A DNA stretch of 64,000 bases from a virus. Taxonomy: Duplodnaviria; Caudoviricetes. The translations under genes were made by a program, and so were the position numbers. The number at the start of each line of letters is the position of its first letter. Position 1 is the first letter of the stretch. The stretch lies in the IMG/VR virus record IMGVR_UViG_3300029798_000001; one strand, 5' to 3'. Shown here one piece after another: positions 1 to 64,000 of the stretch. Below the pieces are notes generated by a model. It was not told where the DNA came from. It saw only the letters and a program-made list of their open reading frames with translations, and ran no database searches.

Positions 1-24
1 TGCTAGCCGTGCTTTATATGAGCA

Positions 25-258
25 ATGGATCAGTTAAAACTTTGGCCGCCGCCTGATTGGACTGAATGTGTGGTCAGTTGGGATTGGTTGCTAGGTGATG
101 ATCGCCCACATGTAAATGAAATATACAGTTGGTGCAATCAACATAGTAGTCCTAGCAGATATCATGTGCATGGATGGCATCAGACTGAAGGATTTGCATT
201 TAAATTTGAAGACCCTCGAGATGCTGTCATGTTTAAATTAACTTGGGAATGTATATAA
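25..258 (+). CDS. Small hypothetical protein, member of an in-window paralog family (C-terminal F-x-F-x-D-x-R-D-A-x-x-F-K-L-x-W)
   Basis: 77-aa ORF ending FKFEDPRDAVMFKLTW; similar ends at 23403, 24009, 26187, 37134. Confidence 0.6.
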   Translation: MDQLKLWPPPDWTECVVSWDWLLGDDRPHVNEIYSWCNQHSSPSRYHVHGWHQTEGFAFKFEDPRDAVMFKLTWECI

Positions 259-560
259 TGGATTTTATTTTTGAAACAGCCGGCAATGCTTGGTTGTATA
301 TTAAGAAGGACTATACAGAAAATCGCATTCGATTTTTTGTCGAGTTGTTTAGCTGGGCATGTAGTGTAGTAAGTGCTGTAATCTTTGCGGCCACCGTGCC
401 TACCGTACCGGTAATTCCGCTTTATACTATTTTTATTAGTGGGTGCTGTGCAGCCGCATGGACCTGCTGGACCCGTGGTAGTTTTGGATTGTTGGCCAAC
501 TATGTCTTTTTAATTACTATAGACTGCATTGGCCTTATCCGGATGATGCTAAATCATTAA
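258..560 (+). CDS. Small multi-pass membrane protein
   Basis: TAATG overlap with upstream stop gives start 258; three hydrophobic segments. Confidence 0.6.
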   Translation: MDFIFETAGNAWLYIKKDYTENRIRFFVELFSWACSVVSAVIFAATVPTVPVIPLYTIFISGCCAAAWTCWTRGSFGLLANYVFLITIDCIGLIRMMLNH

Positions 561-748
561 TCTGGCTTTGGGCCTCGTGGCTTACGGGCAGTTTTAGCCT
601 TAACGGCTGGTTTCTTTTCTGCCTTGGGTTTAGCAGTAGTGGCCTTGGGAACTACTACCTTTTTAACTGCCGGTGCTTCAACTTTGTACGGTGCAGGTGT
701 TACTTCTGGTTCTGCCGCCCCAAAAATCTTCTTTAAAAATGATAGCAT
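557..748 (-). CDS. Lys/Ala/Pro-rich histone H1-like basic protein
   Basis: AGGAG SD before ATG at 748; MLSFLKKIFG...KPKAEKKPAVKAKTARKPRGPK. Confidence 0.6.
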   Translation of the reverse strand: MLSFLKKIFGAAEPEVTPAPYKVEAPAVKKVVVPKATTAKPKAEKKPAVKAKTARKPRGPKPD

Positions 749-805
749 GATAAATCTCCTTGTATAATATTTAGTGTTTTTGCTTGTCATTAAACTTTAA
801 TATTA

Positions 806-828
806 ATGTGGCAATGCAATGATAAATA
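806..828 (+). promoter_or_regulatory. ATGT(G/T)GCA-NN-GCAA operator-like box adjacent to TAAATA promoter (copy 1)
   Basis: atgtggcaatgcaa 806-819, TAAATA 823-828; second copy at 1708-1729. Confidence 0.45.
823..828 (+). promoter_or_regulatory. T4-late-like promoter class TAA(A/G)TA (representative copy)
   Basis: Intergenic just before genes: + 823, 1724, 2168, 9043, 9161, 36891, 38242, 39897, 41587, 48623, 55973, 58523; - 4523, 5449, 16413, 55859; precedes structural genes, as T4 TATAAATA does. Confidence 0.65.
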
Positions 829-875
829 TCATGGTAAACACTTAGATGGTTATATCACAAAAGGAGACACCAAAA

Positions 876-1016
876 ATGTCAAAATTATTACAACAATTTA
901 CCAAATTGTTTTCAGCCCAGCAATCTAGACTAGAAGCATTTATGAACGCCAAAGCACCAAAATCACATGCTGATGCAGAATATTGGCAAAAGTATTTTGA
1001 ATACAGGGGTATGTAA
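876..1016 (+). CDS. 46-aa DUF3563-like small protein (not in ORF track)
   Basis: AAGGAG SD; MSKLLQQFTKLFSAQQSRLEAFMNAKAPKSHADAEYWQKYFEYRGM; family call from recalled pattern. Confidence 0.5.
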   Translation: MSKLLQQFTKLFSAQQSRLEAFMNAKAPKSHADAEYWQKYFEYRGM

Positions 1017-1017
1017 C

Positions 1018-1107
1018 ATGTGCCGATATCTTAAAATATTCTGGGAAGCATTTTGCGAAGCTCGTATCGAAGCTGCCAAGGCTCGAGTGCATTACCATAG
1101 CTATTAA
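1018..1107 (+). CDS. 29-aa small ORF
   Basis: MCRYLKIFWEAFCEARIEAAKARVHYHSY fits exactly between two genes with 1-nt gaps. Confidence 0.4.
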   Translation: MCRYLKIFWEAFCEARIEAAKARVHYHSY

Positions 1108-1108
1108 C

Positions 1109-1666
1109 ATGCTAGCCACACGCTTTTTGCCCATCCAAGATTTTGCTCTCTACGGAAATTGGCTCCGCGAGCAATCTAGCGATACGCTGGCCACCTATTT
1201 TGGTGTTGCTACTGGCCCTGCGTTTATTGATAATTTAATAGAACGCATACTCAGCAATCCCAAAGAACACCATTTTTTAGTGGCTACATATGGTACTCAG
1301 TGGGTAGGAGTTATTCATATGGCCCGAATATCCAAACAAGATATGGAGTTTGGTATCATGGTAGCAGAAGACTCTCGTCATCAAGGTATCGCAGATCAGT
1401 TGCTAGATGAAGCAATTAATTGGATACGCAATCGCGGGTTTAATACACTGTATCTACACTGTTTAAACCGCAACTCTGCTATGAAACACTTAGCTACAAA
1501 GCACGGATTAGAAGTACACGAAGATCACGGCGATGCAGAAGTGGTTACTCGTGTACCACCCCCGAGTGTGCTTACCTATGCTCAAGAAGCATTTACAGCC
1601 AATAAAAATATTTTCTTTATGAATCTACAGCATGCATGGCGCCCGTTTGGCGAAATGCTTGGCTGA
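1109..1666 (+). CDS. GNAT family N-acetyltransferase
   Basis: Acetyl-CoA motif V...SRHQGIADQLL; C-terminal NSAMKHLATKHG. Confidence 0.85.
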   Translation: MLATRFLPIQDFALYGNWLREQSSDTLATYFGVATGPAFIDNLIERILSNPKEHHFLVATYGTQWVGVIHMARISKQDMEFGIMVAEDSRHQGIADQLLDEAINWIRNRGFNTLYLHCLNRNSAMKHLATKHGLEVHEDHGDAEVVTRVPPPSVLTYAQEAFTANKNIFFMNLQHAWRPFGEMLG

Positions 1667-1707
1667 TATGGTCAATTTTGCCAAAATCCATTATATTAAT
1701 ATATTTT

Positions 1708-1729
1708 ATGTTGCATCGCAAGGTAAATA
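1708..1729 (+). promoter_or_regulatory. ATGTTGCA-TC-GCAA operator-like box adjacent to TAAATA promoter (copy 2)
   Basis: TTGC-N3-GCAA palindrome 1711-1721, TAAATA 1724-1729, upstream of phasin-like gene. Confidence 0.45.
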
Positions 1730-1810
1730 AGTGTACAATAGAAACATGTTCACTGCAGGTGCCGATAGTCGGGCCTGTAAAGCATAAATTGTCCAAAAAG
1801 GAGATTTACC

Positions 1811-2062
1811 ATGACAACATTTAATTTTGACACATTCAAAGAAGCATTAAACCCAGCTAAGTTTATTGACCAAGCTGAAAAGAACACACAGGCTATTTTG
1901 GCCTATGTAGAACCAAAAGAACTCAGCAAGACTTTGGTTACATTGACATCCGATGTTAGTGATTTTATTCGCTCACAAGTAGAAGCATTTAACTCTATTA
2001 CAGCTATTGCTAAAACACAAGCTGAATCATTTACAAATCAGTTTGCTAAATTAGCCAAGTAA
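1811..2062 (+). CDS. Phasin-like amphipathic helical protein
   Basis: 83 aa, all-helical amphipathic pattern, no Cys/Trp, F..Q...F periodicity; strong AAGGAG SD. Confidence 0.4.
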   Translation: MTTFNFDTFKEALNPAKFIDQAEKNTQAILAYVEPKELSKTLVTLTSDVSDFIRSQVEAFNSITAIAKTQAESFTNQFAKLAK

Positions 2063-2195
2063 TAGTAACATATCCTGTATGCCTCTCTAAAGAAGCACAC
2101 TTTATAGGATCTTTTAAGCCCAGGTAACTGGGCTTTCTCTTGGGTTAGTTTTCTGGCGATTTTTCACTAAATACTCAGTCCGATCGGAGAGTAAA

Positions 2196-2924
2196 ATGCG
2201 TGAAAGTTTTAACTGGAGTTCACTAACTCGCAATAATCTGCATAGTATATTATATGGTGCAGGGCGCGATATTATTGGCCGAAAATTACCAGTAAAACAG
2301 TTGCAACAACAGTTAAGCTCGCATATCAAGTCTTACTTACCAGTTCGAGTAGTTCGCATTCAACGAGATCGCAAACATAATCCTAAATTAGTCTACATGG
2401 GTGGCACATACTACAGCACTCTTGACCAAGTAGGATACCCTCGTTTTATAGAAATAGTATTGAGTTATCATCCCGACACCAAAGAAATTCGAATGACCGA
2501 TTATCGTTGGAATAGGCTCTGCACATTGTTTGCCGATACTATCTTACACGAAATGATCCATATGCGACAATATCGTAGTAGAAATTTTAAAGACCTACCA
2601 GGATACGAAAGTACCGCCCACTACCATCGACAACGTATAGACCAAGAATACTACGGGCATAGAGATGAAATGGGTGCATTTAGTTTTAACATTGCCTGCG
2701 ATATGTTAGACCGATTTGGCTACGATCCTGCAGAAATAAAAAGTTATATGGACAGCATGCGGGCCAAACGCCACAAGAGTTCTAGCTATTGCAAATTTTT
2801 AACTGCGTTTGATTGGGATCACGATCACCGTAAAGTGCGTCAGATGAAACAGAAGATTATGAAACAGTTAGAATATGCTGCTATTGGGCGTCCGTTTAAA
2901 ACAACTACACATTTGACTTACTAA
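2196..2924 (+). CDS. Zincin-like HExxH metalloprotein
   Basis: ILHEMIHMRQ with downstream DEMGA third-ligand motif; late promoter at 2168. Confidence 0.6.
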   Translation: MRESFNWSSLTRNNLHSILYGAGRDIIGRKLPVKQLQQQLSSHIKSYLPVRVVRIQRDRKHNPKLVYMGGTYYSTLDQVGYPRFIEIVLSYHPDTKEIRMTDYRWNRLCTLFADTILHEMIHMRQYRSRNFKDLPGYESTAHYHRQRIDQEYYGHRDEMGAFSFNIACDMLDRFGYDPAEIKSYMDSMRAKRHKSSSYCKFLTAFDWDHDHRKVRQMKQKIMKQLEYAAIGRPFKTTTHLTY

Positions 2925-4516
2925 CGCTGGCGCTTGCGTCCCAGTGCTTTATCACTACCTAACTTTTCATCTCCACCTGCTTTGATATCTGTTCTTTGTT
3001 GAGTTACAGCATCTAAATCAGCGGTAGAGTCTTTTGCTGACACTTTAGGTTCATCTGCTTGATTATCTATAGGGTCTAAATCTGATTTTTGAGCACCATT
3101 TTTTAAAATCTCAAATGTAAAATTACCTTTGTCCTGTGTGCTCATATATGCTTTGGACGCATCCAACAACACACCGGTAACTGTTTCGCTAGGATATACA
3201 GCACGGAAACCGGTGATACTAATGGTATCCGCTGTCTCGGTAGCTTCGGTATACATCTGCACTAAGGCTGAGTGATTTAAAATTTCTGAGGCAGCTTGCC
3301 CAAAATTGGTATGCTCGTTCACATAGTCCGCAACCCGGTAAGCTACTACACTGAGCATGTGCTCTAATGGAATAACTCGTTCCCAATTTCTAGGGGTACG
3401 GCTCATATACATCTGTTCTAGTTTTTTATTTTTACCCCAATTGAGTTTATCCTTGGGACCAAACTGCTTGAGTTGCTCAATGGTCGAAACATCGCCCTGG
3501 TTAATGATACCATATTGCACTCCTAACCCTAATGCGCCGTTTACATGTCCGCCATTTTTGATAGTTTGTAACATCTCAACTACTATTTTGTGCTTTTCTA
3601 ACAGCTTCTTACCCTTAGGAGCAACCTGCAGGTCTTGAATACTTTTTAGCAAGTTGACTACTGACGCATTAGCACCACTCTTGCCCTTGCTACTCAATTT
3701 GATTTGTTTACCATCTGGACTGATCAACAGGCTATCATATAGTCCTGTATTTTTTGAGTTGTTGAAGCTGATAGTGGCATCGCTGTATCCTTGTCCTGGA
3801 CCAAAGAAAATGGTGGCCGCTTCGCCAGCATTGCCCTTGATCGGTTTGCCCATAACCAACGCCACTGGTTGTAGCATTTCGCAAAAATAATCACGAAATG
3901 CTGTAAAGTTAATTGTGCCTTTAGGGAATGTAACAGGGAATTTGGCGGCCTGCATAAAGGTAGCAGTGGCCACAACCATATCACTGCCTTCGCCAAATTT
4001 GGCTACTATCTGGTTCATAATGGTTTCTGGAGTGTTGTCTTGAAATTGTGTTAATACATCTGTTGGTGTATATCCAGCATTTTCTTTGGCACCTGCTTTG
4101 CTAGCAAATTTGAATCCACCTGGAATTTTATCATGTGGAAAATCATTCAATGCTCTATTAGGGTTGATGTTCTTAAACCAGCGACCCAAATAATAATCTT
4201 TGTCTGTAGCTTGATCCTTAAATGTAGCAATTCCGAATCCAGCATAACCACCGCCTTCGTCGGCCGGTTGTCTGCGGGCTGGGGGTTGATTGGTCCACAT
4301 GATTTGTTCAGGAGTAATGCCAAGACTTTTAGCCACTTTGGCCACAGCCGATTCGGCATCAGTAAGGTCTCTAAAACTGCCAGATTCCGGATAAAAATCC
4401 AAGTTTTGGAAAGCAATAGTATCACCATCTGGGTTTTTAAACAACTGTCCAGGTGTACGATTGGACAGGCCAACACCTTCGGTTATAACATCAAGTAGGT
4501 TTAGAATATCACGCAT
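2921..4516 (-). CDS. 531-aa late protein with possible PD-(D/E)xK-like domain, probable virion/head protein
   Basis: Late promoter; N-terminus MRDILNLLDVITEG; GLYDSLL...IKLSSKG resembles a nuclease core. Confidence 0.45.
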   Translation of the reverse strand: MRDILNLLDVITEGVGLSNRTPGQLFKNPDGDTIAFQNLDFYPESGSFRDLTDAESAVAKVAKSLGITPEQIMWTNQPPARRQPADEGGGYAGFGIATFKDQATDKDYYLGRWFKNINPNRALNDFPHDKIPGGFKFASKAGAKENAGYTPTDVLTQFQDNTPETIMNQIVAKFGEGSDMVVATATFMQAAKFPVTFPKGTINFTAFRDYFCEMLQPVALVMGKPIKGNAGEAATIFFGPGQGYSDATISFNNSKNTGLYDSLLISPDGKQIKLSSKGKSGANASVVNLLKSIQDLQVAPKGKKLLEKHKIVVEMLQTIKNGGHVNGALGLGVQYGIINQGDVSTIEQLKQFGPKDKLNWGKNKKLEQMYMSRTPRNWERVIPLEHMLSVVAYRVADYVNEHTNFGQAASEILNHSALVQMYTEATETADTISITGFRAVYPSETVTGVLLDASKAYMSTQDKGNFTFEILKNGAQKSDLDPIDNQADEPKVSAKDSTADLDAVTQQRTDIKAGGDEKLGSDKALGRKRQR

Positions 4517-4525
4517 ATCTAATAT

Positions 4526-5383
4526 TTAGCTTATTTTAGTTGCTGTATATCCACGATAAGTGCAATTATTCTTGCCTGTAGCCAGTATACTACCGTATCG
4601 TAATTTATGGAATTGACAGAATCTCTTTAAATCGTGTGTGCGAATCTCGATACTGACCCCATCTGGGTTGGTAAGTTTATATAAAACTTGTTGATTACTA
4701 TGCCCAGGTCGCCAGCCAGGCGGGCAAGTAAACAATAATACAGACTCAATTCCGTCAGTATACCACTTTTTGCCTTTGGCAGCCGCTGCGCCATTTTTCA
4801 TAGTTTGACTGATACGATTATTGACTTCTGTTGTAGCTATTGCTTTACCGGGTACCCAACCTAGCGGACATTCTTTAGCCATAGTATAGTTGGTTCCATC
4901 GGTGTACCACGAATAGCCTTTTATTTTGCTGACTTTGCCTTTACAATTTGGGAACGGGTTACATAGTCTTCCAGGAAAATAACCCTCTGGACATGTATGA
5001 GCGTGTTTTTCTGAATTACCATTATTAAACCATTTTTTGCCAGTGTTCTGTTTTTTAAGTTTTAATTTACCATTATCGTTAATCTTAAATCTTAATAATC
5101 CAGATCTAACAAAATGACGATTTAATAACAATGGATCTTTCCAATGCTCTCGAATGAGATTTTGTTCGTGATCGTATGCATCATCTGGGTTGAAAAATTC
5201 TGCTACAATCTCAGCATCGTATTCACCAAAATTTGATTCAGTAATATAAGTTGACGACGTAAAGTAATGTATTCCAAGATCATCAACGGACTGTAATTTT
5301 AATTCAATATTAGCAGATCTATACCCATAATAATATTCTTTAGTAAATTTATGGGTAAGTTTATAAACATACGCTAAGTACAT
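4526..5383 (-). mobile_element. Free-standing GIY-YIG (Seg-like) homing endonuclease with repeated NUMOD-type KKW(F/Y)(N/T)(N/D)G modules
   Basis: YVYKLTH...YYYGYRS, YFTSS, HEQNLI...LLNR; three W(F/Y)xxG...CPxGWxPG repeats. Confidence 0.8.
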
Positions 5384-5443
5384 GGCTGATAGTTCCTTTT
5401 CAACTGTTAGAGTAGTTGGGGTCTTAGACCACCCGCGAACTAC
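5384..5443 (-). promoter_or_regulatory. Two-hairpin 5' leader of homing endonuclease, SD inside second hairpin
   Basis: Minus strand: GTAGTT/AACTAC plus GGTC-TAA-GACC; then AGTT-GAAAAGG-AACT covering AAGGA. Confidence 0.5.
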
Positions 5444-5516
5444 AACTTTATTTATTCAGATTGTTTGTTATTTTATCAATTACCTGTTATAATAAACTTT
5501 TATAAAAGGAACTATA

Positions 5517-6110
5517 ATGTCTGGACTGATCCCGTTTGTTATTGAAAAATCTGGTAATTCAGAAAGATCATTTGATATTTTTTCTCGGTTATTAAAGGAT
5601 AGAATTATTTTTGTGAATGGCACAATCTCTACAGAAATGAGTCATGTTGTTGTGGCGCAATTATTATTCCTTGAATCAGAAGATCCCGATAAGGATATTT
5701 TTATGTATCTAAACTCTCCCGGCGGAGAAGTGACGGCTGGGATGGCGATCTACGATACCATGAACTTCATCAAACCCGATGTCTCAACAATAGTGCAAGG
5801 ACAATGTTGTAGTATGGGTAGTTGCCTAGCACAAGCAGGTGCCGCAGGTAAACGACTAATTCTGCCCACAGCCCGTACAATGATTCATCAACCGTCGGGT
5901 GGCGCACATGGGCAAGCAACAGATATTCAGATTCAAGCACAAGAAATACTTAAAATGAAGAAATACCTAACAGAGATTTATGTCAAGCATAACTCTGCTG
6001 GCAAAACATTTGAGCAGTTAAGTGCTGACATGGAACGAGATTTCTTTATGTCAGCAGAAGAAGCTGTAGCATACGGCCTGGCCGATAGGATTATTTCTAA
6101 GCGTGACTGA
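5517..6110 (+). CDS. clpP: ATP-dependent Clp protease proteolytic subunit
   Basis: [24 protein letters not shown] (Ser), MIHQPSGG (His), [11 protein letters not shown]. Confidence 0.95.
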
Positions 6111-7422
6111 TAAAAACATATTCTGTAATGCTCCTTGGTATGAATTACAAATTTATTGGGATGGTAGTTTAGGATTTTGCTGTCAAGAAGATCATAAATT
6201 ATATCCTGATAATCTAAGTAGGCATTACAACGTTAGTCAGATGACCATTGCAGAATGGTTTGATAGTGAACCTATGCGAGCAGCACGTCTAGGCATGCTA
6301 GGATCTAAGCCTAACAGTATTTGCCGCCGGTGCTATCATGAACAAGAGCATAACGGTACCAGCCGTAGGCACAAGTCCAATCAAAAAAGTGTTATCTTTA
6401 CTAAGACAGCATTTAATGAAAGTTATTTACAAAGCCCGGGCTATACAAAGTTTGAATCAAGCCGTACCAATCAAGGTGCATATGATGGCATGCCTATCGA
6501 CTTACATATCGACTTGGGTAATTACTGTAACCTTGCTTGTAAAATGTGCAGGCCGCAGGCCAGTAGTGTAATTGCTGCACAGGAAGTTAAATGGGGTAAC
6601 AAGGATGCTCTACAATACGTAGGCACCGATTGGACACGTGACGAAGCAGTGTGGTCACGTGTATTGAACGAATTAGCCAGTATTCCAAATCTTAATAACA
6701 TCCATTTTATGGGCGGCGAAACACTAATTACCAAGCGATTTGAAGATTTTGTTGACTACATGATTGCACGTGGGCGCACAGATTTACATTTTAGTTTTGT
6801 TACCAATGGCACTACATTTAATGAGTCCTTGCTCGACAAGCTCACGCAGTTTAAACGAGTTGGTATTGAGGTAAGCATAGAAACAACAACAGAACATAAT
6901 GCCTATCAACGTCAAGGAACCAATACTGAGCAGGTATTAAAGAACCTTGGTCGTTACCTTGAATATTGCAATGGCGATAATATAACACTAACAGCAAGAC
7001 CTGCAATCAGCGCATTGACTATTGGGTATTATCATACCTTGTTGCGGTATTGCATTGAACGTAAAATAATTGTTAAAAGTTTATGGGTTAGTAAGCCAGA
7101 TTTCTTAAATCCAAACATACTGCCTGCAACAATAAAACAAGAATATATTTTAAATTATAAAAAGTTAATTGCAGATTACAATTTAGAGTCAGCCGATCAC
7201 TTAGTTGACTATAACGAAAGTGATCCAAATGAAATTACCCGCATAATTGCAAGCCAGGCTGACCAATGCATCAATATGCTAACATCGCCAAGTCCTCCAG
7301 ACAGCAAAGAACAATTAAAGACTATGGTTGCACAATGTCGTCGTTGGGATGACATATATGGATACGATGCTCGCCGATTATATCCTGAATTTACTACAAT
7401 ATTAAATGATTATGGCTATTGA
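6103..7422 (+). CDS. Radical SAM protein with N-terminal SPASM/twitch-like Cys cluster
   Basis: CNLACKMC (CxxxCxxC), FMGGETL, VTNGT; N-terminal CNAPW...CC...CRRC. Confidence 0.9.
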
Positions 7423-7873
7423 TTATCCGGTTAAAATAGATATTCATTTACGGCCTATATGGCATGATAATCCTCCAGAGATTAATATTGGGATTAACGA
7501 TAATATTCAACGGATAATATTACGAGATAATCAAATATTTCATTATGAGTTTACAGCCAATAATTGTTCAACATTATGTGTTGAATTATTAAACAAAACC
7601 GATGCAGATACTCGTCCTGATCAAGGATTAGATAAGGCAGTTATAATAGAATCTGTTAGTTTCTTTGATATTAAAGATAATCGTTTTATTTGGTTAGGCG
7701 AATATTGCCCAGAATATCCAGAACCCTGGTACAGCGAGCAAACACCCAAGCCAGACCCGTTGTTAAAAAACCACACTTATTTGTCCTGGAATGGTAAGTG
7801 GACACTGACCTTCGATGTGCCCGTTTTTACCTGGATTCACAGGGTGCAAAACCTGGGCTGGATTTACGGTTGA
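7406..7873 (+). CDS. Hypothetical protein coupled to radical SAM gene
   Basis: 155-aa ORF overlapping upstream stop. Confidence 0.65.
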   Translation: MIMAIDYPVKIDIHLRPIWHDNPPEINIGINDNIQRIILRDNQIFHYEFTANNCSTLCVELLNKTDADTRPDQGLDKAVIIESVSFFDIKDNRFIWLGEYCPEYPEPWYSEQTPKPDPLLKNHTYLSWNGKWTLTFDVPVFTWIHRVQNLGWIYG

Positions 7874-7898
7874 CCAAAAATAGCCGATTTGCTATAAT
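7870..7898 (+). promoter_or_regulatory. Sigma70-type early promoter class TTGAC(C/A/T)-N17-TATAAT (representative copy)
   Basis: -35 starts at 7870, 11144, 12189, 16867, 18339, 23131 (TAAAAT), 25024, 26500, 28978, 30644 (TATTAT), 34057, 34413, 35980, 37384 (16-nt spacer), 39198, 47259, 52987 (18-nt spacer). Confidence 0.85.
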
Positions 7899-7927
7899 AG
7901 TTGTATAGTGAATAAAGAGGAGTATAA

Positions 7928-8323
7928 ATGAAAGACGCAATTATATACGCAGGTTACAGTCGTTTGGCAGATGGCACTATGAAGTTTCGTACTGCTACTA
8001 GTGAAGTTCGTGTTAACCAGTTGGTGGCGTTTGGCGAAGAAGTACACATGATTCTTATCAAAGATGTTTACACCAAGTCTGCGGCGGCCAAAGAATTGCT
8101 CCGCATCAATCATGCAAACGGCGCCAAAGAACTTGAGGCATTTTATGTCGCCCAAGTTCGCGACGAAAACTCTTTCCGTGTAGTTAAACTCAAAGTTCCT
8201 TCTGTGGCCATGCAACAATTAACGGGCGCCAAGATTGAAGAAGAGCCATTGACTGCTAAAGAAGCCCGCAAAATCCGTGCCGAATTTAATCGCAAGGTTA
8301 AAGCGGCCTATGAAGCCAACTAA
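7928..8323 (+). CDS. Hypothetical early protein
   Basis: GAGGAG SD, directly after early promoter. Confidence 0.7.
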   Translation: MKDAIIYAGYSRLADGTMKFRTATSEVRVNQLVAFGEEVHMILIKDVYTKSAAAKELLRINHANGAKELEAFYVAQVRDENSFRVVKLKVPSVAMQQLTGAKIEEEPLTAKEARKIRAEFNRKVKAAYEAN

Positions 8324-8333
8324 GGAGTAAGTT

Positions 8334-8525
8334 ATGTCACAAGTAATTAGTACCTGGACCGAATACAAAGACAGCGTTCGCACCATGCCGTTCAAAGAAG
8401 TAGAAGGTCTTTTTGATTCCTACATGAACTGCCCAAGTCGTGGCGTCAAGGACGACATCATCATGAACATTCTTGAAGCTGAAATTGAACGCCGGATTGC
8501 CAATTGGGAGGTTGCTTATGTCTAA
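8334..8525 (+). CDS. Hypothetical protein
   Basis: TAAGGAG SD, 63 aa. Confidence 0.65.
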   Translation: MSQVISTWTEYKDSVRTMPFKEVEGLFDSYMNCPSRGVKDDIIMNILEAEIERRIANWEVAYV

Positions 8526-8691
8526 ATTCCGTGTATATTGTAGCGAAACAGTCAGCTACATGGTTGAGGTAGAAGCCGAGTCGGCAGAAGCCGCCGAAGA
8601 GTTAGTAGCCAGTGGTGAAGTAGATCTTGGCGAGCCCTACGACTGCGCCAACTTTGAAATTGATGAAGTGTTACCTTTGGAGACCGTATAA
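8518..8691 (+). CDS. Small acidic protein ending LETV
   Basis: GGAGG SD, ATG 8518, MSKFRVYCSETV...LPLETV. Confidence 0.6.
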   Translation: MSKFRVYCSETVSYMVEVEAESAEAAEELVASGEVDLGEPYDCANFEIDEVLPLETV

Positions 8692-8843
8692 TGCAAGTAG
8701 GAGATCAAGTTCGGGTAGTAGGACAAGACACCACAGGTTCCGTTGTGGAAATGTCTGGTAATAAGGCGGTTATCGACGATGACGCTGCCGAAACCGATGA
8801 CTGTCGTTTAGAATTTCATATCAGTGACCTGGAGACCGTATAA
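8691..8843 (+). CDS. 50-aa SH3/KOW-like small protein ending LETV (not in track)
   Basis: TAATG-coupled; MQVGDQVRVVGQDTTGSVVE...SDLETV. Confidence 0.6.
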   Translation: MQVGDQVRVVGQDTTGSVVEMSGNKAVIDDDAAETDDCRLEFHISDLETV

Positions 8844-9019
8844 TGACAAATCCTATTCCGTTAAATGGTATGTTTGTTACCCCAAATAGTCTTGCTGATC
8901 TGGTCGAAATGATTGACCAAATTGGCACGCCAGAAGAACAGCGTATGGCATGGCTAGGTGCAAGTATGGCCCTAAATCTAGCTCATATGCTACACGAAAA
9001 ATCTTTAATGACGGTGTAA
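8843..9019 (+). CDS. 58-aa small protein ending LMTV (not in track)
   Basis: TAATG-coupled; MTNPIPLNGMFVTP...EKSLMTV. Confidence 0.55.
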   Translation: MTNPIPLNGMFVTPNSLADLVEMIDQIGTPEEQRMAWLGASMALNLAHMLHEKSLMTV

Positions 9020-9031
9020 TGCAAGTGTAAT
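9014..9031 (+). promoter_or_regulatory. Pho-box-like 11-bp-spaced direct repeat
   Basis: GTGTAAT-gcaa-GTGTAAT versus PhoB consensus CTGTCAT-N4-CTGT(C/A)A(C/T). Confidence 0.4.
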
Positions 9032-9048
9032 AATATACATACTAAATA

Positions 9049-9118
9049 GAAATGCGGGCACAAGATAAGGTGTCGCTAGATCCGTAACTAGCACTAAAGA
9101 GCCCTGGCTCTTTTTTTA
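9049..9118 (+). ncRNA. Candidate small RNA (hairpin plus intrinsic terminator) upstream of plcP-like gene
   Basis: After TAAATA 9043; GTG-TC-GCTAG/ATCCGTAA/CTAGC-AC hairpin, then AAAGAGC-CCTG-GCTCTTT and T-run. Confidence 0.45.
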
Positions 9119-9120
9119 TG

Positions 9121-9138
9121 GCGTAATAAAATTGTCAT
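9121..9138 (+). promoter_or_regulatory. Pho-box-like element
   Basis: GCGTAAT-AAAA-TTGTCAT, close to PhoB consensus, 33 nt upstream of plcP-like ATG. Confidence 0.5.
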
Positions 9139-9171
9139 ATCTTTTTCTCTGGCATTGCAGTAAATAAGCGT

Positions 9172-9972
9172 ATGCCAGAAAAAACTTACCGAAGTATTTT
9201 TATTAGCGATGTTCATCTAGGCACTCGTGACTGTAAAGCCGGAGCACTCAACAACTTTCTCAAAAACAACACCTGCGAAACATTATATCTTGTAGGCGAT
9301 ATAATCGATGCGTGGAAAATTCAACAGAATAAATGGCGTTGGAAACAAAGCCACACCAATGTGATCCGTCGCATCATGGGTCATGCCAAGCGTGGTACTC
9401 GTGTGGTGTATGTGGCTGGTAACCATGATGAATTCCTCCGCCCACTGATACCATTAGGTATTGGATTTGGTCTTATCGAAGTGGTAAATCAAACAGAACA
9501 CACAGGAGTAGATGGCAGGAATTATTTGGTCACACATGGTGATTTGTTTGATGGTATTACAAGACTGGCACCTTGGTTAGCATTTTTAGGTGACAAACTC
9601 TACGATTTTGTCTTAGACTTAAATTCAAAGTTTAATGCTGTGCGTCATAAACTTAGATTGGGCTACTGGAGTCTAAGCAAATATCTCAAATACAAAGTCA
9701 AAAAAGCTAGTGACTTTTTGTTTCAATTTGAACGAAATCTTGCCGCATATTGCAAAAAGCGTGGCTACGATGGTGTGATATGCGGGCACATACACCATGC
9801 AGAAATTAAAGAGATTGATGGCGTTACATATATGAATGATGGAGATTGGGTCGAATCAATGACAGCATTGGTCGAACATCACGACGGGCGTTGGGAGATA
9901 GTAACTTGGACACAGGAGACTGATGATGTGGTTGCTGATAATACTGGCAGTGAACATAAACAATCCTGCTGA
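9172..9972 (+). CDS. plcP: PlcP-like metallophosphoesterase (COG2908/LpxH-like; phospholipase C-type)
   Basis: SDVHLG, LVGDIID, GNHD, THGD, CGHIH, NDGDWVES; GNHD rather than LpxH GNRD; paired with GT4. Confidence 0.75.
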   Translation: MPEKTYRSIFISDVHLGTRDCKAGALNNFLKNNTCETLYLVGDIIDAWKIQQNKWRWKQSHTNVIRRIMGHAKRGTRVVYVAGNHDEFLRPLIPLGIGFGLIEVVNQTEHTGVDGRNYLVTHGDLFDGITRLAPWLAFLGDKLYDFVLDLNSKFNAVRHKLRLGYWSLSKYLKYKVKKASDFLFQFERNLAAYCKKRGYDGVICGHIHHAEIKEIDGVTYMNDGDWVESMTALVEHHDGRWEIVTWTQETDDVVADNTGSEHKQSC

Positions 9973-10099
9973 TCAACCCGGACGGATAACCATTGAATTT
10001 GATAATGAACAGGCTTGTGTTCGTGCTCAGCATAGTGTAAAATATCAATTCAAATTTGAAGGATTCAAGGTCCAATCACAATGCCAAAAACTATATTAG
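9923..10099 (+). CDS. 58-aa small exported/membrane protein (not in track)
   Basis: CAGGAG SD; MMWLLIILAV...ACVRAQ...QCQKLY, overlapping both neighbours. Confidence 0.4.
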   Translation: MMWLLIILAVNINNPADQPGRITIEFDNEQACVRAQHSVKYQFKFEGFKVQSQCQKLY

Positions 10100-11088
10100 T
10101 AGTAACTGACAATGTTCCAAATCAAATCAATGGAGTGGTCACAACTTTCAAAGCCCTGGAAGACCACTGTAATAGTAACGGGCATCGTATTGTATATATT
10201 AATCCCAGGGAGTTCCCTCATTTTGCTTGCCCTGGTTATCCTGAAGTTAAAATCTGCTGGCCACACGGCATTTCAAAGAAGATTAAGGCGTTACAGCCGG
10301 CGTATATTCACATTGCCACCGAAGGACCAGTAGGCTTATTCGCGAGGTGGTGGTGTGAGCGCAATCATATTCCTTATAATACTAGTTATCATACTGACTT
10401 TGCCAAGTTCCTAAAGAAAATGTATGGCATGCCAGAGTCTTGGACTTGGTGGTATCTTCGTTGGTTCCATAAGAATAGTCACCGGGTATTGGTTACAACC
10501 GAAAGCATTAGACAAGAATTAGTTGCACGAGGTTTTCAAAATCTGCGGGTATGGACCCGGGGAGTAGATAGAACCGTCTTTAACAGCAGTCACCGTGGTG
10601 AAACTGTGGCAGGCCGTCCTATCCTACTGTCAGTAGGCCGTGTTAGTGTTGAAAAAGGTCTAGATGATTTTTGTCGATTAGAAATTCCTGGTGCTACTAA
10701 AATTGTAGTAGGCGATGGCCCATACCGTAGAGATTTAGAACGCAGATATCCCGAGATACATTTTGTAGGAACAAAAACCGGAACGCAGTTGGCCCGTTAC
10801 TATGCTCAAGCCGATGTATTTGTATTTCCAAGTCGTGCTGATACCTTTGGAGTGGTCAACATTGAAGCCCTAGCCTGCGGAACTCCGGTAGCGGCCTATC
10901 CTGTTGCTGGACCCAAGGATATCGTTGAACCAGGCCTGACTGGATTCCTTAACGATAATCTACAATCGGCAGTAGAACAGTGTATGACACTAGATCGTTC
11001 CTGGGTAGAAGATGCTAGCCTAAAATGGACTTGGGCAGAGTGCTGGCATATATTTGAAGAAAACCTAATAGACTGTTCTGTAGTCTAA
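10081..11088 (+). CDS. GT4 glycosyltransferase, Agt-like (glycosyl-diacylglycerol synthase)
   Basis: ILVVTD..PNQINGVVTT, HIATEGPVG, SVGRVSVEKGLDDF, FPSRADTFGVVNIEALACGTPV. Confidence 0.8.
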   Translation: MPKTILVVTDNVPNQINGVVTTFKALEDHCNSNGHRIVYINPREFPHFACPGYPEVKICWPHGISKKIKALQPAYIHIATEGPVGLFARWWCERNHIPYNTSYHTDFAKFLKKMYGMPESWTWWYLRWFHKNSHRVLVTTESIRQELVARGFQNLRVWTRGVDRTVFNSSHRGETVAGRPILLSVGRVSVEKGLDDFCRLEIPGATKIVVGDGPYRRDLERRYPEIHFVGTKTGTQLARYYAQADVFVFPSRADTFGVVNIEALACGTPVAAYPVAGPKDIVEPGLTGFLNDNLQSAVEQCMTLDRSWVEDASLKWTWAECWHIFEENLIDCSVV

Positions 11089-11172
11089 AAACAACGGTTT
11101 AAAACCCCTTTAAATAGGGGTTTTTTATGAGTTGACCAAATGGTTGACCCAAAATGGACGATAGCTTATAAT
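11078..11172 (+). repeat. Terminator-promoter cassette, copy 1
   Basis: CTGTAGTCTAAAAACAAC, hairpin with TTAAAT loop, then TTGACC-N17-TATAAT; copy 2 at 33991. Confidence 0.7.
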
Positions 11173-11202
11173 GTATGTATAGTGAATAAAAAGGAGCAAG
11201 AA

Positions 11203-11466
11203 ATGACTACATTACAAGTGCAAAAGGGTGATACAATCCGTGCTTACGATTTTAAACCGCTTAAAGGTCGCGAAGACTGTTTTATTGAAGGCGAAGTGTT
11301 GGATACTAATAACACTGAACACGGTTACCAAGCATACAAGATTCGCGTGGTTCGCGACAGCTGGAGTGACAGTGAGGATGCGGGTCGTAAGGGTATTGAA
11401 ATGTTTGTGCCTTGGAGAGTGAGTTTTAACGAGTTCCAAGGTCGTATCATGAACTTATCAAGATAA
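11203..11466 (+). CDS. Hypothetical early protein (SH3-like)
   Basis: AAGGAG SD, start reassigned to 11203. Confidence 0.7.
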   Translation: MTTLQVQKGDTIRAYDFKPLKGREDCFIEGEVLDTNNTEHGYQAYKIRVVRDSWSDSEDAGRKGIEMFVPWRVSFNEFQGRIMNLSR

Positions 11467-11477
11467 GGAAAAGTAAA

Positions 11478-11675
11478 ATGGCTTACAACAGAAAAAATCA
11501 TGTGATACAAGTGGCAGATGCTATCTGCGAAGACTTGGGTCACGACAGTTATAAAGCACTTGACGCAGAAGATATTGATTATATTGCTGTAGAAGTTCAG
11601 TGCAATTACGAAGGTGTTTGTGAAATACTTAACATTCCGTTGCCTGCATCGCTTGGTCCGGTAATGGCAGAATAA
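11478..11675 (+). CDS. Hypothetical protein
   Basis: AAGGA SD, 65 aa. Confidence 0.6.
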   Translation: MAYNRKNHVIQVADAICEDLGHDSYKALDAEDIDYIAVEVQCNYEGVCEILNIPLPASLGPVMAE

Positions 11676-11793
11676 GGCTGTAATGGGGTCGTGCGATCCT
11701 TGGGGAGCCTTGATACCTCAGAAACTTGCAGTCACTTTTTGCTAGTTTTTGACTCAAAATAAAAACTAGCATTTATTAACAAAAGGAGCAACG

Positions 11794-12192
11794 ATGAAAA
11801 AACGATTAACAGAAGAACAACGAGACCTTTGGGCCGAATTGACTAATGATTATTCGTATCTTGCTCGTAAACAATCTCCCGAAAACTTGGCTCATACCAT
11901 TGGTGAAAAACTACAAGGAAAAAGTCAAGAAATTGTAAATCGTGTTATTGATCAATGTTTTGGTATTGTAATGCGTCGCCGAGTTTCTAAAATAGATCGA
12001 ATCTTAATCATCCGACTTTGGTTAACCAAGTATAATTTACCAATGATTCCAAGTCAAATGAGTTGGTTTGATGTGTTTCATAACACCCATGGACCATTGA
12101 TTATAAAATGTGGATCTGGTTTTGGGTATAATCTTACTACTGAGCAGGAAGAATTTCGTCGTAAAATATCAAACTTAGAATTTAGTAGTTGA
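11794..12192 (+). CDS. Hypothetical protein
   Basis: AAGGAG SD, 132 aa. Confidence 0.65.
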   Translation: MKKRLTEEQRDLWAELTNDYSYLARKQSPENLAHTIGEKLQGKSQEIVNRVIDQCFGIVMRRRVSKIDRILIIRLWLTKYNLPMIPSQMSWFDVFHNTHGPLIIKCGSGFGYNLTTEQEEFRRKISNLEFSS

Positions 12193-12242
12193 CCAAAAAA
12201 TCCATTTAGGGTATAATAGTTACTTACATAACAGGAGCAGGT

Positions 12243-12419
12243 ATGAAGACCACAGTAGACTTAATTAAAATTGCCGATCGGATTGCTGACTTAACCGCAG
12301 ACGAGCGAGTTAGATTAGGCCGTATCTTGGTACACGAATACAGCCAGGATGCTTGCGATGTAAAAGATGGCATTGAAGACGGGTTTATCCTTTTAGAAAA
12401 AGAATTGGGGTTGGTATGA
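12243..12419 (+). CDS. 58-aa hypothetical protein (not in track)
   Basis: CAGGAG SD after early promoter; MKTTVDLIKIADRIADL...ELGLV. Confidence 0.6.
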   Translation: MKTTVDLIKIADRIADLTADERVRLGRILVHEYSQDACDVKDGIEDGFILLEKELGLV

Positions 12420-12595
12420 TTTGTCCACATTGTAACACCAAATTGGTAACCTTTTTGTACCGAGGTTACTACGATAGCTTTTACGGCTACAAGTGTGCTT
12501 GCGAAACTTTGCCTAAAGAGGCAGACTCTCGGGCAATCACTGGTGCCTATGCTTACGGGCATGAATGGGATCCTGTTGAGGAGGACTTGGTATGA
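12416..12595 (+). CDS. 59-aa zinc-ribbon-like protein (not in track)
   Basis: MICPHCNTK...YKCACE; ATGA overlaps at both ends. Confidence 0.55.
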   Translation: MICPHCNTKLVTFLYRGYYDSFYGYKCACETLPKEADSRAITGAYAYGHEWDPVEEDLV

Positions 12596-12933
12596 AATTT
12601 ACCACAGATGCCAATATGAATTTTAGCAGTTTAAAAGGCGAGTTTCCTATTACCTATGCAGAGCTTGTTGAAATATTTGGAAAACCAAAGTATGGTCCTA
12701 ATGCCGACTTGGACAAGACCACTTGCGAATGGGCACTTACATTTGAAGACGGTGTAAAAGCTTCAATATACGACTACAAGACTAACCAAACTCCTATGTT
12801 TGAATATGAATGGCATATTGGTGGGTTTGATGCTGAAGCCTACACTCATGTAGTAGATGAGATTATTCATCATCGCGATCGGTTGGTTAAGATGGTTCGT
12901 GAGTATAAACCCAATGAGCGTGTATCAGGATGA
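12592..12933 (+). CDS. Hypothetical phage protein
   Basis: GAGGAGG SD; ITYAELVEIFGKP...CEW...IYDYK...WHIGG. Confidence 0.7.
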   Translation: MKFTTDANMNFSSLKGEFPITYAELVEIFGKPKYGPNADLDKTTCEWALTFEDGVKASIYDYKTNQTPMFEYEWHIGGFDAEAYTHVVDEIIHHRDRLVKMVREYKPNERVSG

Positions 12934-13298
12934 AGTGTTTCCAGGAGACAACTGAATGGAAAGTAGATTTCGCTATGAAGAACCATGTTTACTTCTTGAG
13001 TGACAGTAAAGACAAGATGTACGGCTATGTAAAAGCCAGCACAGGTGAGATTCAAGAAATGGCGACACCATACAAGTTTAAGGTTAGTGGTCGTAAGTTT
13101 AAGGAAGTTGCAAACACCTGGGGATTCTTCCCAAAAGAGGAATTGGTCCTAGTTGGTGAAACTCACAAGGTTCCTGGAAGCAAGGGTGCAGTTTATACTG
13201 TAACTAACGATAGAGGATCATGGAGTTGTAGCTGTCCCTCGGCCAAATGGCAAAAGGCCGAGTGCAAGCATATTGTAAAATTAAAGGCCGAAGCGTAG
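12930..13298 (+). CDS. SWIM zinc-finger protein
   Basis: YTV...WSCSCP...CKHI. Confidence 0.75.
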   Translation: MKCFQETTEWKVDFAMKNHVYFLSDSKDKMYGYVKASTGEIQEMATPYKFKVSGRKFKEVANTWGFFPKEELVLVGETHKVPGSKGAVYTVTNDRGSWSCSCPSAKWQKAECKHIVKLKAEA

Positions 13299-13306
13299 TT
13301 ATCTGC

Positions 13307-16300
13307 TTATATACTAATTGATTCTGTTACTTCGGTAGCAAGCAATCGATTTACATATCCTTTGATCATCTCTAGTTCAAAGGATTGTTCTTGTAATCGT
13401 AATCCAGAAACAAATCGACTTTCAATTTCAGCAAACTCCGACAAGTTTCTGTTGACTACAACATCCTTAACAAACTTCATATCCGTAATAGGATAGATAT
13501 TATTAAAGCGGCAACTTGTTAATATGCTGTCAGCAAATAGGTTAATATGGTGATCGGTGATTATGTTATAGTGTTCAATCGTGTCCCAAATTAGCTCACG
13601 TTTAACTAGAGTAATTTCTTGTCCGTGTTCATTTACTGTGACGGTACCAACTGGTGTATCATCACTCATTGGATATGTAAATGTGCCAGCCTGTTTGTTA
13701 AAGATTCTATGCTGATCAAATGTACGCAGTCTAGTTCCGTCACTAAATGTTAACTGGTTATACCGAGTTCCAGTTTCGCCACGCTTGATCCATAATGGTC
13801 GGGCTTGTGCATATTGTCCTAGATCAAAGTTCCATGTCAATAATAAATCACCATTGTTGATATCTTCGATTGGTTTGTAAGTTCCGTCAGCTAGGCTGAT
13901 CATTGTTCCTTTTAGTAAACATAGACCTGAAAATCCAACCTCGGGGCCGGAATAATATGTGCCTGCATTGGTAGTAACATAGGCGTATACAGTAAATGGT
14001 TGGTCTGATGTGCCGGTGCTAATTGTAATTTTTTCTGTGCCCGGGATATTGGCAAGATTACCAGCAACATATTTGTCAACAGTGCTACCGGAAGTGACAA
14101 TAACACCATATTCTATGACCGGGGCCACATTGGCCACCAATACATTGGCGTATCCTGATCCACCGCTGGTTTCGTATTCACTACTGGTTTTAGTAATTGT
14201 AATTGATTGTATAGTAGGCAGAATATTTTGACTAGGAACCGATGCTGCACCCACACCAGTGAGTTGACTGCCGTTACCAAACAAGTAAGAACCAGTGATG
14301 TTACCTACAGCACTAATGTTGCCTGATGTAGTTAGGTTACCGGTATTATCAAATGTCCACGAACCTTGTAGGCCATTGCCAGTGTAGGTGCTGATGTTTA
14401 TAGTGCCATCTGAACCATTGGTTATGCAACCAGCATAGAATCCGTTGGCATAGAAACTGGTCAGGCTAACTGGGCTACCGTTCCCGCCATCTAGGCCAGT
14501 CCAGCCTTTACCAGCACTACCCAAACGTCCACCTTGTGGGGTTGTCAATTCGCCTGCGGAATCAAATATCCAGGATTTAGCACCAGTAGCAGTTTGTATT
14601 GTAACTAAATTACCGGCCGCTAAGGTCGCTGAGTTACCTGAATAGTCTAAACCTAAATTTACAGCAAATGGATCAAGAATGTTGGCAGTTATGCCTGCTG
14701 TGCCTGCTGTGCCCAAAGTCCATACAGCCCCGCCACCTGGAATAGATAAGTTACCGGTGGTGTCAAAAACCCATTGTTTCTCTAATGGATCGGTACCAAT
14801 ATTAGCGTTTAGCGTTATATTACCATATGATCCAACATAACCTGGTAATGCGTTGCCGCCTAGCTCAATTCCACCGGTCCAAAATTGGCCGTCGCTGTTC
14901 AGCAATAATCTATGTCCGTTGTAGCCTAACCAAAGTCCTTCTTCTGGATCGCCAAGAGCACTAGTAATCGTGCCGCCGCCTGGTAATGTCAACAGACCAG
15001 CGTTGTCAAATGTCCAGTTCTGATATCCAGTATTGACCCCATCGCCAGTGGTTAGTTGAATAGGAGTCCAAGAATTAATTGCCAAATTAGCAAGGTTGTC
15101 AACAACATAATGATTTAACGCACCTGGAATAGATAAGTTACCGGTGGTGTCAAATGTCCAAGTTGCGTTGCCATAGCTTGTTGTCAGGGTTATATTGCTA
15201 GGTGTGCCATCTCCAGCATAGATATCGCTTGTAAAGATACCAGGAGCATTGAGATAATCGGCATACAAGGTCATCTCACCGCCATTGTCTACATATCGTA
15301 GAGTAGAATCGGCGCCAATGTTGCCAGCTACATTAATCTGAATATCACCTGCGTTACCTGCGGCACCCGCACTACCTGATCCACTATAAGGCTGACCATT
15401 GGCGTAGTTGATACTACTTGAGTTGCTGGGCAAAGTTAAATTACCAGTGTTGTCCAGCGTCCAACTTGCAGTTATACCTGATCCTGCACCTGTTTGTAAA
15501 GCAATATTACCATAGGTGTTGTTTACTTGAATAGCATTGGCATCACCATTAGCCGGAAGAACCACGGCCGCTGTTGCAGCATGTGACAAGTCTGCATTTT
15601 CTAAATAGATGCCATTGAGATCATAAATGGCATCACCGCTGAATCCAATGTTGCCGGTACTGGTTACAACGCCAGTTAATTGACTACCGTTACCGATAAA
15701 ATAATTTGCCGTAACATTGCCAGCTGTATTTAGATTTGCACCGCGGACATTACCGCTAGCACTTACTATGCCACCGGTTATTACATTCCCACTGGTTACG
15801 TTACCAGAAACGGCTAACGCATTTGTAGTATTATTAAACGTAAATCCGGCAGTTCCGCCAAATGCACCAGCATTGTTGTATTGAACTTGTGTATTAGCGC
15901 CGGCTGGAGTAGCATTGCCAGATCCACCGGTTTGTGCTGTCCAAGTTAAATTACCTGTACCATCTGTTTGCAATACATAACCGTTTGAGCCTCCTGTTAT
16001 ATGTAGATTACCAACAGCGATTGTTAATGTACCTATATTACTAATATTGGCCGTGCCAATATTAGCATAGGAAGTGTTTAGATATTGTGTATATGTGTTA
16101 AGCCAAAGTAAACTAGGTGAACCTAAATTGCGAATACGAGTTTGATCTGGAACTACGTGGGCGTTTCCCTGTATAACACCAATACCATTAGGATTTAAAA
16201 TTAAATTACCGTTGGTATTAGTGGTTAAAATACTGTTGTTGGCTATTTGAATATTAGATCCAACTGGGCCAGAGGTAAAAACATTGGCAAAGTTTAAGTT

Positions 16301-16384
16301 TACATCATTAAATGCGGTGCGTAACGGGTCGCCTGTGCCATCATTTGGTAGTGCGCCGATGTTGATTACAATGGGTTGTGACAT
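13307..16384 (-). CDS. Tail fibre/baseplate-attached fibre with C-terminal Hint domain
   Basis: Start MSQPIVINIGALPNDGTGDPLRTAF after late promoter; Gly/Asn/Thr repeats; C-terminal CLLKGTMISLADG...YNIITD...LFADSILTSC. Confidence 0.85.
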   Translation of the reverse strand: MSQPIVINIGALPNDGTGDPLRTAFNDVNLNFANVFTSGPVGSNIQIANNSILTTNTNGNLILNPNGIGVIQGNAHVVPDQTRIRNLGSPSLLWLNTYTQYLNTSYANIGTANISNIGTLTIAVGNLHITGGSNGYVLQTDGTGNLTWTAQTGGSGNATPAGANTQVQYNNAGAFGGTAGFTFNNTTNALAVSGNVTSGNVITGGIVSASGNVRGANLNTAGNVTANYFIGNGSQLTGVVTSTGNIGFSGDAIYDLNGIYLENADLSHAATAAVVLPANGDANAIQVNNTYGNIALQTGAGSGITASWTLDNTGNLTLPSNSSSINYANGQPYSGSGSAGAAGNAGDIQINVAGNIGADSTLRYVDNGGEMTLYADYLNAPGIFTSDIYAGDGTPSNITLTTSYGNATWTFDTTGNLSIPGALNHYVVDNLANLAINSWTPIQLTTGDGVNTGYQNWTFDNAGLLTLPGGGTITSALGDPEEGLWLGYNGHRLLLNSDGQFWTGGIELGGNALPGYVGSYGNITLNANIGTDPLEKQWVFDTTGNLSIPGGGAVWTLGTAGTAGITANILDPFAVNLGLDYSGNSATLAAGNLVTIQTATGAKSWIFDSAGELTTPQGGRLGSAGKGWTGLDGGNGSPVSLTSFYANGFYAGCITNGSDGTINISTYTGNGLQGSWTFDNTGNLTTSGNISAVGNITGSYLFGNGSQLTGVGAASVPSQNILPTIQSITITKTSSEYETSGGSGYANVLVANVAPVIEYGVIVTSGSTVDKYVAGNLANIPGTEKITISTGTSDQPFTVYAYVTTNAGTYYSGPEVGFSGLCLLKGTMISLADGTYKPIEDINNGDLLLTWNFDLGQYAQARPLWIKRGETGTRYNQLTFSDGTRLRTFDQHRIFNKQAGTFTYPMSDDTPVGTVTVNEHGQEITLVKRELIWDTIEHYNIITDHHINLFADSILTSCRFNNIYPITDMKFVKDVVVNRNLSEFAEIESRFVSGLRLQEQSFELEMIKGYVNRLLATEVTESISI
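14734..15154. repeat. Exact 34-bp direct repeat inside tail-fibre gene
   Basis: CACCTGGAATAGATAAGTTACCGGTGGTGTCAAA at 14734-14767 and 15121-15154 (FDTTGNLSIPG). Confidence 0.9.
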
Positions 16385-16518
16385 ATTGGGGATCCTGGTT
16401 AGCCTTTTGAAGTATTTATGGCTAGATGCTCGTCCTAAAGGCATTGCGTATTGTGCAACTTGGTGTTATAATTATTTCATGCTGTTGTTAAACAGCGTTT
16501 AACAGAGAAAGGTATCAA

Positions 16519-16782
16519 ATGAAATTTATTAATCCAGAAACTAAGACTTTTAAAGTATTTTCCGCTTTGCAAGAAGGTAAAGCATTGACAGCTAGCCAAG
16601 CAAGCAAAATGGGCGTAAAAAACCTGTCAGCTGAAGTATCACGCATTCGTGCCCACGGATTCGCTGTCTATACGAATTCTCGTAAAGCCAAAAATGGTGT
16701 GCAGGTTACAGAATATGTAATCGGAAAACCATCAAGAACACTCGTAGCCGCCGGCTATCGCGCTCTTGCATTAGGTATCTAA
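16519..16782 (+). CDS. Small winged-helix/HTH DNA-binding protein
   Basis: ALTASQASKMGVKNLSAEVSRIRAHGF; sigma70 promoter TTGCGT-N17-TATAAT upstream. Confidence 0.65.
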   Translation: MKFINPETKTFKVFSALQEGKALTASQASKMGVKNLSAEVSRIRAHGFAVYTNSRKAKNGVQVTEYVIGKPSRTLVAAGYRALALGI

Positions 16783-16822
16783 TACCTACCCGCTGTCCGA
16801 TTCAGACCGGACACTGAGCACC

Positions 16823-16849
16823 AAACCCCAGTGCAATGCTGGGGTTTTT
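16823..16849 (+). terminator. Intrinsic terminator
   Basis: AAACCCCAG-TGCAATG-CTGGGGTTT followed by T; preceded by TGTCCG/CGGACA hairpin 16794-16813. Confidence 0.7.
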
Positions 16850-16923
16850 CACGGCTAAAATATCGTTTGACCATTAATTCCGTTTATTGTATAATAGTAG
16901 TATATTAAAAATTTAGAGGTTGT

Positions 16924-17178
16924 ATGGATATTACTTCGTCAATTTATATTGTTCAGACTTATGCGAAAGCCCAGGGTTTACAAATTTCGGAAGCCTTGGC
17001 AGAATTAGATCACTTGGCCTCGCAGGATTGGATCAATACCAGCCCTGGAGCCCCCAAAGGATATCAACGCAAAACTACTCTGGCCCAGGATGAAGCAGTT
17101 ACTACTTTCTGTAAAAATAGAGCCAAGTGGAGAAGTCAAGCGGTTCTCGCTGGGTTGGATCTTAGCGATTGGACCTAA
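16924..17178 (+). CDS. Hypothetical early protein
   Basis: GAGG SD after early promoter. Confidence 0.6.
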   Translation: MDITSSIYIVQTYAKAQGLQISEALAELDHLASQDWINTSPGAPKGYQRKTTLAQDEAVTTFCKNRAKWRSQAVLAGLDLSDWT

Positions 17179-17216
17179 CGAAAATGTTTATTAATCTAAA
17201 TAAGTAAGGATATATC

Positions 17217-17735
17217 ATGCCAAATTGGTGTAGCGGAAGAGCAACTATTAACGGACCAAGTCCGGTTATCGACGAAATCCGAGCAATACTTGAGGATCCA
17301 GAGGGCAATTTGCTTAATTGGATGGTTCCTCAACCCAACTTTGAGGGTGACCAAGATTGGTATGATTGGAACATCAACAACTGGGGGACAAAATGGCCCC
17401 TAAGTGACATCTACATTGATAACGCAGCGGAACCAGACTCAATTGAATTCTCATTTAGCACAGCCTGGGCGCCACCTGTTGATGCATTTCGTACCTGGGC
17501 AGAACTAGATGGCCGAGTCCAGTTTAATTTAGAATATTGGGAACCCGGCGTAGGATTTGTGGGATCAGCAAGTTGGGATGGTGATTCGTTTGATGACAGT
17601 TATGTCGACTGCAATCAAGACGAGCAGGAATACAAAAGAATAGCCAGTGATACCTGGGGCTATGAAGAGTATGATGAGCCGGAACCCTTAACTGAGTGGT
17701 ATAAAGATGGCGTCGAAGCCCGAGGATTAACATGA
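17217..17735 (+). CDS. DUF1281/Api92-like ferredoxin-fold protein
   Basis: MPNWC, WYDWNINNWGTKW, FSTAWAPP, YWEPG. Confidence 0.75.
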   Translation: MPNWCSGRATINGPSPVIDEIRAILEDPEGNLLNWMVPQPNFEGDQDWYDWNINNWGTKWPLSDIYIDNAAEPDSIEFSFSTAWAPPVDAFRTWAELDGRVQFNLEYWEPGVGFVGSASWDGDSFDDSYVDCNQDEQEYKRIASDTWGYEEYDEPEPLTEWYKDGVEARGLT

Positions 17736-17962
17736 ACGACAGAATTAAAGAACTAATGCTCAAAGCAGGATTTGCGGCACCAGAACTTGCTGGCCGTGCT
17801 AACTTGTTGGCCGAGTTGATTGCTAGAGACATCTGCAAGATTATTAAAAGTCAGAAAATTGCCGAGCCATTCTGTGGCTATCAAGATTGGGAAAACGGTT
17901 ACAATGCCGCAGTTAAATCCGCAGTAGAACAAATTAAACGACAATACAAGAAAGCAAAATAA
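17732..17962 (+). CDS. MNxRIKEL-type small phage protein
   Basis: MNDRIKELMLKAG...LAELIARDIC; related to 20330 and 21225. Confidence 0.65.
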   Translation: MNDRIKELMLKAGFAAPELAGRANLLAELIARDICKIIKSQKIAEPFCGYQDWENGYNAAVKSAVEQIKRQYKKAK

Positions 17963-18342
17963 TGGAACTTATGGACATTTTAACAGCCATTGGTATTGGC
18001 ACCCTAATTGGCGTTGGCATTATAGGCTTTTATGTTTGGATACTATACCAACGAATCAAAGGTCGGGTAGACGACATGGTTAAACAAATCATCCAAGAAG
18101 CCGAAGACAACATGGTCGGACTTGATATCGAAGTTGACAAAGACACTTATTTTTGCTATAATAGTGAAGATAAGCAGTTTATTTGCCAAGGAAAAACAGT
18201 AGCAGAAATCCGCCAGGCCTTCCAAAATCGATTTCCAGGAAAGACAGCCTATTTGGCCGGAGGAGACCCAAGAGTGGTAGAATATTTTAAAACGGAATTA
18301 TTAAAATTAGGCATTAATGAACCTCAATCTAAGTCAGATTGA
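17962..18342 (+). CDS. Membrane-anchored hypothetical protein
   Basis: N-terminal hydrophobic helix. Confidence 0.65.
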   Translation: MELMDILTAIGIGTLIGVGIIGFYVWILYQRIKGRVDDMVKQIIQEAEDNMVGLDIEVDKDTYFCYNSEDKQFICQGKTVAEIRQAFQNRFPGKTAYLAGGDPRVVEYFKTELLKLGINEPQSKSD

Positions 18343-18373
18343 CTTATAAGTCAAATAACCGTATAATAGTATT

Positions 18374-19297
18374 ATGAAAATAGCCCTTCTATCGGACGCA
18401 CACCTTGAATTTCAACCTCTCGTTATTAACAATGATGAGAATGCCGATGTGTTAATCCTAGCCGGAGACATCTGTGTAGCTGCACATTTAAAAGATGCCA
18501 GCCCTACCTATGCAAAAGTGCTGGCAAAAGAGTATCGTCAGTTCTTTGATCATGTATGCAAAGAATTTCCGCATGTGGTTTACATTTTAGGAAACCATGA
18601 ATTTTACAATGGTGACATCAAACACACCTACAACATCCTCAAAGAGCATCTTGACTACGGTAACCTACATATTCTTGAAAAAGAAACATGGACGCATCAA
18701 GGTCATACCTTTGTTGGCGGCACCTTATGGACCGACATGAATCGACTTGATCCGCTAACTTTGATGCATACACAAGGTTCCATGAATGACTTCCGTGAAG
18801 TGCTTAACAGTAATCGCATGGTGGTGCGTAATGTTCCCATCTACGAGCGGAATCCTTTATGGACCGATGACGGCCGGAACGGCGGACAGTATAACCGAGA
18901 TGCTACTGGTGCTATGATTAATATTGGTTACAAGAGCAAGGAAGAACCAGCTCGTTGGACTCCAGAGGATTCAGCAATGGATCACGCACGGATGTTGGCG
19001 TATATTGATCATGTTACCCGCGAACCCGGTAGCTATATTGTAGTGGTTCATCATGCACCCAGCAGTCAAAGTATAGCAGAAAGATTCAAACACGATACCC
19101 TGATGAATGGTGCGTTTAGATCTGAACTGGATGAGTTCATCATGGATCGTCCGCAGATTCGATTGGTATGCCATGGCCATATGCACAACAACTCGAATTA
19201 CTGGATTGGTGAGACTAGGGTGGTCTGTAATCCCAGAGGCTACGCAGGATATGAAGATCAAGCAGAATGGTTTAAACTACAATATATCGAGGTATAA
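18374..19297 (+). CDS. Calcineurin-like metallophosphoesterase
   Basis: SDAH, LAGDI, LGNHE, HHAP, CHGHMH, NPRGY. Confidence 0.9.
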   Translation: MKIALLSDAHLEFQPLVINNDENADVLILAGDICVAAHLKDASPTYAKVLAKEYRQFFDHVCKEFPHVVYILGNHEFYNGDIKHTYNILKEHLDYGNLHILEKETWTHQGHTFVGGTLWTDMNRLDPLTLMHTQGSMNDFREVLNSNRMVVRNVPIYERNPLWTDDGRNGGQYNRDATGAMINIGYKSKEEPARWTPEDSAMDHARMLAYIDHVTREPGSYIVVVHHAPSSQSIAERFKHDTLMNGAFRSELDEFIMDRPQIRLVCHGHMHNNSNYWIGETRVVCNPRGYAGYEDQAEWFKLQYIEV

Positions 19298-19298
19298 T

Positions 19299-19562
19299 AT
19301 GAACAAAAGACCCAATCGTGATCAACTAAACGGCTTGAGTTTGAGCCAGTTGCGGACTCTGTTAAAGAGACGCGGACACAAGGTTCCACGCAAAATCTAT
19401 TACTCGGGTTATGTTACTCAGTTTCGTAACAGGCTGTATCGCTTTCGTTGGTGGACTGATAAAAACTTTGTTGTGGATATTAGTTGTCCTCTTAGTGATT
19501 TTGATCGTTGGGCCAATAGTTGTGATGAAACTGTTAGTTTTGATACCTGGAGACAAAGATGA
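19299..19562 (+). CDS. Hypothetical protein
   Basis: GAGG SD, start reassigned to MNKRPNR. Confidence 0.55.
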   Translation: MNKRPNRDQLNGLSLSQLRTLLKRRGHKVPRKIYYSGYVTQFRNRLYRFRWWTDKNFVVDISCPLSDFDRWANSCDETVSFDTWRQR

Positions 19563-19792
19563 AACAGCATCAAATTTATCTGTCAAGACGCAACTTGTTG
19601 GCCTTATTGAGCAAGCTGGACCGCCTTGAGGCCGGAGACGAAACAGCCTGTGCCATAGTCAAGTATGCCAATCCGTCAGATCCATATTGTAATACCATTG
19701 ATCAAGTAACAGTCATTGCAATTCCGGATGAAAAGTTTTATACTAATAGATCGCCAGGTGCGATGCATCCAGCGGATGAGGCTAATTTATGA
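19559..19792 (+). CDS. Hypothetical protein
   Basis: ATGA-coupled, GGAG SD. Confidence 0.6.
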   Translation: MKQHQIYLSRRNLLALLSKLDRLEAGDETACAIVKYANPSDPYCNTIDQVTVIAIPDEKFYTNRSPGAMHPADEANL

Positions 19793-20025
19793 ACGGATAC
19801 GAATTGGCTGATGAAATAAAAACCATGCTTGCCGACGCAGAATCCTACTATGGTGAAGCTGAAAGTTATTTGATAAAATGTGAAACCATGCTACGCCAGC
19901 AACAAGCTGAAATAGAGAAACTGCGAAGCTGGGTTGAGATGCTTGTTGAAGTTCCATTTTTTAATGAAATAGACCATTACCGAGGAATTCCAGTAGCAAT
20001 ACTAAGAAAGGCAAGTGAGAAATGA
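19789..20025 (+). CDS. MNGYELAD-type coiled-coil protein, copy 1
   Basis: First 17 nt identical to next gene. Confidence 0.6.
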   Translation: MNGYELADEIKTMLADAESYYGEAESYLIKCETMLRQQQAEIEKLRSWVEMLVEVPFFNEIDHYRGIPVAILRKASEK

Positions 20026-20333
20026 ACGGATACGAATTAGCCGACAGATTGGAAGATACCACAGAAAATTTTACCTGTATATACAACATATCAGCCGCCA
20101 CCAAGTTACGCCAGCTACAAAAGGAACGAGACCTGTTGTTCTCAGCACATTCACATGAAATGAAAAGAGCAGATGAATTACAGGTTGAATGTGCGAGATT
20201 ATATCGTATTATTGAATTGAATGGAAAAATAGCAGATCGGGTATATGATTTTGATAATCCGTTATTAGATGTATGTAAACATGGAAATGATAGTGCTTGT
20301 AAAGAATGCTACCTGGAGACAGTAAAGAAATGA
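20022..20333 (+). CDS. MNGYELAD-type coiled-coil protein, copy 2
   Basis: Tandem paralog; C-terminal CKH...CKEC. Confidence 0.6.
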   Translation: MNGYELADRLEDTTENFTCIYNISAATKLRQLQKERDLLFSAHSHEMKRADELQVECARLYRIIELNGKIADRVYDFDNPLLDVCKHGNDSACKECYLETVKK

Positions 20334-20584
20334 ACGAGCGGATTCGACAACTTGCCGGACAGGCATTAGACCGAGTGGTGCCATACACATGGACTCGACT
20401 AGACTATGATGAAATACAACGATTACAAGAGTATTTCGCCCAGTTGATTGTGGCAGAATGTGCTGAGCAGATTATAGCAAAAGGAACAGACTGGGTTGAT
20501 TTTGCGCCTAGCCAAACAGGTGTTAGACCGGAATATTGGGCTATGGCACAACAGATTAAACAACATTTCGGAGTTGAAGAATGA
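20330..20584 (+). CDS. MNERIRQL-type small phage protein
   Basis: FAQLIVAECAE...HFGVEE. Confidence 0.65.
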   Translation: MNERIRQLAGQALDRVVPYTWTRLDYDEIQRLQEYFAQLIVAECAEQIIAKGTDWVDFAPSQTGVRPEYWAMAQQIKQHFGVEE

Positions 20585-20674
20585 CTGCATTCGTTTGGGG
20601 TATCGTTGTGGGCTGGTTCAGTCATGCTGTATGGGTGTTTATGATCAGACCAATTATTAGAGAGGCTATGAAGA

Positions 20675-21040
20675 ATGAGTGATTACTCACCGGACCGTTG
20701 GGTCATTGTAAAGATCGTCACACCTAAAGAACTGTTGTATAAAGTGTTTGCATCGTGGAGCGGTGGCTACGGAGGCAGTGACCGTTGGAAAATAAACTCG
20801 GGCATTACTCACGCACGACTTGTAGATGACTATTGGGAGTTTAGTGGATATTCGGGATCCGTTTATAGTTGCCACAAGGATGCATACGGCACTAACGGCT
20901 ATGGTGGTAATGTCTTACAGAATTTTATTGACCAAATGCCGACTCAAGGTGCCACTATGGAAATCATGCCCGGAGATACTGACTGGGCTACTGTGCCATA
21001 TGATCGACTACAGCAATTTGTTGCAGATGGAGTAAAATAA
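20675..21040 (+). CDS. Hypothetical phage protein
   Basis: MSDYSPDRWVIVKI...WKINSGI...FSGYSGSVYSC. Confidence 0.7.
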   Translation: MSDYSPDRWVIVKIVTPKELLYKVFASWSGGYGGSDRWKINSGITHARLVDDYWEFSGYSGSVYSCHKDAYGTNGYGGNVLQNFIDQMPTQGATMEIMPGDTDWATVPYDRLQQFVADGVK

Positions 21041-21225
21041 TGTTTAAATGGTTGCGCTATTCAGGAGCAAGTATAACAATTACAATAAACCCACTACACT
21101 GGCGTAAGATGCCACAGATACGAGAGGCATTTATAGATGAGTGGGTAGGACCTCACGAACGGGCATGGTTTGCAAGTTGGTTATTTTTAACCGTTAGAGT
21201 TTGGATTGACGATGGGAGTTGGTAA
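21040..21225 (+). CDS. Hypothetical protein
   Basis: TAATG-coupled. Confidence 0.55.
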   Translation: MFKWLRYSGASITITINPLHWRKMPQIREAFIDEWVGPHERAWFASWLFLTVRVWIDDGSW

Positions 21226-21458
21226 TGACTGAAGATCAATTTAGTAATTTTGTATATCACTCGGGCTTGATTGCCCAAGGATGCTGGGATAAGTTTGACG
21301 ACTGGGACAAAGATGCCCTACGACGATTTGGCAAGTTAATTGTCAAGGATTGTATTGATACGCTTCAAACAAGATTTATGGGCGACCTTAATCGTGAAGA
21401 TCAGGAAGTCCAGCGTTGCATAGAAACGCTACAAAAACATTTTGGTGTTGAACAATGA
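21225..21458 (+). CDS. Small phage protein related to 20330
   Basis: FGKLIVKDC...HFGVEQ. Confidence 0.6.
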   Translation: MTEDQFSNFVYHSGLIAQGCWDKFDDWDKDALRRFGKLIVKDCIDTLQTRFMGDLNREDQEVQRCIETLQKHFGVEQ

Positions 21459-21688
21459 AGATTGAATCTGCTGACGGCAAAGAAGGATACTTAATCTGGT
21501 GCGGTGGTGACCGCTATGTGTTTAGAATCTACACCAATGCACCTGAAGAGTTTACAGATTATGACTTGCGCCACAGTGATATGCGTGTTCGAATCGTAGA
21601 CTCAGATGCGTTCTTTTATAGTGACGATAAAGGCGACTCAATCGACCACAGTCCGGATACTTTGGGAATTAAAAATGCAGATCGGTGA
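21455..21688 (+). CDS. Hypothetical protein
   Basis: ATGA-coupled. Confidence 0.55.
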   Translation: MKIESADGKEGYLIWCGGDRYVFRIYTNAPEEFTDYDLRHSDMRVRIVDSDAFFYSDDKGDSIDHSPDTLGIKNADR

Positions 21689-21899
21689 AGTGCGTATTAT
21701 AAATGGTAAATTGTCACTGATTACCAGCGGTGCTCCGTATCCTTGTAACTTTTGGGAGTGGCGTGATATTCGTAAAAATGGAACTCTGGGCAAAACTCAC
21801 GGTAGCTATAACGATGGAAGTATTGAGCATAGTAAACCTATTAAACACGAAGTTGTTATTCGAGTTAACTCATTTGAGTTATTAAAGGTGCCAGAATAA
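21675..21899 (+). CDS. Hypothetical protein
   Basis: Start reassigned to MQIGEVR. Confidence 0.5.
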   Translation: MQIGEVRIINGKLSLITSGAPYPCNFWEWRDIRKNGTLGKTHGSYNDGSIEHSKPIKHEVVIRVNSFELLKVPE

Positions 21900-22282
21900 T
21901 GGGAATGTTTGATAATATCGAATACAAGGGCGACCAGTATCAAACAAAAGATACCCCATGCCAGAGTTTGGATAATTACAAGATCGAACAGAATCAAGAT
22001 GATGGGCATTGGTACCTGTGGCACGAAGAATATGACACAGAATGGGAAGATCACGAAGGATTATTTGGTGGAAGTATACGGCAGTTTAACCAGCGTTGGG
22101 TAGCCTGTGAAGACTTTGATGGCAACCTGCGTTTTTATCGTAGTGATAAAGAAAATCCTAATCGTTGGATTGAATACCGAAGCCTGTTCATGGATGGTCG
22201 TATGTTAAAGATCAAAGAACATTTTGATGAACCTCTTACCAATTGGTACAGAGAAGGTGTAGAGAAAAAGGGATTAACGTGA
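21899..22282 (+). CDS. Hypothetical protein with C-terminal tag shared with 17217
   Basis: MGMFD...YQTKD; ends EPLTNWYREGVEKKGLT. Confidence 0.65.
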   Translation: MGMFDNIEYKGDQYQTKDTPCQSLDNYKIEQNQDDGHWYLWHEEYDTEWEDHEGLFGGSIRQFNQRWVACEDFDGNLRFYRSDKENPNRWIEYRSLFMDGRMLKIKEHFDEPLTNWYREGVEKKGLT

Positions 22283-23115
22283 GAGAATATTGGAGTTGCA
22301 GTAAAGTTGCAGATCGGATTCGCGGTACTATTAAACCCGATGCCTTAGAATTAGGCAAGTGGAATGACTGGGAAGAATACGCTCGGGCCACACATCCTAT
22401 TCGCTACTGGATAGTAGAAGAAGCATTTGATGCTGTGCAAAATTTTATCAATTGGCCTGCCACCCAAATCAATAATGTACGCTATTGGCTTAATAACCGT
22501 TTTGTTGACCGTACTCATGCACTAACCAGCTCAAGTCTTAAGCCAGGACAGTATCACGAACTAGACACACGCATCTTACACTGTGTATTTGACGAATTGG
22601 TCAACTTTGTAGAAGTAGAAAAAGCCTGGATGCAAGTTTGCTTCAGTGATGAAGATGTCCGTAAGAAATATAGTTTACCATTTTGGCGTAAGCAATGGTG
22701 GACTCGCTGGTTTATGACTTGGCGCAATCCACAGGCCGGAATTGATCATTTACTTTGGGAAATCGGCCTGGTTTGGACCGAAGATCAAGTAGGTAGCAAC
22801 AGCAAACTATTAGGTCAAACTACCGAACAAGCCGTGCGAGCCCAGGTGATTATGGACTTATACACTTGGTGGACTCAAACTCGCCCTGCTCGTCCCGATC
22901 CGTATGAAGCCTCAGGGTGGACTGCCTACTGTGAAGCCAGCCGTGAAGCTAATGATGGTAAGTTAGGTTGGTCGGGTAGTAACGATTCCGTTGAACTTAA
23001 GAAAATGAGCAAGGCAGCACACAAGAAGATGGATAAGATGGATAAAGACTACGAAGCGGAAGATGAAGCTATGCTGATCAAACTCATTAAAATTCGCAAG
23101 AATCTTTGGACATAA
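22279..23115 (+). CDS. Trp-rich hypothetical phage protein
   Basis: GTG start overlapping upstream stop; 278 aa. Confidence 0.7.
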   Translation: MREYWSCSKVADRIRGTIKPDALELGKWNDWEEYARATHPIRYWIVEEAFDAVQNFINWPATQINNVRYWLNNRFVDRTHALTSSSLKPGQYHELDTRILHCVFDELVNFVEVEKAWMQVCFSDEDVRKKYSLPFWRKQWWTRWFMTWRNPQAGIDHLLWEIGLVWTEDQVGSNSKLLGQTTEQAVRAQVIMDLYTWWTQTRPARPDPYEASGWTAYCEASREANDGKLGWSGSNDSVELKKMSKAAHKKMDKMDKDYEAEDEAMLIKLIKIRKNLWT

Positions 23116-23164
23116 ACTAGTAATTAAACATTGACCAACAACTCAAACTAGCGTAAAATAGTAT

Positions 23165-23416
23165 ATGACAACACAAACCGCGTTTGAACATATTGTAGCT
23201 TTTGCTGATCGTAATGATCAACCTCGTGAACTTGTAACTCAAGAAGATTTTGATCTATGGCAAAAAGATTATACCTGGGATGCCTTGTATGGTATTAGAT
23301 ACGGGCAAAGTTTTTGTAATAGGTTCAATATATCTAATAACTTATTATACTATTCTACCTGGCCTCCGGAACAAATGGATCATTACATAAAGAAACACTA
23401 CATTGAAAGATCCTGA
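23165..23416 (+). CDS. Hypothetical protein
   Basis: After early promoter; RYGQSFCN. Confidence 0.6.
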   Translation: MTTQTAFEHIVAFADRNDQPRELVTQEDFDLWQKDYTWDALYGIRYGQSFCNRFNISNNLLYYSTWPPEQMDHYIKKHYIERS

Positions 23417-23624
23417 ATTTAACTATCCTGTGACAGTCAATTGGGGCCGTGGTACAGATACCATGGAATACTGGGATCGGTTATGTATTGCTAGTATTGA
23501 AATGGTTGGATGTCCTGGTGATCGCTTTATTACAGACATCGGTGCAGATCAGATGATCTGGGCATTCCGCGACCCTAGAGATGCATTTATTTTTAAATTA
23601 AAGTTCAGTGAGGTAACATGTTAA
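23403..23624 (+). CDS. Paralog-family small protein
   Basis: WAFRDPRDAFIFKLKF. Confidence 0.6.
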   Translation: MKDPEFNYPVTVNWGRGTDTMEYWDRLCIASIEMVGCPGDRFITDIGADQMIWAFRDPRDAFIFKLKFSEVTC

Positions 23625-24022
23625 CGAATTTATATTTTGCGTATGGGGCAAATATGCACCCCGGACAAATGGAGTGGCGTTGTCCCAAAGCCCTAGCAAG
23701 CCAAACATTTATTCTGCGTGACTGGGAATTAAAATTTTATAGCCATGCTACCATTGAGCCTAAGCGAGGCACCCAGGTCGCAGGAGTGCTGTGGGAGATT
23801 ACCGAAGATTGCGAACTTAGGTTAGACGCATTTGAAGGTTATCCAAGTTATTATACTAAACAGACTTGGATACAAGACGATACTCAGTTTTTCTTTTACG
23901 AAATGACAACTCCTAAAAGCGGAAAACCGAGCGAGGGGTATGTGTTAGACATCGAAGAAAGTTATACATTCTGGCAACTTCCTAAAGATTTATTAACCCA
24001 ATCATTAAATGACCCTGCATAG
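23618..24022 (+). CDS. Gamma-glutamylcyclotransferase (AIG2-like)
   Basis: YFAYGANM, GVLWEI, LDAFEGYP. Confidence 0.85.
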   Translation: MLTNLYFAYGANMHPGQMEWRCPKALASQTFILRDWELKFYSHATIEPKRGTQVAGVLWEITEDCELRLDAFEGYPSYYTKQTWIQDDTQFFFYEMTTPKSGKPSEGYVLDIEESYTFWQLPKDLLTQSLNDPA

Positions 24023-24272
24023 AGTAAAACACGAACCGTTATTAAAGAGTCCCATGGATTATATGCGGAACAAGGATAGTTTTAGTTACGCCCAAGAGAT
24101 CTCAAAAGAGTTTGGTATACTTGAGCATGTATTAGACTGGTGTAAAGAAGAATTGTCAGCAGAATGGCGGTGGCAATTATCAGAATTGAGCAGTGATCAC
24201 AAGCCCGGTCGCTATATCTTTTATTTTGATTCAGAACGAGATTGCCTAGCATTTATAATGAAATGGCGTTAA
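24009..24272 (+). CDS. Paralog-family small protein
   Basis: LDWC...YIFYFDSERDCLAFIMKW. Confidence 0.6.
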   Translation: MTLHRVKHEPLLKSPMDYMRNKDSFSYAQEISKEFGILEHVLDWCKEELSAEWRWQLSELSSDHKPGRYIFYFDSERDCLAFIMKWR

Positions 24273-25022
24273 ATGACGATTAATAATTTTGTAGTTCTAG
24301 ACAGTGTGTATGGCAAGTTTATCGTTGCTAGAACTTGTTTATTTCAAGCCGAGGCCTTGGTTAAAACAGGCCACACTCATATTGAGGATGAACTACACAA
24401 TATCTTTGCCATTGTAGATACCTTGCCCACGGATGCTGTCATTGTTGATGGCGGGGCCAACATTGGGTTTTTTACTATACCAGTTGCCCACCGAACGCAA
24501 GGGCGTGGCACCAGGATTATTTCGTTTGAACCGCAGCGGCAATTATTCCAAGCAGTAGGTGGTAGTCTAGCACTCAACGGATATCGTAATGTTTTTCTAC
24601 ATAATTGTGGGCTAGGTGCTGAACCTGGTATTGCCCAACTGCCTAAAATTGACTACAGTATAGCACAGGACTTTGGCACTGTATCGTTAACAGAAGAAAC
24701 TACTGTCGACGAAGATGGGTGGATGAATGATCGTGTAGTGGACATTACCAGCATAGATGCTATGGATCTGCCCAGACTGGATTTCTTTAAACTAGATGTA
24801 GAAGGATATGAAGTTCCGGTACTCACAGGAGCACTCAAAACCATAAAGAAACATCGTCCTTGGATTTGGGTAGAATATTTCATCACTGGTGTAGAACCAA
24901 TTAAACAGGCTCTAGCAGACCTGGATGATTATACATTTTTTATAGTGGATTATCAAAATATGCTGTGTTCCCCAAACGAAAAACTATTAACTATCACCAC
25001 TGTTGGGCTACAGAAAGTCTAG
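24273..25022 (+). CDS. FkbM-family methyltransferase
   Basis: IVDGGANIGFF, FEPQ, FFKLDVEGYE. Confidence 0.9.
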   Translation: MTINNFVVLDSVYGKFIVARTCLFQAEALVKTGHTHIEDELHNIFAIVDTLPTDAVIVDGGANIGFFTIPVAHRTQGRGTRIISFEPQRQLFQAVGGSLALNGYRNVFLHNCGLGAEPGIAQLPKIDYSIAQDFGTVSLTEETTVDEDGWMNDRVVDITSIDAMDLPRLDFFKLDVEGYEVPVLTGALKTIKKHRPWIWVEYFITGVEPIKQALADLDDYTFFIVDYQNMLCSPNEKLLTITTVGLQKV

Positions 25023-25082
25023 GTTGACTGGAAATTACCGATTTGTTATAATAGTAGTATAGTAATTAATTATGAGGGTTTA

Positions 25083-25433
25083 ATGAAAAATTATCGTTTT
25101 TTAGGTGCAGAAGCCGAAATATTGGGATGCCGCTTGGATTCAGCCCGTCGGGTACTTGCTGGTGCAAAGACACCCTGGGCCAAAAATCATTGGAGTCAAA
25201 CAGTAGAACGATTACTTTTTCAGTGGCGACAACTACCTATCCTACACGATTCTGACGCATTGGTCACTATTATTCCTCGCTGGACTATTGACTACGATTT
25301 TTATGAACTAAGCCGCCCACACGAATATGTAGGTGTGTCAGACCGAGCCTACAATAAATTATTTAGAGAAAGTGTCAACCTGGACGAAAGTTGGGAAAAT
25401 CATAGAGCGGCAAGATTAGCGAGGGCACAATAA
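25083..25433 (+). CDS. Hypothetical early protein
   Basis: After early promoter, GAGG SD. Confidence 0.65.
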   Translation: MKNYRFLGAEAEILGCRLDSARRVLAGAKTPWAKNHWSQTVERLLFQWRQLPILHDSDALVTIIPRWTIDYDFYELSRPHEYVGVSDRAYNKLFRESVNLDESWENHRAARLARAQ

Positions 25434-25624
25434 TGACTGATGAACGTCTCATGGTATGTGAAGCGGTGTTCAATGATCAAATTGGACCCGAACATTTAAC
25501 TCAAGCAGAGATTGACGAGTTTATGGAACTAGTGCTAGATGCAAGTACAGACAAGTTAATGGCTGAAGCTGAACTTCGAGGGTGCAGTGTGTTCGATGGC
25601 ATAGAAGGGAACACAGTTCAATGA
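25433..25624 (+). CDS. Small acidic protein
   Basis: TAATG-coupled. Confidence 0.55.
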   Translation: MTDERLMVCEAVFNDQIGPEHLTQAEIDEFMELVLDASTDKLMAEAELRGCSVFDGIEGNTVQ

Positions 25625-25947
25625 ATCATCAGTTCGTAGTCATGTGGTGTAATGAAGGATTGGAATATGTGGGCGATGTTACTGCGGAACAGGGTAAAAA
25701 AGCCTGGGCCGCACTTAAAGGTGAAGAACATCGTGGCATGCCAAATCTTCTGCACATGCGACTACGAGCACAGTTTAACAAGGATCGGCACTATGAAATA
25801 TATTTTGTAGACGCAGTAGATGGAATTACCGAAGATGATATCCGCGAAATGTTCCGTGCAAGTCCGCAGACAGCCGCAGATACCATTAGAGAATTAGGAC
25901 AAGTTTTTTATAGTGACCGAGTAGAAGAACGCCCGGTCATAGTATAG
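25621..25947 (+). CDS. Hypothetical protein
   Basis: Start reassigned to MNHQF (ATGA overlap). Confidence 0.65.
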   Translation: MNHQFVVMWCNEGLEYVGDVTAEQGKKAWAALKGEEHRGMPNLLHMRLRAQFNKDRHYEIYFVDAVDGITEDDIREMFRASPQTAADTIRELGQVFYSDRVEERPVIV

Positions 25948-25950
25948 TTT

Positions 25951-26177
25951 GTGTTCAGGTGACTCTGGGCTAGTGTGATCCACACGATAAGTGGTTTAGT
26001 CAACCACGGATGGTTCTGGTCTAACCTAACCGGCGCTGGCAATGCGTTAACGAGCCCTGTCGTGGAGCGGGTGAATGCTGACTTATTTCTCTGCTGAATC
26101 CGATGGGATAACCAGAGTCGACACCATTGGGGTGTTGAAAAGTTTAGACTATAACTGACCGCCGGGGGCTGAAGAGC
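25951..26177 (+). ncRNA. Candidate ~225-nt structured non-coding RNA
   Basis: No ORF; GACTCTGG 25961-68 / CCAGAGTC 26112-19 encloses several hairpins; strand assumed from context. Confidence 0.55.
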
Positions 26178-26186
26178 ATTTATATT

Positions 26187-26465
26187 ATGAAAAATTATAA
26201 AGTCAAACGATTAACTCGACAGTACAACGGACATACTCGTTTTAAGTATGTTGTCCAACCTGCGACCTTTGATCTACTCACAACAAGACAGCAACTTGTT
26301 GAATGGCGTGAATGGTGTTGGACAACCTGGGGACCCAGCCGTGAGTTATTATGGTCCATCGCAGGCACTCCTGATGCTGTTTGGTCGTGGGATACCGAAC
26401 ACAATAACCGGCGCATATATCTAAAGACCGATGCTGAATTGGTCTTGTTTGAGCTGAAATTTTAG
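26187..26465 (+). CDS. Paralog-family small protein
   Basis: WREWC...RIYLKTDAELVLFELKF. Confidence 0.6.
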   Translation: MKNYKVKRLTRQYNGHTRFKYVVQPATFDLLTTRQQLVEWREWCWTTWGPSRELLWSIAGTPDAVWSWDTEHNNRRIYLKTDAELVLFELKF

Positions 26466-26557
26466 GTTAGTACGCACTAACATACAGTTCACCATTCGGT
26501 TGACAAAAAATGCCCGATTTGCTATAATAGTAGCATAGTAAAAATTAAGGGCTATCA

Positions 26558-26791
26558 ATGTATCGAAACATTATCACAGAATCGTTTATTGCAGGCAACG
26601 CAGAGCTGTACCAAACCGTAAAAGAATACCCAACACTCCGTATGGTCCCAATCGACCGTGTGGATACTGTTCGATATGGCCTTCGTCAATTGGGCTATAA
26701 TGCTCGCATCCGCTATCGTGGCCCTCATCAGCAGACTCGCGATACACTTAAACAAAATGCTCATGCCTTTACAGTGTACATCCAGGAATGA
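26558..26791 (+). CDS. Hypothetical early protein
   Basis: After early promoter; RIRYRGP. Confidence 0.65.
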   Translation: MYRNIITESFIAGNAELYQTVKEYPTLRMVPIDRVDTVRYGLRQLGYNARIRYRGPHQQTRDTLKQNAHAFTVYIQE

Positions 26792-27633
26792 TTAATTTAT
26801 ATTGCTATTCATACCCGGGTGCAATGAAAAAGTTTGCAGACCAGGGTTACATGTTAGTTAAGATTGGGGATAGCCACAGAGAAGCCGATGTGCGTATCAA
26901 GGAACAGGGCGGCGCTGCCGAATACGAAGCTAAAATTAAAATTAGCGAATGGAACAATTTAACAAAAATTGATCGTGACTATCGTATTCATGAAGTATTA
27001 ACCGAGCGTGGACTTTGGCATAGAGATGGCCAAGGCACAGAATGGTTTAAAATTCCAGCCACAAACGCCGCCGAAGTTCGAGATTATGTTGATCAGTTAA
27101 TTACATACCTTGAAGGTGAGCGTGTACGTCCTCCAGTTAAACTTCGCAGGATCCAGCAACATTCATTAGACCGTGCCATGGATATTATTGCAAACTGTGA
27201 TGATACCGCCAATATTATTGCCAACCTGTGCCCACGCTTTGGTAAAACAATCTGGGCCTTAATGCTGTTTAACCAGGTAACAGAAAAGTATGGTAACAAG
27301 GTAATGTTATTACCGGCATATTGGTTAAGCGTACACTCATCATTTATTGATGAGTTAGATGCATACAAAGACTTTGATGATATTAGATATGTCGACATTG
27401 ATGAACCCAAGGCATATAATTCTGCCCGGACGTATTTAAAAGAAGGTCAGCGCATTATTGTTCCTATCAGTTTACATGGTGATGTCGATGAATGGAAAGC
27501 CAAGCACCAATGGATTGCTAATATCCCCAACAACGAAATCTTTATGTTTGCAGACGAAGGCGATTTTGGTACTCATACTGAGAATCAAGTGGCTAAATTA
27601 CAATTTTTGTTTAATCAAGTAGAGGCAGAATAA
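26788..27633 (+). CDS. T5orf172/GIY-YIG nuclease fused to N-terminal half of SF2 helicase
   Basis: LYCY..VKIG..RI..EWF; Walker A CPRFGKT; motif II FADEGD close to C-terminus. Confidence 0.75.
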   Translation: MINLYCYSYPGAMKKFADQGYMLVKIGDSHREADVRIKEQGGAAEYEAKIKISEWNNLTKIDRDYRIHEVLTERGLWHRDGQGTEWFKIPATNAAEVRDYVDQLITYLEGERVRPPVKLRRIQQHSLDRAMDIIANCDDTANIIANLCPRFGKTIWALMLFNQVTEKYGNKVMLLPAYWLSVHSSFIDELDAYKDFDDIRYVDIDEPKAYNSARTYLKEGQRIIVPISLHGDVDEWKAKHQWIANIPNNEIFMFADEGDFGTHTENQVAKLQFLFNQVEAE

Positions 27634-28997
27634 TGTTTATATCTGTTTATGCCAGCGGCACTAATGTACAGCGCCTGGCCAAGTGTGCTAGAAAGATTGA
27701 TGGCGTGTTATATACCTCATACGCTCAACTTGAAAAAGAAGAGCCCAATATTATCCGTCGTAAATTTTACTGCACCGAGGTTGCTAGTTTAAAATCACAA
27801 GTCGACGCCCTTGATGAAACTGTGCAACCAAGTTGGACTAAGATTTGGGGTAAGCCACAAGGTAACCTGGCCTTTATTGGTCAGTTGTTTGAATCATTAA
27901 CAGGCAAAGATACTCTGCGTACAGAATTAAACTTGGCGGGGTTGGCAGAAGAGCCAGTTGATTGCTTTATGTTATTGGTAAGTGCTAACAAAAAAGAAAT
28001 GGGACAGATTTCTGAGATTGCCAAACGCCATATTCCAGATTGGCATATTAAAGTATTAAATGGCGACTTCACCACAAACAAAGATGCACAATCCGAAACT
28101 ACTCGCGAGCTTAACGAAGCTCGTATTGCCGGCAAAAAGGGTGCAATCGTTATAGCCAACCAAATGGGGTCACGCTCGTATAGTATTTCAGAAATTCAGG
28201 CAACTGTTATTGCCTTTGACCGTGGTAGTGTAGATGCTACCGCACAAAAGGTTAGCCGTTGTTTAACTCCAGGTGAGAAATACGATGGTACCAAAAAAGA
28301 ATTTGGTATAATTGTAGATTTAAGTTTTGATCCTAACCGTGCTGAGAACATTGAACGATTAATTCTCGAAGAAGCAATTCAGGTACAACGTGACGGTAGT
28401 AACGCAGATGATTTTGCTCAGGCGGTAAAGTATGTTTTATCCAGCATTAACTTGTTTAAGATGAAATACGGTACAGCAGTAGAAGTTACTGAAGAAGAAA
28501 TGTTTAAAGTATTCAGTGATAACGAAGCTATGTTGCGTGTAGCTGATGTTAGTGTTGACATCGCCGAAGCATTGGCATCTGGGGTGTTTGATATTCTAGC
28601 AAAGGTTAATGCTGATGGTAAGATAACCAAAGACAAAAAGGATGTACTTGCAGAGAATGTTAAGAACTCAATCCGAGAAGGTGGCGGCATTACAGACAAA
28701 ACAGCCAAGGCTTCTGACATTCGTGCCGCAGAAAAAATTATTAATGATGCAATTCGCGCATTAAACATGAGTGCAACTAGTGTGTATCATCTAGCTAATC
28801 TCGAAGGCGAAAGTTATAGAGATTGTTTGGAAATTATTACAGCAGAGCCATCATTAGATATTGAATTTGCTAGTTTATTTGGTATTACCGCAGGGCAAGT
28901 TATTGAATTACTTGATAATAATGTATTAAACGAAGCTATTCTAGATGTTATTGTACAAAACAGCAAGCCTAAAACGGTTGACCGTTTATTTGCTTAA
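27633..28997 (+). CDS. C-terminal half of SF2 (restriction-type) helicase
   Basis: Begins with motif III YASGT; MGSRSYS and QKVSRCLTP resemble motifs V/VI. Confidence 0.7.
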   Translation: MFISVYASGTNVQRLAKCARKIDGVLYTSYAQLEKEEPNIIRRKFYCTEVASLKSQVDALDETVQPSWTKIWGKPQGNLAFIGQLFESLTGKDTLRTELNLAGLAEEPVDCFMLLVSANKKEMGQISEIAKRHIPDWHIKVLNGDFTTNKDAQSETTRELNEARIAGKKGAIVIANQMGSRSYSISEIQATVIAFDRGSVDATAQKVSRCLTPGEKYDGTKKEFGIIVDLSFDPNRAENIERLILEEAIQVQRDGSNADDFAQAVKYVLSSINLFKMKYGTAVEVTEEEMFKVFSDNEAMLRVADVSVDIAEALASGVFDILAKVNADGKITKDKKDVLAENVKNSIREGGGITDKTAKASDIRAAEKIINDAIRALNMSATSVYHLANLEGESYRDCLEIITAEPSLDIEFASLFGITAGQVIELLDNNVLNEAILDVIVQNSKPKTVDRLFA

Positions 28998-29035
28998 TGT
29001 TATAATCGTAGTATAATAATACCTTAGGTAGAGCT

Positions 29036-30208
29036 ATGAAATTTGCAACAGATTTAAGTAAAGGTATTTTGGGTAGTGCAGATAGTGCAGAACTATGGAC
29101 CTCTAGTATCGCACAGATTCCTGACGATGTACTTACAAAACCTAAGGTTCGTATTTTGGTTTTGGCATGTGGACACGGAACCGAAGCAGTAATTATTGCC
29201 CAGAGGATGTTAGCCCTTGGCGTTAGTAAAGTACAGGTTAACCAAGCAATTTGGTTAATCGATAAGTATCGTGTATTTACAAACCACGCTAAATTAGTGT
29301 ACGGGTTTAAGAATGTAATCACCGAAGATTATTTGAATTGGAAATCGAATATGAAATTTAATGTTATTGTGGGTAACCCACCGTTTCAAGATAGTGACAG
29401 CGGCAACGAAAAGTCGAATCTCTATGTAGAATTTGCTAGAAAATCCATAGAGCAACATCTTGCTGATGATGGGCATATTATTTTTTTAACTCCGAAGACA
29501 ATGTTAAGAAAGACCAAACGATATTTTTCGTTAGTAGGGCAACCGGGTTTAAAATCCGTAGACTTTACTGCTAATGAATATTTTAATGTTGGTGTTGACA
29601 TTGTAGCATGGCATTTGCAAAAAGATAAGAATTTTAGTCAGGTAACAGTTACTAATAAAGATAGAACTGTTACCACAATTCCGGCCGGCGAGGAAATTGC
29701 TGATGCAGAAGAATTGTGGTTATACCGTTTAGTTGAGAATATGAAAAATACTCCTGACAAAGCATTTAGCTACAACAATATTGGCCCTCAGCGATCTACT
29801 ACTAAAACTAAAGAGTATTGTTATAAGTTAAAGCAAAATCTTGCCAAAAAGTCTGTAGTGTATTCTAAACGCGAGCCATACTTTTATGGTAAAAAGAAAC
29901 TATTAGTATCAATCTCTTTAGGGTATAATCAAGATAATATTGTTGTAGATACCTCAGATTATGCAGAAGCGTATGTATGTATGGATTTGACTGGAGCAAC
30001 ACCAGCACAGTATGATAACATAATGAGTTTTTTGTTTAATGAGTTATTTGTTGCATTAGTGGCAAAATATAGACTTATTTACAAAACTGGTTTTGCTAAT
30101 ATTTTAGTTTATCTACCTAAGTTTGATATTAATAAGTCATATTCTACTAAAGACATCAAGAAGTTTTTTAAGTTAACCAATGCTGAGGTGAAAAAGCTAT
30201 ATGCTTAG
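29036..30208 (+). CDS. Eco57I-like amino-methyltransferase (gamma class)
   Basis: VIVGNPPF, LYVEF, FLTP; motif I degenerate (ILVLACGHG); own promoter at 28978. Confidence 0.8.
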   Translation: MKFATDLSKGILGSADSAELWTSSIAQIPDDVLTKPKVRILVLACGHGTEAVIIAQRMLALGVSKVQVNQAIWLIDKYRVFTNHAKLVYGFKNVITEDYLNWKSNMKFNVIVGNPPFQDSDSGNEKSNLYVEFARKSIEQHLADDGHIIFLTPKTMLRKTKRYFSLVGQPGLKSVDFTANEYFNVGVDIVAWHLQKDKNFSQVTVTNKDRTVTTIPAGEEIADAEELWLYRLVENMKNTPDKAFSYNNIGPQRSTTKTKEYCYKLKQNLAKKSVVYSKREPYFYGKKKLLVSISLGYNQDNIVVDTSDYAEAYVCMDLTGATPAQYDNIMSFLFNELFVALVAKYRLIYKTGFANILVYLPKFDINKSYSTKDIKKFFKLTNAEVKKLYA

Positions 30209-30647
30209 ACAGTATGTTAAACATCTCCGCGATCGCGAATACATGTCCGGAGTGGAGCGTGATCAACTACGAATAAAAGCTACAGGCGAGGTGTTTACAC
30301 CTACTCCACTTGTACAAGAAATATTAGATCAACTGAGTTGTGCTGAATTTCAAGACTCAACAAAAACATTTTTAGATCCTGCGTGTGGCGATGGTCAATT
30401 CCTTAGCGAAGTACTAATTCGTAAGTTAGAAAATGGTATAGATTTTGAAACTGCACTATCAACAATCTATGGCGTAGATCTTATGCCCGACAACGTTAAG
30501 TTATGCCAAGATCGTTTACTATGCGGACAAGAACACTTACGCCATATTGTAGAAAAGAACATAGTAGAAGCAGATGGATTAGAATACAAATATCTGTTCG
30601 GCGAACCCGAAACCTTTGGTCTTGGATTGTTTACCGTAATGGATTGA
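30201..30647 (+). CDS. Short N6-methyltransferase SAM-binding subunit lacking motif IV
   Basis: GEVFTP, FLDPACGDGQFL, IYGVDL, ADGL; ends before NPP(Y/F). Confidence 0.75.
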   Translation: MLRQYVKHLRDREYMSGVERDQLRIKATGEVFTPTPLVQEILDQLSCAEFQDSTKTFLDPACGDGQFLSEVLIRKLENGIDFETALSTIYGVDLMPDNVKLCQDRLLCGQEHLRHIVEKNIVEADGLEYKYLFGEPETFGLGLFTVMD

Positions 30648-30748
30648 CATTTAACTAATTTCACTGTATTATTAACAAATAGCTTATCGTGTATAGGCTC
30701 AATACGCTACTTCGGTAGCACAATACTCGTCACTTAACAGGAGGCATT

Positions 30749-31942
30749 ATGCCAAGTACTACAGCAGTACCTGTACAACCTCGTACAGTTAATCGCGGCT
30801 CCAATCCGTTTGCCGCAATCGCCAAGCAACAAAACGCCGCACTCACTCCAACTACCCCAACCTCTGTTTACGAAAAGTTACAGGTCCGTGGTGATCGTGT
30901 TTTTAAAGATAGTCGCATCCAACAAGCACTAGCAGATTTAAAAACTCGCCTAGGTGGTAAAACCTACAATCAATCACACTTCGGCGAACTTGTATTAGTT
31001 CGCTATGGTGACATGGATATAAACATCGACATCCAACGTGATGAAGACATTGTTCATATTGCCGAAACTATTATCCCAAGATATGATCCACGCATCGCAA
31101 TGACAGTGATGTGTACCCGTCTTAAAAACGGCCGTTACTCTGCTTGGGAAGGCCAACAAACTAGTTTGACTTTTTATGTATTACAAAAGGCTGGACTTAT
31201 TGATGCCGAAACGCTAATACAAGTCAAAGCATTTGATGAAGACTTAGATGTACCGGGCACTACACTCAAAGGTGAAGCAGTTGGTAACCTAGGTTTTCGG
31301 ATTATCAATGGTGGTGGACGTAAAGGTGTAGATGCTTACCACGTACATCGTAGTCGCGTTAGTGGTGTTCGCATTTACAATTCTGTATTCCGAGAAGATT
31401 TGCAAAGCAACGAAATTCAGGGCATTCTTGAAGCTAACAATATGTTCCCGGCAAAGACCAGTGCGGCACAGCGTAATCAAGCCACCCCTGGCATGGTCAC
31501 ATACATTCATGGGTTAAACTTGATTGCCGGACACGACACCGAAGATAAACTATTTGATGTGTCTAAGAAAGATTTAGAGTGGGCACTACAATGGCATAAA
31601 AAGTACTATCCAAATGAAAAAGGTGTAGATGGTGGTTTCATTCTTGCATTTGGTCGACTAGCATCAGCGGCACGCCAAAGTAAACCAGCTATTGTATTAG
31701 ATGCCACTATAGAACAGGACTTGTACCAGCTGTTCCGTGCTAATTACGGAAGTCCAAAAGGATTCCACAAAGATTGTAAGGATCGATTGAAACAGTTTCA
31801 ACTAGCCAACAATCTTGCCGAATCATGGAGTGACGGTTGCTTAACACCAATCTTGGTATTGGACTATTATAATCCAAATGGGTTTAACGGTAAGTTAGCA
31901 TTACCACAAGTACACGGAATGACGACTTATGCAGGAATCTAA
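30749..31942 (+). CDS. ParB/Srx-superfamily (DGQHR-like) protein
   Basis: IDIQRD...YDPRI...WEGQQT; own promoter and structured leader. Confidence 0.55.
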   Translation: MPSTTAVPVQPRTVNRGSNPFAAIAKQQNAALTPTTPTSVYEKLQVRGDRVFKDSRIQQALADLKTRLGGKTYNQSHFGELVLVRYGDMDINIDIQRDEDIVHIAETIIPRYDPRIAMTVMCTRLKNGRYSAWEGQQTSLTFYVLQKAGLIDAETLIQVKAFDEDLDVPGTTLKGEAVGNLGFRIINGGGRKGVDAYHVHRSRVSGVRIYNSVFREDLQSNEIQGILEANNMFPAKTSAAQRNQATPGMVTYIHGLNLIAGHDTEDKLFDVSKKDLEWALQWHKKYYPNEKGVDGGFILAFGRLASAARQSKPAIVLDATIEQDLYQLFRANYGSPKGFHKDCKDRLKQFQLANNLAESWSDGCLTPILVLDYYNPNGFNGKLALPQVHGMTTYAGI

Positions 31943-32297
31943 ACCATACTACTTGTACCTGTGGAGACACAGGTACGTGGATCCAGACTCCAACGAGATT
32001 GTTGAACGTACTTGCTTTGGTATTACCGGTAACCCAACACGCCGTATTCAAGGATATGAAGGGCACGTAGGGCACCGAGTAAAGTTTAGTGCTCTATGGA
32101 CTGGCCCCGAAAGACTAATCCGTGAACTTGAATCACAAATCAAAGACCATAGTGAGGGTTTTAGATTCGTTGGCACTGGTAATTTTAAATACGAGTGGAT
32201 TACTGAGCAAGTACCGTATGACCAATTTTATGATTGGGTTGATCTTACTTTAACTAAGAGTGTCGATGGTGTTACTAAAATTGAAGGAGTATTATGA
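31929..32297 (+). CDS. GIY-YIG-like small nuclease
   Basis: YYLYL...FGIT...RRIQGY...LESQIK. Confidence 0.5.
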   Translation: MQESKPYYLYLWRHRYVDPDSNEIVERTCFGITGNPTRRIQGYEGHVGHRVKFSALWTGPERLIRELESQIKDHSEGFRFVGTGNFKYEWITEQVPYDQFYDWVDLTLTKSVDGVTKIEGVL

Positions 32298-32863
32298 TGC
32301 AACATATTTTATCACAACAACCACAGTATATATTGTCTCTTAAAAACTACGCCGAGCCGATTGAAGTAAGCCATGCTATTAAAAATTTAAAAATAACTCG
32401 TATGATCTATGGATTTATTCATAACTATGTTGAAAATAATCAAGCAGCAACTGATGTTTTTAAATATGGGCAAGGTGCAGATTACGAATGGCAACGTGGC
32501 TGTTGGGGGGCAAGAATTTATCGTCAAGCTGGGAATATTCCAGGATGGACCAATATGCTCTACGGTCCCAACGGTAAAGAGATGCGGGTTATAACAGACG
32601 ACTATATTAACGCCACTGGTCGCATAGTACACAAAAATGATGTGACCATTTTAGTATATGATTTTACTAATTTTGTATTTCCAACTGAATCTCAATTTAA
32701 AAGATATTTAGAAAAAGTTGAGAATTATTTAATTGAAGATTATAGAAACACTTATCACAAGAATCCAATTGGTAACATTAAAGATGAAGCTCACGCTAAA
32801 AATTCTTCTTCTGTGACTGATGCTCAATTTAATACATTATTTGATGCTAGCCCAATACTATAA
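32294..32863 (+). CDS. GIY-YIG-like nuclease
   Basis: IYGF...FKYGQG...RIYRQ...VENYLI...PIGN. Confidence 0.45.
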   Translation: MMQHILSQQPQYILSLKNYAEPIEVSHAIKNLKITRMIYGFIHNYVENNQAATDVFKYGQGADYEWQRGCWGARIYRQAGNIPGWTNMLYGPNGKEMRVITDDYINATGRIVHKNDVTILVYDFTNFVFPTESQFKRYLEKVENYLIEDYRNTYHKNPIGNIKDEAHAKNSSSVTDAQFNTLFDASPIL

Positions 32864-33989
32864 CCAGTTATGTCAAGAGTGGGGTTACACCCCCACCGCT
32901 GACGTATGCACGGGCTATGAAAGTGTAATGCCCAGACTTCGAGCATTGGGCAAAGACACGTGGACCCGAGCCGACGATGTTGGCAAGCAAGCAATACAAG
33001 ATGAAGTGTTTGACATCTATCGTAGTATCAACATAGTCCCGATTACCTATTATAGTTTAGATGGATGTCGTCAGCAGGTCAACGAACTAGCAACAAAGAC
33101 TAAGTCAGTTAAGAATCATCAACTCGGTGTAGGCAACAACGAAGGATTAGCGTTTGGTCGCTTCTGGTTTCCTAATATGCAAACGGCTAAATGGCTTAAC
33201 AACGATACAGTTAGTATCCGTGCCCGCTTCAACCACGACAACAAACTCAAGCGGGCTATTAAGTTAGCCTATGTCCACCGTGACGAAGGCGCGGATACAG
33301 TTATACCCAAGAACATACGCCGTGCATTAGAACTAGTCAACGGTGGTACAATACAAAACTTTAAACCAATGAATGCCCGGGCTGTATGGGAACACATCTG
33401 CCCTGTGTTCCGTGGCCGTGTTCTAGACTTTAGTTCGGGCTATGGTGGTCGTATGCTAGGCGCCATGACCAGTAATCTACGCTATCACTACACAGGTATA
33501 GACCCTAATACAAGAACATTCCAAGGACTAGAAGCACTAGGTCAACTACTCGACGAACAAAACATCGGCAGTGGTTATGCAATGAACTGTATGCCAAGTG
33601 AGGAGTTTGACCCAGAACCTGGATTCTACGATGCGGCATTCTCAAGTCCGCCCTACTTCAATCTAGAAACATACACCGACGAGCCGACCCAGTGTATGAA
33701 TCGCTATACCACGCTATCTGCATGGTTTGATGGCTATGTCGCACCAACCTTACAAATGGTACATCGGGCATTAGCCGATGATGGAATATATGCTGTAAAC
33801 ATTGCAGACTACAAGAACGGTAAAGAACAGTTTGCTATTGTGGATCAATGGAAAGAATTAAGTAAACAAGTAGGATTTGAATATCAAGAAACAGTGGATA
33901 TGATCCTTAATGTCCGACCGGGTGTAGGTAATAATAAGTTAGAAAAAGCATACAAATCCGAGGGTATTTACATCTTTAGAAAAACTTAA
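32844..33989 (+). CDS. DNA amino-methyltransferase (SPPY type)
   Basis: VLDFSSGYGGRMLG, YTGIDPN, AFSSPPYFNLETY. Confidence 0.8.
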   Translation: MLAQYYNQLCQEWGYTPTADVCTGYESVMPRLRALGKDTWTRADDVGKQAIQDEVFDIYRSINIVPITYYSLDGCRQQVNELATKTKSVKNHQLGVGNNEGLAFGRFWFPNMQTAKWLNNDTVSIRARFNHDNKLKRAIKLAYVHRDEGADTVIPKNIRRALELVNGGTIQNFKPMNARAVWEHICPVFRGRVLDFSSGYGGRMLGAMTSNLRYHYTGIDPNTRTFQGLEALGQLLDEQNIGSGYAMNCMPSEEFDPEPGFYDAAFSSPPYFNLETYTDEPTQCMNRYTTLSAWFDGYVAPTLQMVHRALADDGIYAVNIADYKNGKEQFAIVDQWKELSKQVGFEYQETVDMILNVRPGVGNNKLEKAYKSEGIYIFRKT

Positions 33990-33990
33990 T

Positions 33991-34085
33991 CTGTAGTCTA
34001 AAAACAACACTTTTTAACCCCCTTAAATGGGGGTTTTTTACGGGGTTACCAAAAGGTTGACCATAAATGTCCGATTTGCTATAAT
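33991..34085 (+). repeat. Terminator-promoter cassette, copy 2
   Basis: Same 18-mer, AACCCCC-TTAAAT-GGGGGTT hairpin, TTGACC-N17-TATAAT. Confidence 0.7.
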
Positions 34086-34115
34086 ATATGTATAGTGAAA
34101 ATAAAGGAGCAAAAG

Positions 34116-34388
34116 ATGTCAAAACTTACAGCATACACAGTAGAAATTTATAAAGCTGATCGCCGTATTAAAGCGGGTCAGAGATTGATTGAGAAGCGTG
34201 ATTTTTGCCCAGTTACCCGTGATTACATCCAAACAGTGGTATCGGACAAGATTGCACAGGGTTTTATTGTTGAGTTACACGAAACCTTTGTTACCAAAAC
34301 GAATCTAATGGGTGGCAAGGAGTTCACCGAGCGGTATGATACTCCTTACTTCTGCTCGCCTGCTAGTGAGAGCTACTGGTCGGCATAA
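34116..34388 (+). CDS. Hypothetical early protein
   Basis: AAGGAG SD; TPYFCSPASESYWS. Confidence 0.7.
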   Translation: MSKLTAYTVEIYKADRRIKAGQRLIEKRDFCPVTRDYIQTVVSDKIAQGFIVELHETFVTKTNLMGGKEFTERYDTPYFCSPASESYWSA

Positions 34389-34471
34389 GTTAACGGGCAC
34401 TAACCTGCCCGGTTGACCAGAAATTACCGAAATGTTATAATAGTTGTATAGTTAAACAAAAGGAGTTAGAA

Positions 34472-34627
34472 ATGAGCAAAAAACACTTTGTAGCAATGGC
34501 TAAAGAGATTAGTTCGATGCCTAACAAGGCCCAGGCTTTAGCCACAGCAATTGCATTTTGTCGGGTTGCACAAACGGCCAATCCAAGATTTGACCAAGCC
34601 CGTTTCCTTGAAGCCTGTGGAGTTTAA
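34472..34627 (+). CDS. 51-aa small phage protein (not in track)
   Basis: AGGAG SD; MSKKHFVAMAK...NPRFDQARFLEACGV. Confidence 0.7.
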   Translation: MSKKHFVAMAKEISSMPNKAQALATAIAFCRVAQTANPRFDQARFLEACGV

Positions 34628-34628
34628 T

Positions 34629-34946
34629 ATGATAAGTCAAATTGTTAATCAAGCATTTACAGCCGCAAGACAAGCCGAGGCTAATTATCTTGCCCAACAC
34701 GGTGAGCCTGGTTACTGCGGATTTTCGTGGGTCGAAGTGTATGTTGACCGCACCAACTCTAAACAAGCCAAAGAATTATTGGCCAATGGGTTTAAGAAAG
34801 ATTACAAACCAAAATGTTTGACCGTTTGGAATCCAGGTGGTAGCCATACTCAGTCAATGGATATCAAAGAAGCTGGTGCCCAGGCCTTTGCTGAAGTGCT
34901 ACAAAAGGCAGGCTTGAAGGCCTACGCTTGTTCAAGGGCTGACTAA
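34629..34946 (+). CDS. Hypothetical phage protein
   Basis: GYCGFSWV...QSMDIKEAGAQAFA. Confidence 0.7.
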   Translation: MISQIVNQAFTAARQAEANYLAQHGEPGYCGFSWVEVYVDRTNSKQAKELLANGFKKDYKPKCLTVWNPGGSHTQSMDIKEAGAQAFAEVLQKAGLKAYACSRAD

Positions 34947-34947
34947 T

Positions 34948-35163
34948 ATGGACTATGCTATGTTTACGCAAGAAGGTAATCGTTTGGTAGACCGTGTAGT
35001 TAACGAAGCTCGGGTACAGGGGTGGGATTGGCCTAAAACATACAGGCACCTGCAACTCCTATCAAAAGCCCATCCTAAGACCGCAGGGGAAGCCACAGAT
35101 ACCGCAGTCCGAGAGGTAGTATATACAACCTTGAAGTTTGAAACTAGTTTTTACGGAGCTTAA
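34948..35163 (+). CDS. Hypothetical protein
   Basis: YAMFTQEGN...EATDTAVRE. Confidence 0.6.
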   Translation: MDYAMFTQEGNRLVDRVVNEARVQGWDWPKTYRHLQLLSKAHPKTAGEATDTAVREVVYTTLKFETSFYGA

Positions 35164-35820
35164 TTGAAAAAGAACCATGACACGATTGATGCTATAGACG
35201 CAGACCTACTTTGGTCAGCGGCTTGCACAGCGTATCGATTGAACAACGGTTACCTTAAGGTTCCAGAGACCATTGGTGACCAAGTTATTCGACCTACCAA
35301 CCGCGAGATTGTTAAGATTGCATTATATGATCATTCGTTGATTACTGATGCGGACCGTGATATGGCCCAACAATGTCGCCGGTATATGGCTACCGCGGTA
35401 ACTATGCAAGCTCTCAAGACCGAACTTGGTGAGTGGTCAAAGATTACGGCCAAGGTCTGTGGGTTAGAAACTATCAACAGCAATTACGACTTTTCAGTAA
35501 TTACAGCCATGCCACACAGTTATATCAAGCAACTGAAAAAAGAATCAGTAGACGCTCGTCTGGCTCGTTGTAACCAGGGTATAGTTGGTAAGGTTGGTGA
35601 TAAGATTGAGTTGGCGGTAGAGATTGTTCGCAATAACTATAGCGCCAAATTTAATACATGGTTTATAAGTGCTATTACTAAAGACAACTGCGCGGTGTTC
35701 TTTGCTTATCGCGAAAGTCTTGACCCAGAAACTCATGTAACTATTCGTAGCACAATCAAACGACACACCGATTCTGCGACTCAACTCAACCGTGTCAAAA
35801 TTGTAGGAGAACTAGCATGA
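35164..35820 (+). CDS. Hypothetical protein with possible C-terminal OB fold
   Basis: VGKVGDKIELAVEI...TQLNRVK. Confidence 0.6.
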   Translation: MKKNHDTIDAIDADLLWSAACTAYRLNNGYLKVPETIGDQVIRPTNREIVKIALYDHSLITDADRDMAQQCRRYMATAVTMQALKTELGEWSKITAKVCGLETINSNYDFSVITAMPHSYIKQLKKESVDARLARCNQGIVGKVGDKIELAVEIVRNNYSAKFNTWFISAITKDNCAVFFAYRESLDPETHVTIRSTIKRHTDSATQLNRVKIVGELA

Positions 35821-35945
35821 AAGGTTTTATTTTAGGTACAGTGTTTGGTATTATGGTTTGCACCGTTGGTTTTTCGGGCATCGCTCGAATTTTTGACAAT
35901 GGGTTAACCAAAGTCCAAGATGTATCCAAAGAATACGCCAAATAA
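35817..35945 (+). CDS. 42-aa membrane peptide (not in track)
   Basis: GGAG SD, ATGA overlap, hydrophobic N-terminus. Confidence 0.5.
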   Translation: MKGFILGTVFGIMVCTVGFSGIARIFDNGLTKVQDVSKEYAK

Positions 35946-36071
35946 GACCCTTTTGGCAAACCAGATATAGTAATTATGGTTGACTTTAATTCTGAATTCA
36001 AGTATAATTGTTATTGTAGTGAGTAGTAGCAGTTTAAATCAACTTTAATAGGCAACTTAGAAAGGCATCAC

Positions 36072-36401
36072 ATGTCACAAGACAAATTATTTACAGTAGC
36101 AGGTACAGCAACTAACGCAGACGGCACAGTTAAAGCTCGTTTCGCAAACGATTTGGTGGCTCGTATCAAGATTTTGAACAAAGCAGGTTGCACCAGTATC
36201 AACCTTATGGAATTGCCAAGTGCAATGACCAAACTCCAAGCTCTCCAGTATTTGGCAGAGCAAGGCGTTACAGGTGATGCAGGTTATGCTGTAGCCAATA
36301 AATTGGCTGAAAAGACCAAGCTCGCTAAGAAAGGCGAAGTAAAGGTCAAGGCAACCGCAGTTAAGCCAGCAGTTAACGCTGGCACTAAAGTAACAGCCTA
36401 A
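36072..36401 (+). CDS. Hypothetical basic-tailed protein
   Basis: Early promoter and AAGG SD. Confidence 0.7.
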   Translation: MSQDKLFTVAGTATNADGTVKARFANDLVARIKILNKAGCTSINLMELPSAMTKLQALQYLAEQGVTGDAGYAVANKLAEKTKLAKKGEVKVKATAVKPAVNAGTKVTA

Positions 36402-36534
36402 TAGGCAACAGGGGCAACCATAAGTCCCCTGGTATTAATTTTGTTGTTTGTAAGCACAGAGGCTTGATCATGCGTTATGTAACCGAAACAAACATTCCAG
36501 TAAACTCGAGTAAAGCTGGTGAGTTAGGCAAACA

Positions 36535-36846
36535 GTGCAGACAACAAAACTAATATCTTTAGTAATTCCGTTGGTATTATCCGGTTGTGCTGTGCCAGTT
36601 ATGGTATCTATGATAACTGGTGCCGCTAGTGTAGCAGTTAACGAAACTACAGGTAAAACAGTAACAGATCATACAGTAAGCACAGTTAATGGTCAAGACT
36701 GTCGAGTAAGCAGATCGTTTAATAATCAAGCCGTTTGTCAAGACGAAACTCCAATAAGTCCAGCGACAACGGTTACAACCACCGGGGTTACGCCAAGTTC
36801 AGTTGCAGAACTTGAAGCAAGATATCGACAGACTGCAAACAAATAA
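36535..36846 (+). CDS. Putative lipoprotein
   Basis: Lipobox VLSGC. Confidence 0.6.
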   Translation: MQTTKLISLVIPLVLSGCAVPVMVSMITGAASVAVNETTGKTVTDHTVSTVNGQDCRVSRSFNNQAVCQDETPISPATTVTTTGVTPSSVAELEARYRQTANK

Positions 36847-36849
36847 AGA

Positions 36850-36871
36850 ATTGCCCGAAAGGGCATTTTTT
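36850..36871 (+). terminator. Intrinsic terminator
   Basis: TGCCC-GAAA-GGGCA-TTTTTT. Confidence 0.8.
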
Positions 36872-36903
36872 ATGATTTTGAAATCTCAGCTAAGTATTTT
36901 AAT

Positions 36904-37134
36904 ATGTTTGATGAACTTGATCTCACTATCAGAGCTGCTATCCATAATCTCATGTTGGTTTTATATGAGCAAGGAATAACGGAAATCCATACAGGAGGAA
37001 TGATGCGCCTACTTGGAGTATCTGATGAAGTCGCCCAACAGTACGACGACGAGCGAGTAATTTTAGATGACAATTTTGTTAAATATGTAGAGGAAATTAA
37101 CACTCCTAGACCAGCAGACCAACCGTTACATTAA
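36904..37134 (+). CDS. Hypothetical late protein
   Basis: TAAGTA promoter at 36891. Confidence 0.65.
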   Translation: MFDELDLTIRAAIHNLMLVLYEQGITEIHTGGMMRLLGVSDEVAQQYDDERVILDDNFVKYVEEINTPRPADQPLH

Positions 37135-37376
37135 TGACCTTACCTACGTTTAAAAGCGGCGACGCCCTTTATACAGTAATCATACGAGATCCCGAAGCTC
37201 GAACCCGTTTAACAAAATGGTCTACTACTAGCCGCAGTATTCAATGTCGTGTTGAAGATAACCGTATGCACATCTATGATCATAATACCCTAAGTCTTTT
37301 TATGGTAACATGGGCACACAGTTGGGACAATATGGTTATTTGGGATCCGTGGACCAAACGGCATATTAACTTCTAA
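37134..37376 (+). CDS. Small protein, possible distant paralog-family member
   Basis: IYDHNTLSLFMVTW. Confidence 0.55.
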   Translation: MTLPTFKSGDALYTVIIRDPEARTRLTKWSTTSRSIQCRVEDNRMHIYDHNTLSLFMVTWAHSWDNMVIWDPWTKRHINF

Positions 37377-37449
37377 TTATTTCTTGACATACTGGCATTA
37401 TAGTGTATAATTAATAGGTGCTCGTGGCACTTATAATAAAGGAAATAGA

Positions 37450-37638
37450 ATGACAACTCATGAACAAATTGTAGAAGCATTTAATAACTACATTGCTGAA
37501 AACGAAAAATTCACATCAAAAGGCGTAAAAGCCGCAGCTGCTCGGGCAAGGAAATCTTTGCAGGAAATTGCAAAGGCGGTTAAGGTTCGCAGAGCCGAGA
37601 TAACAACCGAAAAAGAAGCACTATCAACAGCCAAGTAA
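37450..37638 (+). CDS. Histone H1-like Hc1-type protein
   Basis: KGVKAAAARARKSLQEIAK...RRAEI resembles chlamydial Hc1 KGNKAAAQRVR. Confidence 0.6.
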   Translation: MTTHEQIVEAFNNYIAENEKFTSKGVKAAAARARKSLQEIAKAVKVRRAEITTEKEALSTAK

Positions 37639-37647
37639 TACTGCTTA

Positions 37648-37667
37648 GGAATGGGGCAACCCATTCC
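37648..37667 (+). terminator. GNRA-capped hairpin after Hc1-like gene
   Basis: GGAATGGG-GCAA-CCCATTCC; weak U-tract. Confidence 0.5.
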
Positions 37668-37691
37668 AAGTTTCTATATTAAGGAGCCATA

Positions 37692-38174
37692 ATGGACCCT
37701 ACAAAAGAAAACACAGAATTAGATAAAATTCAAGCGCAATTCAACACAACCATGCTGAATAATACCGGTGCCTATACCGGAACAATTAGTACAGGCCTCA
37801 GCGAAGATACTATTACCTTGTCAAACACCGGTGGCGGATTTGCTTATCCTACCACCGTGATAGCAACTGGTGGCCCATATACTATTAGTGGCGGCACAGG
37901 TATTAGCCAGCCTTGGTATAGCACATCTGTCAGTCCAAAAATCAAGCTAGATGGCACCGGTGCTGACATCGAAGTCAACGGTTGGAGCTTGATTGATGCT
38001 ATCAAAAAGATCGAAGAACGCTTAAACATCCTAACTCCTAATACCAAATTAGAAGCGGAATGGGAAGAACTTCGTGCGCTAGGCGCCGAGTATCGTAAAC
38101 TAGAGCAACACATTAAGGACAAACAGGCTACATGGGACCGCTTGAAGGCCATGCCTCCACCTATAGTTGAATAA
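37692..38174 (+). CDS. Hypothetical protein with low-complexity N-terminus and coiled-coil C-terminus
   Basis: AAGGAG SD; IEERLNIL.PN.KLEAEWEEL. Confidence 0.7.
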   Translation: MDPTKENTELDKIQAQFNTTMLNNTGAYTGTISTGLSEDTITLSNTGGGFAYPTTVIATGGPYTISGGTGISQPWYSTSVSPKIKLDGTGADIEVNGWSLIDAIKKIEERLNILTPNTKLEAEWEELRALGAEYRKLEQHIKDKQATWDRLKAMPPPIVE

Positions 38175-38249
38175 TATACGCAGTTAACGGCAAAAACCTA
38201 TCAAAAATCATAGATTTTAGCCTTCCTGAACTAATAGGAACTAAGTATT

Positions 38250-38520
38250 TTAGAGAGTAGAAAAAACAACCAGGCTAACTTATGTTTAGCGGAGGATTAT
38301 AATCTTAGATCTACTCCACAACGGATGGCCAGTGCCGCAAAGCTGGTCCAGTTTTAAAGAGGACTTCGGAAATCCTCTTCATTGACAAATGGTATGAGCC
38401 CGGGTAAAGACAAAACCGCGCTTAGAGAGTATGGCACTGAGGCCCGAGGTCTTATTCTGTCTCCAGCTTAATCTCACCTGTCTTTGCACCCATCCTGGGA
38501 CTCCGCTGACACGCACAGTA
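38250..38520 (+). ncRNA. Candidate ~270-nt structured late leader/ncRNA upstream of cell-wall hydrolase
   Basis: After TAAGTA 38242; long-range TTAGCGGAG/CTCCGCTGA, GGATGG/CCATCC, AAAGACA/TGTCTTT; C(UUCG)G hairpin. Confidence 0.55.
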
Positions 38521-38539
38521 TTGCGATGAGGAGACGAAG

Positions 38540-39196
38540 ATGAAACTTAAAAACTTTCTTATATCGTTGTTAGTAGTTGGTAGTACCGCAGTAGTGGCAG
38601 AAGAAGTACAAGTAGCACAAGTAACATTTACAGATCAAATGATTAACCAGGCCAACACATTTGTTGAGCGTACAGTTAATATAATTGCAACTCCATTCTT
38701 ATCCGACAAGGATGTTGATTGTTTAGCTCGTAATATATTTTACGAGAGCGGCGGAGAATCAACCGAAGGCAAAATTGCTGTAGGTATTGTTACCGTTAAT
38801 CGCTCCCAAGACCCACGCTTTGGTAAGAGTGTATGCGAAGTAGTTAAAGCTCGCACAGTCGTTACAAAGACTCGCGAGGTCCGAAAGACCGAATTAGTCA
38901 AGGTCGGCTATTTTGGCAGCCCAGAAAAAATAACAACAGTACACACAGCCGTAGAACAAGTTCCGGTGTGCCAGTTCTCATGGGTATGTGGCGGCTATGC
39001 CAAGCACCCTAAATCCGATGATGAACGCTGGATAGAAAGTAAAGAAATTGCTGAAAATATTGCACACGGTGACTATGCAGAGTACCGTCTTAAGTACGGT
39101 GGCGCTATGTACTTCCATGCTACTGCTATTCGACCAGTTTGGGCAAAAACCAAGAAGTTTGTAACTAAGACTGGGCACCACTTATTCTACGAATAG
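38540..39196 (+). CDS. Cell-wall hydrolase (SleB/Hydrolase_2)
   Basis: Signal peptide; CLARNIFYESGGE, AVGIVTVNR, CQFSWVC, YFHA, HHLFY. Confidence 0.9.
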   Translation: MKLKNFLISLLVVGSTAVVAEEVQVAQVTFTDQMINQANTFVERTVNIIATPFLSDKDVDCLARNIFYESGGESTEGKIAVGIVTVNRSQDPRFGKSVCEVVKARTVVTKTREVRKTELVKVGYFGSPEKITTVHTAVEQVPVCQFSWVCGGYAKHPKSDDERWIESKEIAENIAHGDYAEYRLKYGGAMYFHATAIRPVWAKTKKFVTKTGHHLFYE

Positions 39197-39255
39197 GTTG
39201 ACCAACTATTCGCAATTTGTTATAATACTAGTATGAATAACAATTGTGAGTTAAT

Positions 39256-39651
39256 ATGACAATGCATCTTGAAGGACCTTGGTTAAGCACTACAGGTAAA
39301 AAGAAAGGCCCAAAAAAATGGGCCAGTTCCGAAGCCAAGAACTTAGCCAAGCAACGCGAATCCGAGTGGGACCGTAAGTTGCTCGAATTCGAAAAGATGA
39401 CGCCAAAATTTAGCACTGGACCTTATAATGCTCCTAAGAAATCTATCACAAATTACATGCCAAAAACTCCACCAGGCCGGGAAACGGCTCCGATACCTAG
39501 CCAAGATACTGGTTGGGTTACCTGCGTAAAACCCAAAGATACAGAATACACCGGTGAAAAATGTCTAGGAATTTCTGTGCTTCATAAGAGCAACGGAGTT
39601 CCGGTTTTTAGTCAAGAAGAGGTAATCTCCATAAGTAAAATGCGGAGATGA
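39256..39651 (+). CDS. Hypothetical basic protein
   Basis: After early promoter; LHKSNGVPVF. Confidence 0.65.
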   Translation: MTMHLEGPWLSTTGKKKGPKKWASSEAKNLAKQRESEWDRKLLEFEKMTPKFSTGPYNAPKKSITNYMPKTPPGRETAPIPSQDTGWVTCVKPKDTEYTGEKCLGISVLHKSNGVPVFSQEEVISISKMRR

Positions 39652-39680
39652 ACTATGACATATTTTGAAGGTTGGGACGG

Positions 39681-39899
39681 TTGAGTAAAGAAGATGTAAT
39701 TAAAATGGAAGGTGTTATAGCAGAAGTGCTACCTAACACCATGTACCGTGTTCAAATCGAAAACTTTGAAAAGCCTGTACTTGCCAATCTCAGCGGGCGT
39801 ATGCGTCAAAATAATATTAAAGTTTTAATGGGTGATATTGTAGAAATGGAATTTAGTCCGTATGATTTAAACCGTGGTAGAATTACCCGTCGCAGATAA
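39681..39899 (+). CDS. infA: Translation initiation factor IF-1
   Basis: TTG start; KEDVIKMEGVIAEVLPNTMYRV...SGRMRQNNIKVLMGD..EFSPYDL.RGRITRR. Confidence 0.95.
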   Translation: MSKEDVIKMEGVIAEVLPNTMYRVQIENFEKPVLANLSGRMRQNNIKVLMGDIVEMEFSPYDLNRGRITRRR

Positions 39900-39907
39900 G
39901 TAACAGT

Positions 39908-40462
39908 ATGACCAACGATATACGCACCACTATTGACCTAGTAGAACAAACTACTCGTCCAACTAAACTAGAAACCACTCTATTGCCCTATACCCATACA
40001 GCGTTAGAGCCTGTAATGAGTGCAGAAACTATTGAATATCATTACGAGCACCTGGCGAAAGGTTATGCTAAACGTTATAACGCTGGCGAAGGCGATCCTG
40101 ATTTTAACCGTGCAGGGTCGTATCTCCATAACAAATTCTTTCCACAACTTCATGCACCAAAAGGAGCAAATCGCCCTAAAGGTGCTGTATTAGAACTAAT
40201 TGAAACTAACTTTAAAACATATGAAGACTTTAAAGATGAATTTAAAAAGGTGGCCATGGCCGTCGAGGGATCGGGCTGGATATATCTCAGCACACAGGGC
40301 ACGATTAAAACAATCAAGAATCATGCGGTTAGACTCGATATCTGTGTTCTCGTTGATTTCTGGGAGCATTCATGGGCGACGGACTACCAGTGGGACAAAG
40401 AACGATATCTAGATAACATCTGGAAAATAATTAACTGGGACATTTGCAATGAGAGAATATGA
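39908..40462 (+). CDS. sod: Fe/Mn superoxide dismutase with N-terminal extension
   Basis: LPY..ALEP, HYEH, LHNKFF, GSGW, DFWEHSW. Confidence 0.9.
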   Translation: MTNDIRTTIDLVEQTTRPTKLETTLLPYTHTALEPVMSAETIEYHYEHLAKGYAKRYNAGEGDPDFNRAGSYLHNKFFPQLHAPKGANRPKGAVLELIETNFKTYEDFKDEFKKVAMAVEGSGWIYLSTQGTIKTIKNHAVRLDICVLVDFWEHSWATDYQWDKERYLDNIWKIINWDICNERI

Positions 40463-41220
40463 ATTATCAAAAGATCTATGATAGTATCATAGAAAATGCT
40501 AAACAGCGTAACTGGACTAGAAAAACAGCACCAATTTATGTTGAGTATCATCACATTGTGCCTAGATCGTTAAACGGCTCAGATAGTGCCGATAATCTTG
40601 TATTCCTAACGTATCAAGAGCATTTTCTTGGCCACTGGCTATTGTACAAATCGTCTGTGGGGATTAATAAATCTAAAATGGCAAATGCTTGGTTTCGTAT
40701 GTGCCAAAGTAATGAATTTCAAATTAGAAACAGTAAGCATTATTCAAAAGCTAGACAAGCATTTTCGGACAACAATCCGTTCAAAGATCCTGAAATAATC
40801 AAAATAGTTAAACGTAGAATGACTGATAATAATCCGATGAAAAATCCTAAAAATGCGGCTAAAGTAAGCAAGGCACTAAAAGGAAAAATGGTAGGAGAAA
40901 AGAATGGCTTCTATAATCAAAAACATTCAATACAAACCCTAGAAAAAATATCCGGCATAAATCATTATACACAAAAAGAAGGTTATGTAGCACCTGTTGT
41001 ATCTGCTGAAACTCGAAAAAAGCATAGTTTAGCAAAAAAAGGAAAACCTAATCCTACGATGTCGCAACTTAATCGAGATAAAGCTGCTACTTGGAAAATA
41101 ACTACTCCAGCCGGCGAAGAACTTATTATTAAGAATATAAACAACTGGGCAACTGAGCAAAAGATTAGCCCACATTGGTTATATAGAAATAGACGCGGAT
41201 ATAAGGCGGTAAAATTATGA
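40459..41220 (+). mobile_element. Free-standing HNH homing endonuclease with NUMOD3-like tail
   Basis: EYHHIVPRSLNG...NLV.L..QEHFLGH; GEKNGFY..KHS..T.EKIS. Confidence 0.85.
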
Positions 41221-41549
41221 TTGATATTAGAATTACTAACGACGCTATAAGTAAAATTAAGCAAATTTTAGAAGAGGAAAATAAGCCGGATCTTAAATTA
41301 AGAGTAGGAGTGCAAGGAGGTGGTTGCGCTGGTTTTTCTTATTTCTTTACCCTCGACGATACACAAGCCGAGGATGATTGGGATTTAGACATTGACGGTG
41401 TAAAAATCCTAGTAGATAGTATGAGTGGCGGCTACCTACAAGGCGCTGTAGTAGACTACAAAGAAGACCAGTATGGCTCTACTTTTAGTATTAATAATCC
41501 TCAGGCTGTAACCACCTGCGGTTGCGGCAGCAGTTTTAGCCCAGAATAA
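41217..41549 (+). CDS. IscA/ErpA (HesB) Fe-S carrier
   Basis: GGGCAGFSY, DSMS..YL, NP.A.TTCGCGSSF. Confidence 0.9.
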   Translation: MIDIRITNDAISKIKQILEEENKPDLKLRVGVQGGGCAGFSYFFTLDDTQAEDDWDLDIDGVKILVDSMSGGYLQGAVVDYKEDQYGSTFSINNPQAVTTCGCGSSFSPE

Positions 41550-41613
41550 ACAAAATACCCAAAATAGTCTAGAATACACCCTCTGCTAAATACAGTATGA
41601 GGACTCAAATTCT

Positions 41614-43881
41614 ATGACTCAACAGATCATCAATGTAGGACCAGCGGCCAACGATGGCTTAGGCGATCCTATACGAACAGCATTTATTAAAACCAACGAC
41701 AATTTTAGTCAATTGTACAGTATACCACAAGCAAGCCCACCGGCTACCTTAGAAGGAACTGTTGGCGATTTTGCTGGAATGTATGCTTATAGTTCAGCTT
41801 ATTTCTATTACTGTTTTGCTAATTACACAACAGGTAATAGTACCATTTGGGCACAAGTTACTCAGGTAGCAAATATCGCAGTTAGTACCATTTCAGATGG
41901 TACTAGCAATGTTAAACTAGTTGGTCTTAATGGTGATGCTACTATTAATATTAATGGCACCAGCAATATTGCGGCATTTCGTACAACCGGTGCATACATA
42001 ACCGGAGTTGTGAGTGCTACAGGTACTATCACTGGCGCCAACATTACAGGTAGTAATGTTACCGGAACTCGTATAGTTGGCGGAAATATATCATCAACTG
42101 GCAATATTGTAGCCACAGCCAATGCCACAGCCAATAATCTAGTGGCCGTTACAAGTATTACCTCGGGTAACGGTATGTCTAGTACGGGTGTTTATACAAA
42201 TATAACATTTGATGATGGTATTGTAATTGATTACAACCCTGCAACCAGCGATGCCAGAATTTCAACCGGTGTCGGCGACTCTATAACTTTTTATAACAAC
42301 GGCGTAGGAAATATAGCCATTGTTTCTTTTGATAGTAATGGTAATATTGTTACAGGTGGAACATTCCAATCAACTGGTAATATTATAACCAATGGCATAA
42401 TTAGTGCCGCGGGTAATATCATAACCGCAGGATATTTTGTAGGAAACTTTGTTGGTAATGTAACTGGTAACTTTGTGATTCCAGGATCCAATACACAGGT
42501 AATTTTTAATACCTCTGGTAGTGCAGATGCTGTAGGCGGTTTTACTTTTAACAAAGATTCAAACACAATGATAGTATTGGGCGTAGTAAGTGCCCGTGGT
42601 AATGTTATTGCTGGTAATGTTAATACTGGTGGGCAGATTACTGCCAGTGGCAATATTTTAGGTAGTAATTTAAATACTGGAAACATTGTTAGTGCAACAG
42701 GTAATATTTTATCTGCTGGTAATATTTCCGGCGGGAATTTATTAACCACCGGAATCCTAAGCGCCACTGGCAATATATATGGTGCTAATTTAATTATTAC
42801 TGGCACAGAGTCGGATACTGGTAACATCACTGGCGGGAATTTATTAACTGGCGGACAAGTAAGTGCCACTGGTAATGTTACCGGAGCATATTTTTCTGCT
42901 CAAAACGATATCAATGCTGGCGGCAATGTATCAACTGTTGGGCTTACTGGTAGTTCAGTTAGTATTTCCGGTAATGTAACCGGCGGGAATTTATTAACTG
43001 GCGGCGAAGTAAGTGCCACTGGTAATATCACCGGAAACTATATATTAGGAAATGGTAGTCAACTCTCGGGATTGCCTGCTACCAATCTCATACAAAATGG
43101 CAATAGTAATGTACTAGTTAGTACAACCGGCGGCAATGTATCAATTAATGTCAACGGCGTTAGTCCGATTATTACAGTCACACCACTGGGTCAGAATGTC
43201 TTTGGTGCGTTGTCAGCTTCGGGGAATGTTACTGTCGCTAACTTAAGAACCGGTGGATCAATTAGTGCGGCTGGTGGTGTTACAGGTGCAAGTTTAATTG
43301 GTACAATTACTACAGCAAGTCAAACGAATATTACCGCAGTTGGTACACTTGGATCATTAAGTGTAACTGGAAATGTGACCGCTGGCGGGTATGTTGGTGC
43401 TGTTTATACTAACAGTATTGTAAACACCGGATCAAATGCTACAGGCAACATCGGTAGTTCATCATTGTACTTTAATACTGTATTTGCCCAGGCAACTACA
43501 GCACTCTATGCCGACTTGGCAGAGTGCTATTTGGCCGATGCTGACTATGCTCCTGGTACTGTATTGAGTGTTGGCGGCAACAACGAAGTAACAATTAGCA
43601 CTACAGATGCAGACGCATTAATTATTGGGGTAGTATCTACTAATCCAGCGTATAAAATGAATTCTGGGTTAACTGGGGATCATGTCGTTGCTGTGGCATT
43701 AACCGGGCGTGTTCCTTGTCGAGTTGAGGGCCCTGTAACTAGAGGTGCTATGATGGTCAGTGCCGGTACCGGTCGAGCTCGTGCCGAAGCTAATCCAGCA
43801 ATGGGAACAGTAATTGGCAAAGCAGTAGAAGCATTTGACGGTGATATCGGAACTATTGAAATAGTTGTTGGAAGACTTTAA
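41614..43881 (+). CDS. Tail fibre with C-terminal peptidase-G2-like intramolecular chaperone
   Basis: INVG..ANDGLGDPIRTAF; GN(I/V)xGGN repeats; YADLAE...VALTGRVPCRV...VIGKA. Confidence 0.85.
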   Translation: MTQQIINVGPAANDGLGDPIRTAFIKTNDNFSQLYSIPQASPPATLEGTVGDFAGMYAYSSAYFYYCFANYTTGNSTIWAQVTQVANIAVSTISDGTSNVKLVGLNGDATININGTSNIAAFRTTGAYITGVVSATGTITGANITGSNVTGTRIVGGNISSTGNIVATANATANNLVAVTSITSGNGMSSTGVYTNITFDDGIVIDYNPATSDARISTGVGDSITFYNNGVGNIAIVSFDSNGNIVTGGTFQSTGNIITNGIISAAGNIITAGYFVGNFVGNVTGNFVIPGSNTQVIFNTSGSADAVGGFTFNKDSNTMIVLGVVSARGNVIAGNVNTGGQITASGNILGSNLNTGNIVSATGNILSAGNISGGNLLTTGILSATGNIYGANLIITGTESDTGNITGGNLLTGGQVSATGNVTGAYFSAQNDINAGGNVSTVGLTGSSVSISGNVTGGNLLTGGEVSATGNITGNYILGNGSQLSGLPATNLIQNGNSNVLVSTTGGNVSINVNGVSPIITVTPLGQNVFGALSASGNVTVANLRTGGSISAAGGVTGASLIGTITTASQTNITAVGTLGSLSVTGNVTAGGYVGAVYTNSIVNTGSNATGNIGSSSLYFNTVFAQATTALYADLAECYLADADYAPGTVLSVGGNNEVTISTTDADALIIGVVSTNPAYKMNSGLTGDHVVAVALTGRVPCRVEGPVTRGAMMVSAGTGRARAEANPAMGTVIGKAVEAFDGDIGTIEIVVGRL
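42832..43026. repeat. 45-bp near-identical direct repeat in tail fibre
   Basis: 42832-42876 vs 42982-43026, 2 mismatches (GGNLLTGG(Q/E)VSATGN). Confidence 0.85.
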
Positions 43882-43884
43882 ACT

Positions 43885-46356
43885 ATGACGCAACCAGTTT
43901 GGATCACTCCTCCTGGAAGTTTAGGAACCATACCAGAGGGTGTGTTCTACGCCACCCCATTGTCGGCGACTGCAGATACCACAGTATACTATCAACTTAT
44001 AGCCGGTAACTTACCACCCGGTATGTTTATTAACGAAACTGGAATATTATCCGGTAATCCTGCAGCCAAAAGTTCCGCAGAAGGTATTCCTTTGCCGGTC
44101 GCTGCCGATACCACCAGTAGATTTGCTGTTAGAGCATATACCAATACACGCCAATTGGCTGATCGTACTTTTACCATTACAGTTGCAGTACAAAATACGG
44201 TATCGTGGACTACACCGGCCGGAACGATTGGCACATATTATGATGGAAATCAAATCGTAGGACTTCAGGTTAACTATGTGGATACTGATATCTACGCCAC
44301 TCCGGTAGTAACTTTGCTCAACGGAAGTCTTCCTCCTGGACTTACTATATCTAGTTCAGGGGTCATCTCGGGATACATTAGTCCTAGTACCAATACATCA
44401 GCCACATCAACTAGTTATTCATTTACATTAAGAGTATCAAATGGACAATCTAACGATACAAGAACTTTTGATATTTTAGTATATCAACTTGAAGCAATGA
44501 CCGCCGATAATACATTTATTACAGCCGATAATACATTTATTACAGCCGATGTCAGCCCTGCCATTCCTCCGATTATTACAACGCCGACGGGTAGCATCGG
44601 TAGTGTTCGTAGTGATAATTTCTTTGCTTTCCAATTTACCGGAATTGATTTTAATTACAATCAATTCCAATTTATAGCAATTGATAATTTACCCCCTGGA
44701 TTAACTTTAGATCCAAACACTGGTTGGTTATATGGGTTTATTCCACCAGGTGGCATTTTAGCCCCGGCTTATACATTTACACTTGTTGCATGGGAAACCA
44801 ATAATCATACTGTAGTCAGTGGATCGTATGTTTATTCATTAACTATCACTGGCCCAGTAAATTCAGATGTTATATGGCTAACCCCCAGCGACCTGGGATC
44901 AATTTTCAACGGATCAACTAGCACATTTTATGTTGCCGCAGTGAATACTTCAGGATTATCGTTGACTTATCAACTATTATCTGGTAGTAATAGTCGACTA
45001 CCACAAGGTCTACAATTATTGTCATCGGGTAATATTGCTGGTCGTGTTAGTTTTGACACTTTTACCGTTGACAATGGCGCCACTACATTTGATGCTACAA
45101 CAAATTCAAACACTACGGTCGTTCCTAGGCCAACCACATTTGATTTGGTATGTACTTTTACAGTAAATGTTACCAGTGTTAATGGCGTAGTGAATGCCAG
45201 TAAGATCTTCTCAATTAGAGTAATTCGTGAGTATCAGGCACCATACAATAATCTTTATATACAAGCAATGCCACCACAGGATGATCGAGCCTTGTTGGCT
45301 AGTTTGTTACAGAGTACTTTAATATTTCCTCAACCGTTAATCTATAGAGCCGATGATCCAAACTTTGGTGTAGCCCGTCGAGTCATCTATGACCATGCAT
45401 ATGGTCTTACTGCCGCTACCTTAGAAACCTATGTAGAAAGTTTAAATCTTAACCATTACTGGAAAAATTTAACTCTAGGCAACATTAAAACGGCCCGGGC
45501 TGTAGATCCAACGACAGGTGCGATTGTTTATGAAGTTGTGTACAGTGAAGTTGTTGATAATCTAGTTAATAATGCTGGCGAAAGCGTTGGCAAATTAGTT
45601 AACACACCGTTTGTAATTCCAGTTGATACACAAATAGTATATCCTAATGCGTTAGTGGACATGCGTAATCAAGTCATTGATGTTGTCGGACAGGAAAGTA
45701 ATGTCTTACCCTTGTGGATGCTATCAAAACAAAGTAACGGGCAAGTTCTAGGATTTACTCCGGCATGGGTTATTGCCTATACCAATCCCAGACAAAGCGG
45801 ACAAGTTGCTTACAATATCAAAACTTATTTTGGCAATCGACTTGATCTTGTTGACTTCGAAGTTGATCGCTACGAGTTAGATAACTTATTAACTAAGAAT
45901 TGGGACCGCGCTGGACAGCATTGGGTACCACAACCACCTACACTAACTACATTTGATATAGAGTGTCACTACGAAGTTACTGATTACTCTGTAGGTTCTG
46001 GATATCTGGAAGGTGATATTATTAAGATACTAGGTACACAAGTTGGCGGTGTTACACCATTAAATGATATAACTATTCAAATAAATCAAGTTAATATTGT
46101 CACTGGAGCTATTTTAGGATACTTTGCAAGTGGAGTAGCACCTCTAAATTCATCCACCGCAACGTACACAAACATTACAGGAACCAATGTAGTAGGATCC
46201 GGCGTTGGTACCGTGTGGGATTTTGTTTCGGTTCCAGGAACTCCTACAGTATTTGATGGAAATAGCCTAGAGTTTACAGCCCCGGTAGATATGTATAGCA
46301 ACACTAACGAATACGATAAATACCTTGTATTCCCCAAACGGAACATTTTAGAATAA
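43885..46356 (+). CDS. Baseplate/tail structural protein with putative Ig (He_PIG-like) repeats
   Basis: Repeated W.TP.GSLG and LPPGL.(I/L)...G.(I/L).G motifs. Confidence 0.75.
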   Translation: MTQPVWITPPGSLGTIPEGVFYATPLSATADTTVYYQLIAGNLPPGMFINETGILSGNPAAKSSAEGIPLPVAADTTSRFAVRAYTNTRQLADRTFTITVAVQNTVSWTTPAGTIGTYYDGNQIVGLQVNYVDTDIYATPVVTLLNGSLPPGLTISSSGVISGYISPSTNTSATSTSYSFTLRVSNGQSNDTRTFDILVYQLEAMTADNTFITADNTFITADVSPAIPPIITTPTGSIGSVRSDNFFAFQFTGIDFNYNQFQFIAIDNLPPGLTLDPNTGWLYGFIPPGGILAPAYTFTLVAWETNNHTVVSGSYVYSLTITGPVNSDVIWLTPSDLGSIFNGSTSTFYVAAVNTSGLSLTYQLLSGSNSRLPQGLQLLSSGNIAGRVSFDTFTVDNGATTFDATTNSNTTVVPRPTTFDLVCTFTVNVTSVNGVVNASKIFSIRVIREYQAPYNNLYIQAMPPQDDRALLASLLQSTLIFPQPLIYRADDPNFGVARRVIYDHAYGLTAATLETYVESLNLNHYWKNLTLGNIKTARAVDPTTGAIVYEVVYSEVVDNLVNNAGESVGKLVNTPFVIPVDTQIVYPNALVDMRNQVIDVVGQESNVLPLWMLSKQSNGQVLGFTPAWVIAYTNPRQSGQVAYNIKTYFGNRLDLVDFEVDRYELDNLLTKNWDRAGQHWVPQPPTLTTFDIECHYEVTDYSVGSGYLEGDIIKILGTQVGGVTPLNDITIQINQVNIVTGAILGYFASGVAPLNSSTATYTNITGTNVVGSGVGTVWDFVSVPGTPTVFDGNSLEFTAPVDMYSNTNEYDKYLVFPKRNILE
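44503..44550. repeat. 21-bp tandem repeat (TADNTFI)
   Basis: GCCGATAATACATTTATTACA x2 plus GCCGAT. Confidence 0.9.
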
Positions 46357-46369
46357 ATTAGGATAACTT

Positions 46370-47248
46370 ATGACAAGTAACATTAACCCAAACAATATCG
46401 TCGGCTCCTATCCAGTAGCCGGACAGGATAATAATTCGCAGGGATTCCGCGATAATTTTACCAATACATCCACAAATTTTCAGTACGCAGCCAACGAAAT
46501 TACAGATCTGCAGAATAAAGCAGTTCTTAAAGCCGCTCTTACTGGTACTACATTAAACAACGACATGAATGGAGCAGTATTAAGTAATGCTCAACTCCTG
46601 GATATGAGCGAAACGGTTAATCCACTGGGATCACTTAGTGGGTCTGTTGCTATAAATTATACATTGGGTTCCTACCAAACAGTAACTACCAACGGTCCTA
46701 TTAGCCTAGGATTTAGCAATTGGCCTGTTGCCGGAACAGCTGGCACTGTGGTAGTACAAGTTACTGTGGTAAACACAAGTCATTCAATAACCTTTCCTAC
46801 AGCAGTATCCGTTAACACCCTTGGTATCCAAGGACTTGATACATCAACTAATGTATTGACCGTTGCCGCCGTTGGCACATATACATTTGCCTTTACCACA
46901 GTTAATAGTGGCTCATCTATTACTATCGCCGAAGTCAACAAAGAATTACAACCATTTAATAATAGCAGTGAGAATTTAGCAGATGCAGCCGCTGCCAATT
47001 TAGCTGTTACTACTAGCTACTTCAGTACAGTTACTACTACCACAGCAACCTTAGCTGATGGTGTAGCAGGGCAAGTTAAAGTATTTGCCATGTACGAGGA
47101 AAGCGGCACAATGACTATTACGGTAGTTAGCCCAGCATGGGGCGGTGCTGGAACAATTACCTTTGACACGGTTGCCCAAGCCTGCACATTGCAGTATGTT
47201 AACGGTGTATGGTTTTGCATTGGTAATAATGGCGCTGTATTTGCCTAA
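46370..47248 (+). CDS. Virion structural protein
   Basis: SNIN...YPVAGQDNNSQGFRDNF; in structural operon. Confidence 0.7.
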   Translation: MTSNINPNNIVGSYPVAGQDNNSQGFRDNFTNTSTNFQYAANEITDLQNKAVLKAALTGTTLNNDMNGAVLSNAQLLDMSETVNPLGSLSGSVAINYTLGSYQTVTTNGPISLGFSNWPVAGTAGTVVVQVTVVNTSHSITFPTAVSVNTLGIQGLDTSTNVLTVAAVGTYTFAFTTVNSGSSITIAEVNKELQPFNNSSENLADAAAANLAVTTSYFSTVTTTTATLADGVAGQVKVFAMYEESGTMTITVVSPAWGGAGTITFDTVAQACTLQYVNGVWFCIGNNGAVFA

Positions 47249-47293
47249 CCAAATACCGTTGACTTTCGTTTAAAGTTATTGTATAATTAGGAT

Positions 47294-47524
47294 ATGGACT
47301 ATCCTGAACACCCACTAATTTCTAGTCTCGACGACTTGTCTGAACAGCAACTTTTGGACAAAATAACCGAACTCAATAAAAAATTATCCATTGCCTATAA
47401 TACCGGCAATGGGCATTTATGCAATCAAGTAAGATTAGCATTAGCCTCCTATAACACCAAGTACCAAGAAAAACTTCGTAAAAATCCCGGTTCAGAATAC
47501 GACGGTGTGATTGATATATCATGA
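47294..47524 (+). CDS. Hypothetical protein
   Basis: After early promoter. Confidence 0.65.
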   Translation: MDYPEHPLISSLDDLSEQQLLDKITELNKKLSIAYNTGNGHLCNQVRLALASYNTKYQEKLRKNPGSEYDGVIDIS

Positions 47525-48126
47525 ATGTAAGACTTAAAAATGATTTAATTTTCCAAGCCGGCGTATACTACAATGGCGAATTGCGTATGAATAATTATAA
47601 TCTACGCCTGTGGATGATTACTAATACGCACGAACCATCTAGTCACAATATAGCCTTTGATCGTATTAAATATTTTGTTTATTCTACTTTAGACAGTACT
47701 ATTTTTATCAACGAAGACAATCAAGAACAGTGCGAACAGTTACTCGATGCCGGACTTAAACTTACTACCATGCCCGGTGAACCAGTTGACCAACTCATTG
47801 GACTTATGTTATACTACAAACTTAATGCTATTACCGAAAGTCGTATGACCATAGTAGAAACAGAATTGTCTAGTGTCATGGGCGAAAATATGACCTACTT
47901 ACACAGTGAAAACGAAAATCCAGAAACTGTTATTCGTCCAGACTGGTGGAGTAGTCCGGATCTTGTACATTATAATACTGATTTAGTAGATTCTGATAAG
48001 GTAGTTACCATGCATCAAGTTAGTGTATGGAGAGATTTAGAGCTGGCTTGGCCCGACGAAGATATATCCGAATCCGGAAACACAGTTGTATTCGCAGATT
48101 TTAAGCGTAGTGATGATACAGAATAA
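47521..48126 (+). CDS. Hypothetical protein
   Basis: 201-aa coupled ORF. Confidence 0.7.
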   Translation: MNVRLKNDLIFQAGVYYNGELRMNNYNLRLWMITNTHEPSSHNIAFDRIKYFVYSTLDSTIFINEDNQEQCEQLLDAGLKLTTMPGEPVDQLIGLMLYYKLNAITESRMTIVETELSSVMGENMTYLHSENENPETVIRPDWWSSPDLVHYNTDLVDSDKVVTMHQVSVWRDLELAWPDEDISESGNTVVFADFKRSDDTE

Positions 48127-48625
48127 ATTTGGTGAACTAATTTTTAATGAGTCGGATGTTTGTGATCTTGTCATGCAAGGTCGTGAGTTATCCATGCTCG
48201 ATGGTATGATTGTAGACGATACTGTAGATCTTTCTCGACTGCCAGATTTTTTAGATTCGATACCCAAGTTACAGCAACAACGATTACATTCTGCATCAGT
48301 TCCTGAATGGCATGCCCAACAGCAAGCAAACTGGCACATGCCCCAGGAATACAAAGATTTAGAAATCGCCGAATATATTCTAGGACTATGTGACAACGAA
48401 GCAGAATTGCAACGCTGTGGTGAAGAATTGTTGTTGTATCAAGAGCGTGGGTTGTTTGATTTATTGCGTTATTTAAAATATCTAGTTGATATCATGACCC
48501 AAAATCAAATAATTTGGGGAGTTGGTAGAGGTAGTAGTGTAGCAAGTTTTGTACTGTATAAATTGAGTGTGCATCGAATTGACAGCCTTTTCTATAATTT
48601 AGACATACACGAATTCTTACGATAA
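48113..48625 (+). CDS. Stand-alone DNA polymerase III alpha (DnaE)-like fragment
   Basis: RCGEEL..Y...L.YLVD..TQN.IIWGVGRGSSVASFVLY.L.VHRID...Y.L...EFLR. Confidence 0.75.
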   Translation: MIQNKFGELIFNESDVCDLVMQGRELSMLDGMIVDDTVDLSRLPDFLDSIPKLQQQRLHSASVPEWHAQQQANWHMPQEYKDLEIAEYILGLCDNEAELQRCGEELLLYQERGLFDLLRYLKYLVDIMTQNQIIWGVGRGSSVASFVLYKLSVHRIDSLFYNLDIHEFLR

Positions 48626-48652
48626 GTACAAACATATTCTAAAGGAAGTATC

Positions 48653-49135
48653 ATGGCCAAACAAATTTATAAATCAGCCCAAGGAAAATCAGTCGATTTG
48701 GGCACAATAAAACTGAGAAACGAACATGTTCGAGCAGTCGGCAACATGAATGTCAACGCCCGAGGAGATGTATTAGATTCTAATAATCAAGTAATTGACA
48801 AAAAAAGTAGTCAAATACAACGACAAAATGCTCGGTTAACTAATATCTCAGATGCTCCTGTACATACTAGTACTTCTGCGGCTAAACGGGCCCGAGCAAA
48901 TCAACAGTCTACGGACTCTACAGATAGTTTACCAGCGGCACCAATTACAGCTGAACCGGAACCACAAATAATCAATGCTGCACCTGCACCGGTTGAGGTC
49001 ATTGATCCGGTTGACCCAACAACCGCTGGTGGCGGGCTTGCGGCTGCCATAGCAAGATCCAAAGTTATTAAACAAGAAAAAGAAAAAACTGCAAGACAAC
49101 TACAACAAGACACTCCAGGAGTAAGGAAAATTTAA
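48653..49135 (+). CDS. Hypothetical late protein with Pro/Ala-rich linker
   Basis: TAAGTA promoter, AAGGA SD. Confidence 0.7.
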   Translation: MAKQIYKSAQGKSVDLGTIKLRNEHVRAVGNMNVNARGDVLDSNNQVIDKKSSQIQRQNARLTNISDAPVHTSTSAAKRARANQQSTDSTDSLPAAPITAEPEPQIINAAPAPVEVIDPVDPTTAGGGLAAAIARSKVIKQEKEKTARQLQQDTPGVRKI

Positions 49136-49527
49136 TGAAGAAACATGCATTTGAATCACACAAAGTACGACGCGAACAGATTAAAGCTATTCATGATCAT
49201 GTGTTAGTATACGAAATGGCATTCGATGGTCGTAAATTAAATTCTGGTATTATCCTGTTAAATGACGACGGCAAAGGTTACGGTATTCGCCCACGCTGGG
49301 GCCGTGTGTATGCCGTAGGTAAAGATCAAAAAGATGTAAAGATAGGACAATGGATTATGATTGCGCACGGTCGATGGACCCGTGGATTAAAAATTGAAGA
49401 CGAGACCGGGGAACTTACCCTTCGTAAAATTGACCCCAATGATATTTTATTAGTGTCGGATCAAGAAGATGCTCCACAAGACGATACTCAAAGTACCGCA
49501 ATTCATGTTGACAAACAAACAATGTGA
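49135..49527 (+). CDS. GroES/gp31-like co-chaperonin
   Basis: IKAIHDHVLV...SGIIL...GRVYAVG...VKIGQ. Confidence 0.75.
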   Translation: MKKHAFESHKVRREQIKAIHDHVLVYEMAFDGRKLNSGIILLNDDGKGYGIRPRWGRVYAVGKDQKDVKIGQWIMIAHGRWTRGLKIEDETGELTLRKIDPNDILLVSDQEDAPQDDTQSTAIHVDKQTM

Positions 49528-49579
49528 TAGTTATCCAATAGCTATTGCAATCCTGTATTTTTTGTAGTATAATAATTAT

Positions 49580-49744
49580 ATGAAAAAAACAGACTGTAAA
49601 ACCTGTGGCAAAGAATACTCACCTATGTGTGATTTTATGCAAGGCCGCTGTCCGTATCATCCAGCAACGGTTGATATGTCAGTATTAAAAACTAGATTTG
49701 CAAATCTACTCAAATTCTTTAAAGGAAAAATAAAATGGCATTAA
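49580..49744 (+). CDS. 54-aa Cys-rich small protein (not in track)
   Basis: After TTGCAA-N17-TATAAT; CKTC...CDF..GRCP.H. Confidence 0.45.
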   Translation: MKKTDCKTCGKEYSPMCDFMQGRCPYHPATVDMSVLKTRFANLLKFFKGKIKWH

Positions 49745-49923
49745 CTAGACCTACAACAACACAAGTAACACACCCACACCCTATTAAACATCGAACTATT
49801 AGTTTTGTTAAAAGTGGATTAAGAATTGTTGCTTGTTATTTTTTAGCATACTACGATATGCAATATGCAGCCGGGCTGTTCGCTGTAGCCGAACTGTTAG
49901 GTATTGCTGAAGAATTGGTGTAA
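49735..49923 (+). CDS. Small membrane protein
   Basis: AAGGA SD; HRTISFVKSGLRI...AELLGIAEELV. Confidence 0.65.
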   Translation: MALTRPTTTQVTHPHPIKHRTISFVKSGLRIVACYFLAYYDMQYAAGLFAVAELLGIAEELV

Positions 49924-50207
49924 TGAATCGAACCACTTGGATACAACTTAACCGCTGGTATACAAGTTTACATCGTATACAGCAGTGGTTGGTCAAAATT
50001 GGATTAGTTATAGGTGTTCTATGTTTTATCTTAGTAGTTACTCACGAACCTCGTGAACGCACCAGGCATGCTAACATCATACTTAACTGCGACCATTGCG
50101 GAACTGATCCTGAAAGAACGATATCATATAATGATTATATGAATCAAAAAGAACAACAGCAGGTTTGGTTTAAACAAGAACGAAAACGACTCCGTCAAGA
50201 AATATAG
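49923..50207 (+). CDS. Membrane-anchored hypothetical protein
   Basis: TAATG-coupled, one TM. Confidence 0.5.
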   Translation: MNRTTWIQLNRWYTSLHRIQQWLVKIGLVIGVLCFILVVTHEPRERTRHANIILNCDHCGTDPERTISYNDYMNQKEQQQVWFKQERKRLRQEI

Positions 50208-50279
50208 GATGAGCGAGGACGCCAACGCTGGTGTAGCACCCATTTGCATGATGTAAATTGCAAGAAGTAGGAGAATTAT

Positions 50280-50444
50280 ATGTCTGGAAAAAAGGTAAAA
50301 GCAATCCCTGTTATTGTTTCGTTAACTAAAGTTAACAAACAAAAGAAAAAAGCAAAAGTTATTGACACCAACGAATTAGATGCGTATAATGAAGAACGCT
50401 TGGTTTCAAAATTTGACAAAGAAAATATTAAAGGTAAAAAATGA
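50280..50444 (+). CDS. 54-aa basic protein (not in track)
   Basis: AGGAG SD; ATGA overlap with clamp loader. Confidence 0.4.
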   Translation: MSGKKVKAIPVIVSLTKVNKQKKKAKVIDTNELDAYNEERLVSKFDKENIKGKK

Positions 50445-51361
50445 AAGAATTATGGGTTGAGGCGTATCGTCCAAAAACAATTGATGGTTATGTGTTTGTA
50501 GACGATAATCAACGGCAACAAGTTGAGTCATGGATTAAAGACGGTAGCATTCCAAATTTGTTGTTTAGTGGTAGTCCGGGTACGGGTAAAACTACTCTAG
50601 GTAAGATGTTGATTAACGAGCTCGGTGTAGATGAATATGATGTGCTATATGCCAACGGTAGTAAAGAAGCTCGTAAGATTGAATGGGTGGACAAACTAAT
50701 TAGTTTCTGTCAAACTATGCCCTATGGCAAGTTTAAGATTGTGTTTATTGACGAAGCAGATTATATGAATCCGCAGAGCGTTCAACCAGCACTACGTAAT
50801 CTAATGGAAGACTATAGTCACAGCGTTAGATTTATTTTAACCTGCAACTATCCTAACAAGATTATTCCACCACTACATTCGAGACTGCAACAGTTACATA
50901 TCTTAAAAACAGATCATACCGAATTTACTGCCCGTGCGGCAACAGTGCTGGTTACAGAAGAAGTTGAGTTTGATATTGATACCCTGGATAGTTATGTTCG
51001 TGCTACATATCCAGACTTACGCAAATGTCTACAGTTACTACAACAAAATAGTCAAAGCGGCCAATTAAATGTACCCAACAGCACAGATAAATCTGCAGGC
51101 GATTGGAAATTAGACTGTGTACAGTTATTTAAAGATGGCAAGATTCGTGAAGCTCGCACATTACTTTGTCAACAAAGTACTCCTGAAGAGGCCGACGAAA
51201 TATTCCGTTGGATGTACGATAACCTAGACTTATGGTCTACTGATGTACACAAGCAAGATCAAGCAATCGTTATTATTCGCAATGGCTTAGTTAATATACC
51301 GTTGGTTGCAGATCAAGAAATTAATCTAAGTGCTACGCTATCTGAATTATGCCAACTTTGA
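50441..51361 (+). CDS. Clamp loader AAA+ subunit (gp44/RFC-like)
   Basis: LWVEAYRPKT, GSPGTGKTT, IDEADYM, FILTCN, SRL. Confidence 0.92.
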   Translation: MKELWVEAYRPKTIDGYVFVDDNQRQQVESWIKDGSIPNLLFSGSPGTGKTTLGKMLINELGVDEYDVLYANGSKEARKIEWVDKLISFCQTMPYGKFKIVFIDEADYMNPQSVQPALRNLMEDYSHSVRFILTCNYPNKIIPPLHSRLQQLHILKTDHTEFTARAATVLVTEEVEFDIDTLDSYVRATYPDLRKCLQLLQQNSQSGQLNVPNSTDKSAGDWKLDCVQLFKDGKIREARTLLCQQSTPEEADEIFRWMYDNLDLWSTDVHKQDQAIVIIRNGLVNIPLVADQEINLSATLSELCQL

Positions 51362-51961
51362 TAGTACCACCTTTGAAATAGTTAAATGACTTTTTATTCC
51401 AAATGTATCTGTATTATTAGGTAGACTTGCATCAAGATGAAATTTATTATGTATTAACAGTTTATTTTTAATCTCAGGTGGCAATATATGGTCAACATTA
51501 TCCCAATAAAAATAAAATTTTTGTTTATTCCACAGTAGTTGTTCCACTTGAGTAAAATAATCAATAAATTTGTTAACTGCTTGAATTTTATTCCCGGGTG
51601 ATATAACTTTCTCTGAACCGATGCGTTGTCGGTCAAGATTATTAAATTGTATTAAAAATAAATCATTAGTGGTGCGTTTAGTTAGATTTTTTAAATTTAA
51701 TAAATGATCGTAATTTTCATGAAAATAGCACCCTAATGAACAATTAATATAACCAAGCCCTGCTTGTTTAGCGACTTGATATCCGTAAATATCAGCTTCA
51801 GCAATACCAATGCCAAAACTAATTGAATTGCCGATAACAATTACTGAATCACGATTATATTGTTCAGGGGAACGAAACCCAAGAGAATTAAATTTATAGG
51901 TAATATTATTAGACTGATCATAGCCAAAATTAATAACTTCTTGCCCTGCTAGGCTACCCAT
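51347..51961 (-). CDS. SGNH-hydrolase-like protein (AT-rich insert)
   Basis: FNSLGFRS, VIGNSISFGIG, NCSLG. Confidence 0.55.
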   Translation of the reverse strand: MGSLAGQEVINFGYDQSNNITYKFNSLGFRSPEQYNRDSVIVIGNSISFGIGIAEADIYGYQVAKQAGLGYINCSLGCYFHENYDHLLNLKNLTKRTTNDLFLIQFNNLDRQRIGSEKVISPGNKIQAVNKFIDYFTQVEQLLWNKQKFYFYWDNVDHILPPEIKNKLLIHNKFHLDASLPNNTDTFGIKSHLTISKVVLSKLA

Positions 51962-52686
51962 AGTGTTTGATACGAACCAGTTTTCCATTTAATGATTTCC
52001 TTGAGAATTTTTGTATTGCTAGATGAGTCTATGTTATTAATATCTTTTAAAAAATTACTTAATATATCTTTGTTGAGTAATTTATAATCCTGATAGATAT
52101 TGTTCCAGGGTTTCCATCTATCTGTACTCACTGATATATTTAAAAATTTAAAAATTTCTAATATTTTACTATCCAGGGTATTAAATATATCTTGGTAATT
52201 AACAATAAAATTATCAGTGTTATCAGGTAGATTATAATAGTTAAGAAAAAAGTTATTTGATAGATCCAGTAGGACTTTTTTAACTTGTTCTATATTATAT
52301 TTTTTACTAAGTTGATCTGTAATATGAATAAATGGACTATTAGTAACTGTAGTATAATGCCTCGCTAGTTGTTCTGGACAAAATTTGCTGTTATCAAAAA
52401 TAATTTTTTTACTTGGTATTTCAATTAACAATTTAAAATCATTATCATCTTTTGGTACAATGTACACTATTGAGTTTTTTGATGCTGTCAACAGCGTCGA
52501 TCGGTCAGCATTGGGATCTAGATGATCTTTTTTAAAATTGTGCGCTGTAAACTTATTAATTGGATTAATATCTACTTGAACTTTATCGTTAAATAATGTA
52601 TAATAGTATTCATCGCCACATAAATAGGCAATAGACCAATTTAAAAAAGTAAAGCCGCACCCGCCAGGGCCAATGGTTAATATCAT
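51949..52686 (-). CDS. P-loop/sulfotransferase-like protein (AT-rich insert)
   Basis: N-terminal GPGGCGFTFLNWSI. Confidence 0.45.
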   Translation of the reverse strand: MILTIGPGGCGFTFLNWSIAYLCGDEYYYTLFNDKVQVDINPINKFTAHNFKKDHLDPNADRSTLLTASKNSIVYIVPKDDNDFKLLIEIPSKKIIFDNSKFCPEQLARHYTTVTNSPFIHITDQLSKKYNIEQVKKVLLDLSNNFFLNYYNLPDNTDNFIVNYQDIFNTLDSKILEIFKFLNISVSTDRWKPWNNIYQDYKLLNKDILSNFLKDINNIDSSSNTKILKEIIKWKTGSYQTLWVA

Positions 52687-52705
52687 AAGAAAGAAAGAAA
52701 GAAAA

Positions 52706-52990
52706 ATGCGCTACCTACTACTTACCTACTATACCAAACCCAATGGCCAAATTGATGAAGCTATGACCCTAAGCAATCGTATCAGAACAAAAGATTGGCA
52801 AACAGTTAATGTTATCCTGGATTTTAAGGAACTTAAAGTTATAAAAGCCGCCATGAACAATGTAACCGTACCAAAAGATTGGGATCGCATTGTTGGTTAT
52901 TATTATCAACACTATTCGGCGACGATTGAACGCTTGTTCCAAGAAAACGGGCATCCTATTGATATTAAAGCTGAAATTCCAGCCGGTTGA
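52706..52990 (+). CDS. Hypothetical protein
   Basis: Start reassigned to MRYLLLTYY. Confidence 0.7.
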   Translation: MRYLLLTYYTKPNGQIDEAMTLSNRIRTKDWQTVNVILDFKELKVIKAAMNNVTVPKDWDRIVGYYYQHYSATIERLFQENGHPIDIKAEIPAG

Positions 52991-53021
52991 CCAATAATGA
53001 CATTTCATAGTATAATGTATT

Positions 53022-53624
53022 ATGAAATCAAAATATAGAAACAGAAAAAATCTTATCCTCACAGATTTTGACGGCGTCTGCGGTGATTGGGAATGGGCAT
53101 TTAATGTCTGGATGCAGGAGCACGGGTTTGAGGAAGTTCCGGGTAGCAAACTTAACTATGACATGAGTGTTCGCTATGGCATACCTAGAGAACAAGTAGT
53201 TAAACTAATACGAATCTTTAACGAAAGCGCCGCAATTGGATTTTTGCCGGCACAGCGCGATGCCATGTATTATGTCAAACGCCTACACGAGGAACACGGA
53301 TACAAATTCCACTGTATTACTAGTTTAAGTTTGGACCCTAATGCGCAGAGATTGCGTGAAATGAATATCCACAAAATGTTTGGCCCAACAGCATTTGAAA
53401 GAATTGTATGCCTAGACACCGGAGCACACAAGGATGAAGCTCTTGAAGAGTACGAAGGTACTGGTTTGTATTGGATTGAGGACAAAATTGAAAATGCTGA
53501 GGCCGGTTACCGAGCAGGTTTAAAATGTTTGCTCATGGAACACGGCCACAACATGCACCACTATCATCCTAGTATAACACTCGTAAAAAACTGGAAACAC
53601 ATTTACGAGTTAATTACTCAGTAA
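53022..53624 (+). CDS. HAD-family nucleotidase-like protein (T4 gp30.2-like)
   Basis: LTDFDGV, CITS, WIEDK..NA. Confidence 0.85.
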   Translation: MKSKYRNRKNLILTDFDGVCGDWEWAFNVWMQEHGFEEVPGSKLNYDMSVRYGIPREQVVKLIRIFNESAAIGFLPAQRDAMYYVKRLHEEHGYKFHCITSLSLDPNAQRLREMNIHKMFGPTAFERIVCLDTGAHKDEALEEYEGTGLYWIEDKIENAEAGYRAGLKCLLMEHGHNMHHYHPSITLVKNWKHIYELITQ

Positions 53625-54591
53625 CACCACAGGTAGTATTGCAGGCATATATTTGATGTTGATCATTCCAGGTTTGTTCAACGCGATCAAACCAACTGAT
53701 AGCCTGCTCGATTCCCACTTCAATGGCATTATTGTTTTCAGGTAACAATCGTTTGATCCCGGGATTACCGGTATGATTCATAACTCTAGGATAAAAACCC
53801 AGCCAACAGCAAGGGTATATTTCGCCGGTTGCACTGACATACAAAGATTTCGATCGTTTAACTTGACATTTAATTGGTTTAGGCTCAACCACCGGGTCTA
53901 TTAGATTATTTCTGCGTGAGCCTTCCCACCACGCGACTTTTTCTTCCCAATTTTTTGGCTCAATATTTTCACCTATATCATGCGAAAATTCTCGGTTACG
54001 ATTAAAAACTGAAAATTGATTTCGTCCGTGGTCTACCAGTTCAAATCTTTTGAATCCTAACTGTTCACTTAATTTGCGGCATTCCTCAATTTGATGTAGG
54101 TTGTGGTCAAATTTAATCATTGTCCAGATTGCGTTTCCGCCTGCGGCAATAAATTTTTGAGCATTTTTTAAAATAAAATTATAATCTGTATACTGTCTGT
54201 ATAATTGATGAGTGTCTTCCAGGCCGTCAATTCTAAAAAACACCGTAACATTCAATTTCCCTAGTGGCTCCCATATTGCTGGTTTGGCACTGGCATTGGT
54301 AGATATTGTTAGATATAGTTTAGGATTTTGTTTTAAGAAATACTCAACAATTTTCAACCCATCACGGGCTGTAACAAAATCTCCGAGATTGCCGTTTATA
54401 TTGATACTTTTTAACTGCTGTAAAAAACTGGGTTGAAAAATAGTTTGAGCTTCTGCCAAAGTCATATCATGGATAGGATAATCGTCAACGATATCAACCC
54501 CACCCATATTTCGCGGACATCCGGGACAACCAGCGTTACATCTAGTTGAAATTTCTAAGTGTACAGCTCTGATTTCAGAATAAGAATACAT
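53614..54591 (-). CDS. Radical SAM protein with C-terminal SPASM/twitch
   Basis: CNAGCPGC, NGNLGD, STNAS, PCCW. Confidence 0.9.
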   Translation of the reverse strand: MYSYSEIRAVHLEISTRCNAGCPGCPRNMGGVDIVDDYPIHDMTLAEAQTIFQPSFLQQLKSININGNLGDFVTARDGLKIVEYFLKQNPKLYLTISTNASAKPAIWEPLGKLNVTVFFRIDGLEDTHQLYRQYTDYNFILKNAQKFIAAGGNAIWTMIKFDHNLHQIEECRKLSEQLGFKRFELVDHGRNQFSVFNRNREFSHDIGENIEPKNWEEKVAWWEGSRRNNLIDPVVEPKPIKCQVKRSKSLYVSATGEIYPCCWLGFYPRVMNHTGNPGIKRLLPENNNAIEVGIEQAISWFDRVEQTWNDQHQIYACNTTCGVTE

Positions 54592-54605
54592 CTGATATTT
54601 ATTGT

Positions 54606-54968
54606 AGAATAATACAACATATTATTTAATTACCTGTACATCATCTTTGGACCATTGTTGATCGAATAAATTAATCAAATCCGGTGTATTGGCTAGTTCT
54701 AAATTGTTTTGCCATAATATTTGGCATTGGTATCCAACTGCCAATTAAATTGATTTAGCAGATAGTCTTGAAGATTGTTTGATCCAACAGGAGATATGTT
54801 ATCGATATCTCTTAAATTTTGCTGCATACCATAGCTGCGACCAGTTGCAGGGTCAATGGACCATTGATTGTTGATTGTGTGAGGCAGGCTTCCGATCCAC
54901 CCTGCAACAAAATCTCCGCGGGCGCCGCCTATGCCCAGAGTTAGATAAAGTGATATAGGGTAGGTCAT
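54606..54968 (-). pseudogene. Internally deleted/frameshifted sulfotransferase-like gene
   Basis: 89-aa ORF GIGGARGDFVAGW; a different frame continues LWQNNLELANTPD...VIK to the stop near 54630. Confidence 0.4.
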
Positions 54969-55068
54969 ACCCTATATTTACTTTTAAATTAATCAGTGTA
55001 AAGTTTTAGTATTGACCGGGATACCATATCTAAGTATGGCACCCCGACCAACTGTTCTACAGATACGC

Positions 55069-55806
55069 CTATTCGTCGGCGTAGAGTTTGAGAATATCCT
55101 TGATCATTGGGTGACGTTGAACGTCACGATCATCAAGATTACATACAGAAATACCGTTTACACCTCCTTTCTGTAATCTTTCGCATAAATCTACGAGGCC
55201 GTTACTGCCCTTACTGTGGTCTGCTTGTTCAGCATCACCTGTTATTACTATCTTACTACCTTCCCCAATACGGGTCATAAGCATCAATACCTGTGCTTTT
55301 GAGCTATTTTGAAATTCGTCAGCAATAATATACGCACTTTTGAAAGTACGGCCCCTCATAAATCCCAAGGGTGCAATCTCGATGGTCTGATCTTCAAGCA
55401 TGGCAGCAATATCCTGTGGCCTGTAATACTCTCTAAGTATATCAGTTAGTGGGCGTACCCACGGATCCATCTTTTGATTTAAGTCGCCTGGTAAAAAGCC
55501 ATGCTTCTCACCTTCTACTCCAACTGCTGGTCGCGTTAATACAATGCGATCTACTTCTCCGGCTCTGAACGCCTTTACTGCTGCTAGCATGGCCAAATAT
55601 GTCTTTCCTGTTCCTGCAGGCCCTGCTGTAACGACAATATGCTGACTATCGTCTTGTAAAGCCAATACTAACTTTTCCTGATTTCTAGTTCTAGGAACTA
55701 TGTTAATCGGGCGTTGTTTTACTGGTTTTACTTGATCGAAGCGAATTGTATTTTCTTGGTATGTCATACGGCTTTTTTGTGATTTTACTGCTCGTTGCTT
55801 ACTCAT
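55069..55806 (-). CDS. phoH: PhoH-family ATPase
   Basis: GPAGTGKTYLA, LTRP, GFLPGDL, FMRGRTF, ADEFQN, TRIG, GD..Q.D. Confidence 0.95.
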   Translation of the reverse strand: MSKQRAVKSQKSRMTYQENTIRFDQVKPVKQRPINIVPRTRNQEKLVLALQDDSQHIVVTAGPAGTGKTYLAMLAAVKAFRAGEVDRIVLTRPAVGVEGEKHGFLPGDLNQKMDPWVRPLTDILREYYRPQDIAAMLEDQTIEIAPLGFMRGRTFKSAYIIADEFQNSSKAQVLMLMTRIGEGSKIVITGDAEQADHSKGSNGLVDLCERLQKGGVNGISVCNLDDRDVQRHPMIKDILKLYADE

Positions 55807-55983
55807 GTAATCTCCGTTGTTGAGTTGAGTTAAAGTAACAGCGACATGCTGTTATAGATATTTACGGACTTAGATCTAAAAGTTTAGTATGGGTACTAAA
55901 TGATTTAAAAACGGCATAAGTATTAGGCTAGGCTGTAAATTAACCAAACTCTTGCTAGCGATCAACTAGCCATAAATAACTAT

Positions 55984-56562
55984 ATGGATCAAGAAATCTT
56001 TAAAAATCATCAGGATTATTGGCAGGTGGCAGAAAACATCCGCGACATATACCTTAGCGAAGGAAGTTTGCTCACGCTGTTAGACTTTGAACGGGTATTA
56101 GATGAGCTAGATATCTATGCCTTTAAAAACTGGGCGGTTGGGGAGCTAGTACAAGGCCCTACGGTTACTAAGTATCGTGTAAGTTGCATATTCATGTGGC
56201 CTGAAAAACTCATGCCAGACCCACGCGGCGCTCGCAGACTATTACCATTTGACTGCAAGGTCGAATACAAAAAAACCAACATGAAGATTCCAGTTAAAAT
56301 TATGGACCCGTCTGATTATCGTCCTGGTACCCATAAAGCTAAGATTACAGAAAAGAAAATCTGGCTAGTAGAAATTACCATGCCCAAAGCTCTAATGAGC
56401 GATATACGCACAGGTAGTATAGAATTAGAAGATCAAGATATTGATCTTGCAGACCTAGATGATGCATCCGAACAGGATTTAGGTAAAGATGAATTCCAGG
56501 ACCAACAACAAGCTCAAAATGCACAACAATCACTTAGCCAACCTCAACTCCCTGCTTTCTGA
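55984..56562 (+). CDS. Hypothetical late protein
   Basis: TAAATA at 55973. Confidence 0.7.
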   Translation: MDQEIFKNHQDYWQVAENIRDIYLSEGSLLTLLDFERVLDELDIYAFKNWAVGELVQGPTVTKYRVSCIFMWPEKLMPDPRGARRLLPFDCKVEYKKTNMKIPVKIMDPSDYRPGTHKAKITEKKIWLVEITMPKALMSDIRTGSIELEDQDIDLADLDDASEQDLGKDEFQDQQQAQNAQQSLSQPQLPAF

Positions 56563-57088
56563 AAGCCTGGACTATAAAGAAATGGAAGGCTTAATGAAGC
56601 CTACTGTTCATGTGGACGAATTTAGTTCCAAGATGGGCGATGACGATGATATCATTGTTGTTAGCTTTTTTATACGCGATGCACAGGCCGCCAGAGATCT
56701 AATGAATTGGTTTGAAAAAGGGTACGACTTTGTCCTAGATGCTGACCGTAGCCCTGGAGAAATCAAACCAAATCGTTATCTGGTCTATGTAGAAATTCGT
56801 CGGCGCAGTACTGCAGGTGGGCATGTAGAACAACTATTAAACGATCTTAATACGTTAACTGAGCACGAAGATAGTAAAGATTGGACTATGCACTATAAAG
56901 GTAAAGAAGTTCCTTTTAGTCGTGATACATTTGACAGTATGGTTCCATTAAGTCCTAAAGCGTATCGTGAAAAATATGAAAAAGATCTAAATGAAGTACG
57001 AACAGCCGCAGGTATTCCTATAGTTACTACATACGACAAGCGAGATCGGGCATTACAATCAATTCAAAGTGCCGCTGGCATAATCTAA
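56519..57088 (+). CDS. Hypothetical late protein
   Basis: Overlaps upstream gene; LLSESL near N-terminus. Confidence 0.7.
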   Translation: MHNNHLANLNSLLSESLDYKEMEGLMKPTVHVDEFSSKMGDDDDIIVVSFFIRDAQAARDLMNWFEKGYDFVLDADRSPGEIKPNRYLVYVEIRRRSTAGGHVEQLLNDLNTLTEHEDSKDWTMHYKGKEVPFSRDTFDSMVPLSPKAYREKYEKDLNEVRTAAGIPIVTTYDKRDRALQSIQSAAGII

Positions 57089-57127
57089 AAATCCTAGTAT
57101 TATCATAAACTAGGTATATAATTACCT

Positions 57128-57811
57128 ATGAATCTAAAAAGTTTTGGATGTAGTTTTATCTTTGGCAGTGAATTAGCCGATGACGGTCGTGATAGTTTGT
57201 ACGCTACGCCTAGCCAATTAACTTGGCCAGCGCACCTGTCTCGGCACCTAGCAAAAGAATACCAATGTTATGCTAGACCCGGTGCCGGCAATTTACACAT
57301 CCTTGAACAATTATTAAATCAAGCAGCTATTAGCAATAACTCTGATTTGTTTGTTGTTGGATGGACTTGGATTGATCGCTTTGATTACTATCCTGCTAAC
57401 CCAGACACTCCTAGCCGAAGCCCGTGGCGTACTATTATGCCGGTGGATAAAGATTTATTGGCTAAAACATATTATCGAGAGTTACACTCAGAATATCGAG
57501 ATAAATTTACCTCGTTGAGTTATATAAAGTTAGCCATAGATACACTTAATCAAAAAGGTATTCCGTTTATTATGACCTACATGGATTATCTGCTATTTGA
57601 TCAACAATGGCATACTACCCCGGCTGTTATGGATTTACAAGAATATATTAAACCGTACCTGACTACTTTTGAAAATAAAACTTTTTTAGAATGGAGTCGT
57701 AGTCGAGCATATCCAGAAACAATAGCATGGCATCCACTAGAGGCTGCACATGCTGCAGCTGGCGAATATATGATTAAAGTTTTTGATAAACAAAATACAA
57801 TCGATCGTTAG
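57128..57811 (+). CDS. SGNH-hydrolase-like protein
   Basis: FGCSFIFG, PGAGN, VGWTWIDR, HP...H. Confidence 0.6.
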   Translation: MNLKSFGCSFIFGSELADDGRDSLYATPSQLTWPAHLSRHLAKEYQCYARPGAGNLHILEQLLNQAAISNNSDLFVVGWTWIDRFDYYPANPDTPSRSPWRTIMPVDKDLLAKTYYRELHSEYRDKFTSLSYIKLAIDTLNQKGIPFIMTYMDYLLFDQQWHTTPAVMDLQEYIKPYLTTFENKTFLEWSRSRAYPETIAWHPLEAAHAAAGEYMIKVFDKQNTIDR

Positions 57812-58502
57812 CATCCTTCTTAAACTCTAATAATTTAAGATTATACTTTTCAGCAAAGTCAGTTACCACTTCAAAACTCCACGGAAAAAGTTCTACATAT
57901 GGACCAGTTTTATGTGTAATACCCGGATTGGCTCTTAGGTAAAATCTACCACCCGGTTCTAGCAAATCTACGCAATGGCTAAATCGAGCCTCGATCTCAT
58001 CTCGACTATTAAAGTTAATTGACCCCAACGCAATAATAACATCGTGCTTATGCTTAACCTTGTAATCTAAAATATCAACTTGGAAATCAGCGTGATCGTT
58101 GTAGGGATCGATGCCCACTAGATTTTGTATACGGCCTTTGAACGGATGATATCCACACCCAACATCTAATACATTTTTAGGGTTAAGTCTGTTGACTTCA
58201 TCAACTAATTGCCAGCCAGTGTGATTATAGTCATCCGTGCGCGGTTTCCAAATTTCACCAAAAAAGCGTAGAATGTAACGTTCGCTAATGGTGTCTACAA
58301 TATCAAGTAGTGGGCCATTGAATGCACAATCTTCCAAGGCAAGTTCTGCTTCTACATGATCCTTAAATTTGCGATAGCGAGCAGGGGTCCACGGTAGCAG
58401 ATCTACTACTGTATCCTTGTTGATAACAATGTTTTTATACTTGGGTAAATTAAAGGTTGTTGTTAAATTTTCTTTAATTAGGTTAAAAATTTTGGTATTC
58501 AT
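57774..58502 (-). CDS. Class I SAM-dependent methyltransferase
   Basis: VLDVGCGY, VGIDP, DVIIALGS, LEPGG. Confidence 0.85.
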   Translation of the reverse strand: MNTKIFNLIKENLTTTFNLPKYKNIVINKDTVVDLLPWTPARYRKFKDHVEAELALEDCAFNGPLLDIVDTISERYILRFFGEIWKPRTDDYNHTGWQLVDEVNRLNPKNVLDVGCGYHPFKGRIQNLVGIDPYNDHADFQVDILDYKVKHKHDVIIALGSINFNSRDEIEARFSHCVDLLEPGGRFYLRANPGITHKTGPYVELFPWSFEVVTDFAEKYNLKLLEFKKDANDRLYFVYQKL

Positions 58503-58593
58503 TGAAATTTTCCGTTAAATGATAAATAAATTTACAAAGAGCTTAAAAATTTTAAGTATCTTGTAATTCATGATAACTATTTAAGGAGATTAT

Positions 58594-59289
58594 ATGAACT
58601 CAAAAGATTTCGTTGCCAAGATCGTGGCAGACAACCAAGCACTATTCCAAGCTAGTCAACACAATGTTAAAGCATACTTTGACAGCAAACCAGCTCAATC
58701 TGAGCTAGTAGACCACTTTATTGGCCGCATGGTCAATGAGCGCATGAACATGGTTGAAATCAGCCAAGCTATTGCCCAAATGCCTGCTGATGCAGATCCT
58801 GTAGAATTGCAGTTGCTTACACAGCAGGCCGCTGATGAAGCTGTTCATTTCCGTATGGTTAAAGAAGTTATTGAACACATCACCGGTGCTCCAGTTGATG
58901 TTGAGGCCGCCATCGCTCGTGAAGCCGCCAAGCCAACAGCCAAAGGTGCTGGTTTGTTAGCCAAGTATGAAGCAGAGTCAGATCCAGTTGCTCTTGCCGC
59001 TTATCAGTTGGTTGCCGAAGGTCGTGCCGAAGCTGTTTGGAACACAATGGCTGAGTGTATTGAAGACGAATTTGTTTCCAAGTCATATGCTAAGATTGCC
59101 AAGGACGAGGGTTTCCACAGCAAGATTGGTGCTCGCAAGTTAGAGCAGTTAGTTACAGACGCAGAAGTTGCTGCTAAAGTTGAAACTTTGGTTGCCGCTA
59201 TGCGTAAAGACTTGTATGAAATTTCATGCAAAAATACTGTAGCCGCTGAGTCTGGCAAGCAATTAGTAGCAGACGCTTACGGGTGGTAA
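58594..59289 (+). CDS. Ferritin-like di-iron four-helix-bundle protein
   Basis: NE...DEAVH...AEG...DEGFH ligand set; TAAGGAG SD; late promoter. Confidence 0.75.
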   Translation: MNSKDFVAKIVADNQALFQASQHNVKAYFDSKPAQSELVDHFIGRMVNERMNMVEISQAIAQMPADADPVELQLLTQQAADEAVHFRMVKEVIEHITGAPVDVEAAIAREAAKPTAKGAGLLAKYEAESDPVALAAYQLVAEGRAEAVWNTMAECIEDEFVSKSYAKIAKDEGFHSKIGARKLEQLVTDAEVAAKVETLVAAMRKDLYEISCKNTVAAESGKQLVADAYGW

Positions 59290-59292
59290 TCG

Positions 59293-59844
59293 TTGAAGAT
59301 AGGATTAACACAACGAATCCTATATCATAACGGGCAAGCGTATGACGCCACTCAACACGGGTGGTATTCATACTTAACGGGTCATACGCTTGTTCCAATC
59401 GCAAACAGAATAGATCAAGATTTTGAGCAGTTGGCAGTAGATTTAGACGCCGTAATTATCACAGGTGGGGACGATTCAGCTCTTCGCCGCACAGTAGAAT
59501 TAAAGTTAGCAGGAGCGATGGCCTTACGCAAGAAACCAGTGGTTGGTGTTTGTCATGGTTGTTTTTTGTTAACAGAAGTATTGGGTGGCACGGTAGTAGA
59601 CATAGTAGGGCATCATAACACCGCTCACAATATAAACTATTTTGGAGAACTGATAGCGGTTAATAGCTATCATACTTTAGCAATCACGGAATTGCATAAA
59701 TCTGGCACGGTGCTAGCCACAGATGAAGAAGGCAATTGTGAAGCCTGGATTGATGGAGCAACAGCAGGGGTAGTATGGCATCCAGAGCGTATGAAAGACG
59801 CATGGTTACCGGACGAAATTAAAAATTTATTATTCAAGGACTAA
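59293..59844 (+). CDS. Class I glutamine amidotransferase / peptidase C26
   Basis: ITGGDD, GVCHG (Cys), NSYH, VWHPE. Confidence 0.85.
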   Translation: MKIGLTQRILYHNGQAYDATQHGWYSYLTGHTLVPIANRIDQDFEQLAVDLDAVIITGGDDSALRRTVELKLAGAMALRKKPVVGVCHGCFLLTEVLGGTVVDIVGHHNTAHNINYFGELIAVNSYHTLAITELHKSGTVLATDEEGNCEAWIDGATAGVVWHPERMKDAWLPDEIKNLLFKD

Positions 59845-59845
59845 A

Positions 59846-60820
59846 ATGAAAAAGTTATTATCAGTATTATTATTGTTGCCAGCATTGGCATTTGCGTGGG
59901 AACCCACAAAGCCAGTTGTGGTTATTGTGGGTAATACCCCAGGGGCTGGAAACGAAATCGCGTTTCGCAAACTAGCAGAGATTGTTCAAAAGAAGAATCC
60001 CAAGTTTGTGTATGTAGTGGAAAATCGCCCGGGTGCTGATTCGGTAGTAGCGCAGAATCATTTTATACAACAGCCAGCGGATGGCTACACTATTAACTTG
60101 CCTAGTCATATGAGCACTTATGTTACCAATGACATTTGGGAAGCAAAGACCAAGAAGTTCCAATACGATAGTTTCATTGATGTGTTGACCATGGGCAAAA
60201 GTCCGTTAGCACTAGTTGCCAGTCCGTTAAGCCGTGTTGATACACCATTGGATTTTGTTCGGTTAATTGCTACAACACAGAAACCTATTAATATTGCTGT
60301 AGGCGGTGGTGCTCATAGAACAGCATTTGAATACCTAATGACCAAGAACAACGGCAAGACAGAGTTTATCAAACCTATCAAGTTTAACGGCCCATTGCCA
60401 GCAGTGATTAGTGTATCGGCATTTGATGGTAAAGATGGCACAGAGTTTGGTATCATGCCTATCGCTGTGGCCCGGCCCTTGGTAGAAGCAAAGAAAGTTA
60501 AAATCATTGGCTTCACTGGAAATAGAATAATGTCACAGTATCCCGATGTTCCATTGTTGAACACAGTAGCGCCTGGTATCAATGTATATGCCGCTTGGTC
60601 AATAGAGTTGCCAAAAGGCACGCCGGATGATGTAGTGGCCTGGTATCAAAAGAACTTTGCAGACGCTGTTCGCAGTGAAGAATATAGAGAATGGCGTAGA
60701 CAAAATGTAGTATTTTATGATGAATCTGAACTAACACCGGCAGGGTTAAAGAAACATATTGAAGAACTTCGCGCTACATTTTTACCAGTGCTACAACGAA
60801 TCGACCTAAGTAAAGAATGA
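59846..60820 (+). CDS. Bug/TctC tripartite tricarboxylate transporter substrate-binding protein
   Basis: Signal peptide; V.NTPGAG, VENRPGA, ADGYT, YPDVP.L. Confidence 0.85.
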   Translation: MKKLLSVLLLLPALAFAWEPTKPVVVIVGNTPGAGNEIAFRKLAEIVQKKNPKFVYVVENRPGADSVVAQNHFIQQPADGYTINLPSHMSTYVTNDIWEAKTKKFQYDSFIDVLTMGKSPLALVASPLSRVDTPLDFVRLIATTQKPINIAVGGGAHRTAFEYLMTKNNGKTEFIKPIKFNGPLPAVISVSAFDGKDGTEFGIMPIAVARPLVEAKKVKIIGFTGNRIMSQYPDVPLLNTVAPGINVYAAWSIELPKGTPDDVVAWYQKNFADAVRSEEYREWRRQNVVFYDESELTPAGLKKHIEELRATFLPVLQRIDLSKE

Positions 60821-61434
60821 AATATATCTTTTGTGCCGGTGCTCCTGGCAGTAAATGGAGCAGTTTGATCAAAAACATCTACTATAGTCCTAGTGTTGAT
60901 CGCACAGACTATACAGAAGCTAGAACATATTGGCATGATGCTCCGGGACAACTTGAGCTTATGCATCTAGGTGCTTACTTTGATCCGGGTATGGAGTTTG
61001 ATTTGCCGGCGGATCTAAGCACTTTGAGTCAGGCTGAACTGGAACGCCGCTTTGACGAGCCATTCTCAGGTAAAGGTGTGCGTATTATAAAGAGTCATAT
61101 ATTTGCACACAACATTGACTTTTTACGTCACACCTGGCCTGATGCTCCTATTATTCTAGCACAACGTGGTGATGATGCTTGTTTAGGTTGGTGGGTCAAG
61201 TGTGGGCACTTTAATATTACCTACCCAAGCTACGATAAGTATTATAAAGATTTACGGACCATGTCAGGAATTATCGCCGACCAAAATCGCGATATACAGA
61301 CAGCGTGGAACAAATATGAAGGTATGATGCCCACAGACAACTTTGCCTTGGCACATATACTAGGTATTCTGCCGGTGCCGGCAGAATATAAACAGAACTA
61401 CAACAAATCAGACCTAGGAGTAAAAGTAATATGA
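60817..61434 (+). CDS. Sulfotransferase-fold-like protein
   Basis: GAPGSKWS, IIKSH, QRGDDAC. Confidence 0.5.
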   Translation: MKYIFCAGAPGSKWSSLIKNIYYSPSVDRTDYTEARTYWHDAPGQLELMHLGAYFDPGMEFDLPADLSTLSQAELERRFDEPFSGKGVRIIKSHIFAHNIDFLRHTWPDAPIILAQRGDDACLGWWVKCGHFNITYPSYDKYYKDLRTMSGIIADQNRDIQTAWNKYEGMMPTDNFALAHILGILPVPAEYKQNYNKSDLGVKVI

Positions 61435-62102
61435 CAACATTAAGCAGTTATGATCGACTTAAAGAAATCAGTGAGTATCATTTTGACACTGATCGTATGG
61501 ACCCATGTTGGGACACAGTTGTCCAGCTAGGGCATGTCGCAGGAGATTTTTCAACAGATGTCGCAGATATTCTAGCACAGGCCAAGCCAGCTAACTGGGA
61601 GACACGCGGATTCAAAGGTGAAGGCGTAGAAGTTCCTAGTGACGAACTGGTCAACGAAGAATACGACCTAGAACGTGTAGGCATTGATCCTAAAGTTGTA
61701 ATTACGGATCTGGCTTGGAAATTAAGTCCTAGACTACAAGCACTAAGCGATCGTTTTGCCTTACGCGATGTAATGAATCGAATTCACGTGCAAAAGCCAG
61801 GACAGTTATGGCACCTGCATATTGACAAATTGTATAAATGGTTTCCCGAAGATCCTAGTCAAGTGTATCGGTTGTTTGTTCAACTAACTGACTGGCAACC
61901 TGGACAATTTTGGCAATACGGTAACTATAACTGGGCACAGTGGAAGGCTGGCAATGTAACCACATTTGACTGGAAGAACGTTCCACACTCAACAGCCAAT
62001 GCTGGATTCTATCCTAGAGTTACACTACAAATTACCGGAATTAGAACCGACGCAACAGATGCCTTTTTAGCTGAACTAAAATCGGGCACAGTTACTCTAT
62101 GA
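61431..62102 (+). CDS. 2OG-Fe(II) oxygenase (Asp/Asn hydroxylase-like)
   Basis: HID...PHSTAN...RVTLQ facial triad and 2OG Arg. Confidence 0.75.
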   Translation: MTTLSSYDRLKEISEYHFDTDRMDPCWDTVVQLGHVAGDFSTDVADILAQAKPANWETRGFKGEGVEVPSDELVNEEYDLERVGIDPKVVITDLAWKLSPRLQALSDRFALRDVMNRIHVQKPGQLWHLHIDKLYKWFPEDPSQVYRLFVQLTDWQPGQFWQYGNYNWAQWKAGNVTTFDWKNVPHSTANAGFYPRVTLQITGIRTDATDAFLAELKSGTVTL

Positions 62103-62749
62103 AGAAGTTATTAATTGTTACTGGGCCGCAGGGCTCTGGTAACCATTTGTTTAGTCGACTGCTAAGTTTACATCCAGCTGTTGAAGGTTGGGAAGAACTA
62201 TTAGACAAGTATTGGGTACCCAGTGATCAAGAGCCCTTTGCTGAATACTGGGTATATCCAGAACGTTTAACAGCAGATGTGTTTGCAGGCAAGGATTATT
62301 TCTTTGCCAATGTCAGTTGCCCATTCTTTTACGATGGCACAAGACGTATACCCAAAATTCTGGAAGTTGCGGAGCTGGCCCGGAGCTTTGGGATAGAAGT
62401 AGAAATTGCTATTGTTGTTCGTGATCAAAACATCAACCGGGAACAGCAGTTACGTATTCGCAAAGAGCACACAACTCCTATAGCGCAGGACTATTATTAT
62501 AATGCCCTATTGCCTAGCGAGTTTCCTGTTCACTATATCGATCACGAAGCATTTTTCTTACATACAACGCACTACCTAAAATGGTTAAGTCGTATACTTG
62601 CATTTCCTATTGCGTATAATGATCCAGATATAATGAAATTTATTAGCGAGGATGCCAATCACAAATATATAAAGTATGTTGACCATCACTGGTTAGACGA
62701 AGAAATACTTCGTGGATCGCACACTACACTAGCAGAAAGAACAAAATGA
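62099..62749 (+). CDS. Sulfotransferase-like P-loop protein
   Basis: VTGPQGSGNHLFSRLL, VVRDQN. Confidence 0.6.
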   Translation: MKKLLIVTGPQGSGNHLFSRLLSLHPAVEGWEELLDKYWVPSDQEPFAEYWVYPERLTADVFAGKDYFFANVSCPFFYDGTRRIPKILEVAELARSFGIEVEIAIVVRDQNINREQQLRIRKEHTTPIAQDYYYNALLPSEFPVHYIDHEAFFLHTTHYLKWLSRILAFPIAYNDPDIMKFISEDANHKYIKYVDHHWLDEEILRGSHTTLAERTK

Positions 62750-63582
62750 CACAACGTATACTCATCATGGGGTTACCGGGTTCCGGCAAAACAACACTAG
62801 CAGGCGCTCTTAAACGGTATCTAGAAGCCAATGGCGAGATTAGTTATGCTCGTGCATTAACAGAACCAATGGATAGTAGTATAATGGTGAACTGGTTTAA
62901 TGCTGATGACATCCGCCGCAAGTATAACGACTGGGACTTTAGCAATGACGGGCGCATTCGCCAGAGTATCCGTATGTTCCAGTTTAGTATGGAATCCGGC
63001 GGCGATTATGTCATCTGCGACTTTGTTGCTCCCCTGGTCGAACAGCGTAACAATTTCAAAGCTGACTGGACCATCTGGGTCGATACAATCCGCGAAGGTC
63101 GTTACGAAGACACCAATAAAGCATTTGTAGAACCTGAGCAGTATGACTTCCGAATTACAGAACAAGATTGCGAAAAGTGGGCTGAATTTATCGGAGAGCA
63201 TATTGTTGCTAATCGCCGTCGTCCTGTATTTGATTGGCAAGCCGAAAGTGCCTTGTTACTTGGAAGATATCAGCCCTGGCACGACGGACACAGAGCACTA
63301 TTTGACCGTGCTATTGCCAAATCCGGACAGGTGATTATTCAAGTTCGTAATTGCCAAGGATGGAATGGATCTAATCCATTTGAATTTGAGAAAGTTAAAT
63401 CATTTATTAAACGCGATCTTGACCCGGTATATCAAGGGCAATACGAAATAATGCTAGTTCCTAATATAACTGAAATTGTATATGGAAGAGATGTAGGTTA
63501 TAAGATAACGCAAGAAACATTTGATGATAAAATACACTCTATCTCTGCTACAAAAATCCGTAAGGAGTTAGGAATTGAGTGA
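62746..63582 (+). CDS. APS-kinase-like domain fused to HxGH nucleotidyltransferase
   Basis: GLPGSGKTTLA, NADDIR, DFS.DGR, DFVAP; C-terminal GRYQPWHDGH. Confidence 0.8.
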   Translation: MTQRILIMGLPGSGKTTLAGALKRYLEANGEISYARALTEPMDSSIMVNWFNADDIRRKYNDWDFSNDGRIRQSIRMFQFSMESGGDYVICDFVAPLVEQRNNFKADWTIWVDTIREGRYEDTNKAFVEPEQYDFRITEQDCEKWAEFIGEHIVANRRRPVFDWQAESALLLGRYQPWHDGHRALFDRAIAKSGQVIIQVRNCQGWNGSNPFEFEKVKSFIKRDLDPVYQGQYEIMLVPNITEIVYGRDVGYKITQETFDDKIHSISATKIRKELGIE

Positions 63583-63781
63583 TTCCAAAAGTCGTAGCCT
63601 GGTAAAAACTATTAGTTGGCGTTTAACTGGTAGTTTTTCTACTTTTCTAATTTCTTTTATTATTTTGGGTAATTTTACTATAGCAGGATCAATTGCTGTG
63701 ATCCAAATTATAGCTAATACCACGTTATATTACATACATGAACGATTTTGGGACCGTATTACTTGGGGTAAACGTAACTAA
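63575..63781 (+). CDS. DUF2061-like membrane protein
   Basis: RSLVKTISWR...YYIHERFW.RI.WG. Confidence 0.8.
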   Translation: MSDSKSRSLVKTISWRLTGSFSTFLISFIILGNFTIAGSIAVIQIIANTTLYYIHERFWDRITWGKRN

Positions 63782-63808
63782 ATATTGGTATCGACGGAGC
63801 ACAATACC

Positions 63809-64000
63809 ATGGAAATTAGACAAGATCAACTCGCACAAATCCTACCCGGCAACGCCTACATAGAACACTGGACGGATGCTTTAAACAAGATTCTACCCGA
63901 CTATGACATCACTACACCACAGCGTGTGGCCGCCTTTTTAGGTGAAACCTATGTGGAAAGTGCTGGTTATACAGCCCTACACGAAAACTTGAACTACACA
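63809..64000 (+). CDS. GH19 endolysin (N-terminal part, runs off window)
   Basis: GGAG SD; ITTPQRVAAFLGETYVESAG...ENLNY. Confidence 0.8.
   Translation, partial: MEIRQDQLAQILPGNAYIEHWTDALNKILPDYDITTPQRVAAFLGETYVESAGYTALHENLNYT

Follow-up and report, generated by a model that had tools for sequence, protein, structure and literature searches.

Two transcription units of a phage genome stand behind boxes that read as operators of PhaR, the proteobacterial repressor which makes phasin expression depend on PHB granules being present. PhaR is scarce in the cell and moves from DNA to nascent PHB surfaces. The operator reading is well supported by sequence comparison, and expression of the phage genes behind the boxes is probably limited to hosts that store PHB. 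We consider it likely, short of firm confidence, that host PhaR represses both units, that PHB synthesis derepresses them, and that their products act on the granules or on storage metabolism. The boxes lie in the window, by which we mean the whole 64-kb stretch of DNA that was analysed, and which comes from an uncultured T4-related jumbo phage with a lytic-type genome. The features of the region are as follows.

557 to 790, minus strand: 77-aa protein, divergent from box 1, a possible member of the module
806 to 819, plus strand: box 1, ATGTGGCAATGCAA, a PhaR-type operator candidate with one mismatch to TG[N]TGC[N]3GCAA
823 to 828, plus strand: TAAATA, 3 nt downstream of box 1, T4-late-like or -10-like
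876 to 1016, plus strand: 46-aa DUF3563-like protein, from hhalign against bacterial DUF3563
1018 to 1107, plus strand: 29-aa ORF, translationally coupled
1109 to 1666, plus strand: GNAT N-acetyltransferase of 185 aa (PF00583), last gene of the box-1 operon
1678 to 1705, plus strand: sigma70-like match TTGCCA-16-TATATT (10/12), with its predicted start point inside box 2
1708 to 1721, plus strand: box 2, ATGTTGCATCGCAA, the exact footprinted PhaR/PhbF motif, with the dyad TTGC-ATC-GCAA
1724 to 1729 and 1734 to 1739, plus strand: TAAATA and TACAAT, downstream of box 2
1756 to 1777, plus strand: conserved hairpin in the 5' leader, with compensatory changes in the close-relative alignment
1811 to 2062, plus strand: p83, a candidate granule-associated or phasin-like protein of 83 aa, with a helical model and an invariant strong ribosome-binding site

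A sequence-only reading of this DNA had placed the two boxes, each with its TAAATA, before a unit of 46-aa, 29-aa and GNAT genes and before an 83-aa gene, and all of these are present (ORFs at 876-1016, 1018-1107, 1109-1666 and 1811-2062); the three ORFs across 876-1666 are packed as an operon. Apart from a weaker box at 9161, it had seen none at the other late promoters it inspected. The window holds 44 TAAATA, and a box that deviates in no more than one position stands directly upstream of these two only. Boxes 1 and 2 are one and the same dyad element, and the single mismatch of box 1 falls within a conserved TGC triplet. Box-type sites with at most one mismatch occur 19 times in the window against 17.5 expected, without enrichment. 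Since these counts are at chance level, the significance of the boxes rests on their position and conservation.

The motif TG[N]TGC[N]3GCAA was derived from twelve PHB-gene promoters of Herbaspirillum seropedicae, and PhbF of this bacterium was DNase-footprinted on it (Kadowaki et al., PMC3206438). PhbF is 83% identical to R. eutropha PhaR, represses phaP1 and its own gene phbF (autoregulation), and binds PHB granules (PMC3206438). The PhaR site of R. sphaeroides is CTGC-N3-GCAG, as cited in the same paper (PMC3206438). A blind scan for the 17-nt dyad in 185,579 species genomes gave at least 120 bacterial loci, and among the matches listed the largest family of flanking ORFs was Phasin_2 (at least seven loci, E 1e-21 to 1e-29, with L112 as an eighth); the second was short-chain dehydrogenase with at least three loci. 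Three further independent tests went gene by gene. For 29 Burkholderiales phasin genes, drawn by family from a sample of the order to which one MAG of the dyad scan belongs and with genome G036 excluded, the exact motif lies within 300 nt upstream of 15 (background sequence has 3 copies in 86 kb), and TGC-N3-GCA lies upstream of 28. The motif also precedes phaR itself in three of five bacterial genomes, and DUF3563 genes at 10 of 24 Burkholderiales loci (background 1 per 66 kb); one of the loci without a box, L230, comes from G036, and without it the count is 10/23. In Burkholderiales the background of the motif is 0.02-0.03 per kb. With box 2 exact and the motif strongly over-represented in front of phasin, phaR and DUF3563 genes of bacteria, the earlier proposal that the boxes are PhaR-type operators stands as far as sequence can tell. 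Moreover, PHB_acc_N, the DNA-binding domain of PhaR, was found in all five bacterial genomes tested (E ~1e-28 to 1e-30) and in none of five related phage records searched for it, three of which are at least 90% complete. The absence of a PhaR gene from these five records makes host PhaR the likely reader of the sites.

The phage family that carries the boxes is a large group of uncultured T4-related jumbo phages of freshwater (lakes), and the relatives of the window phage are known as IMG/VR contigs, which reach ~350 kb and in some cases have terminal repeats. Judged by the clamp loader, its nearest cultured relations are the PA5oct-like jumbo phages of Pseudomonas, with 51% identity. At the DNA level, 8 kb of the window had no megablast match among GenBank phages, and tblastn of p83, a bacterial phasin and the 531-aa neighbour against 50,697 GenBank phages gave no match.

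Across 76 related loci we observed a family consensus in the form of a 7-3-7 dyad, ATGTTGC-N3-GCAACAT. The box upstream of the 83-aa gene is kept in 9/9 close relatives, where it is better conserved than the flanking sequence, and an equivalent of box 2 precedes every p83 homologue examined. The operator is kept even before p83-family members of only ~25% protein identity, which stand in other genomic neighbourhoods; conservation in related phages, proposed beforehand as a check, was found at p83 in all nine close relatives and in divergent ones. In the 160 nt upstream of the start, 18 of 37 distinct p83-like genes have the exact motif versus 13 of 1154 control ORFs, and with at most one mismatch these numbers become 31/37 versus 63/1154. 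Elsewhere the site is rare: the complete 344-kb relative G001 holds three exact copies of the motif, only one of them intergenic, at its p83 gene, and phage genomes have 1-6 copies of the full dyad when one mismatch is allowed. At the position of box 1, degenerate TGC/GCA boxes are kept in close relatives, and the exact motif stands before the 46-aa homologue in distant relatives, with the identical box 1 14-mer in L041, L044 and L045.

The boxes also lie at predicted promoters. Most close relatives carry the box inside the 17-bp spacer of TTG(a/c)AA...TATAAT, followed by ATAAATA; three have a second box directly before ATAAATA, as in the window, and some relatives have two boxes, one per promoter. 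Similarly, the 14-mer of L041, L044 and L045 falls between the two elements of a perfect TTGACA-17-TATAAT promoter. Going by these promoter matches, the place of the box within the 17-bp sigma70 spacer is that of a repressor. The window is without the canonical sigma70 promoter that its relatives have upstream of p83, and the candidate that remains there is T4-late-like or a weak sigma70 match. TTGCAT (1711-1716) and TACAAT (1734-1739) would form such a weak promoter with a 17-bp spacer (8/12), and this layout is repeated in L035, L049 and L050. A bound repressor would block any of the promoter candidates of the p83 region. The TAAATA at 823-828 is kept as (C)ATAAATA in relatives. The term 'late', which had been applied to these promoters, is not clearly justified, because close relatives have canonical sigma70-type promoters that hold the box in their spacer. 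A sigma54 reading of TGGCA...TGCA was rejected because its GG and GC elements are 6 nt apart, not 10. The leader hairpin has the stems GCCGA/TCGGG in most relatives and GCCAA/TTGGG in L001 and L009, and it is found in L358 too.

A further box, GGCATTGCAG, had been noted at 9161. It is indeed present, but it is not conserved across 80 related plcP loci, and the plcP promoters of relatives have CTGTAAY direct repeats of Pho-box type instead. We therefore rejected it as a third operator. The Pho-box-like repeats show, at the level of predicted sites, a second host regulator used by the same phage family.

Behind box 1, the first gene encodes the 46-aa protein, whose phage family aligns over its full length with bacterial DUF3563 in hhalign (73% probability, E 3.1e-5). 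PF12086 was hit by one of 16 relatives, a distant orthologue (E 0.026), and a Pfam search with the window protein gave no hit. The earlier label 'DUF3563-like' thus holds for the profile comparison of the family and fails for a Pfam hit of the window protein itself, and a remote relationship to DUF3563 is supported by this comparison. Bacterial members of DUF3563 have 46-58 aa, and the phage protein is likewise a stand-alone small ORF. The 29-aa ORF that follows has related ORFs of 38-44 aa in relatives, and these likewise follow boxes. The GNAT is assigned with PF00583 at E 2.4e-12 (47.6 bits versus a cut-off of 20.7) and falls in phrog_1249; it is syntenic in relatives and lies directly behind the box in L039, where the 46-aa gene is absent. 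Its bacterial homologues are 28-36% identical, and in their table, which excludes genome G036, an upstream box was found for 2/18 and a neighbouring DUF3563 gene only in G088, which has a DUF3563-x-GNAT arrangement. Because of these low counts, a general association of GNAT with PhaR in bacteria was rejected.

The 77-aa gene diverges from box 1, and its homologues in relatives are always divergent from a box; in distant relatives one perfect dyad lies between the 77-aa gene and a divergent p83-like gene. The protein has an amphipathic N-terminal stretch, MLSFLKKIFG, and then a Lys/Pro/Ala-rich tail, which may resemble the DNA-binding tails of PhaF and PhaM. Searches of Pfam and NCBIfam with the 77-aa protein gave no hit.

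The product behind box 2 is more difficult to place. Homologues of p83 number 705 in environmental data, all unnamed, and the family has 18 representatives at 50% clustering. A HMMER profile search of 1.8 billion representatives gave 18 hits; each of them is a short protein of this family, and none is a canonical phasin. The AF2 model is all-helical, with three helices and pLDDT 79; Foldseek of this model against the PDB found nothing at E<=0.001, only generic helical hairpins, and a sequence search of PDB chains with the profile gave chance-level hits only. The p83 of the window had no hit at E<=1 in Pfam. For the family as a whole, Phasin_2 was the most frequent weak Pfam hit (8/25 members), with a best score of E 0.0036 (~16 bits versus a cut-off of 24.9), and six-frame scans of two relatives gave a weak Phasin_2 match at the p83 gene. 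Conversely, the p83-family HMM placed two verified phasins at the top of 4002 bacterial ORFs (E 0.017 and 0.063). These p83-phasin scores are sums of short repeated helical matches. Comparison by hhalign of p83 families with 7 and then 32 phasins gave probabilities of 1.5-3.3% (P 0.013-0.035) in inconsistent register, and NCBIfam (TIGRFAM) scans of relatives of p83, p46 and p77K gave no hit. We did not file p83 as a phasin because the scores come from short repeats, hhalign is not significant and NCBIfam is empty. The sequence-only reading had called the protein phasin-like and had named HMM and structure searches of 1811-2062 against phasin families as the check; these stayed below every phasin model threshold and yielded no informative fold match. 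That p83 is a phasin is therefore unproven. That it works on PHB granules, as the operator context suggests, seems to us an evenly poised matter.

On these grounds we propose the following mechanism. Host PhaR would sit on both boxes, which overlap or abut promoters, and while bound it would block transcription of the DUF3563-like peptide, the 29-aa ORF and the GNAT on one side and of p83 on the other. PhaR may have a third target in the 77-aa gene, which is divergent and encodes a Lys-rich protein. When the infected cell makes PHB, PhaR would leave the DNA for the PHB surface, and the phage genes would be expressed. We infer PhaR binding and PHB-dependent derepression, and likewise the roles of the products, which would most likely be proteins of the granule surface and an acetyltransferase that works on storage metabolism or on metabolism associated with the granule. 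A redirection of carbon or acetyl-CoA by these products is speculation. A wider account, which we offer tentatively and are more inclined to doubt than to adopt, is that a widespread family of freshwater jumbo phages reads carbon storage via host PhaR and remodels or mobilises PHB for phage production with a PHB-only granule tool-kit, while the multiplying operators also titrate PhaR. DUF3563 would then belong to the bacterial PhaR regulon as a member overlooked so far. The tool-kit of that account would consist of a minimal phasin-like coat, the DUF3563 peptide, the acetyltransferase and a Lys-rich tether.

With regard to the origin of the cassettes, DUF3563 is present in 21/151 genomes of the sample of the order Burkholderiales versus 1/201 alphaproteobacteria, and this distribution is a weak pointer to betaproteobacteria as source or host. 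No host signal came from AMG identities; TctC is only 28-31% identical and uninformative. The cassettes look like PhaR-regulon genes together with their operator, captured from a betaproteobacterial host of Burkholderiales type.

The same observations could be explained in other ways. The dyad may be bound by an unrecognised dimeric repressor of the phage itself, either with a coincidental likeness to PhaR or with PhaR replaced after capture. The site is a classic dyad in promoter spacers, jumbo phages carry hundreds of unknown ORFs, and the search for a PhaR-type protein in the phages covered only the PHB_acc_N domain. Nevertheless, we judge such a repressor unlikely: the motif precedes bacterial phasin, phaR and DUF3563 genes, a DUF3563 homologue is among the phage genes behind it, the PhaR domain was not found in three near-complete relatives, and the persistence of the operator across differing genomic neighbourhoods fits a factor supplied by the host. 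It is quite improbable that the operators are inert baggage of captured host genes, with the TAAATA promoters of the phage alone setting a PHB-insensitive expression. TAAATA does follow both boxes, the sigma70 promoter of the relatives is lost in the window, and T4-type late transcription needs no -35 element; this explanation is disfavoured because the site outlasts the protein sequence, being kept while the protein diverges to ~25% identity, and some relatives have two boxes, one for each promoter, with the site better conserved than its flanks. The operators might also be mainly decoys, so that replicating phage DNA titrates PhaR and derepresses the phasin/PHB regulon of the host, the downstream genes being secondary. 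Each genome copy brings two or three operators of high quality, and a scarce regulator could be titrated. PhaR is moreover autoregulated (PMC3206438). As the main function this is very improbable, since every operator is associated with a promoter and stands immediately before one of a few specific, conserved genes; titration is compatible with repression by host PhaR and would add to it, not replace it.

The role of p83 is a separate matter from the reader of its operator. In other phages the p83-like gene lies directly upstream of paired ClpP genes, and p83 could belong to proteostasis or a late structural set, merely carrying the operator. The non-significant hhalign comparison with phasins and the absent fold match agree with this, and we regard a role away from granules as quite possible, if somewhat doubtful. 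On the other hand, no gene class other than p83 is found consistently behind the phasin-type operator, its weak Pfam hits are most often to Phasin_2, and its family HMM ranks two true phasins first.

Repression by host PhaR, if true, would have several consequences. The status of storage granules would join the signals sensed by lytic phages, and PHB would be a resource or an obstacle during infections in lakes, with more than 700 environmental homologues of p83 at hand. It would also give a first functional handle on two orphan families, DUF3563 and p83. On the bacterial side, the boxes of PhaR type that precede DUF3563 genes across the Burkholderiales are open to direct study in Cupriavidus or Herbaspirillum. 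The open-access full-text literature yielded no account of a phage with a PhaR-type operator, of phage-borne DUF3563 or of a bacterial DUF3563-PhaR link, no mention of DUF3563, no report of phage phasins, and no case of a phage gating its genes on the stored-carbon polymer of the host.

Finally, the module can be set beside known systems. With the PhaR/PhbF circuit it shares the motif, with TGC and GCA triplets three bases apart; its boxes would likewise overlap or abut the promoter (candidate promoters in the phage), and in bacteria this motif precedes phasin and phaR genes. It differs in that the phage operators, known here from sequence, are on a lytic-type jumbo genome without phaR, and in that their targets are a DUF3563-like peptide, a GNAT and an 83-aa protein below phasin thresholds. 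Like DUF3563 (PF12086), the 46-aa family has this type of operator upstream, an equal length and the pattern L-E-x-[FY]-[IL] ... A-[DE]-[VL]-E ... E, whereas the window member lacks the Pfam hit. Like Phasin_2 (PF09361), p83 is small, helical, predicted to be highly expressed and preceded by an operator of PhaR type, and it weakly resembles the conserved K-D-x-Q-E-L...L-Q region over a short stretch; unlike it, p83 scores below the cut-off and has 83 aa, about half of the usual 170-220 aa. That auxiliary genes of phages carry sites for host regulators is known, and nutrient regulators such as PhoB and NtcA are borrowed in this way: in cyanophages, Pho boxes and NtcA sites are host-regulator boxes on such genes. 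The present phage resembles them as a lytic phage that wires a regulator of host nutrient status to auxiliary genes, and differs from them in that the proposed regulator is a repressor sensing a storage polymer, not a two-component activator.

Exact boxes of the type bound by PhaR/PhbF, PhaR being the PHB-responsive repressor of the host, precede the genes for DUF3563 small proteins in 10 of 24 bacterial loci (L217-L240, Burkholderiales genomes), which is about 100 times the background frequency. Because of this enrichment, the promoter sequences suggest that the orphan family DUF3563 is a member of the PhaR regulon. No mention of DUF3563 was found in the open-access full-text literature. Only one bacterial locus resembling the phage operon came to light. 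It lies in genome G088, and its GNAT shares 29% identity with the phage GNAT:

L220:1501-2735, all in one orientation, PhaR-type box, DUF3563 gene, 131-aa ORF and GNAT

Among the matches listed (120 bacterial loci bearing the 17-nt dyad), a short-chain dehydrogenase (adh_short, about 250-290 aa) adjoins the dyad in three (L134, L173 and L215), and this enzyme could be an acetoacetyl-CoA reductase of the phaB type that PhaR controls.

Tiny ORFs of 38-44 aa form a third class that likewise sits behind PhaR-type boxes in the relatives; they are related to the 29-aa ORF of the window and share the sequence pattern A-x-L-(A/S)-R-(N/Q)-G:

L035:3227-3349, tiny ORF
L075:3454-3585, tiny ORF
L003 and L006, small ORFs

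A conserved hairpin with compensatory changes (GCCGA/TCGGG vs GCCAA/TTGGG in the alignment of upstream regions from close relatives, A1) lies in the 5' leader of the gene for the 83-aa helical protein, and after it comes the ribosome-binding site AGGAGATTTACCATG, which is invariant:

window 1756-1777, leader hairpin
L358:3945-3965, leader hairpin

In other phages (L356, L358, L359), a gene similar to that for the 83-aa protein lies directly 5' of one or two ClpP genes and retains the operator; the cassette therefore moves between neighbourhoods.

The plcP promoter region was compared with loci L241-L320:

window 9014-9171, plcP promoter region

Conserved, Pho-box-like CTGTAAY direct repeats stand before GCGATAAATA in the phage plcP promoters of these relatives, and GGCATTGCAG beside the TAAATA at 9161 is present solely in near-identical copies.

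Another conserved small protein is encoded divergently from a box in every case:

window 557-790, minus strand, small protein
L041:9945-10226, homologue
L056:12767-13075, homologue
L063:11051-11317, homologue

A family search with these proteins gave no match. All have ML(S/T)F(L/I)KK at the N-terminus and a tail of Lys/Pro/Ala-rich repeats, which may resemble the tails with which PhaF and PhaM bind DNA.

Follow-up and report, generated by a model that had tools for sequence, protein, structure and literature searches.

The window, by which we mean the whole 64-kb stretch of DNA that was analyzed, contains a three-gene unit consisting of a plcP-like gene, a gene of 57 codons and an agt-like gene (Table 1). 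Both main open reading frames are intact and lie exactly where a preliminary description of this DNA had placed them (9172-9972 and 10081-11088, both on the plus strand). That description had assigned the metallophosphoesterase and the GT4 glycosyltransferase to one operon, which agrees with the arrangement of terminators: no terminator-like hairpin was found between the plcP-like and agt-like genes in a hairpin scan of the locus, and the hairpins at 9096-9113 and 11106-11120 flank the unit on both sides. It had also reported phoH elsewhere in the window, and this gene was identified here (PF02562, 1e-71), as was a T4-type clamp loader (1e-72). The 64-kb window itself does not contain pstS, and no phosphatase for freeing phosphate from head groups was identified in it. 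When 50,697 phage records were searched for near-identical nucleotide sequence, none matched the window. Its DNA was detected in runs from seven studies, mostly with a freshwater, lake or pond water label. The source is a jumbo phage from lake water that is related to T4 and uncultured.

Table 1 Features of the plcP-agt locus and the phoH gene in the window
Feature	Position	Strand	Description
Pho-box-like direct repeat, distal	9015..9032	+	TGTAATG-N4-TGTAATA; matrix score 16.5
Terminator-like hairpin and T-run	9096..9113	+	7-bp stem, 4-nt loop; parts the upstream unit from the plcP promoter region
Pho-box-like direct repeat, proximal	9122..9139	+	CGTAATA-AAAT-TGTCATA; matrix score 16.5
TAAATA element	9161..9166	+	5 nt before the plcP-like ATG; candidate -10-like or T4-late-like promoter core
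plcP-like gene	9172..9972	+	266 aa; LpxH-fold metallophosphoesterase of the PlcP family, predicted intracellular phospholipase C
Conserved small gene	9926..10099	+	57 aa (58 from the ATG at 9923)
agt-like gene	10081..11088	+	335 aa; GT4 of the Agt/GTcp clade, predicted UDP-sugar:diacylglycerol glycosyltransferase
Terminator-like hairpin and T-run	11106..11120	+	Closes the operon
phoH	55069..55806	-	PF02562, 1e-71

The phosphoesterase and glycosyltransferase genes

The plcP-like protein matches Pfam Metallophos (2e-10) and contains all of the metallophosphoesterase motifs, namely D13-x-H15, G42-D43-x-x-D46, G83-N84-H85-D86, H122, and G205-H206-x-H208. Across 75 viral and 80 bacterial copies, D13/H15, D43/D46, N84/H85/D86, H122, and H206/H208 are invariant (H208 in 79 of the bacterial copies), as is the GNHD motif as a whole. 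The preliminary description had drawn attention to GNHD in place of the GNRD of LpxH and to an NDGDWVES tail; both are present, the latter at residues 222-229, and the LpxH alignment has GNRD where the phage protein has GNHD. The Arg of GNRD contacts the substrate phosphate in LpxH. The phage protein also fails both LpxH equivalog models, scoring 46.8 bits on NF003743 (cut-off 134) and 35.5 bits on TIGR01854 (cut-off 190), and it matched solved LpxH chains at an E of about 1e-4 only. Two bacterial genomes (G001 and G002) encode relatives that are 50-57% identical to the phage protein and score just 57 and 42 bits on the LpxH model, while a true LpxH scoring 333 and 219 bits is encoded elsewhere in the same genomes. 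Identity to the phage protein is 57% for the Pseudomonas homolog and 51% for that of Roseibium. Clustering of the enzyme with LpxH, which the preliminary description had named as the case against its reading, was not seen in the tree, where LpxH forms a distant outgroup with a long branch of its own.

An AlphaFold model of the plcP-like protein (pLDDT 86.7) has its best structural matches among LpxH-lipid X structures (TM 0.55-0.6, 17-24% identity) and contains a two-helix insertion at 128-196, where LpxH has its lipid-binding cap. Fold searches of the AlphaFold DB Swiss-Prot set and the PDB returned only LpxH as close matches. The protein is like LpxH in its fold, its metal-binding motifs, the helical insertion at the lipid-binding position and its automatic annotation, but unlike LpxH in falling below the equivalog cut-offs, in GNHD, in its separate clade and in having relatives that coexist with true LpxH. 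Its placement in an LpxH-paralogous family encoded upstream of Agt-type GT4s in Proteobacteria, and not as LpxH, is supported by these comparisons.

The agt-like protein matches Glyco_transf_4 and Glycos_transf_1 (PF13439 and PF00534), has the GT-B architecture of a GT4 and is 335 residues long, compared to 334 for GTcp, the SAR11 Agt enzyme. The GTcp signature comprises the UDP-sugar motifs GRVAxEKN and FPSxTDTFG and the catalytic dyad His104-Asp256, whose Asp replaces the usual GT4 Glu. In addition, mutagenesis showed that Thr162, Arg163, and Trp320 of GTcp are needed for activity, and docking put them at the diacylglycerol site. The phage GT4 has GRVSVEKG at 186, FPSRADTFG at 249, H104, and D254, with T159, R160, and W318 as counterparts of the diacylglycerol-site residues, and every residue found important in mutagenesis of the SAR11 Agt is present. 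The signature is conserved across 81 viral and 51 bacterial copies. R160 and W318 are each kept in 81 of 81 viral copies, with T or S at 159, and the signature Asp is found in 72 of 81 viral copies and in 40 of 51 bacterial ones, the remainder having Glu. A resemblance of this GT4 to Agt had been proposed before, and the published signature residues bear it out, supporting its assignment to the Agt/GTcp clade. It is 38-45% identical to plcP-linked bacterial GT4s, one of which comes from Roseibium, the genus to which GT_la of the GTcp paper belongs. The nearest solved relative by sequence is a tetrahydrobiopterin glucosyltransferase, and the best curated NCBIfam matches lie far under their cut-offs.

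The bacterial pathway is represented by SMc00171 in S. meliloti, MED193_17359 in Phaeobacter, PB7211_983/PB7211_960 in SAR11 HTCC7211, PA3219/PA3218 in P. aeruginosa, and Atu2297 in A. tumefaciens. The characterized members are 46-47% (PlcP) and 35-41% (Agt) identical to each other, compared to 50-57% and 38-45% between the phage proteins and bacterial members of the families. PlcP proteins have been defined by a BLASTP E < 1e-40 to a characterized PlcP (PMC4796936). Characterized PlcP proteins include SMc00171, MED193_17359, PB7211_983, and PA3219, and characterized Agt proteins include Atu2297, PB7211_960, and PA14_22600; the predicted family membership of the phage proteins is based on published motifs, gene order, and uncharacterized bacterial homologs.

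Upstream control elements

Pho-box-like sites had been noted upstream of the pair in the preliminary description. We scanned both strands of the 64-kb window and 20 shuffles with a Pho-box matrix built from relatives only. The distal and proximal boxes are the two top sites in the window at 16.5 each, whereas the best score per shuffle averaged 13.0 and reached 16.1 at most (n=20), and each consists of two 7-bp repeats with an 11-bp period that match CTGTCAT-N4-CTGTCAT at 10 of 14 positions. The sites are also kept in relatives, whose upstream regions were scored by consensus counting: the canonical consensus was found at ≥10 of 14 positions in 12 of 49 distinct related upstream regions (background 3.2%, p = 4e-8), and the proximal box with its spacing recurs in 23 of them. 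Homology among the related phage loci starts at the box. GTCAT-N6-GTCAT repeats are visible by eye upstream of many bacterial homologs, and the phage half-sites are mostly TGTAAC/TGTAAT, not TGTCAT. An 11-bp period of direct repeats is consistent with regulators of the OmpR/PhoB family in general.

The proximal box is located 21 nt upstream of the TAAATA that precedes the plcP-like gene, and the distal box is followed after 10 nt by another TAAATA (9043-9048), an 11-codon mini-ORF, and then the terminator-like hairpin. TAAATA-N2-9-ATG was found in 31 of the 49 related upstream regions. The gap between box and TAAATA is quantized, at 10 nt in 9 loci and 20-21 nt in 13 loci, and the two classes differ by an 11-bp indel. 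In E. coli pho promoters the box replaces the -35 element and is about 10 bp upstream of the -10. TAAATA matches the sigma70 -10 poorly and resembles the T4-type late promoter core; if it is such a core, transcription would be independent of sigma70 or PhoB. Its position abutting the ATG makes the transcript a candidate leaderless or nearly leaderless mRNA. The motif is not over-represented in the window, with 22 occurrences per strand compared to about 47 expected from composition, and its meaning is read from position only. A sigma54 reading of TGGCATTGCA beside TAAATA was rejected because the GG-to-GC spacing is wrong.

Conserved, helically phased repeats of Pho-box form, together with the adjoining pstS described below, point to phosphate control, and the boxes are probably a host phosphate-starvation switch with PhoB as the putative binder. 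In a cyanophage, predicted Pho boxes often fail to bind PhoB (PMC10976474).

Distribution of the gene pair and the intervening gene

The adjacency of plcP and agt is kept in 78 of 78 testable IMG/VR loci. At least 161 IMG/VR contigs carry the module, which is also represented by thousands of metagenome proteins. The pair is found in five records of 317-453 kb, every one with a T4 Gp23 capsid gene (E about 1e-98); two of the five have terminal repeats and a CheckV completeness of 89-100%. The flanking genes are phage-like and vary between loci while the cassette persists. A single split with 100% support separates the viral GT4 copies from the 51 bacterial ones, and monophyly of the viral PlcP copies was not rejected (AU p = 0.53). 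Both enzyme genes are under purifying selection, with a dN/dS of 0.07 for the plcP-like gene and 0.16 for the agt-like gene. Of 80 named proteobacterial loci, roughly 50 have an Agt-like GT4 no more than about 500 nt downstream on the same strand, and this plcP-then-agt order ('type 2') is the commonest bacterial arrangement (PMC4796936). In related viral loci, pstS directly adjoins the pair (L020, L021, L029/L030, L037, L051, L052, L022/L023, and L065), and it lies beside the plcP-like gene in the Pelagibacter phage Mosig. The preliminary description knew of no such pair characterized in phages; our literature search likewise found no paper describing a phage-encoded PlcP-Agt pair.

The conserved small gene had been overlooked in the preliminary description. 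Its open reading frame (9923/9926-10099) shares about 47 nt with the end of the plcP-like gene and 19 nt with the start of the agt-like gene, and is preceded by an AGGAG Shine-Dalgarno sequence at 9914-9918. It was identified in 33 loci as 24 distinct variants of constant length and 33-72% identity that share two invariant Cys residues, with a dN/dS of 0.15 in the part free of overlap with other genes. Many phage copies of the pair have this gene, and it was not seen in bacterial plcP-agt loci. The predicted 57-residue protein belongs to no Pfam family and gave no match in a search of solved folds; its PHROG matches are weak (5e-4) and to families of unknown function, and BFVD contains one uncharacterized phage protein as a match (E 0.02). 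The gene is described here as new.

A proposed route to membrane phosphorus

In Sinorhizobium, Agrobacterium, and SAR11 under phosphorus starvation, PlcP converts phospholipids to diacylglycerol and Agt converts this to glucosyl- or glucuronosyl-diacylglycerol. The phage pair is like this renovation pathway in having an LpxH-paralogous metallophosphoesterase followed by an Agt-clade GT4, with a repeat of Pho-box form upstream. It is unlike the bacterial pathway in its T4-like jumbo phage carriers and virus-specific clade, in the extra gene between the enzymes in many copies, in its mostly TGTAAC/TGTAAT half-sites and in a putative promoter that abuts the start codon.

We consider it likely that the phage operon swaps host phospholipid for glycolipid under control of host PhoB, with membrane phosphorus feeding the phage genome. 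Because it carries what appears to be a two-enzyme phospholipid-replacement pathway, the phage probably mines the host membrane for phosphorus. The PlcP-family enzyme, predicted to be a cytoplasmic, membrane-associated, Mn/metal-dependent phosphodiesterase, would remove the phospho-head group from host glycerophospholipids to give diacylglycerol, to which the Agt/GTcp-type retaining GT4 would transfer glucose, galactose, or glucuronic acid from a UDP-sugar, and the bilayer would be refilled with a phosphorus-free glycolipid. The freed phospho-head groups would supply the phosphate pool for a genome of about 330 kb. The product of PlcP is phospho-head groups, not free phosphate, and an extra phosphatase step is needed. 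Transcription would probably be turned on by host PhoB acting on the pair of 7-bp direct repeats with 11-bp spacing, which lies one or two helical turns ahead of the TAAATA that abuts the start codon. What the enzymes act on and make, the binding of PhoB, and a fitness benefit under phosphorus limitation are inferred from the genes and their setting, and at that level the reading given in the preliminary description is supported as a whole. A broader proposal, for which the chances seem about even, is that T4-like lake jumbo phages carry a mobile 'viral Pho island' that has its own promoter, read by PhoB, and encodes a phospholipase C, a 57-residue protein confined to phages, and a diacylglycerol glycosyltransferase, often with pstS alongside. 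Through it the phage would sense host phosphorus and, only when phosphate is short, convert membrane phospholipid into phosphorus for nucleotides and restore the bilayer with glycolipid.

The enzymology could be as proposed with its payoff in an altered envelope, such as a block to superinfection, sensitivity to membrane-active agents or grazers, or tuning of lysis. This explanation, which is not mutually exclusive with a phosphorus payoff, seems unlikely to us. Bacterial lipid remodelling alters phage attachment and predation according to PMC9938194 and PMC9457565, the likeness of TAAATA to a late-promoter core would give expression whatever the phosphate level, and the window is without pstS; the conserved, helically phased repeats and the presence of pstS as an immediate neighbor, both in many relatives and in Mosig, argue the other way. 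Somewhat less probable again is that the enzymes act on other substrates, the phosphoesterase cleaving a different pyrophosphate or phosphodiester, either lipid-linked or of a nucleotide, and the GT4 glycosylating an acceptor such as LPS, teichoic-type polymers, protein, or phage DNA. Such a reading would fit a family assignment made via mostly uncharacterized homologs, the many acceptors of the huge GT4 family, the low NCBIfam scores, and the tetrahydrobiopterin glucosyltransferase as best solved sequence relative, but it is opposed by conservation of the Asp-for-Glu Agt signature and of H104, T/S159, R160, and W318, which mutagenesis found necessary for activity and docking located at the diacylglycerol site. 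The gene partnership and the order of the two genes, both as in the bacterial PlcP-Agt operon, also speak against it.

That the plcP-like gene is a viral lpxH, an auxiliary gene for the lipid A of lipopolysaccharide, is very improbable, even though JGI labels close relatives 'UDP-2,3-diacylglucosamine pyrophosphatase LpxH', the Mosig and S-SRM01 copies are annotated likewise, LpxH is the nearest solved fold, and virome surveys count lpxH among viral LPS genes. In this case the protein scores three to five times below both equivalog cut-offs and has GNHD instead of GNRD, LpxH is on a long separate branch, bacteria with a relative also have true LpxH elsewhere, and the partner is an Agt-type GT4, not LpxB. 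Bacterial DNA misbinned or misassembled into viral contigs is scarcely credible as the origin of the pair. The genes are of bacterial type and some short IMG/VR contigs are of uncertain origin, yet complete records with terminal repeats contain Gp23 along with the pair, the viral GT4s group by themselves to the exclusion of every one of the 51 bacterial copies, the phage-like flanks vary while the cassette stays, and the window encodes a T4-type clamp loader and phoH.

In many lakes and ocean regions, phosphorus is limiting both for the growth of bacteria and for the production of phage, and the known phage phosphorus genes pstS, phoA, and phoH serve uptake from outside the cell. A swap of phospholipid for glycolipid by a phage would open an internal reservoir, membrane phosphorus. 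By rough estimate, a 330-kb genome contains about 6.6e5 P atoms, and a small Gram-negative cell (about 1.6 square micrometres, three phospholipid leaflets) has a few million phospholipids, so membrane phospholipid P amounts to several phage genome equivalents and is similar to the P of the host chromosome. If the proposal is true, virome surveys have hidden under the label lpxH a complete pathway for recycling phosphorus inside the cell, of a kind that the literature searched does not describe for any virus. Entries for 'viral lpxH' in surveys of auxiliary metabolic genes are probably assigned wrongly to lipopolysaccharide synthesis, and infected cells may account for part of the glycolipid signal in phosphorus-stressed waters.

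The pstS and phoA genes of cyanophages and pelagiphages (P-SSM2 and S-PM2d, with host PhoB) are likewise host-derived Pho-regulon genes in a T4 lineage with a Pho-box-like site. The genes in P-SSM2 and S-PM2d import or release external phosphate, whereas the pair described here would recycle the cell's own membrane phosphorus and, unlike pstS and phoA, would need a second enzyme to keep the bilayer intact. Homologs of the plcP-like gene annotated as UDP-2,3-diacylglucosamine hydrolase/diphosphatase are present in Mosig EXVC030M (Mosig_00120, 52% identical, divergent from pstS) and in Synechococcus phage S-SRM01 (QPX48289, 34% identical). No Agt-like GT4 was found by tblastn within about 5 kb on each side of the Mosig gene or within about 4 kb of the S-SRM01 gene, and in these phages the diacylglycerol would be left to a host glycosyltransferase or put to another use.

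Identity of the two enzymes

A metallophosphoesterase with a GNHD motif and an NDGDWVES tail, followed in one operon by a GT4 resembling Agt and accompanied by a phoH gene elsewhere in the window, had been proposed in the preliminary description, and each element was recovered. The two motifs occupy residues 83-86 and 222-229 of a protein that contains the full set of calcineurin-type phosphoesterase metal-binding motifs. Both enzyme genes are on the same strand, and no terminator-like hairpin was found between them.

Features of the plcP/agt locus, and phoH, in the window
Feature	Position	Strand	Description
Distal Pho-like box	9015-9032		Matrix top-two site
Terminator-like hairpin	9096-9113		Just 5' of the plcP/agt pair
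Proximal Pho-like box	9122-9139		Matrix top-two site
plcP-like ORF	9172-9972	+	266 aa, intact; Pfam Metallophos
Small ORF	9926 (or 9923)-10099	+	57-58 codons; overlaps both enzyme genes
agt-like ORF	10081-11088	+	335 aa, intact; Glyco_transf_4 + Glycos_transf_1 (Pfam)
Terminator-like hairpin	11106-11120		Just 3' of the plcP/agt pair
phoH	55069-55806	-	PF02562, 1e-71

Relatives of the plcP-like protein are widespread, with 914 representative clusters at E <= 1e-30 in an exhaustive profile-free search (typically 40-55% identity) and, in a scan of species-representative genomes, 80 named loci from Proteobacteria (50-57% identity), the taxa including Limnohabitans, Acidovorax, Rubrivivax, Sphingomonadaceae, Rhodospirillaceae, Caulobacter, Roseibium, and Pseudomonas. 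GNHD and the catalytic residues show no variation among 75 viral and 80 bacterial copies (79 bacterial copies for H208). LpxH is the obvious alternative identity, and the best fold matches of the AlphaFold model (pLDDT 86.7) are indeed LpxH-lipid X complexes, at a TM of merely 0.55-0.6. It was ruled out by scores below cut-off, by its co-residence with the relatives in bacteria, and by tree separation. Curated LpxH models gave 46.8 and 35.5 bits (cut-offs 134 and 190), and solved LpxH chains matched at E ~1e-4 at best. Two bacterial genomes encode a true LpxH elsewhere (333 and 219 bits) as well as a relative of the phage protein (57 and 42 bits). In a tree rooted on these two LpxH proteins, the phage phosphoesterases nest inside a non-LpxH family with very long branches to LpxH. 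On this sequence evidence, the first enzyme is not LpxH. In the model, two long helices (128-196) lie at the position of the LpxH lipid-binding cap and are compatible with a lipid-handling enzyme. The sequence reads without an N-terminal signal, and activity is accordingly expected at the cytoplasmic face.

The Agt/GTcp clade is characterized by a length of ~334 aa, GRVAxEKN and FPSxTDTFG as sequence motifs, and a His104-Asp256 dyad in which Asp stands for the usual GT4 Glu and is not exchangeable; its fourth feature is residues T162, R163, and W320, which in the SAR11 enzyme are crucial by mutagenesis and were docked at the diacylglycerol site (bioRxiv 10.1101/2021.03.25.437072). The phage GT4 contains GRVSVEKG, FPSRADTFG, H104, D254, T159, R160, and W318, and conservation of the signature positions extends over 81 viral and 51 bacterial copies. 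As judged from these residues, the second enzyme has the Agt/GTcp signature. Matches to the N-domain of UDP-glucose/GDP-mannose dehydrogenase (PF03721; E 1e-12 to 1e-14) were obtained in three of five large related phage records (G004-G006; loci L014, L017, and L020); UDP-glucuronate, a candidate donor for Agt, might also come from these phages.

A small gene overlapping both enzyme genes

The small ORF overlaps the plcP-like 3' end by 47-50 nt and the agt-like 5' end by 19 nt, with AGGAG 7 nt 5' of the 9926 ATG. It is absent from gene-caller lists for related loci, and tblastn recovered it at constant length in 33 of them, representing 24 distinct variants with 33-72% identity to the window copy. 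W3, D17, P19, C32, K44, F45, F48, and C54 are invariant. Because median dN/dS is 0.15 in the region free of neighbor overlap (93% of pairs below 0.5), the ORF is a protein-coding gene under purifying selection. Its product had no family in Pfam and no match in a solved-fold search, and its PHROG matches were weak, all to proteins of unknown function. The ORF is missing in phage lineages whose two enzyme genes overlap or abut and was not found in bacterial plcP/agt loci by tblastn, making it an accessory, phage-specific insert.

Control region and phosphate context

In related phage loci the genes 5' of the pair are unrelated, and homology with the window starts at 7-bp direct repeats with the consensus TGTAACA-N4-TGTAAYA (11-bp spacing), TGTCAT variants also being present. 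A matrix built from the relatives only ranked the two window boxes first and second of ~128,000 positions, in agreement with the Pho-box-like sites previously suggested 5' of the pair. The consensus CTGTCAT-N4-CTGTCAT was taken from the literature and owes nothing to these data; it was matched at 10 or more of its 14 positions in 12 of 49 distinct upstream regions, relative to 3.2% of random windows drawn from the same loci (p = 4e-8), and the position of the best match relative to the ATG is fixed. In 23 of the 49 regions TAAATA comes after the box, with the ATG 2-9 nt beyond it. The gap from box to TAAATA is 10 nt in nine loci and 20-21 nt in 13, an 11-bp indel (one helical turn) separating one class from the other. 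This geometry is that expected for a predicted OmpR/PhoB-family activator on one helix face, 5' of a -10-type element, and a 10-bp gap is typical of E. coli pho promoters. The phage half-sites are non-canonical, direct repeats of Pho-box form are not uniquely diagnostic of PhoB, and TAAATA is also the T4-type late promoter core. A transcript beginning a few bases past TAAATA would be leaderless. In cyanophage S-PM2d, predicted Pho boxes proved unreliable without binding assays (PMC10976474).

A pstS gene with a signal peptide lies directly 3' of agt in the related viral loci L020 (7110-8114), L021, L029/L030, L037, L051, and L052, and directly 5' of plcP in L022/L023 and L065. The cultured Pelagibacter phage Mosig carries a 52%-identical plcP-like homolog divergent from pstS, and GTCAT-N6-GTCAT repeats occur 5' of many bacterial homologs.

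Similar elements were seen at other positions. Exactly 10 nt after the distal box comes TAAATA (9043-9048), and an 11-codon mini-ORF and the upstream hairpin come next; the stretch 9015-9120 may represent a short transcript under phosphate control, or an attenuator in front of the plcP promoter. A fourth high-scoring repeat at 785-802 (TGTCATT-AAAC-TTTAATA, score 15.0), with TAAATA 20 nt later and a TGGCA(A/T)TGCA block in common with the plcP promoter, precedes small ORFs and a 185-aa ORF (1109-1666). Another at 37083 (-) (TTTAACA-AAAT-TGTCATC, score 16.3) is on the strand opposite to local genes, with no TAAATA after it. Besides plcP, the sole plus-strand place in the window where TAAATA precedes the start codon (ATG) of a real ORF by 2-9 nt is 55973-55986; this ORF (55984-56562) is divergent from phoH.

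Phage carriers, history, and proposed role

The GT4 query matched 161 viral contigs in an IMG/VR search. Five large pair-carrying records (317-453 kb; CheckV 89-100%; two with direct terminal repeats) all contain the T4 Gp23 major capsid gene (E ~1e-98), and the window has a T4-type clamp loader (phrog_168, 1e-72), its content beyond this and phoH being mostly orphan genes. By these marker genes, the replicon carrying the pair is a phage. Window DNA was present in sequencing runs from seven studies, labeled mostly as freshwater, lake, or pond water, with one seawater and one viral metagenome.

Among 80 viral loci fetched via the GT4, the phosphoesterase is directly 5' on the same strand in 78, and the remaining two end at a contig edge. 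Among 80 bacterial loci fetched via the phosphoesterase, ~50 have an Agt-like GT4 3' on the same strand within ~500 nt, at 38-45% identity to the phage GT4; plcP-then-agt is the commonest plcP neighborhood (Sebastian et al., PMC4796936). Since characterized PlcP proteins are 46-47% and Agt proteins 35-41% mutually identical (PMC8528852), the phage proteins are predicted to fall inside the known family spread. Viral GT4 copies are separated from all bacterial ones by a single split with 100% support. A monophyletic group of viral phosphoesterases, with the Mosig protein inside it, was not rejected, the constrained tree being slightly better (AU p = 0.53), and median dN/dS is 0.07 for plcP-like and 0.16 for agt-like genes. 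Together with the strict linkage and family spread, these results indicate that T4-like phages acquired the pair long ago and have kept it under selection, rather than recent contamination. In some relatives, plcP is ~80% identical to the window copy and agt just ~51-56%, and the two genes therefore have very different evolutionary rates.

The analysis shows which genes are present, their family placement, linkage, and selection, and that the repeat architecture is conserved; we infer all biochemical and physiological steps of the following mechanism. Under phosphate stress, host PhoB would switch on the operon; the PlcP-like enzyme would strip phospho-head groups from PE and PG of the inner membrane, and the Agt-like enzyme would add sugar from host UDP-sugars to the diacylglycerol. 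Host phosphatases would then act on the head groups, and the phosphate they release would supply phage DNA synthesis. Full-text literature searches turned up no description of PlcP, or of a PlcP-Agt pair, encoded by a phage; in two virome papers, automatic annotation places lpxH with the viral genes for lipopolysaccharide. Little is known of lipid remodeling in infected cells, according to a 2025 study of virocells at low phosphorus (PMC12282109). The module would be the known bacterial two-enzyme pathway in a new carrier, with an extra gene specific to the phages.

Three other genes of the window were noted. A second metallophosphoesterase, unrelated to the plcP-like one, is encoded at 18374-19297 (+) (phrog_1649, 2e-47). 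A 1045-aa Gly/Asn/Thr-rich, fiber-like protein (13307-16444, -) has no PHROG match, and its C-terminal part starts with a Cys-containing stretch resembling a Hint/intein-type domain. The radical SAM protein at 6103-7422 (+) has its SPASM-type domain at the N terminus (PF13186, residues 8-78), followed by the radical SAM core (PF04055, 138-294).

What the first reader, a model, noticed from the sequence alone, without database searches (positions are those of the whole stretch)
25951..26177. Large orphan structured RNA in the early region
Seen: a ~230-nt gap with no ORF, visibly GC-richer than its flanks. An 8-bp helix GACTCTGG/CCAGAGTC closes a multibranch domain containing GTGTG-ATC-CACAC, GTGGTT-TAGTC-AACCAC, GGTT-N7-AACC, GGCGC-TGGCAAT-GCGTT and CCTG-N8-CGGG. 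A further hairpin CGACACC-ATTGG-GGTGTTG follows. No tRNA, tmRNA, RNase P or group I core could be recognised. Inference: a possibly new phage ncRNA or ribozyme class.
Basis: partly seen in the sequence, partly recalled or inferred. Interest (0 to 1): 0.65.

Follow-up and report, generated by a model that had tools for sequence, protein, structure and literature searches.

The report
Triple-knotted RNA of giant lake phages
The gap holds a real gene for a roughly 230-base, triply knotted non-coding RNA of an uncatalogued family that many uncultured giant freshwater phages carry among their tRNA genes; here it has left the tRNA cluster but kept its fold, and its job is still unproven.

Summary
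Window 25947-26178 (+) encodes a member of a structured RNA family: 145 distinct core sequences (about 62 at 90% identity), about 170-280 nt, from mostly aquatic virus and metagenome contigs; all five large carrier genomes tested are T4-like. Rfam gives no hit for any variant tested. Covariation supports hairpins P1-P5, a P1/P3 kissing loop, two stacked pseudoknots, a lone tertiary pair and a nested P6-P7 helix, followed by a near-invariant AGCA tail. 113 of 145 members lie within 700 nt of a same-strand tRNA, and 65 begin 5-8 nt after a tRNA's CCA. The window's lineage descends from such copies and now sits in an early operon; a complete relative keeps its tRNAs 100 kb away. That favours a stand-alone, trans-acting RNA over a cis-element or tRNA-releasing ribozyme. 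RNase P, group I/II, T-box, theta/HDV, SRP, tmRNA and GOLLD/ROOL tests failed. Expression and function are untested. This scan had noted the family before on other phage DNA.

The parts
25947..26178 (+). Predicted RNA gene (about 232 nt). Ends are inferred from homologues: the 6-nt leader usually starts at the first base after a tRNA's CCA, and the conserved tail marks the 3' end.
   Evidence: ends not shown experimentally
25947..25952 (+). 6-nt leader (family consensus RAACGU); may pair by 3 bp with J2/3 (tentative)
25953..25970 (+). P1 hairpin; loop bases 25960-25964 kiss the P3 loop
25973..25985 (+). P2 (25973-76 with 25982-85); loop 25978-25981 is the 5' strand of pseudoknot PK1
25991..26007 (+). 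P3 hairpin; loop bases 25998-26002 are the kissing partner of the P1 loop
26008..26014 (+). Junction strand read by two loops: 26008-11 pairs with the P2 loop (PK1), 26012-14 pairs with P4-loop bases 26024-26 (PK2)
26016..26033 (+). P4 (26016-20 with 26029-33); its loop forms PK2 (H-type pseudoknot)
26034..26046 (+). P5 with conserved 7-nt loop URGCARY (T-loop-like, inferred); U26043 pairs with A26050 (U-A in 134 rows, C-G in 9)
26051..26058 (+). P6 5' strand (C-G pair, bulged G26052, then 6 bp); pairs with 26165-26171
26067..26070 (+). P7 5' strand; pairs with 26159-26162 (C-G, U-A and A-U exchanges)
26078..26147 (+). Lineage-specific accessory domain: P8 (26078-84 with 26140-47), P9 (26089-93 with 26113-17) enclosing a CUGA/AAC internal loop and P10 (26098-26109), and P11 (26118-26138). 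Replaced by a kink-turn-type arm or a plain hairpin in other members.
26159..26171 (+). 3' strands of P7 and P6
26173..26178 (+). Unpaired, near-invariant 3' tail AGAGCA; may dock on the P5 loop (hypothesis)
25024..25052 (+). Sigma-70-type promoter match (11 of 12, extended -10) heading the early operon that contains the RNA; no + strand terminator-like site before the RNA
   Evidence: consensus match only
25621..25947 (+). Upstream 108-aa ORF of unknown function; not a fixed neighbour
26187..26465 (+). Downstream 92-aa ORF of unknown function; not a fixed neighbour (lost in L012; present without the RNA in L100-102, L016, L132-135)

Best explanation
A stand-alone phage non-coding RNA gene. 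SHOWN by comparison (about 0.95): it encodes a compact, multiply pseudoknotted RNA whose fold is under selection, and it moves as an independent unit among tRNA genes and early genes. INFERRED: it is transcribed early by host sigma-70 polymerase inside a polycistronic transcript and cut out by the host nucleases that punctuate tRNA arrays. Its docked ends would make it stable. It most likely acts in trans through its shape, as a ligand or decoy for a protein or complex of the host's translation or tRNA-handling system (for example a tRNA-cutting defence nuclease or a ribosome-associated factor). That is the same job description as the phage tRNA cassette it normally rides in. The partner is not identified. 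The confidence figure refers to this mechanism.
For: Seven helices on an independent MAFFT alignment: 99.2% of cells paired, 15 pairs with two-sided change, 0 of 500 shuffles reach this, and slid registers give 24-46%. Top mutual-information pairs are the proposed pairs. On a tree both partners change together, up to 29 times per pair. The kissing loop scores 8.9 against 7.0 +/- 0.2 in shuffles, 0 of 2000. 113 of 145 members lie within 700 nt of a tRNA; 121 loci have same-strand tRNAs and none has an opposite-strand one. Neighbours are 11 different upstream and 13 different downstream tRNA types. The CCA-to-P1 distance is 5-8 nt (mode 6), matching tRNA-to-tRNA spacers in the same arrays (mode 6). 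The window's lineage is nested among in-array copies, and its complete 344-kb relative keeps the RNA about 100 kb from its 29 tRNAs. No fixed downstream gene, and no unstructured variable guide segment was seen. Conserved unpaired residues cluster in the P5 loop, the junctions and the tail. Phage tRNAs are known to counter tRNA-targeting host defences (PMC10264068, PMC11555353; abstracts and titles only).
Against: No expression data were obtained here. No partner gene co-occurs among the few tested: no RNase P protein, Ro60/TROVE or CCA-adding enzyme in five carrier genomes. There is no tRNA-like T-loop, anticodon arm or CCA end, so it is not an obvious tRNA mimic. It was not found in a 70%-complete relative that holds a 30-tRNA array, so it is probably accessory. 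In the window there is no tRNA processing site to release it; release by cuts in the A/U-rich flanks is an assumption. The link to translation rests on genomic neighbourhood only.
Confidence: 0.4

Rival explanations
1. A ribozyme of a new class: it self-cleaves near its 5' end to free the upstream tRNA (as theta ribozymes do), or it processes tRNAs in trans.
For: 65 of 145 members start 5-8 nt after a CCA. It has stacked pseudoknots and conserved unpaired nucleotides, as small ribozymes do. There is a precedent in phage tRNA arrays (PMC10879173).
Against: The distance to the CCA varies by 3 nt. Every abutting tRNA here already encodes CCA, against 4.5% for theta-linked tRNAs. There is one copy per array of about 28 tRNAs. 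It is kept with compensatory changes in lineages with no adjacent tRNA. No hammerhead, group I, RNase P or HDV/theta core. The pair after the P6 bulge is G-C, G-U or A-U, unlike the fixed guanosine site of group I P7.
Confidence: 0.15
2. An RNA-only oligomer or scaffold, working like GOLLD/ROOL: the P1/P3 loops and pseudoknot strands pair between molecules.
For: Same genomic niche as GOLLD and ROOL, which form homo-oligomers through intermolecular contacts (PMC12286853). In some members the P1 and P3 loops carry the same quasi-palindromic sequence. Covariation cannot tell intramolecular from intermolecular pairs.
Against: It is far smaller than ROOL (659 nt) or GOLLD (many over 800 nt) and has no Rfam similarity to them. 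All contacts can be drawn within one molecule.
Confidence: 0.15
3. A ligand-binding or cis-regulatory leader (riboswitch-like, or a T-box derivative) controlling the downstream gene.
For: In the window the tail ends 8 nt before a start codon. A GGGUGGU run recalls the T-box sequence. Kissing loops, T-loop-like loops and kink-turns are riboswitch building blocks (own knowledge).
Against: The downstream neighbour is usually a tRNA, or a promoter or an unrelated ORF. The RNA survives loss of the downstream gene (L012). No member has the full T-box word. The run is paired inside the RNA and is rewritten with compensation in L417. No switchable terminator was found.
Confidence: 0.1
4. A nuclease road-block that stabilises adjacent tRNAs or mRNA segments in cis, or a stable decoy that ties up host exonucleases.
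For: The knotted 5' domain lies right at the predicted 5' end, and the tail may be docked.
Against: Position in the array and neighbours vary freely. The conserved loop and tail sequences look more like a binding surface than a mechanical block (inference).
Confidence: 0.1

Closest known systems
GOLLD and ROOL large ornate RNAs (Kretsch et al. 2025, PMC12286853)
   Same: Phage-encoded, often near tRNA islands, multiply pseudoknotted, function unknown.
   Different: Much shorter here (about 170-280 nt), no Rfam match even at E up to 10, and oligomer formation untested.
Phage T4 species 1 and 2 RNAs (rnaC 139 nt, rnaD 119 nt; NC_000866)
   Same: Small stable RNAs embedded in the tRNA cluster of a T4-type phage.
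   Different: The model built here finds nothing in T4. rnaC carries a tRNA-type T-arm, which this family lacks.
Theta ribozymes (HDV-like; PMC10879173)
   Same: Frequently located directly 3' of a phage tRNA; nested pseudoknots.
   Different: Theta ribozymes are minimal HDV folds in gut phages beside mostly CCA-less tRNAs. This RNA is much longer, has a different topology, follows CCA-encoding tRNAs and often has no adjacent tRNA.
T-box riboswitch antiterminator
   Same: A GGGUGGN-like run after a hairpin; kink-turn-type elements in some members.
   Different: The run is consumed by two internal pseudoknots and covaries with them. No Stem I or specifier, no terminator, no amino-acid gene downstream.
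Bacterial RNase P RNA, catalytic domain
   Same: Size range of minimal RNase P RNAs, association with tRNA genes, and a superficial word similarity in the window lineage's accessory domain.
   Different: No CR-I or CR-V motifs, no P4 pseudoknot with bulged U, no RF00010 match at E up to 1. The similar words lie in a part that most members lack.
Anonymous candidate structured RNAs of Fremin et al. 2023 (PMC10690425)
   Same: That screen mined the same IMG/VR intergenic space and could have captured all or part of this family.
   Different: The passages read do not describe it, and its supplement is not held, so overlap could not be tested.

Membership tests
Any Rfam 15 family | Covariance-model match at gathering score | tested here: not met
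   No hit in the window or over 18 homologous loci at E up to 10; only sub-threshold noise
GOLLD / ROOL | Length of roughly 600-800+ nt and family-specific core | tested here: not met
   Members are about 170-280 nt; no Rfam match
GOLLD / ROOL | Location in phage tRNA islands | tested here: met
   113 of 145 within 700 nt of a same-strand tRNA; the window copy itself is outside an array
GOLLD / ROOL | Protein-free homo-oligomer | not testable with these tools
   Needs biophysics or cryo-EM
RNase P RNA | CR-I and CR-V motifs forming P4 with a bulged U | tested here: not met
   0 of 145 with either motif; RF00010 finds nothing in five carrier genomes
Group I intron | P3-P7 pseudoknot with fixed G-C guanosine site; R and S elements; precise insertion site | tested here: not met
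   P6 is nested, not a pseudoknot; the pair after the bulge varies; 0 of 145 with R/S; empty loci differ by whole genes, not by a precise junction
Group II intron | Domain V hairpin with a fixed catalytic triad | tested here: not met
   1 of 145 matches the word, taken as chance; the third base of the AGC-like run exchanges C, U, A with its partner
Theta / HDV-like ribozyme | HDV nested double pseudoknot starting at the cleavage site | tested here: not met
   Covariation gives a different topology; no HDV-type Rfam hit over the RNA
Theta / HDV-like ribozyme | Self-cleavage | not testable with these tools
   Needs in vitro transcription
T-box riboswitch | Free UGGN bulge that pairs with tRNA NCCA, plus Stem I | tested here: not met
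   Run paired in PK1/PK2 and rewritten in L417; 0 of 145 with the full word
tmRNA / tRNA mimic | T-arm, acceptor stem with CCA, tag frame | tested here: not met
   ARAGORN negative; 0 of 145 with a T-loop word
SRP RNA | Helix-8 signature with GNRA loop | tested here: not met
   0 of 145
T4 rnaC / rnaD | Homology to the T4 RNAs | tested here: not met
   Model R1 has no match in T4

The most novel reading that the evidence does not exclude
The family is a new class of catalytic or ligand-binding RNA: a protein-independent ribozyme (or aptamer) whose active site is formed by the P5 loop, the bulged P6 end and the docked 3' tail on a triple-pseudoknot scaffold, used by giant phages to process or protect tRNAs in trans.
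Probability: 0.15. Interest if true: 0.9.

Novelty: new variant of a known kind. Interest (0 to 1): 0.6.

Why it matters
Compact natural RNAs with a kissing loop, two stacked pseudoknots and conserved unpaired cores have often turned out to be ribozymes or riboswitches (own knowledge). This family is abundant in large aquatic phages, has a minimal form of about 170 nt (L257, L112) that is easy to transcribe, probe and image, and comes with natural compensatory variants for every helix. It makes the long-open question of what the non-tRNA RNAs in phage tRNA arrays do directly testable. The window's lineage adds a natural experiment: the RNA was kept after leaving the array, which argues for a job in trans.

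Tried and rejected
(2) My own first guess, a long-range helix between the junction strand and the P7 3' strand: only 4% canonical at the variable positions; P7 explains the covariation. (3) P3 loop pairing with 26144-26150: lost in homologues. (5) Exact-hairpin search in viral contigs gave 7 chance hits. (6) BLAST of three variants against cultured phages found nothing meaningful. (7) The GTDB pattern scan gave 45 hits, none with the upstream junction motif, and model R1 matched none of 14 tested; the pattern fits only 29 of 145 members, so absence from bacteria is not proven. (8) No RNA holder was listed among sequencing runs, which is no evidence either way; the four runs laid were DNA contigs. 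(9) No RNase P protein, Ro60, CCA-adding enzyme or RNase P RNA in five carrier genomes. (10) Flanking proteins have no Pfam or PHROG family. (11) Literature searches found no description of the family. (12) The window has no whole genome on file, and a model search across a bacterial class was not run (error). R-scape was not available; I used pair counts, mutual information and tree parsimony instead.

Full report
OBSERVATION. The gap between a 108-aa ORF (ends 25947) and a 92-aa ORF (starts 26187) is real and unusually GC-rich: 0.52 against 0.405 for the window, in the top 0.1% of equal-sized windows. It lies in an operon behind a near-consensus sigma-70 promoter match at 25024-25052, with no + strand terminator-like site in between. 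Rfam and ARAGORN find nothing.

FINDING THE FAMILY. Contigs encoding relatives of the flanking proteins gave the first divergent copies (L015, L096, L097). Three DNA patterns from different parts of the RNA were then scanned. The P5 region gave 12 true hits of 24 in viral contigs and about 25 of 70 in metagenomes. A parser recovered 148 distinct full-length sequences and 145 distinct core rows, about 62 effective at 90% identity, about 170-280 nt long. Each pattern fixes some letters, so invariance was judged with members found by the other patterns; the 3' pattern exposed variants of both pseudoknots. Five large carrier records (175-525 kb) all encode a T4-type major capsid protein. Runs holding the window's DNA are freshwater metagenomes. 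No cultured phage matched.

STRUCTURE. On an independent MAFFT alignment of 30 members, P2, PK1, PK2, P4, P5, P6 and P7 are 99.2% paired, with 15 pairs changed on both sides. No shuffle reaches this and slid registers fall to 24-46%. In the 145-row alignment the top mutual-information pairs are the stems of P1-P7. A caveat: my parser located P1, P3 and P4 by complementarity, so their near-100% pairing is partly by construction. P3 and P4 are confirmed independently by RNAalifold and the MAFFT count. P1 rests on the parser plus its repeated joint changes on the tree (16-25 per pair tested).

TERTIARY CONTACTS. (a) The P1 and P3 loops are complementary across 64 distinct loop pairs: mean score 8.9 against 7.0 +/- 0.2 when partners are shuffled. 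(b) PK1 joins the P2 loop to the first four junction bases: C-G becomes U-A in the window's lineage and A-U becomes G-C in another. (c) PK2 joins the next three junction bases to the P4 loop. It is nearly invariant, so its support comes from a few U-A to U-G changes and one fully rewritten member, L417. (d) The last base of the P5 loop pairs with the base before P6 (U-A 134, C-G 9; 8 changes in each column, 9 for the pair). Two further contacts are tentative: leader with J2/3, and the GC of the tail with the GC of the P5 loop, for which only two one-sided variants speak (L442, L297). Two regions tolerate insertions: after the junction, and inside P7. The latter holds a kink-turn-type arm in 60 members, a CUGA/AAC-loop domain in 31 including the window, or other arms down to a simple hairpin (P8-P11 covary).

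CONTEXT. 113 of 145 members lie within 700 nt of a tRNA, always on the same strand. In 65 the first helix starts 5-8 nt (46 times exactly 6) after a CCA, behind 11 different tRNA types, and about 38 end 2-10 nt before the next tRNA. tRNA-to-tRNA spacers in the same arrays peak at 6 nt. The RNA is thus placed like one more tRNA of the array. On the core tree the window's lineage is nested among in-array copies (L173, L143, L117), and in/out status changes about nine times (midpoint-rooted FastTree on about 130 columns, indicative only, and loci are of limited length). A complete 344-kb relative has the RNA at 231 kb and its 29 tRNAs at 330-341 kb. Flanking genes come and go independently of the RNA.

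HOW IT MOST LIKELY WORKS. Shown: a selected, compact fold and gene-like mobility. Inferred: early transcription by host polymerase, release by host nucleases, stability from docked ends, and action in trans through a conserved surface on a protein or complex of the translation or tRNA system (0.4). Rivals are a new ribozyme (0.15), an RNA-only oligomer (0.15), a cis-acting or ligand-binding leader (0.1) and a nuclease block (0.1). Retention away from tRNAs and the lack of a fixed downstream gene weigh against the cis readings. Nothing here identifies a partner.

COMPARISON AND NOVELTY. It occupies the niche of GOLLD, ROOL and the T4 species 1 and 2 RNAs but is a member of none, and it fails the defining tests for RNase P, group I and II introns, theta/HDV, T-box, SRP and tmRNA. 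I found no paper describing it. It may hide among the anonymous candidates of Fremin et al. 2023, whose supplement is not held. Earlier notes of this scan record look-alikes in 19 genomes; they are unchecked AI notes and not independent support, and one note's claim of presence in lake RNA was not tested here. Verdict: a real, uncatalogued RNA family with a new fold, of a known broad kind (orphan structured RNAs of phage tRNA arrays). Interest 0.6.

Noticed in passing
L103:2333-2365 (also L104-L106): At the orthologous site only a short remnant is left: the RNA's 5' leader joined to its 3' end, forming a 7-bp hairpin. It looks like an internal deletion of the gene.
   Followed up: partly
L289:5858-5990 (-): Truncated member: the 5' knotted domain and P5 are intact, but P6-P7 is replaced by a short hairpin followed by a GCA-ending tail. 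Possibly a natural minimal core or a decayed copy.
   Followed up: partly
G030 (524 kb record), L436 and L445: Two different copies of the RNA in two separate tRNA arrays of one record; either a true duplication or a chimeric assembly.
   Followed up: no
window 25024-25052 and 26500-26528: Near-perfect and perfect sigma-70 promoter matches. Many other lake contigs match only these 30-50 nt, so the same promoter cassette is repeated across these phages.
   Followed up: no
window 26788-30647: Cassette behind the 26500 promoter: a T5orf172-domain protein, an unassigned 454-aa protein, a DNA methyltransferase (PHROG match) and a further methyltransferase-like ORF. Related loci carry ResIII or MTS-domain genes at the same place, suggesting a variable restriction-modification-like island.
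   Followed up: partly
window 23403-23624, 24009-24272, 26187-26465: Three small ORFs with similar Trp-rich cores and C-termini; probably paralogues of a large uncharacterised family (148 relatives in viral contigs; no Pfam family).
   Followed up: partly
L113, L115, L125, L144 flanks of the RNA: A conserved small hairpin about 10 nt upstream and a long A/U-closed hairpin directly downstream recur in this sub-lineage; possibly further RNA motifs.
   Followed up: no
L112:7366-7766, L128:10079-10491: Permuted (two-piece) tmRNA genes in the same arrays, with tags ending ANDEVFALAA and ANDEVYALAA, hinting at proteobacterial hosts (own knowledge).
   Followed up: no
3' flank of many members (L258, L262, L143) and spacers after tRNA-Glu and others: The same short A/T-rich element follows either this RNA's tail or a tRNA's CCA, and often opens a 100-500 nt non-tRNA spacer; possibly another array RNA or a processing signal.
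   Followed up: no
family alignment, last P3 base and the base before the P4-loop ACC (window 26007 and 26023): These two positions covary as C/A versus A/U (10 changes each on the tree), suggesting a further non-canonical tertiary contact.
   Followed up: partly

Follow-up and report, generated by a model that had tools for sequence, protein, structure and literature searches.

What occupies the 365 nt that separate two open reading frames in the genome of a tailed virus (Duplodnaviria; Caudoviricetes; IMG/VR record IMGVR_UViG_3300029798_000001), and does it act on the gene that follows? The 64,000-nt stretch of this genome that was analysed is referred to here as the window, and relatives of the locus are designated by L and a number. 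The gap lies between an ORF that matches no family and a gene for a SleB-like cell-wall hydrolase of the endolysin type, whose 218-aa product has an N-terminal hydrophobic, signal-like segment. Judged from sequence alone, the ~290 bases 5' of the endolysin gene of this giant freshwater phage are a strongly conserved, pseudoknotted non-coding RNA, which probably controls the amount of lysis enzyme that is made. The features on which this reading relies are collected in Table 1. Beyond the hydrolase gene, a 253-aa ORF (40459-41220) with a NUMOD3 motif, a homing-endonuclease DNA-binding module, was observed directly 3' of an Fe/Mn superoxide dismutase gene (39908-40462).

Table 1. Features of the leader RNA and of its flanking genes, in window coordinates.
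Feature	Position	Strand	Description
Upstream ORF	37692-38174		160 aa; Pfam or PHROG family: none
TAAGTA box	38241-38248	+	CTAAGTAT; candidate late-promoter element
H1	38255-38316	+	GAGUAGA 38255-61 / UCUACUC 38310-16; encloses H2
H2	38274-38290	+	One-bulge hairpin GCUAAC/GUUUAGC; loop length varies; 97% paired
PKa	38322-24 / 38335-37	+	Small pseudoknot, CGG with CCG in the H3 loop; 97% paired
H3	38328-32 / 38343-47	+	Hairpin; 98.6% paired; 5/5 pairs change on both sides
H4	38357-38379	+	Hairpin AAGAGGA-C(UUCG)G-AAA bulge-UCCUCUU; nearly invariant; 99.8% paired
P_L	38380-38486	+	CAUUGACA 38380-87 / UGUCAAUG 38479-86 (consensus); 94% paired
H5	38393-38426	+	Long imperfect stem 38393-403 / 38416-26; A-rich loop (GAAACAAA in consensus)
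Junction	38427-38454	+	GAGUAUGGCACUGAGGCCCGAGGUCUU; near-invariant, with consecutive invariant columns across the 83 sequences
Linker	38455-38478	+	Pyrimidine-rich, ~15-45 nt; length and sequence vary across alignment A2
H7	38488-38500	+	Short hairpin GCCC-AUCCU-GGGC (consensus) with conserved AUCCU loop; 98% paired
3' H-type pseudoknot	38505-38526	+	S1, GCUG 38505-08 / CAGU 38516-19; S2, 38511-15 / 38522-26
Shine-Dalgarno and start	38528-38542	+	GAGGAG (GGAG 38530-33); ATG start at 38540
Endolysin gene	38540-39196	+	SleB-like cell-wall hydrolase, 218 aa; Pfam Hydrolase_2, E = 1.3e-17; PHROG 938 endolysin

Relatives of the locus were gathered through both flanking proteins and then by exact-pattern scans with the invariant H4 sequence, and at least 174 contigs, viral or from freshwater metagenomes, contained the leader RNA. 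With nhmmer, the element was detected in 174 of the 180 loci that were fetched first, which provided 103 unique full-length copies. The H4-pattern scan of IMG/VR returned 38 contigs, several of them 100-344 kb long, a size that indicates jumbo phages, and the same scan of freshwater-lake metagenomes returned at least 120 contigs. In the genome collection a single match was obtained, a 2370-bp contig (L180; CAITCX010000170.1) assigned to an uncultured Dehalococcoidia MAG; it carries the leader, with 92% nucleotide identity to the window, together with the hydrolase gene, and is probably a mis-binned phage contig. A looser pattern (CCGAGGTCT...GTCAATG) gave mostly chance matches, and its sole true new member was the very divergent L244. 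Matching sequencing runs comprised 20 DNA runs of freshwater, pond or sediment origin from 9 studies, and no RNA run was among those listed. The leader is widespread in lake phages, recovered by several independent freshwater studies, and more than 100 of its natural variants have been aligned. Among cultured phages, blastn of the RNA against 50,697 GenBank phage records yielded no match, and the closest hydrolase relatives (Methylophilales phage Melnitz, 27% amino acid identity) do not have the leader, the genes overlapping there. For a 1045-aa ORF of the window, no relative in a cultured phage was found either.

The element occurs once per locus, the window included, and its position relative to the hydrolase gene is constant: a Hydrolase_2 gene follows immediately 3', on the same strand, in 139 of the 139 loci that have at least 500 nt of downstream DNA, so the connection to a peptidoglycan hydrolase that an earlier note on this DNA had put forward held wherever it could be assessed. 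The leader RNA is better conserved than any flanking protein, with median identities to the window of 80% for the RNA (nucleotides), 33% for the hydrolase and 53% for the upstream ORF (amino acids). Two hydrolase subtypes share the leader: one of ~218 aa has a signal-peptide-like N-terminus, and the other, of ~186 aa, an internal N-terminal anchor. Both belong to Pfam Hydrolase_2, and the identity between them is only ~30%. The type of RNA does not track the type of hydrolase, as illustrated by L003, in which the hydrolase is 78% identical in amino acids and the RNA 57% identical in nucleotides. In some relatives, ~1.1-1.4 kb are inserted between the upstream-ORF homolog and the leader (L013, 3001-3507 compared with 4890-5233; L014, 3001-3402 compared with 4528-4861), from which it follows that the leader travels with the hydrolase gene and not with the upstream gene. 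These comparisons establish a coupling, both physical and evolutionary, between the leader RNA and the ribosome-binding site of a phage endolysin gene.

The element does not behave as a coding sequence. Its longest open frames change strand and frame between close relatives, and the indels in its loops are not multiples of 3, which indicates that it is non-coding; a small protein-coding gene was rejected, since no reading frame is conserved in one frame and strand. Rfam 15, run over the whole window at gathering thresholds, gave 0 matches, and at E ≤ 10 on positions 38150-38600 it gave two chance-level matches only (E ~3.5). A tRNA/tmRNA scan was negative, and the literature searches found no description of the leader motif. 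Going by these searches and the alignment, the leader lies outside all catalogued families and is a new, widespread and strongly constrained structured RNA.

Since the conservation of the RNA exceeds that of any flanking protein, and very high conservation would also suit such a role, we considered whether a large RNA with so ornate a fold acts in trans, as a stand-alone or processed molecule, or is a ribozyme, and has only its transcription in common with the endolysin gene. The stand-alone alternative had been raised in the earlier note. It is disfavoured by the absence of a conserved terminator before the ORF (the U-run that follows the hairpin at 38438-54 is missing in many relatives), by the presence of the hydrolase gene at all 139 loci that could be assessed, and by the fixed spacing between pseudoknot, Shine-Dalgarno sequence and start codon; in addition, no ribozyme family of Rfam is matched. 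We regard this explanation as improbable. The RNAs of the Rfam families GOLLD and ROOL are stand-alone molecules of 500-800 nt that are often located near tRNAs. The leader resembles them in being phage-borne, strongly conserved, present in freshwater metagenomes and endowed with multiple pseudoknots, but it is only ~290 nt long, is always fused to the ribosome-binding site of the endolysin ORF and matches no Rfam model.

The secondary structure was derived from an alignment of 83 non-redundant representatives less than 97% identical (A2), which was made with MAFFT and was not fitted to any structure; helices were obtained from mutual information (MI) and tested by pair counting against shuffled partners. 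In the resulting 61-pair model, 92.1% of the cells were paired, compared with 83.0% for the shuffled partners (0 of 500 shuffles as high) and with 32-45% for slid controls. Changes on both sides were observed at 39 pairs, and compensated cells numbered 434 against an expectation of 130. The earlier note's proposal of a large structured non-coding RNA is therefore supported by its conservation in 83 relatives and by covarying helices, and the covarying homologs that it had suggested searching for with nhmmer do exist. The invariant core yields no covariation signal. Folding of the single sequence was not above chance, the minimum free energy (MFE) being −88.3 kcal/mol compared with −87.8 ± 5.2 kcal/mol for shuffled sequences (z = −0.09).

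A different architecture had been read from the single sequence, namely four nested long-range helices closed by TTAGCGGAG/CTCCGCTGA, with GAGTAGA/TCTACTC crossing them to form a pseudoknot or switch. The letters of all four helices are present: the outer one at 38286-94 and 38501-09 (and not 38500-08, as had been noted, one position off), GGATGG 38323-28 with CCATCC 38490-95, AAAGACA 38406-12 with TGTCTTT 38479-85, and AGAGTA 38426-31 with TATTCT 38453-58, the last with one G-T. Their pairing, in contrast, is not conserved. Neither the outer closing helix nor the other three show covariation; taken jointly, 74.3% of the cells were paired compared with 74.5% for shuffled columns, 482 of 500 shuffles were at least as high, and compensated cells were fewer than expected. 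About 20 relatives have uncompensated one-sided changes in GCGGAGG, and the outer-helix pair G38289-C38506 is unpaired in 25 of 76 sequences, a G-G mismatch that arises because C38506 covaries with G38518 instead. Over 9 nt, the consensus sequences UCAGCGGAG and CUCCGCUGA show perfect complementarity and could pair transiently as an alternative to H2 plus S1, but the 5' strand is wholly absent from the short natural forms described below, and we give this fold hardly any credence. Without covariation support for the outer helix, its crossing by GAGTAGA/TCTACTC does not amount to a pseudoknot; the GAGTAGA/TCTACTC helix itself is genuine, being retained through compensatory changes as H1, and the real pseudoknots lie elsewhere, in PKa and in S1/S2.

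In the 5' domain, H1 (helices 1-2 in the counting) had 97% of its cells paired, and five of its seven pairs change on both sides; in L004, L028, L038, L119 and L130, for example, GAGUAG/CUACUC is replaced by GAACAG/CUGUUC. The strongest variation in H2 was seen at the pair 76:88, which is AU in 33 sequences, UA in 31 and GC in 9 (MI 1.19). PKa contains two covarying positions, with CG changed to GC in L149 and L109 and GC changed to AU in L143. The local CCAG/CTGG pairing (38329-32 with 38343-46) and the TTCG-capped hairpin at 38357-79, both of which had been pointed out from the single sequence, are present and kept through compensatory changes. Natural short forms of 205-226 nt (L031, L045, L098, L112, L123 and L051) do not have H1, H2 and H3 at all, while they retain H4, P_L, H5, the junction, H7, the pseudoknot, the Shine-Dalgarno sequence and the hydrolase gene. 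From these forms it follows that the 5' domain is accessory and that the fold cannot be closed by the outer helix.

The core begins with H4, where two pairs are compensated in the divergent L244 (AGAGAC/GUCUCU). RNAalifold proposed for the apex of this hairpin a long-range pairing of GGACUUCGG with CCGAGGUCU, which was rejected because L244 compensates the local H4 instead; the local hairpin is favoured on this basis. The same long-range pairing would be needed for a transcription attenuator, in which the hairpin at 38438-54 and the U-rich sequence after it terminate transcription unless the antiterminator formed by 38362-70 and 38443-51 intervenes. A terminator-like site was indeed flagged at 38438-54, in the window only, some relatives have UCUUUUCUUUUG after the hairpin, and the pairing that RNAalifold suggests comprises 9 bp of invariant bases. 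Against this, the stem includes two G-U pairs and has a loop of 3 nt, and is accordingly weak; L244 breaks the proposed antiterminator pairing while maintaining H4; and many relatives have no U-tract (L020, for example, reads GGUCUACAUCUGUCC). An intrinsic terminator or attenuator was accordingly dropped as a feature of the family, and we consider it highly improbable.

P_L is the only supported long-range helix, and it encloses H5, the conserved junction and the variable linker. Its 3' strand in the window is UGUCUUUG, which introduces two internal mismatches; among the relatives, A-U is changed to G-U in seven sequences and to G-C in L089 and L051, and a U-A pair is swapped to A-U in L004. 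Nine of the 11 pairs of H5 change on both sides, and the pairs 38398:38421, 38399:38420 and 38401:38418 stand out by MI. Within the junction, a small hairpin (38438-44 with 38448-54) is possible, which is 94% paired and almost never varies; no consistent pairing of the linker was found across A2. In H7, changes of CG to UA occur in 19 and 8 sequences, and a search for partners of its loop (candidates ACGGAU and AGGAU) revealed no convincing covariation.

The last structured module is the 3' pseudoknot, which adjoins the Shine-Dalgarno sequence, in agreement with the earlier suggestion of structure near this site. Its strands follow the order S1-5', S2-5', S1-3', S2-3' of an H-type pseudoknot, and both stems are supported. 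In S1, 332 of 332 cells are paired and two pairs change on both sides: C38506-G38518 is CG in 58 sequences and GC in 25, never unpaired, and the next pair takes the forms U-A, C-G, G-C and A-U across several lineages unrelated to one another (L030, L098, L120, L089 and L244). All five pairs of S2 change on both sides. Across the family, GGAG is located 2-4 nt 3' of S2 and 6-9 nt 5' of the start codon. UCC at 38502-04 is able to pair with GGA of the Shine-Dalgarno sequence (74-99% paired), the changes being one-sided only and the Shine-Dalgarno sequence being conserved anyway; in nested folding of the 3' module, CUCC closes on GGAG in the window, and UCC closes on the Shine-Dalgarno GGA in L020 and L013. 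A scan for anti-Shine-Dalgarno sequences gave five pyrimidine-rich candidates, none of them distinctive. The start codon is TTG in 45, ATG in 30 and GTG in 7 of 82 relatives, an unusually high share of weak starts for one gene family, seen among the endolysin genes behind the leader.

The nested fold of the 3' module in the window can also be read as a kink-turn that sequesters the ribosome-binding site and to which an L7Ae-type protein may bind. The C-stem would be CUCC/GGAG, followed by a 3-nt bulge (GCU), tandem sheared pairs (G38508-A38529 and A38509-G38528) and the S2 hairpin as NC stem; the window sequence fits the consensus, and the nested MFE structure has this same arrangement of stem, internal loop and stem. 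The relatives argue otherwise, since the dinucleotide before GGAG is GA in only 29 of 83 and AA in 39, and 12 read GGGAG, and since the supposed bulge nucleotides C38506 and U38507, along with G38508, are Watson-Crick paired with 38516-18 in all 83 sequences and covary. We did not retain the kink-turn as a family feature and think its formation very unlikely.

Taken as a whole, these results suggest that ~38252-38539 would be the 5' leader of the late endolysin mRNA, folding into a conserved multi-domain RNA with an optional 5' domain (H1, H2 and H3 with the small pseudoknot), an obligatory core (H4, the long-range P_L enclosing H5 and the invariant junction, and H7) and a 3' pseudoknot of the H type with 2-4 nt between its end and the Shine-Dalgarno sequence. 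We infer that the leader acts in cis on the translation initiation of the Hydrolase_2 endolysin and that it does so by switching. The folded core would set the state of the 3' module, either the pseudoknot (S1 and S2) or the pairing of UCC, just 5' of S1, with GGA of the Shine-Dalgarno sequence; on geometric reasoning, the pseudoknot and the Shine-Dalgarno pairing should be mutually exclusive, and the choice between them would gate the access of the ribosome. A small molecule, a protein or the ribosome are candidate effectors. Control of endolysin translation through this 3' module is the most economical reading and the one that we favour, and we hold it to be reasonably probable.

A conserved, covariation-supported, aptamer-like fold in a 5' UTR is one of the features of riboswitches as a generic class, and this the leader has. 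As for an expression platform, no alternative helix with covariation was detected and no terminator is conserved, the pairing of UCC with the Shine-Dalgarno GGA being possible with one-sided changes. It is conceivable, though we propose it only tentatively, that the leader represents a new riboswitch class found only in giant freshwater phages, whose ~210-nt core binds a host metabolite or second messenger. If this were true, endolysin translation would be set by the ligand, and the phage would time lysis according to the physiological state of the infected cell. preQ1-II and SAM-II are translational riboswitch classes in which a pseudoknot abuts or includes the Shine-Dalgarno sequence. Like their leaders, the one described here is located in cis, as a 5' leader whose covarying stems surround unpaired nucleotides of high conservation, and has variable peripheral stems, an optional accessory domain and an H-type pseudoknot directly beside the Shine-Dalgarno sequence; unlike them, it has an obligatory core of ~210 nt, which is much larger, and matches no Rfam model.

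A passive role would require no switching: the leader could protect the 5' end of the late mRNA from decay or could serve as a fixed enhancer or standby site for translation from the start codon, which is often a weak TTG. It is compatible with the start of H1 at about the inferred 5' end of the transcript, with the TTG starts of 55% of the relatives and with the fact that no conserved alternative pairing has been demonstrated. Nevertheless, an obligatory, near-invariant core of ~210 nt with two pseudoknots far exceeds the needs of known stabiliser hairpins, and the junctions, unpaired and invariant, are suggestive of a surface that binds specifically; hence we judge a purely passive leader unlikely. 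The timing of phage lysis is usually ascribed to holins and antiholins; a large RNA with two pseudoknots before an endolysin gene, conserved far above the enzyme, hints that lysis control has a further layer, not recognised so far. As a candidate for a new class of riboswitch or of RNA-protein regulation, the leader is well defined.

The CTAAGTA that had been noticed at the start of the leader is present at 38241-47, and its TAAGTA (38242-47) is invariant in 83 of 83 aligned relatives, including the short forms without H1. The degenerate form MTAAGTAW matches 13 times in the window, always on the + strand and in several cases just 5' of ORF starts; the positions include 17200, 36890, 38241, 39631, 39896, 41247, 55030, 55433, 55916, 56168, 60806 and 61235. 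This total is not above chance (15.2 matches expected), and some copies are separated from a following start codon by only 4-6 nt; for these two reasons, we say only that the box may be a phage late promoter. The transcript would then probably start a few bases 3' of it, near 38252-38256. The copy at 36890 lies directly 3' of a terminator-like hairpin with a T-run.

Two leaders of phage T4 offer precedents for mRNA structure in this context. In gene e, which encodes lysozyme, a simple inhibitory hairpin forms only in early read-through transcripts, the late promoter lying inside the hairpin; the gene 32 leader contains a conserved pseudoknot that is used in translational regulation. With gene 32, the leader described here has in common a conserved pseudoknot, and with gene e the late or lysis-gene context and a structure near the ribosome-binding site, where we would expect it to exert control. 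In contrast to gene e, the entire 290-nt structure here lies 3' of the candidate promoter box; it is much more elaborate, and its conservation exceeds that of the protein. An early/late switch of the gene e type does not agree with this order, the invariant TAAGTA box being 5' of all conserved helices. Finally, the ~75 nt 5' of the box (38165-38240) are also conserved among the relatives, loci with short forms included; they contain a TATAAT-like box at the stop of the upstream ORF, a GGYAAAAA...UUUURCC hairpin and a second small hairpin, and may be a terminator or early-promoter region.
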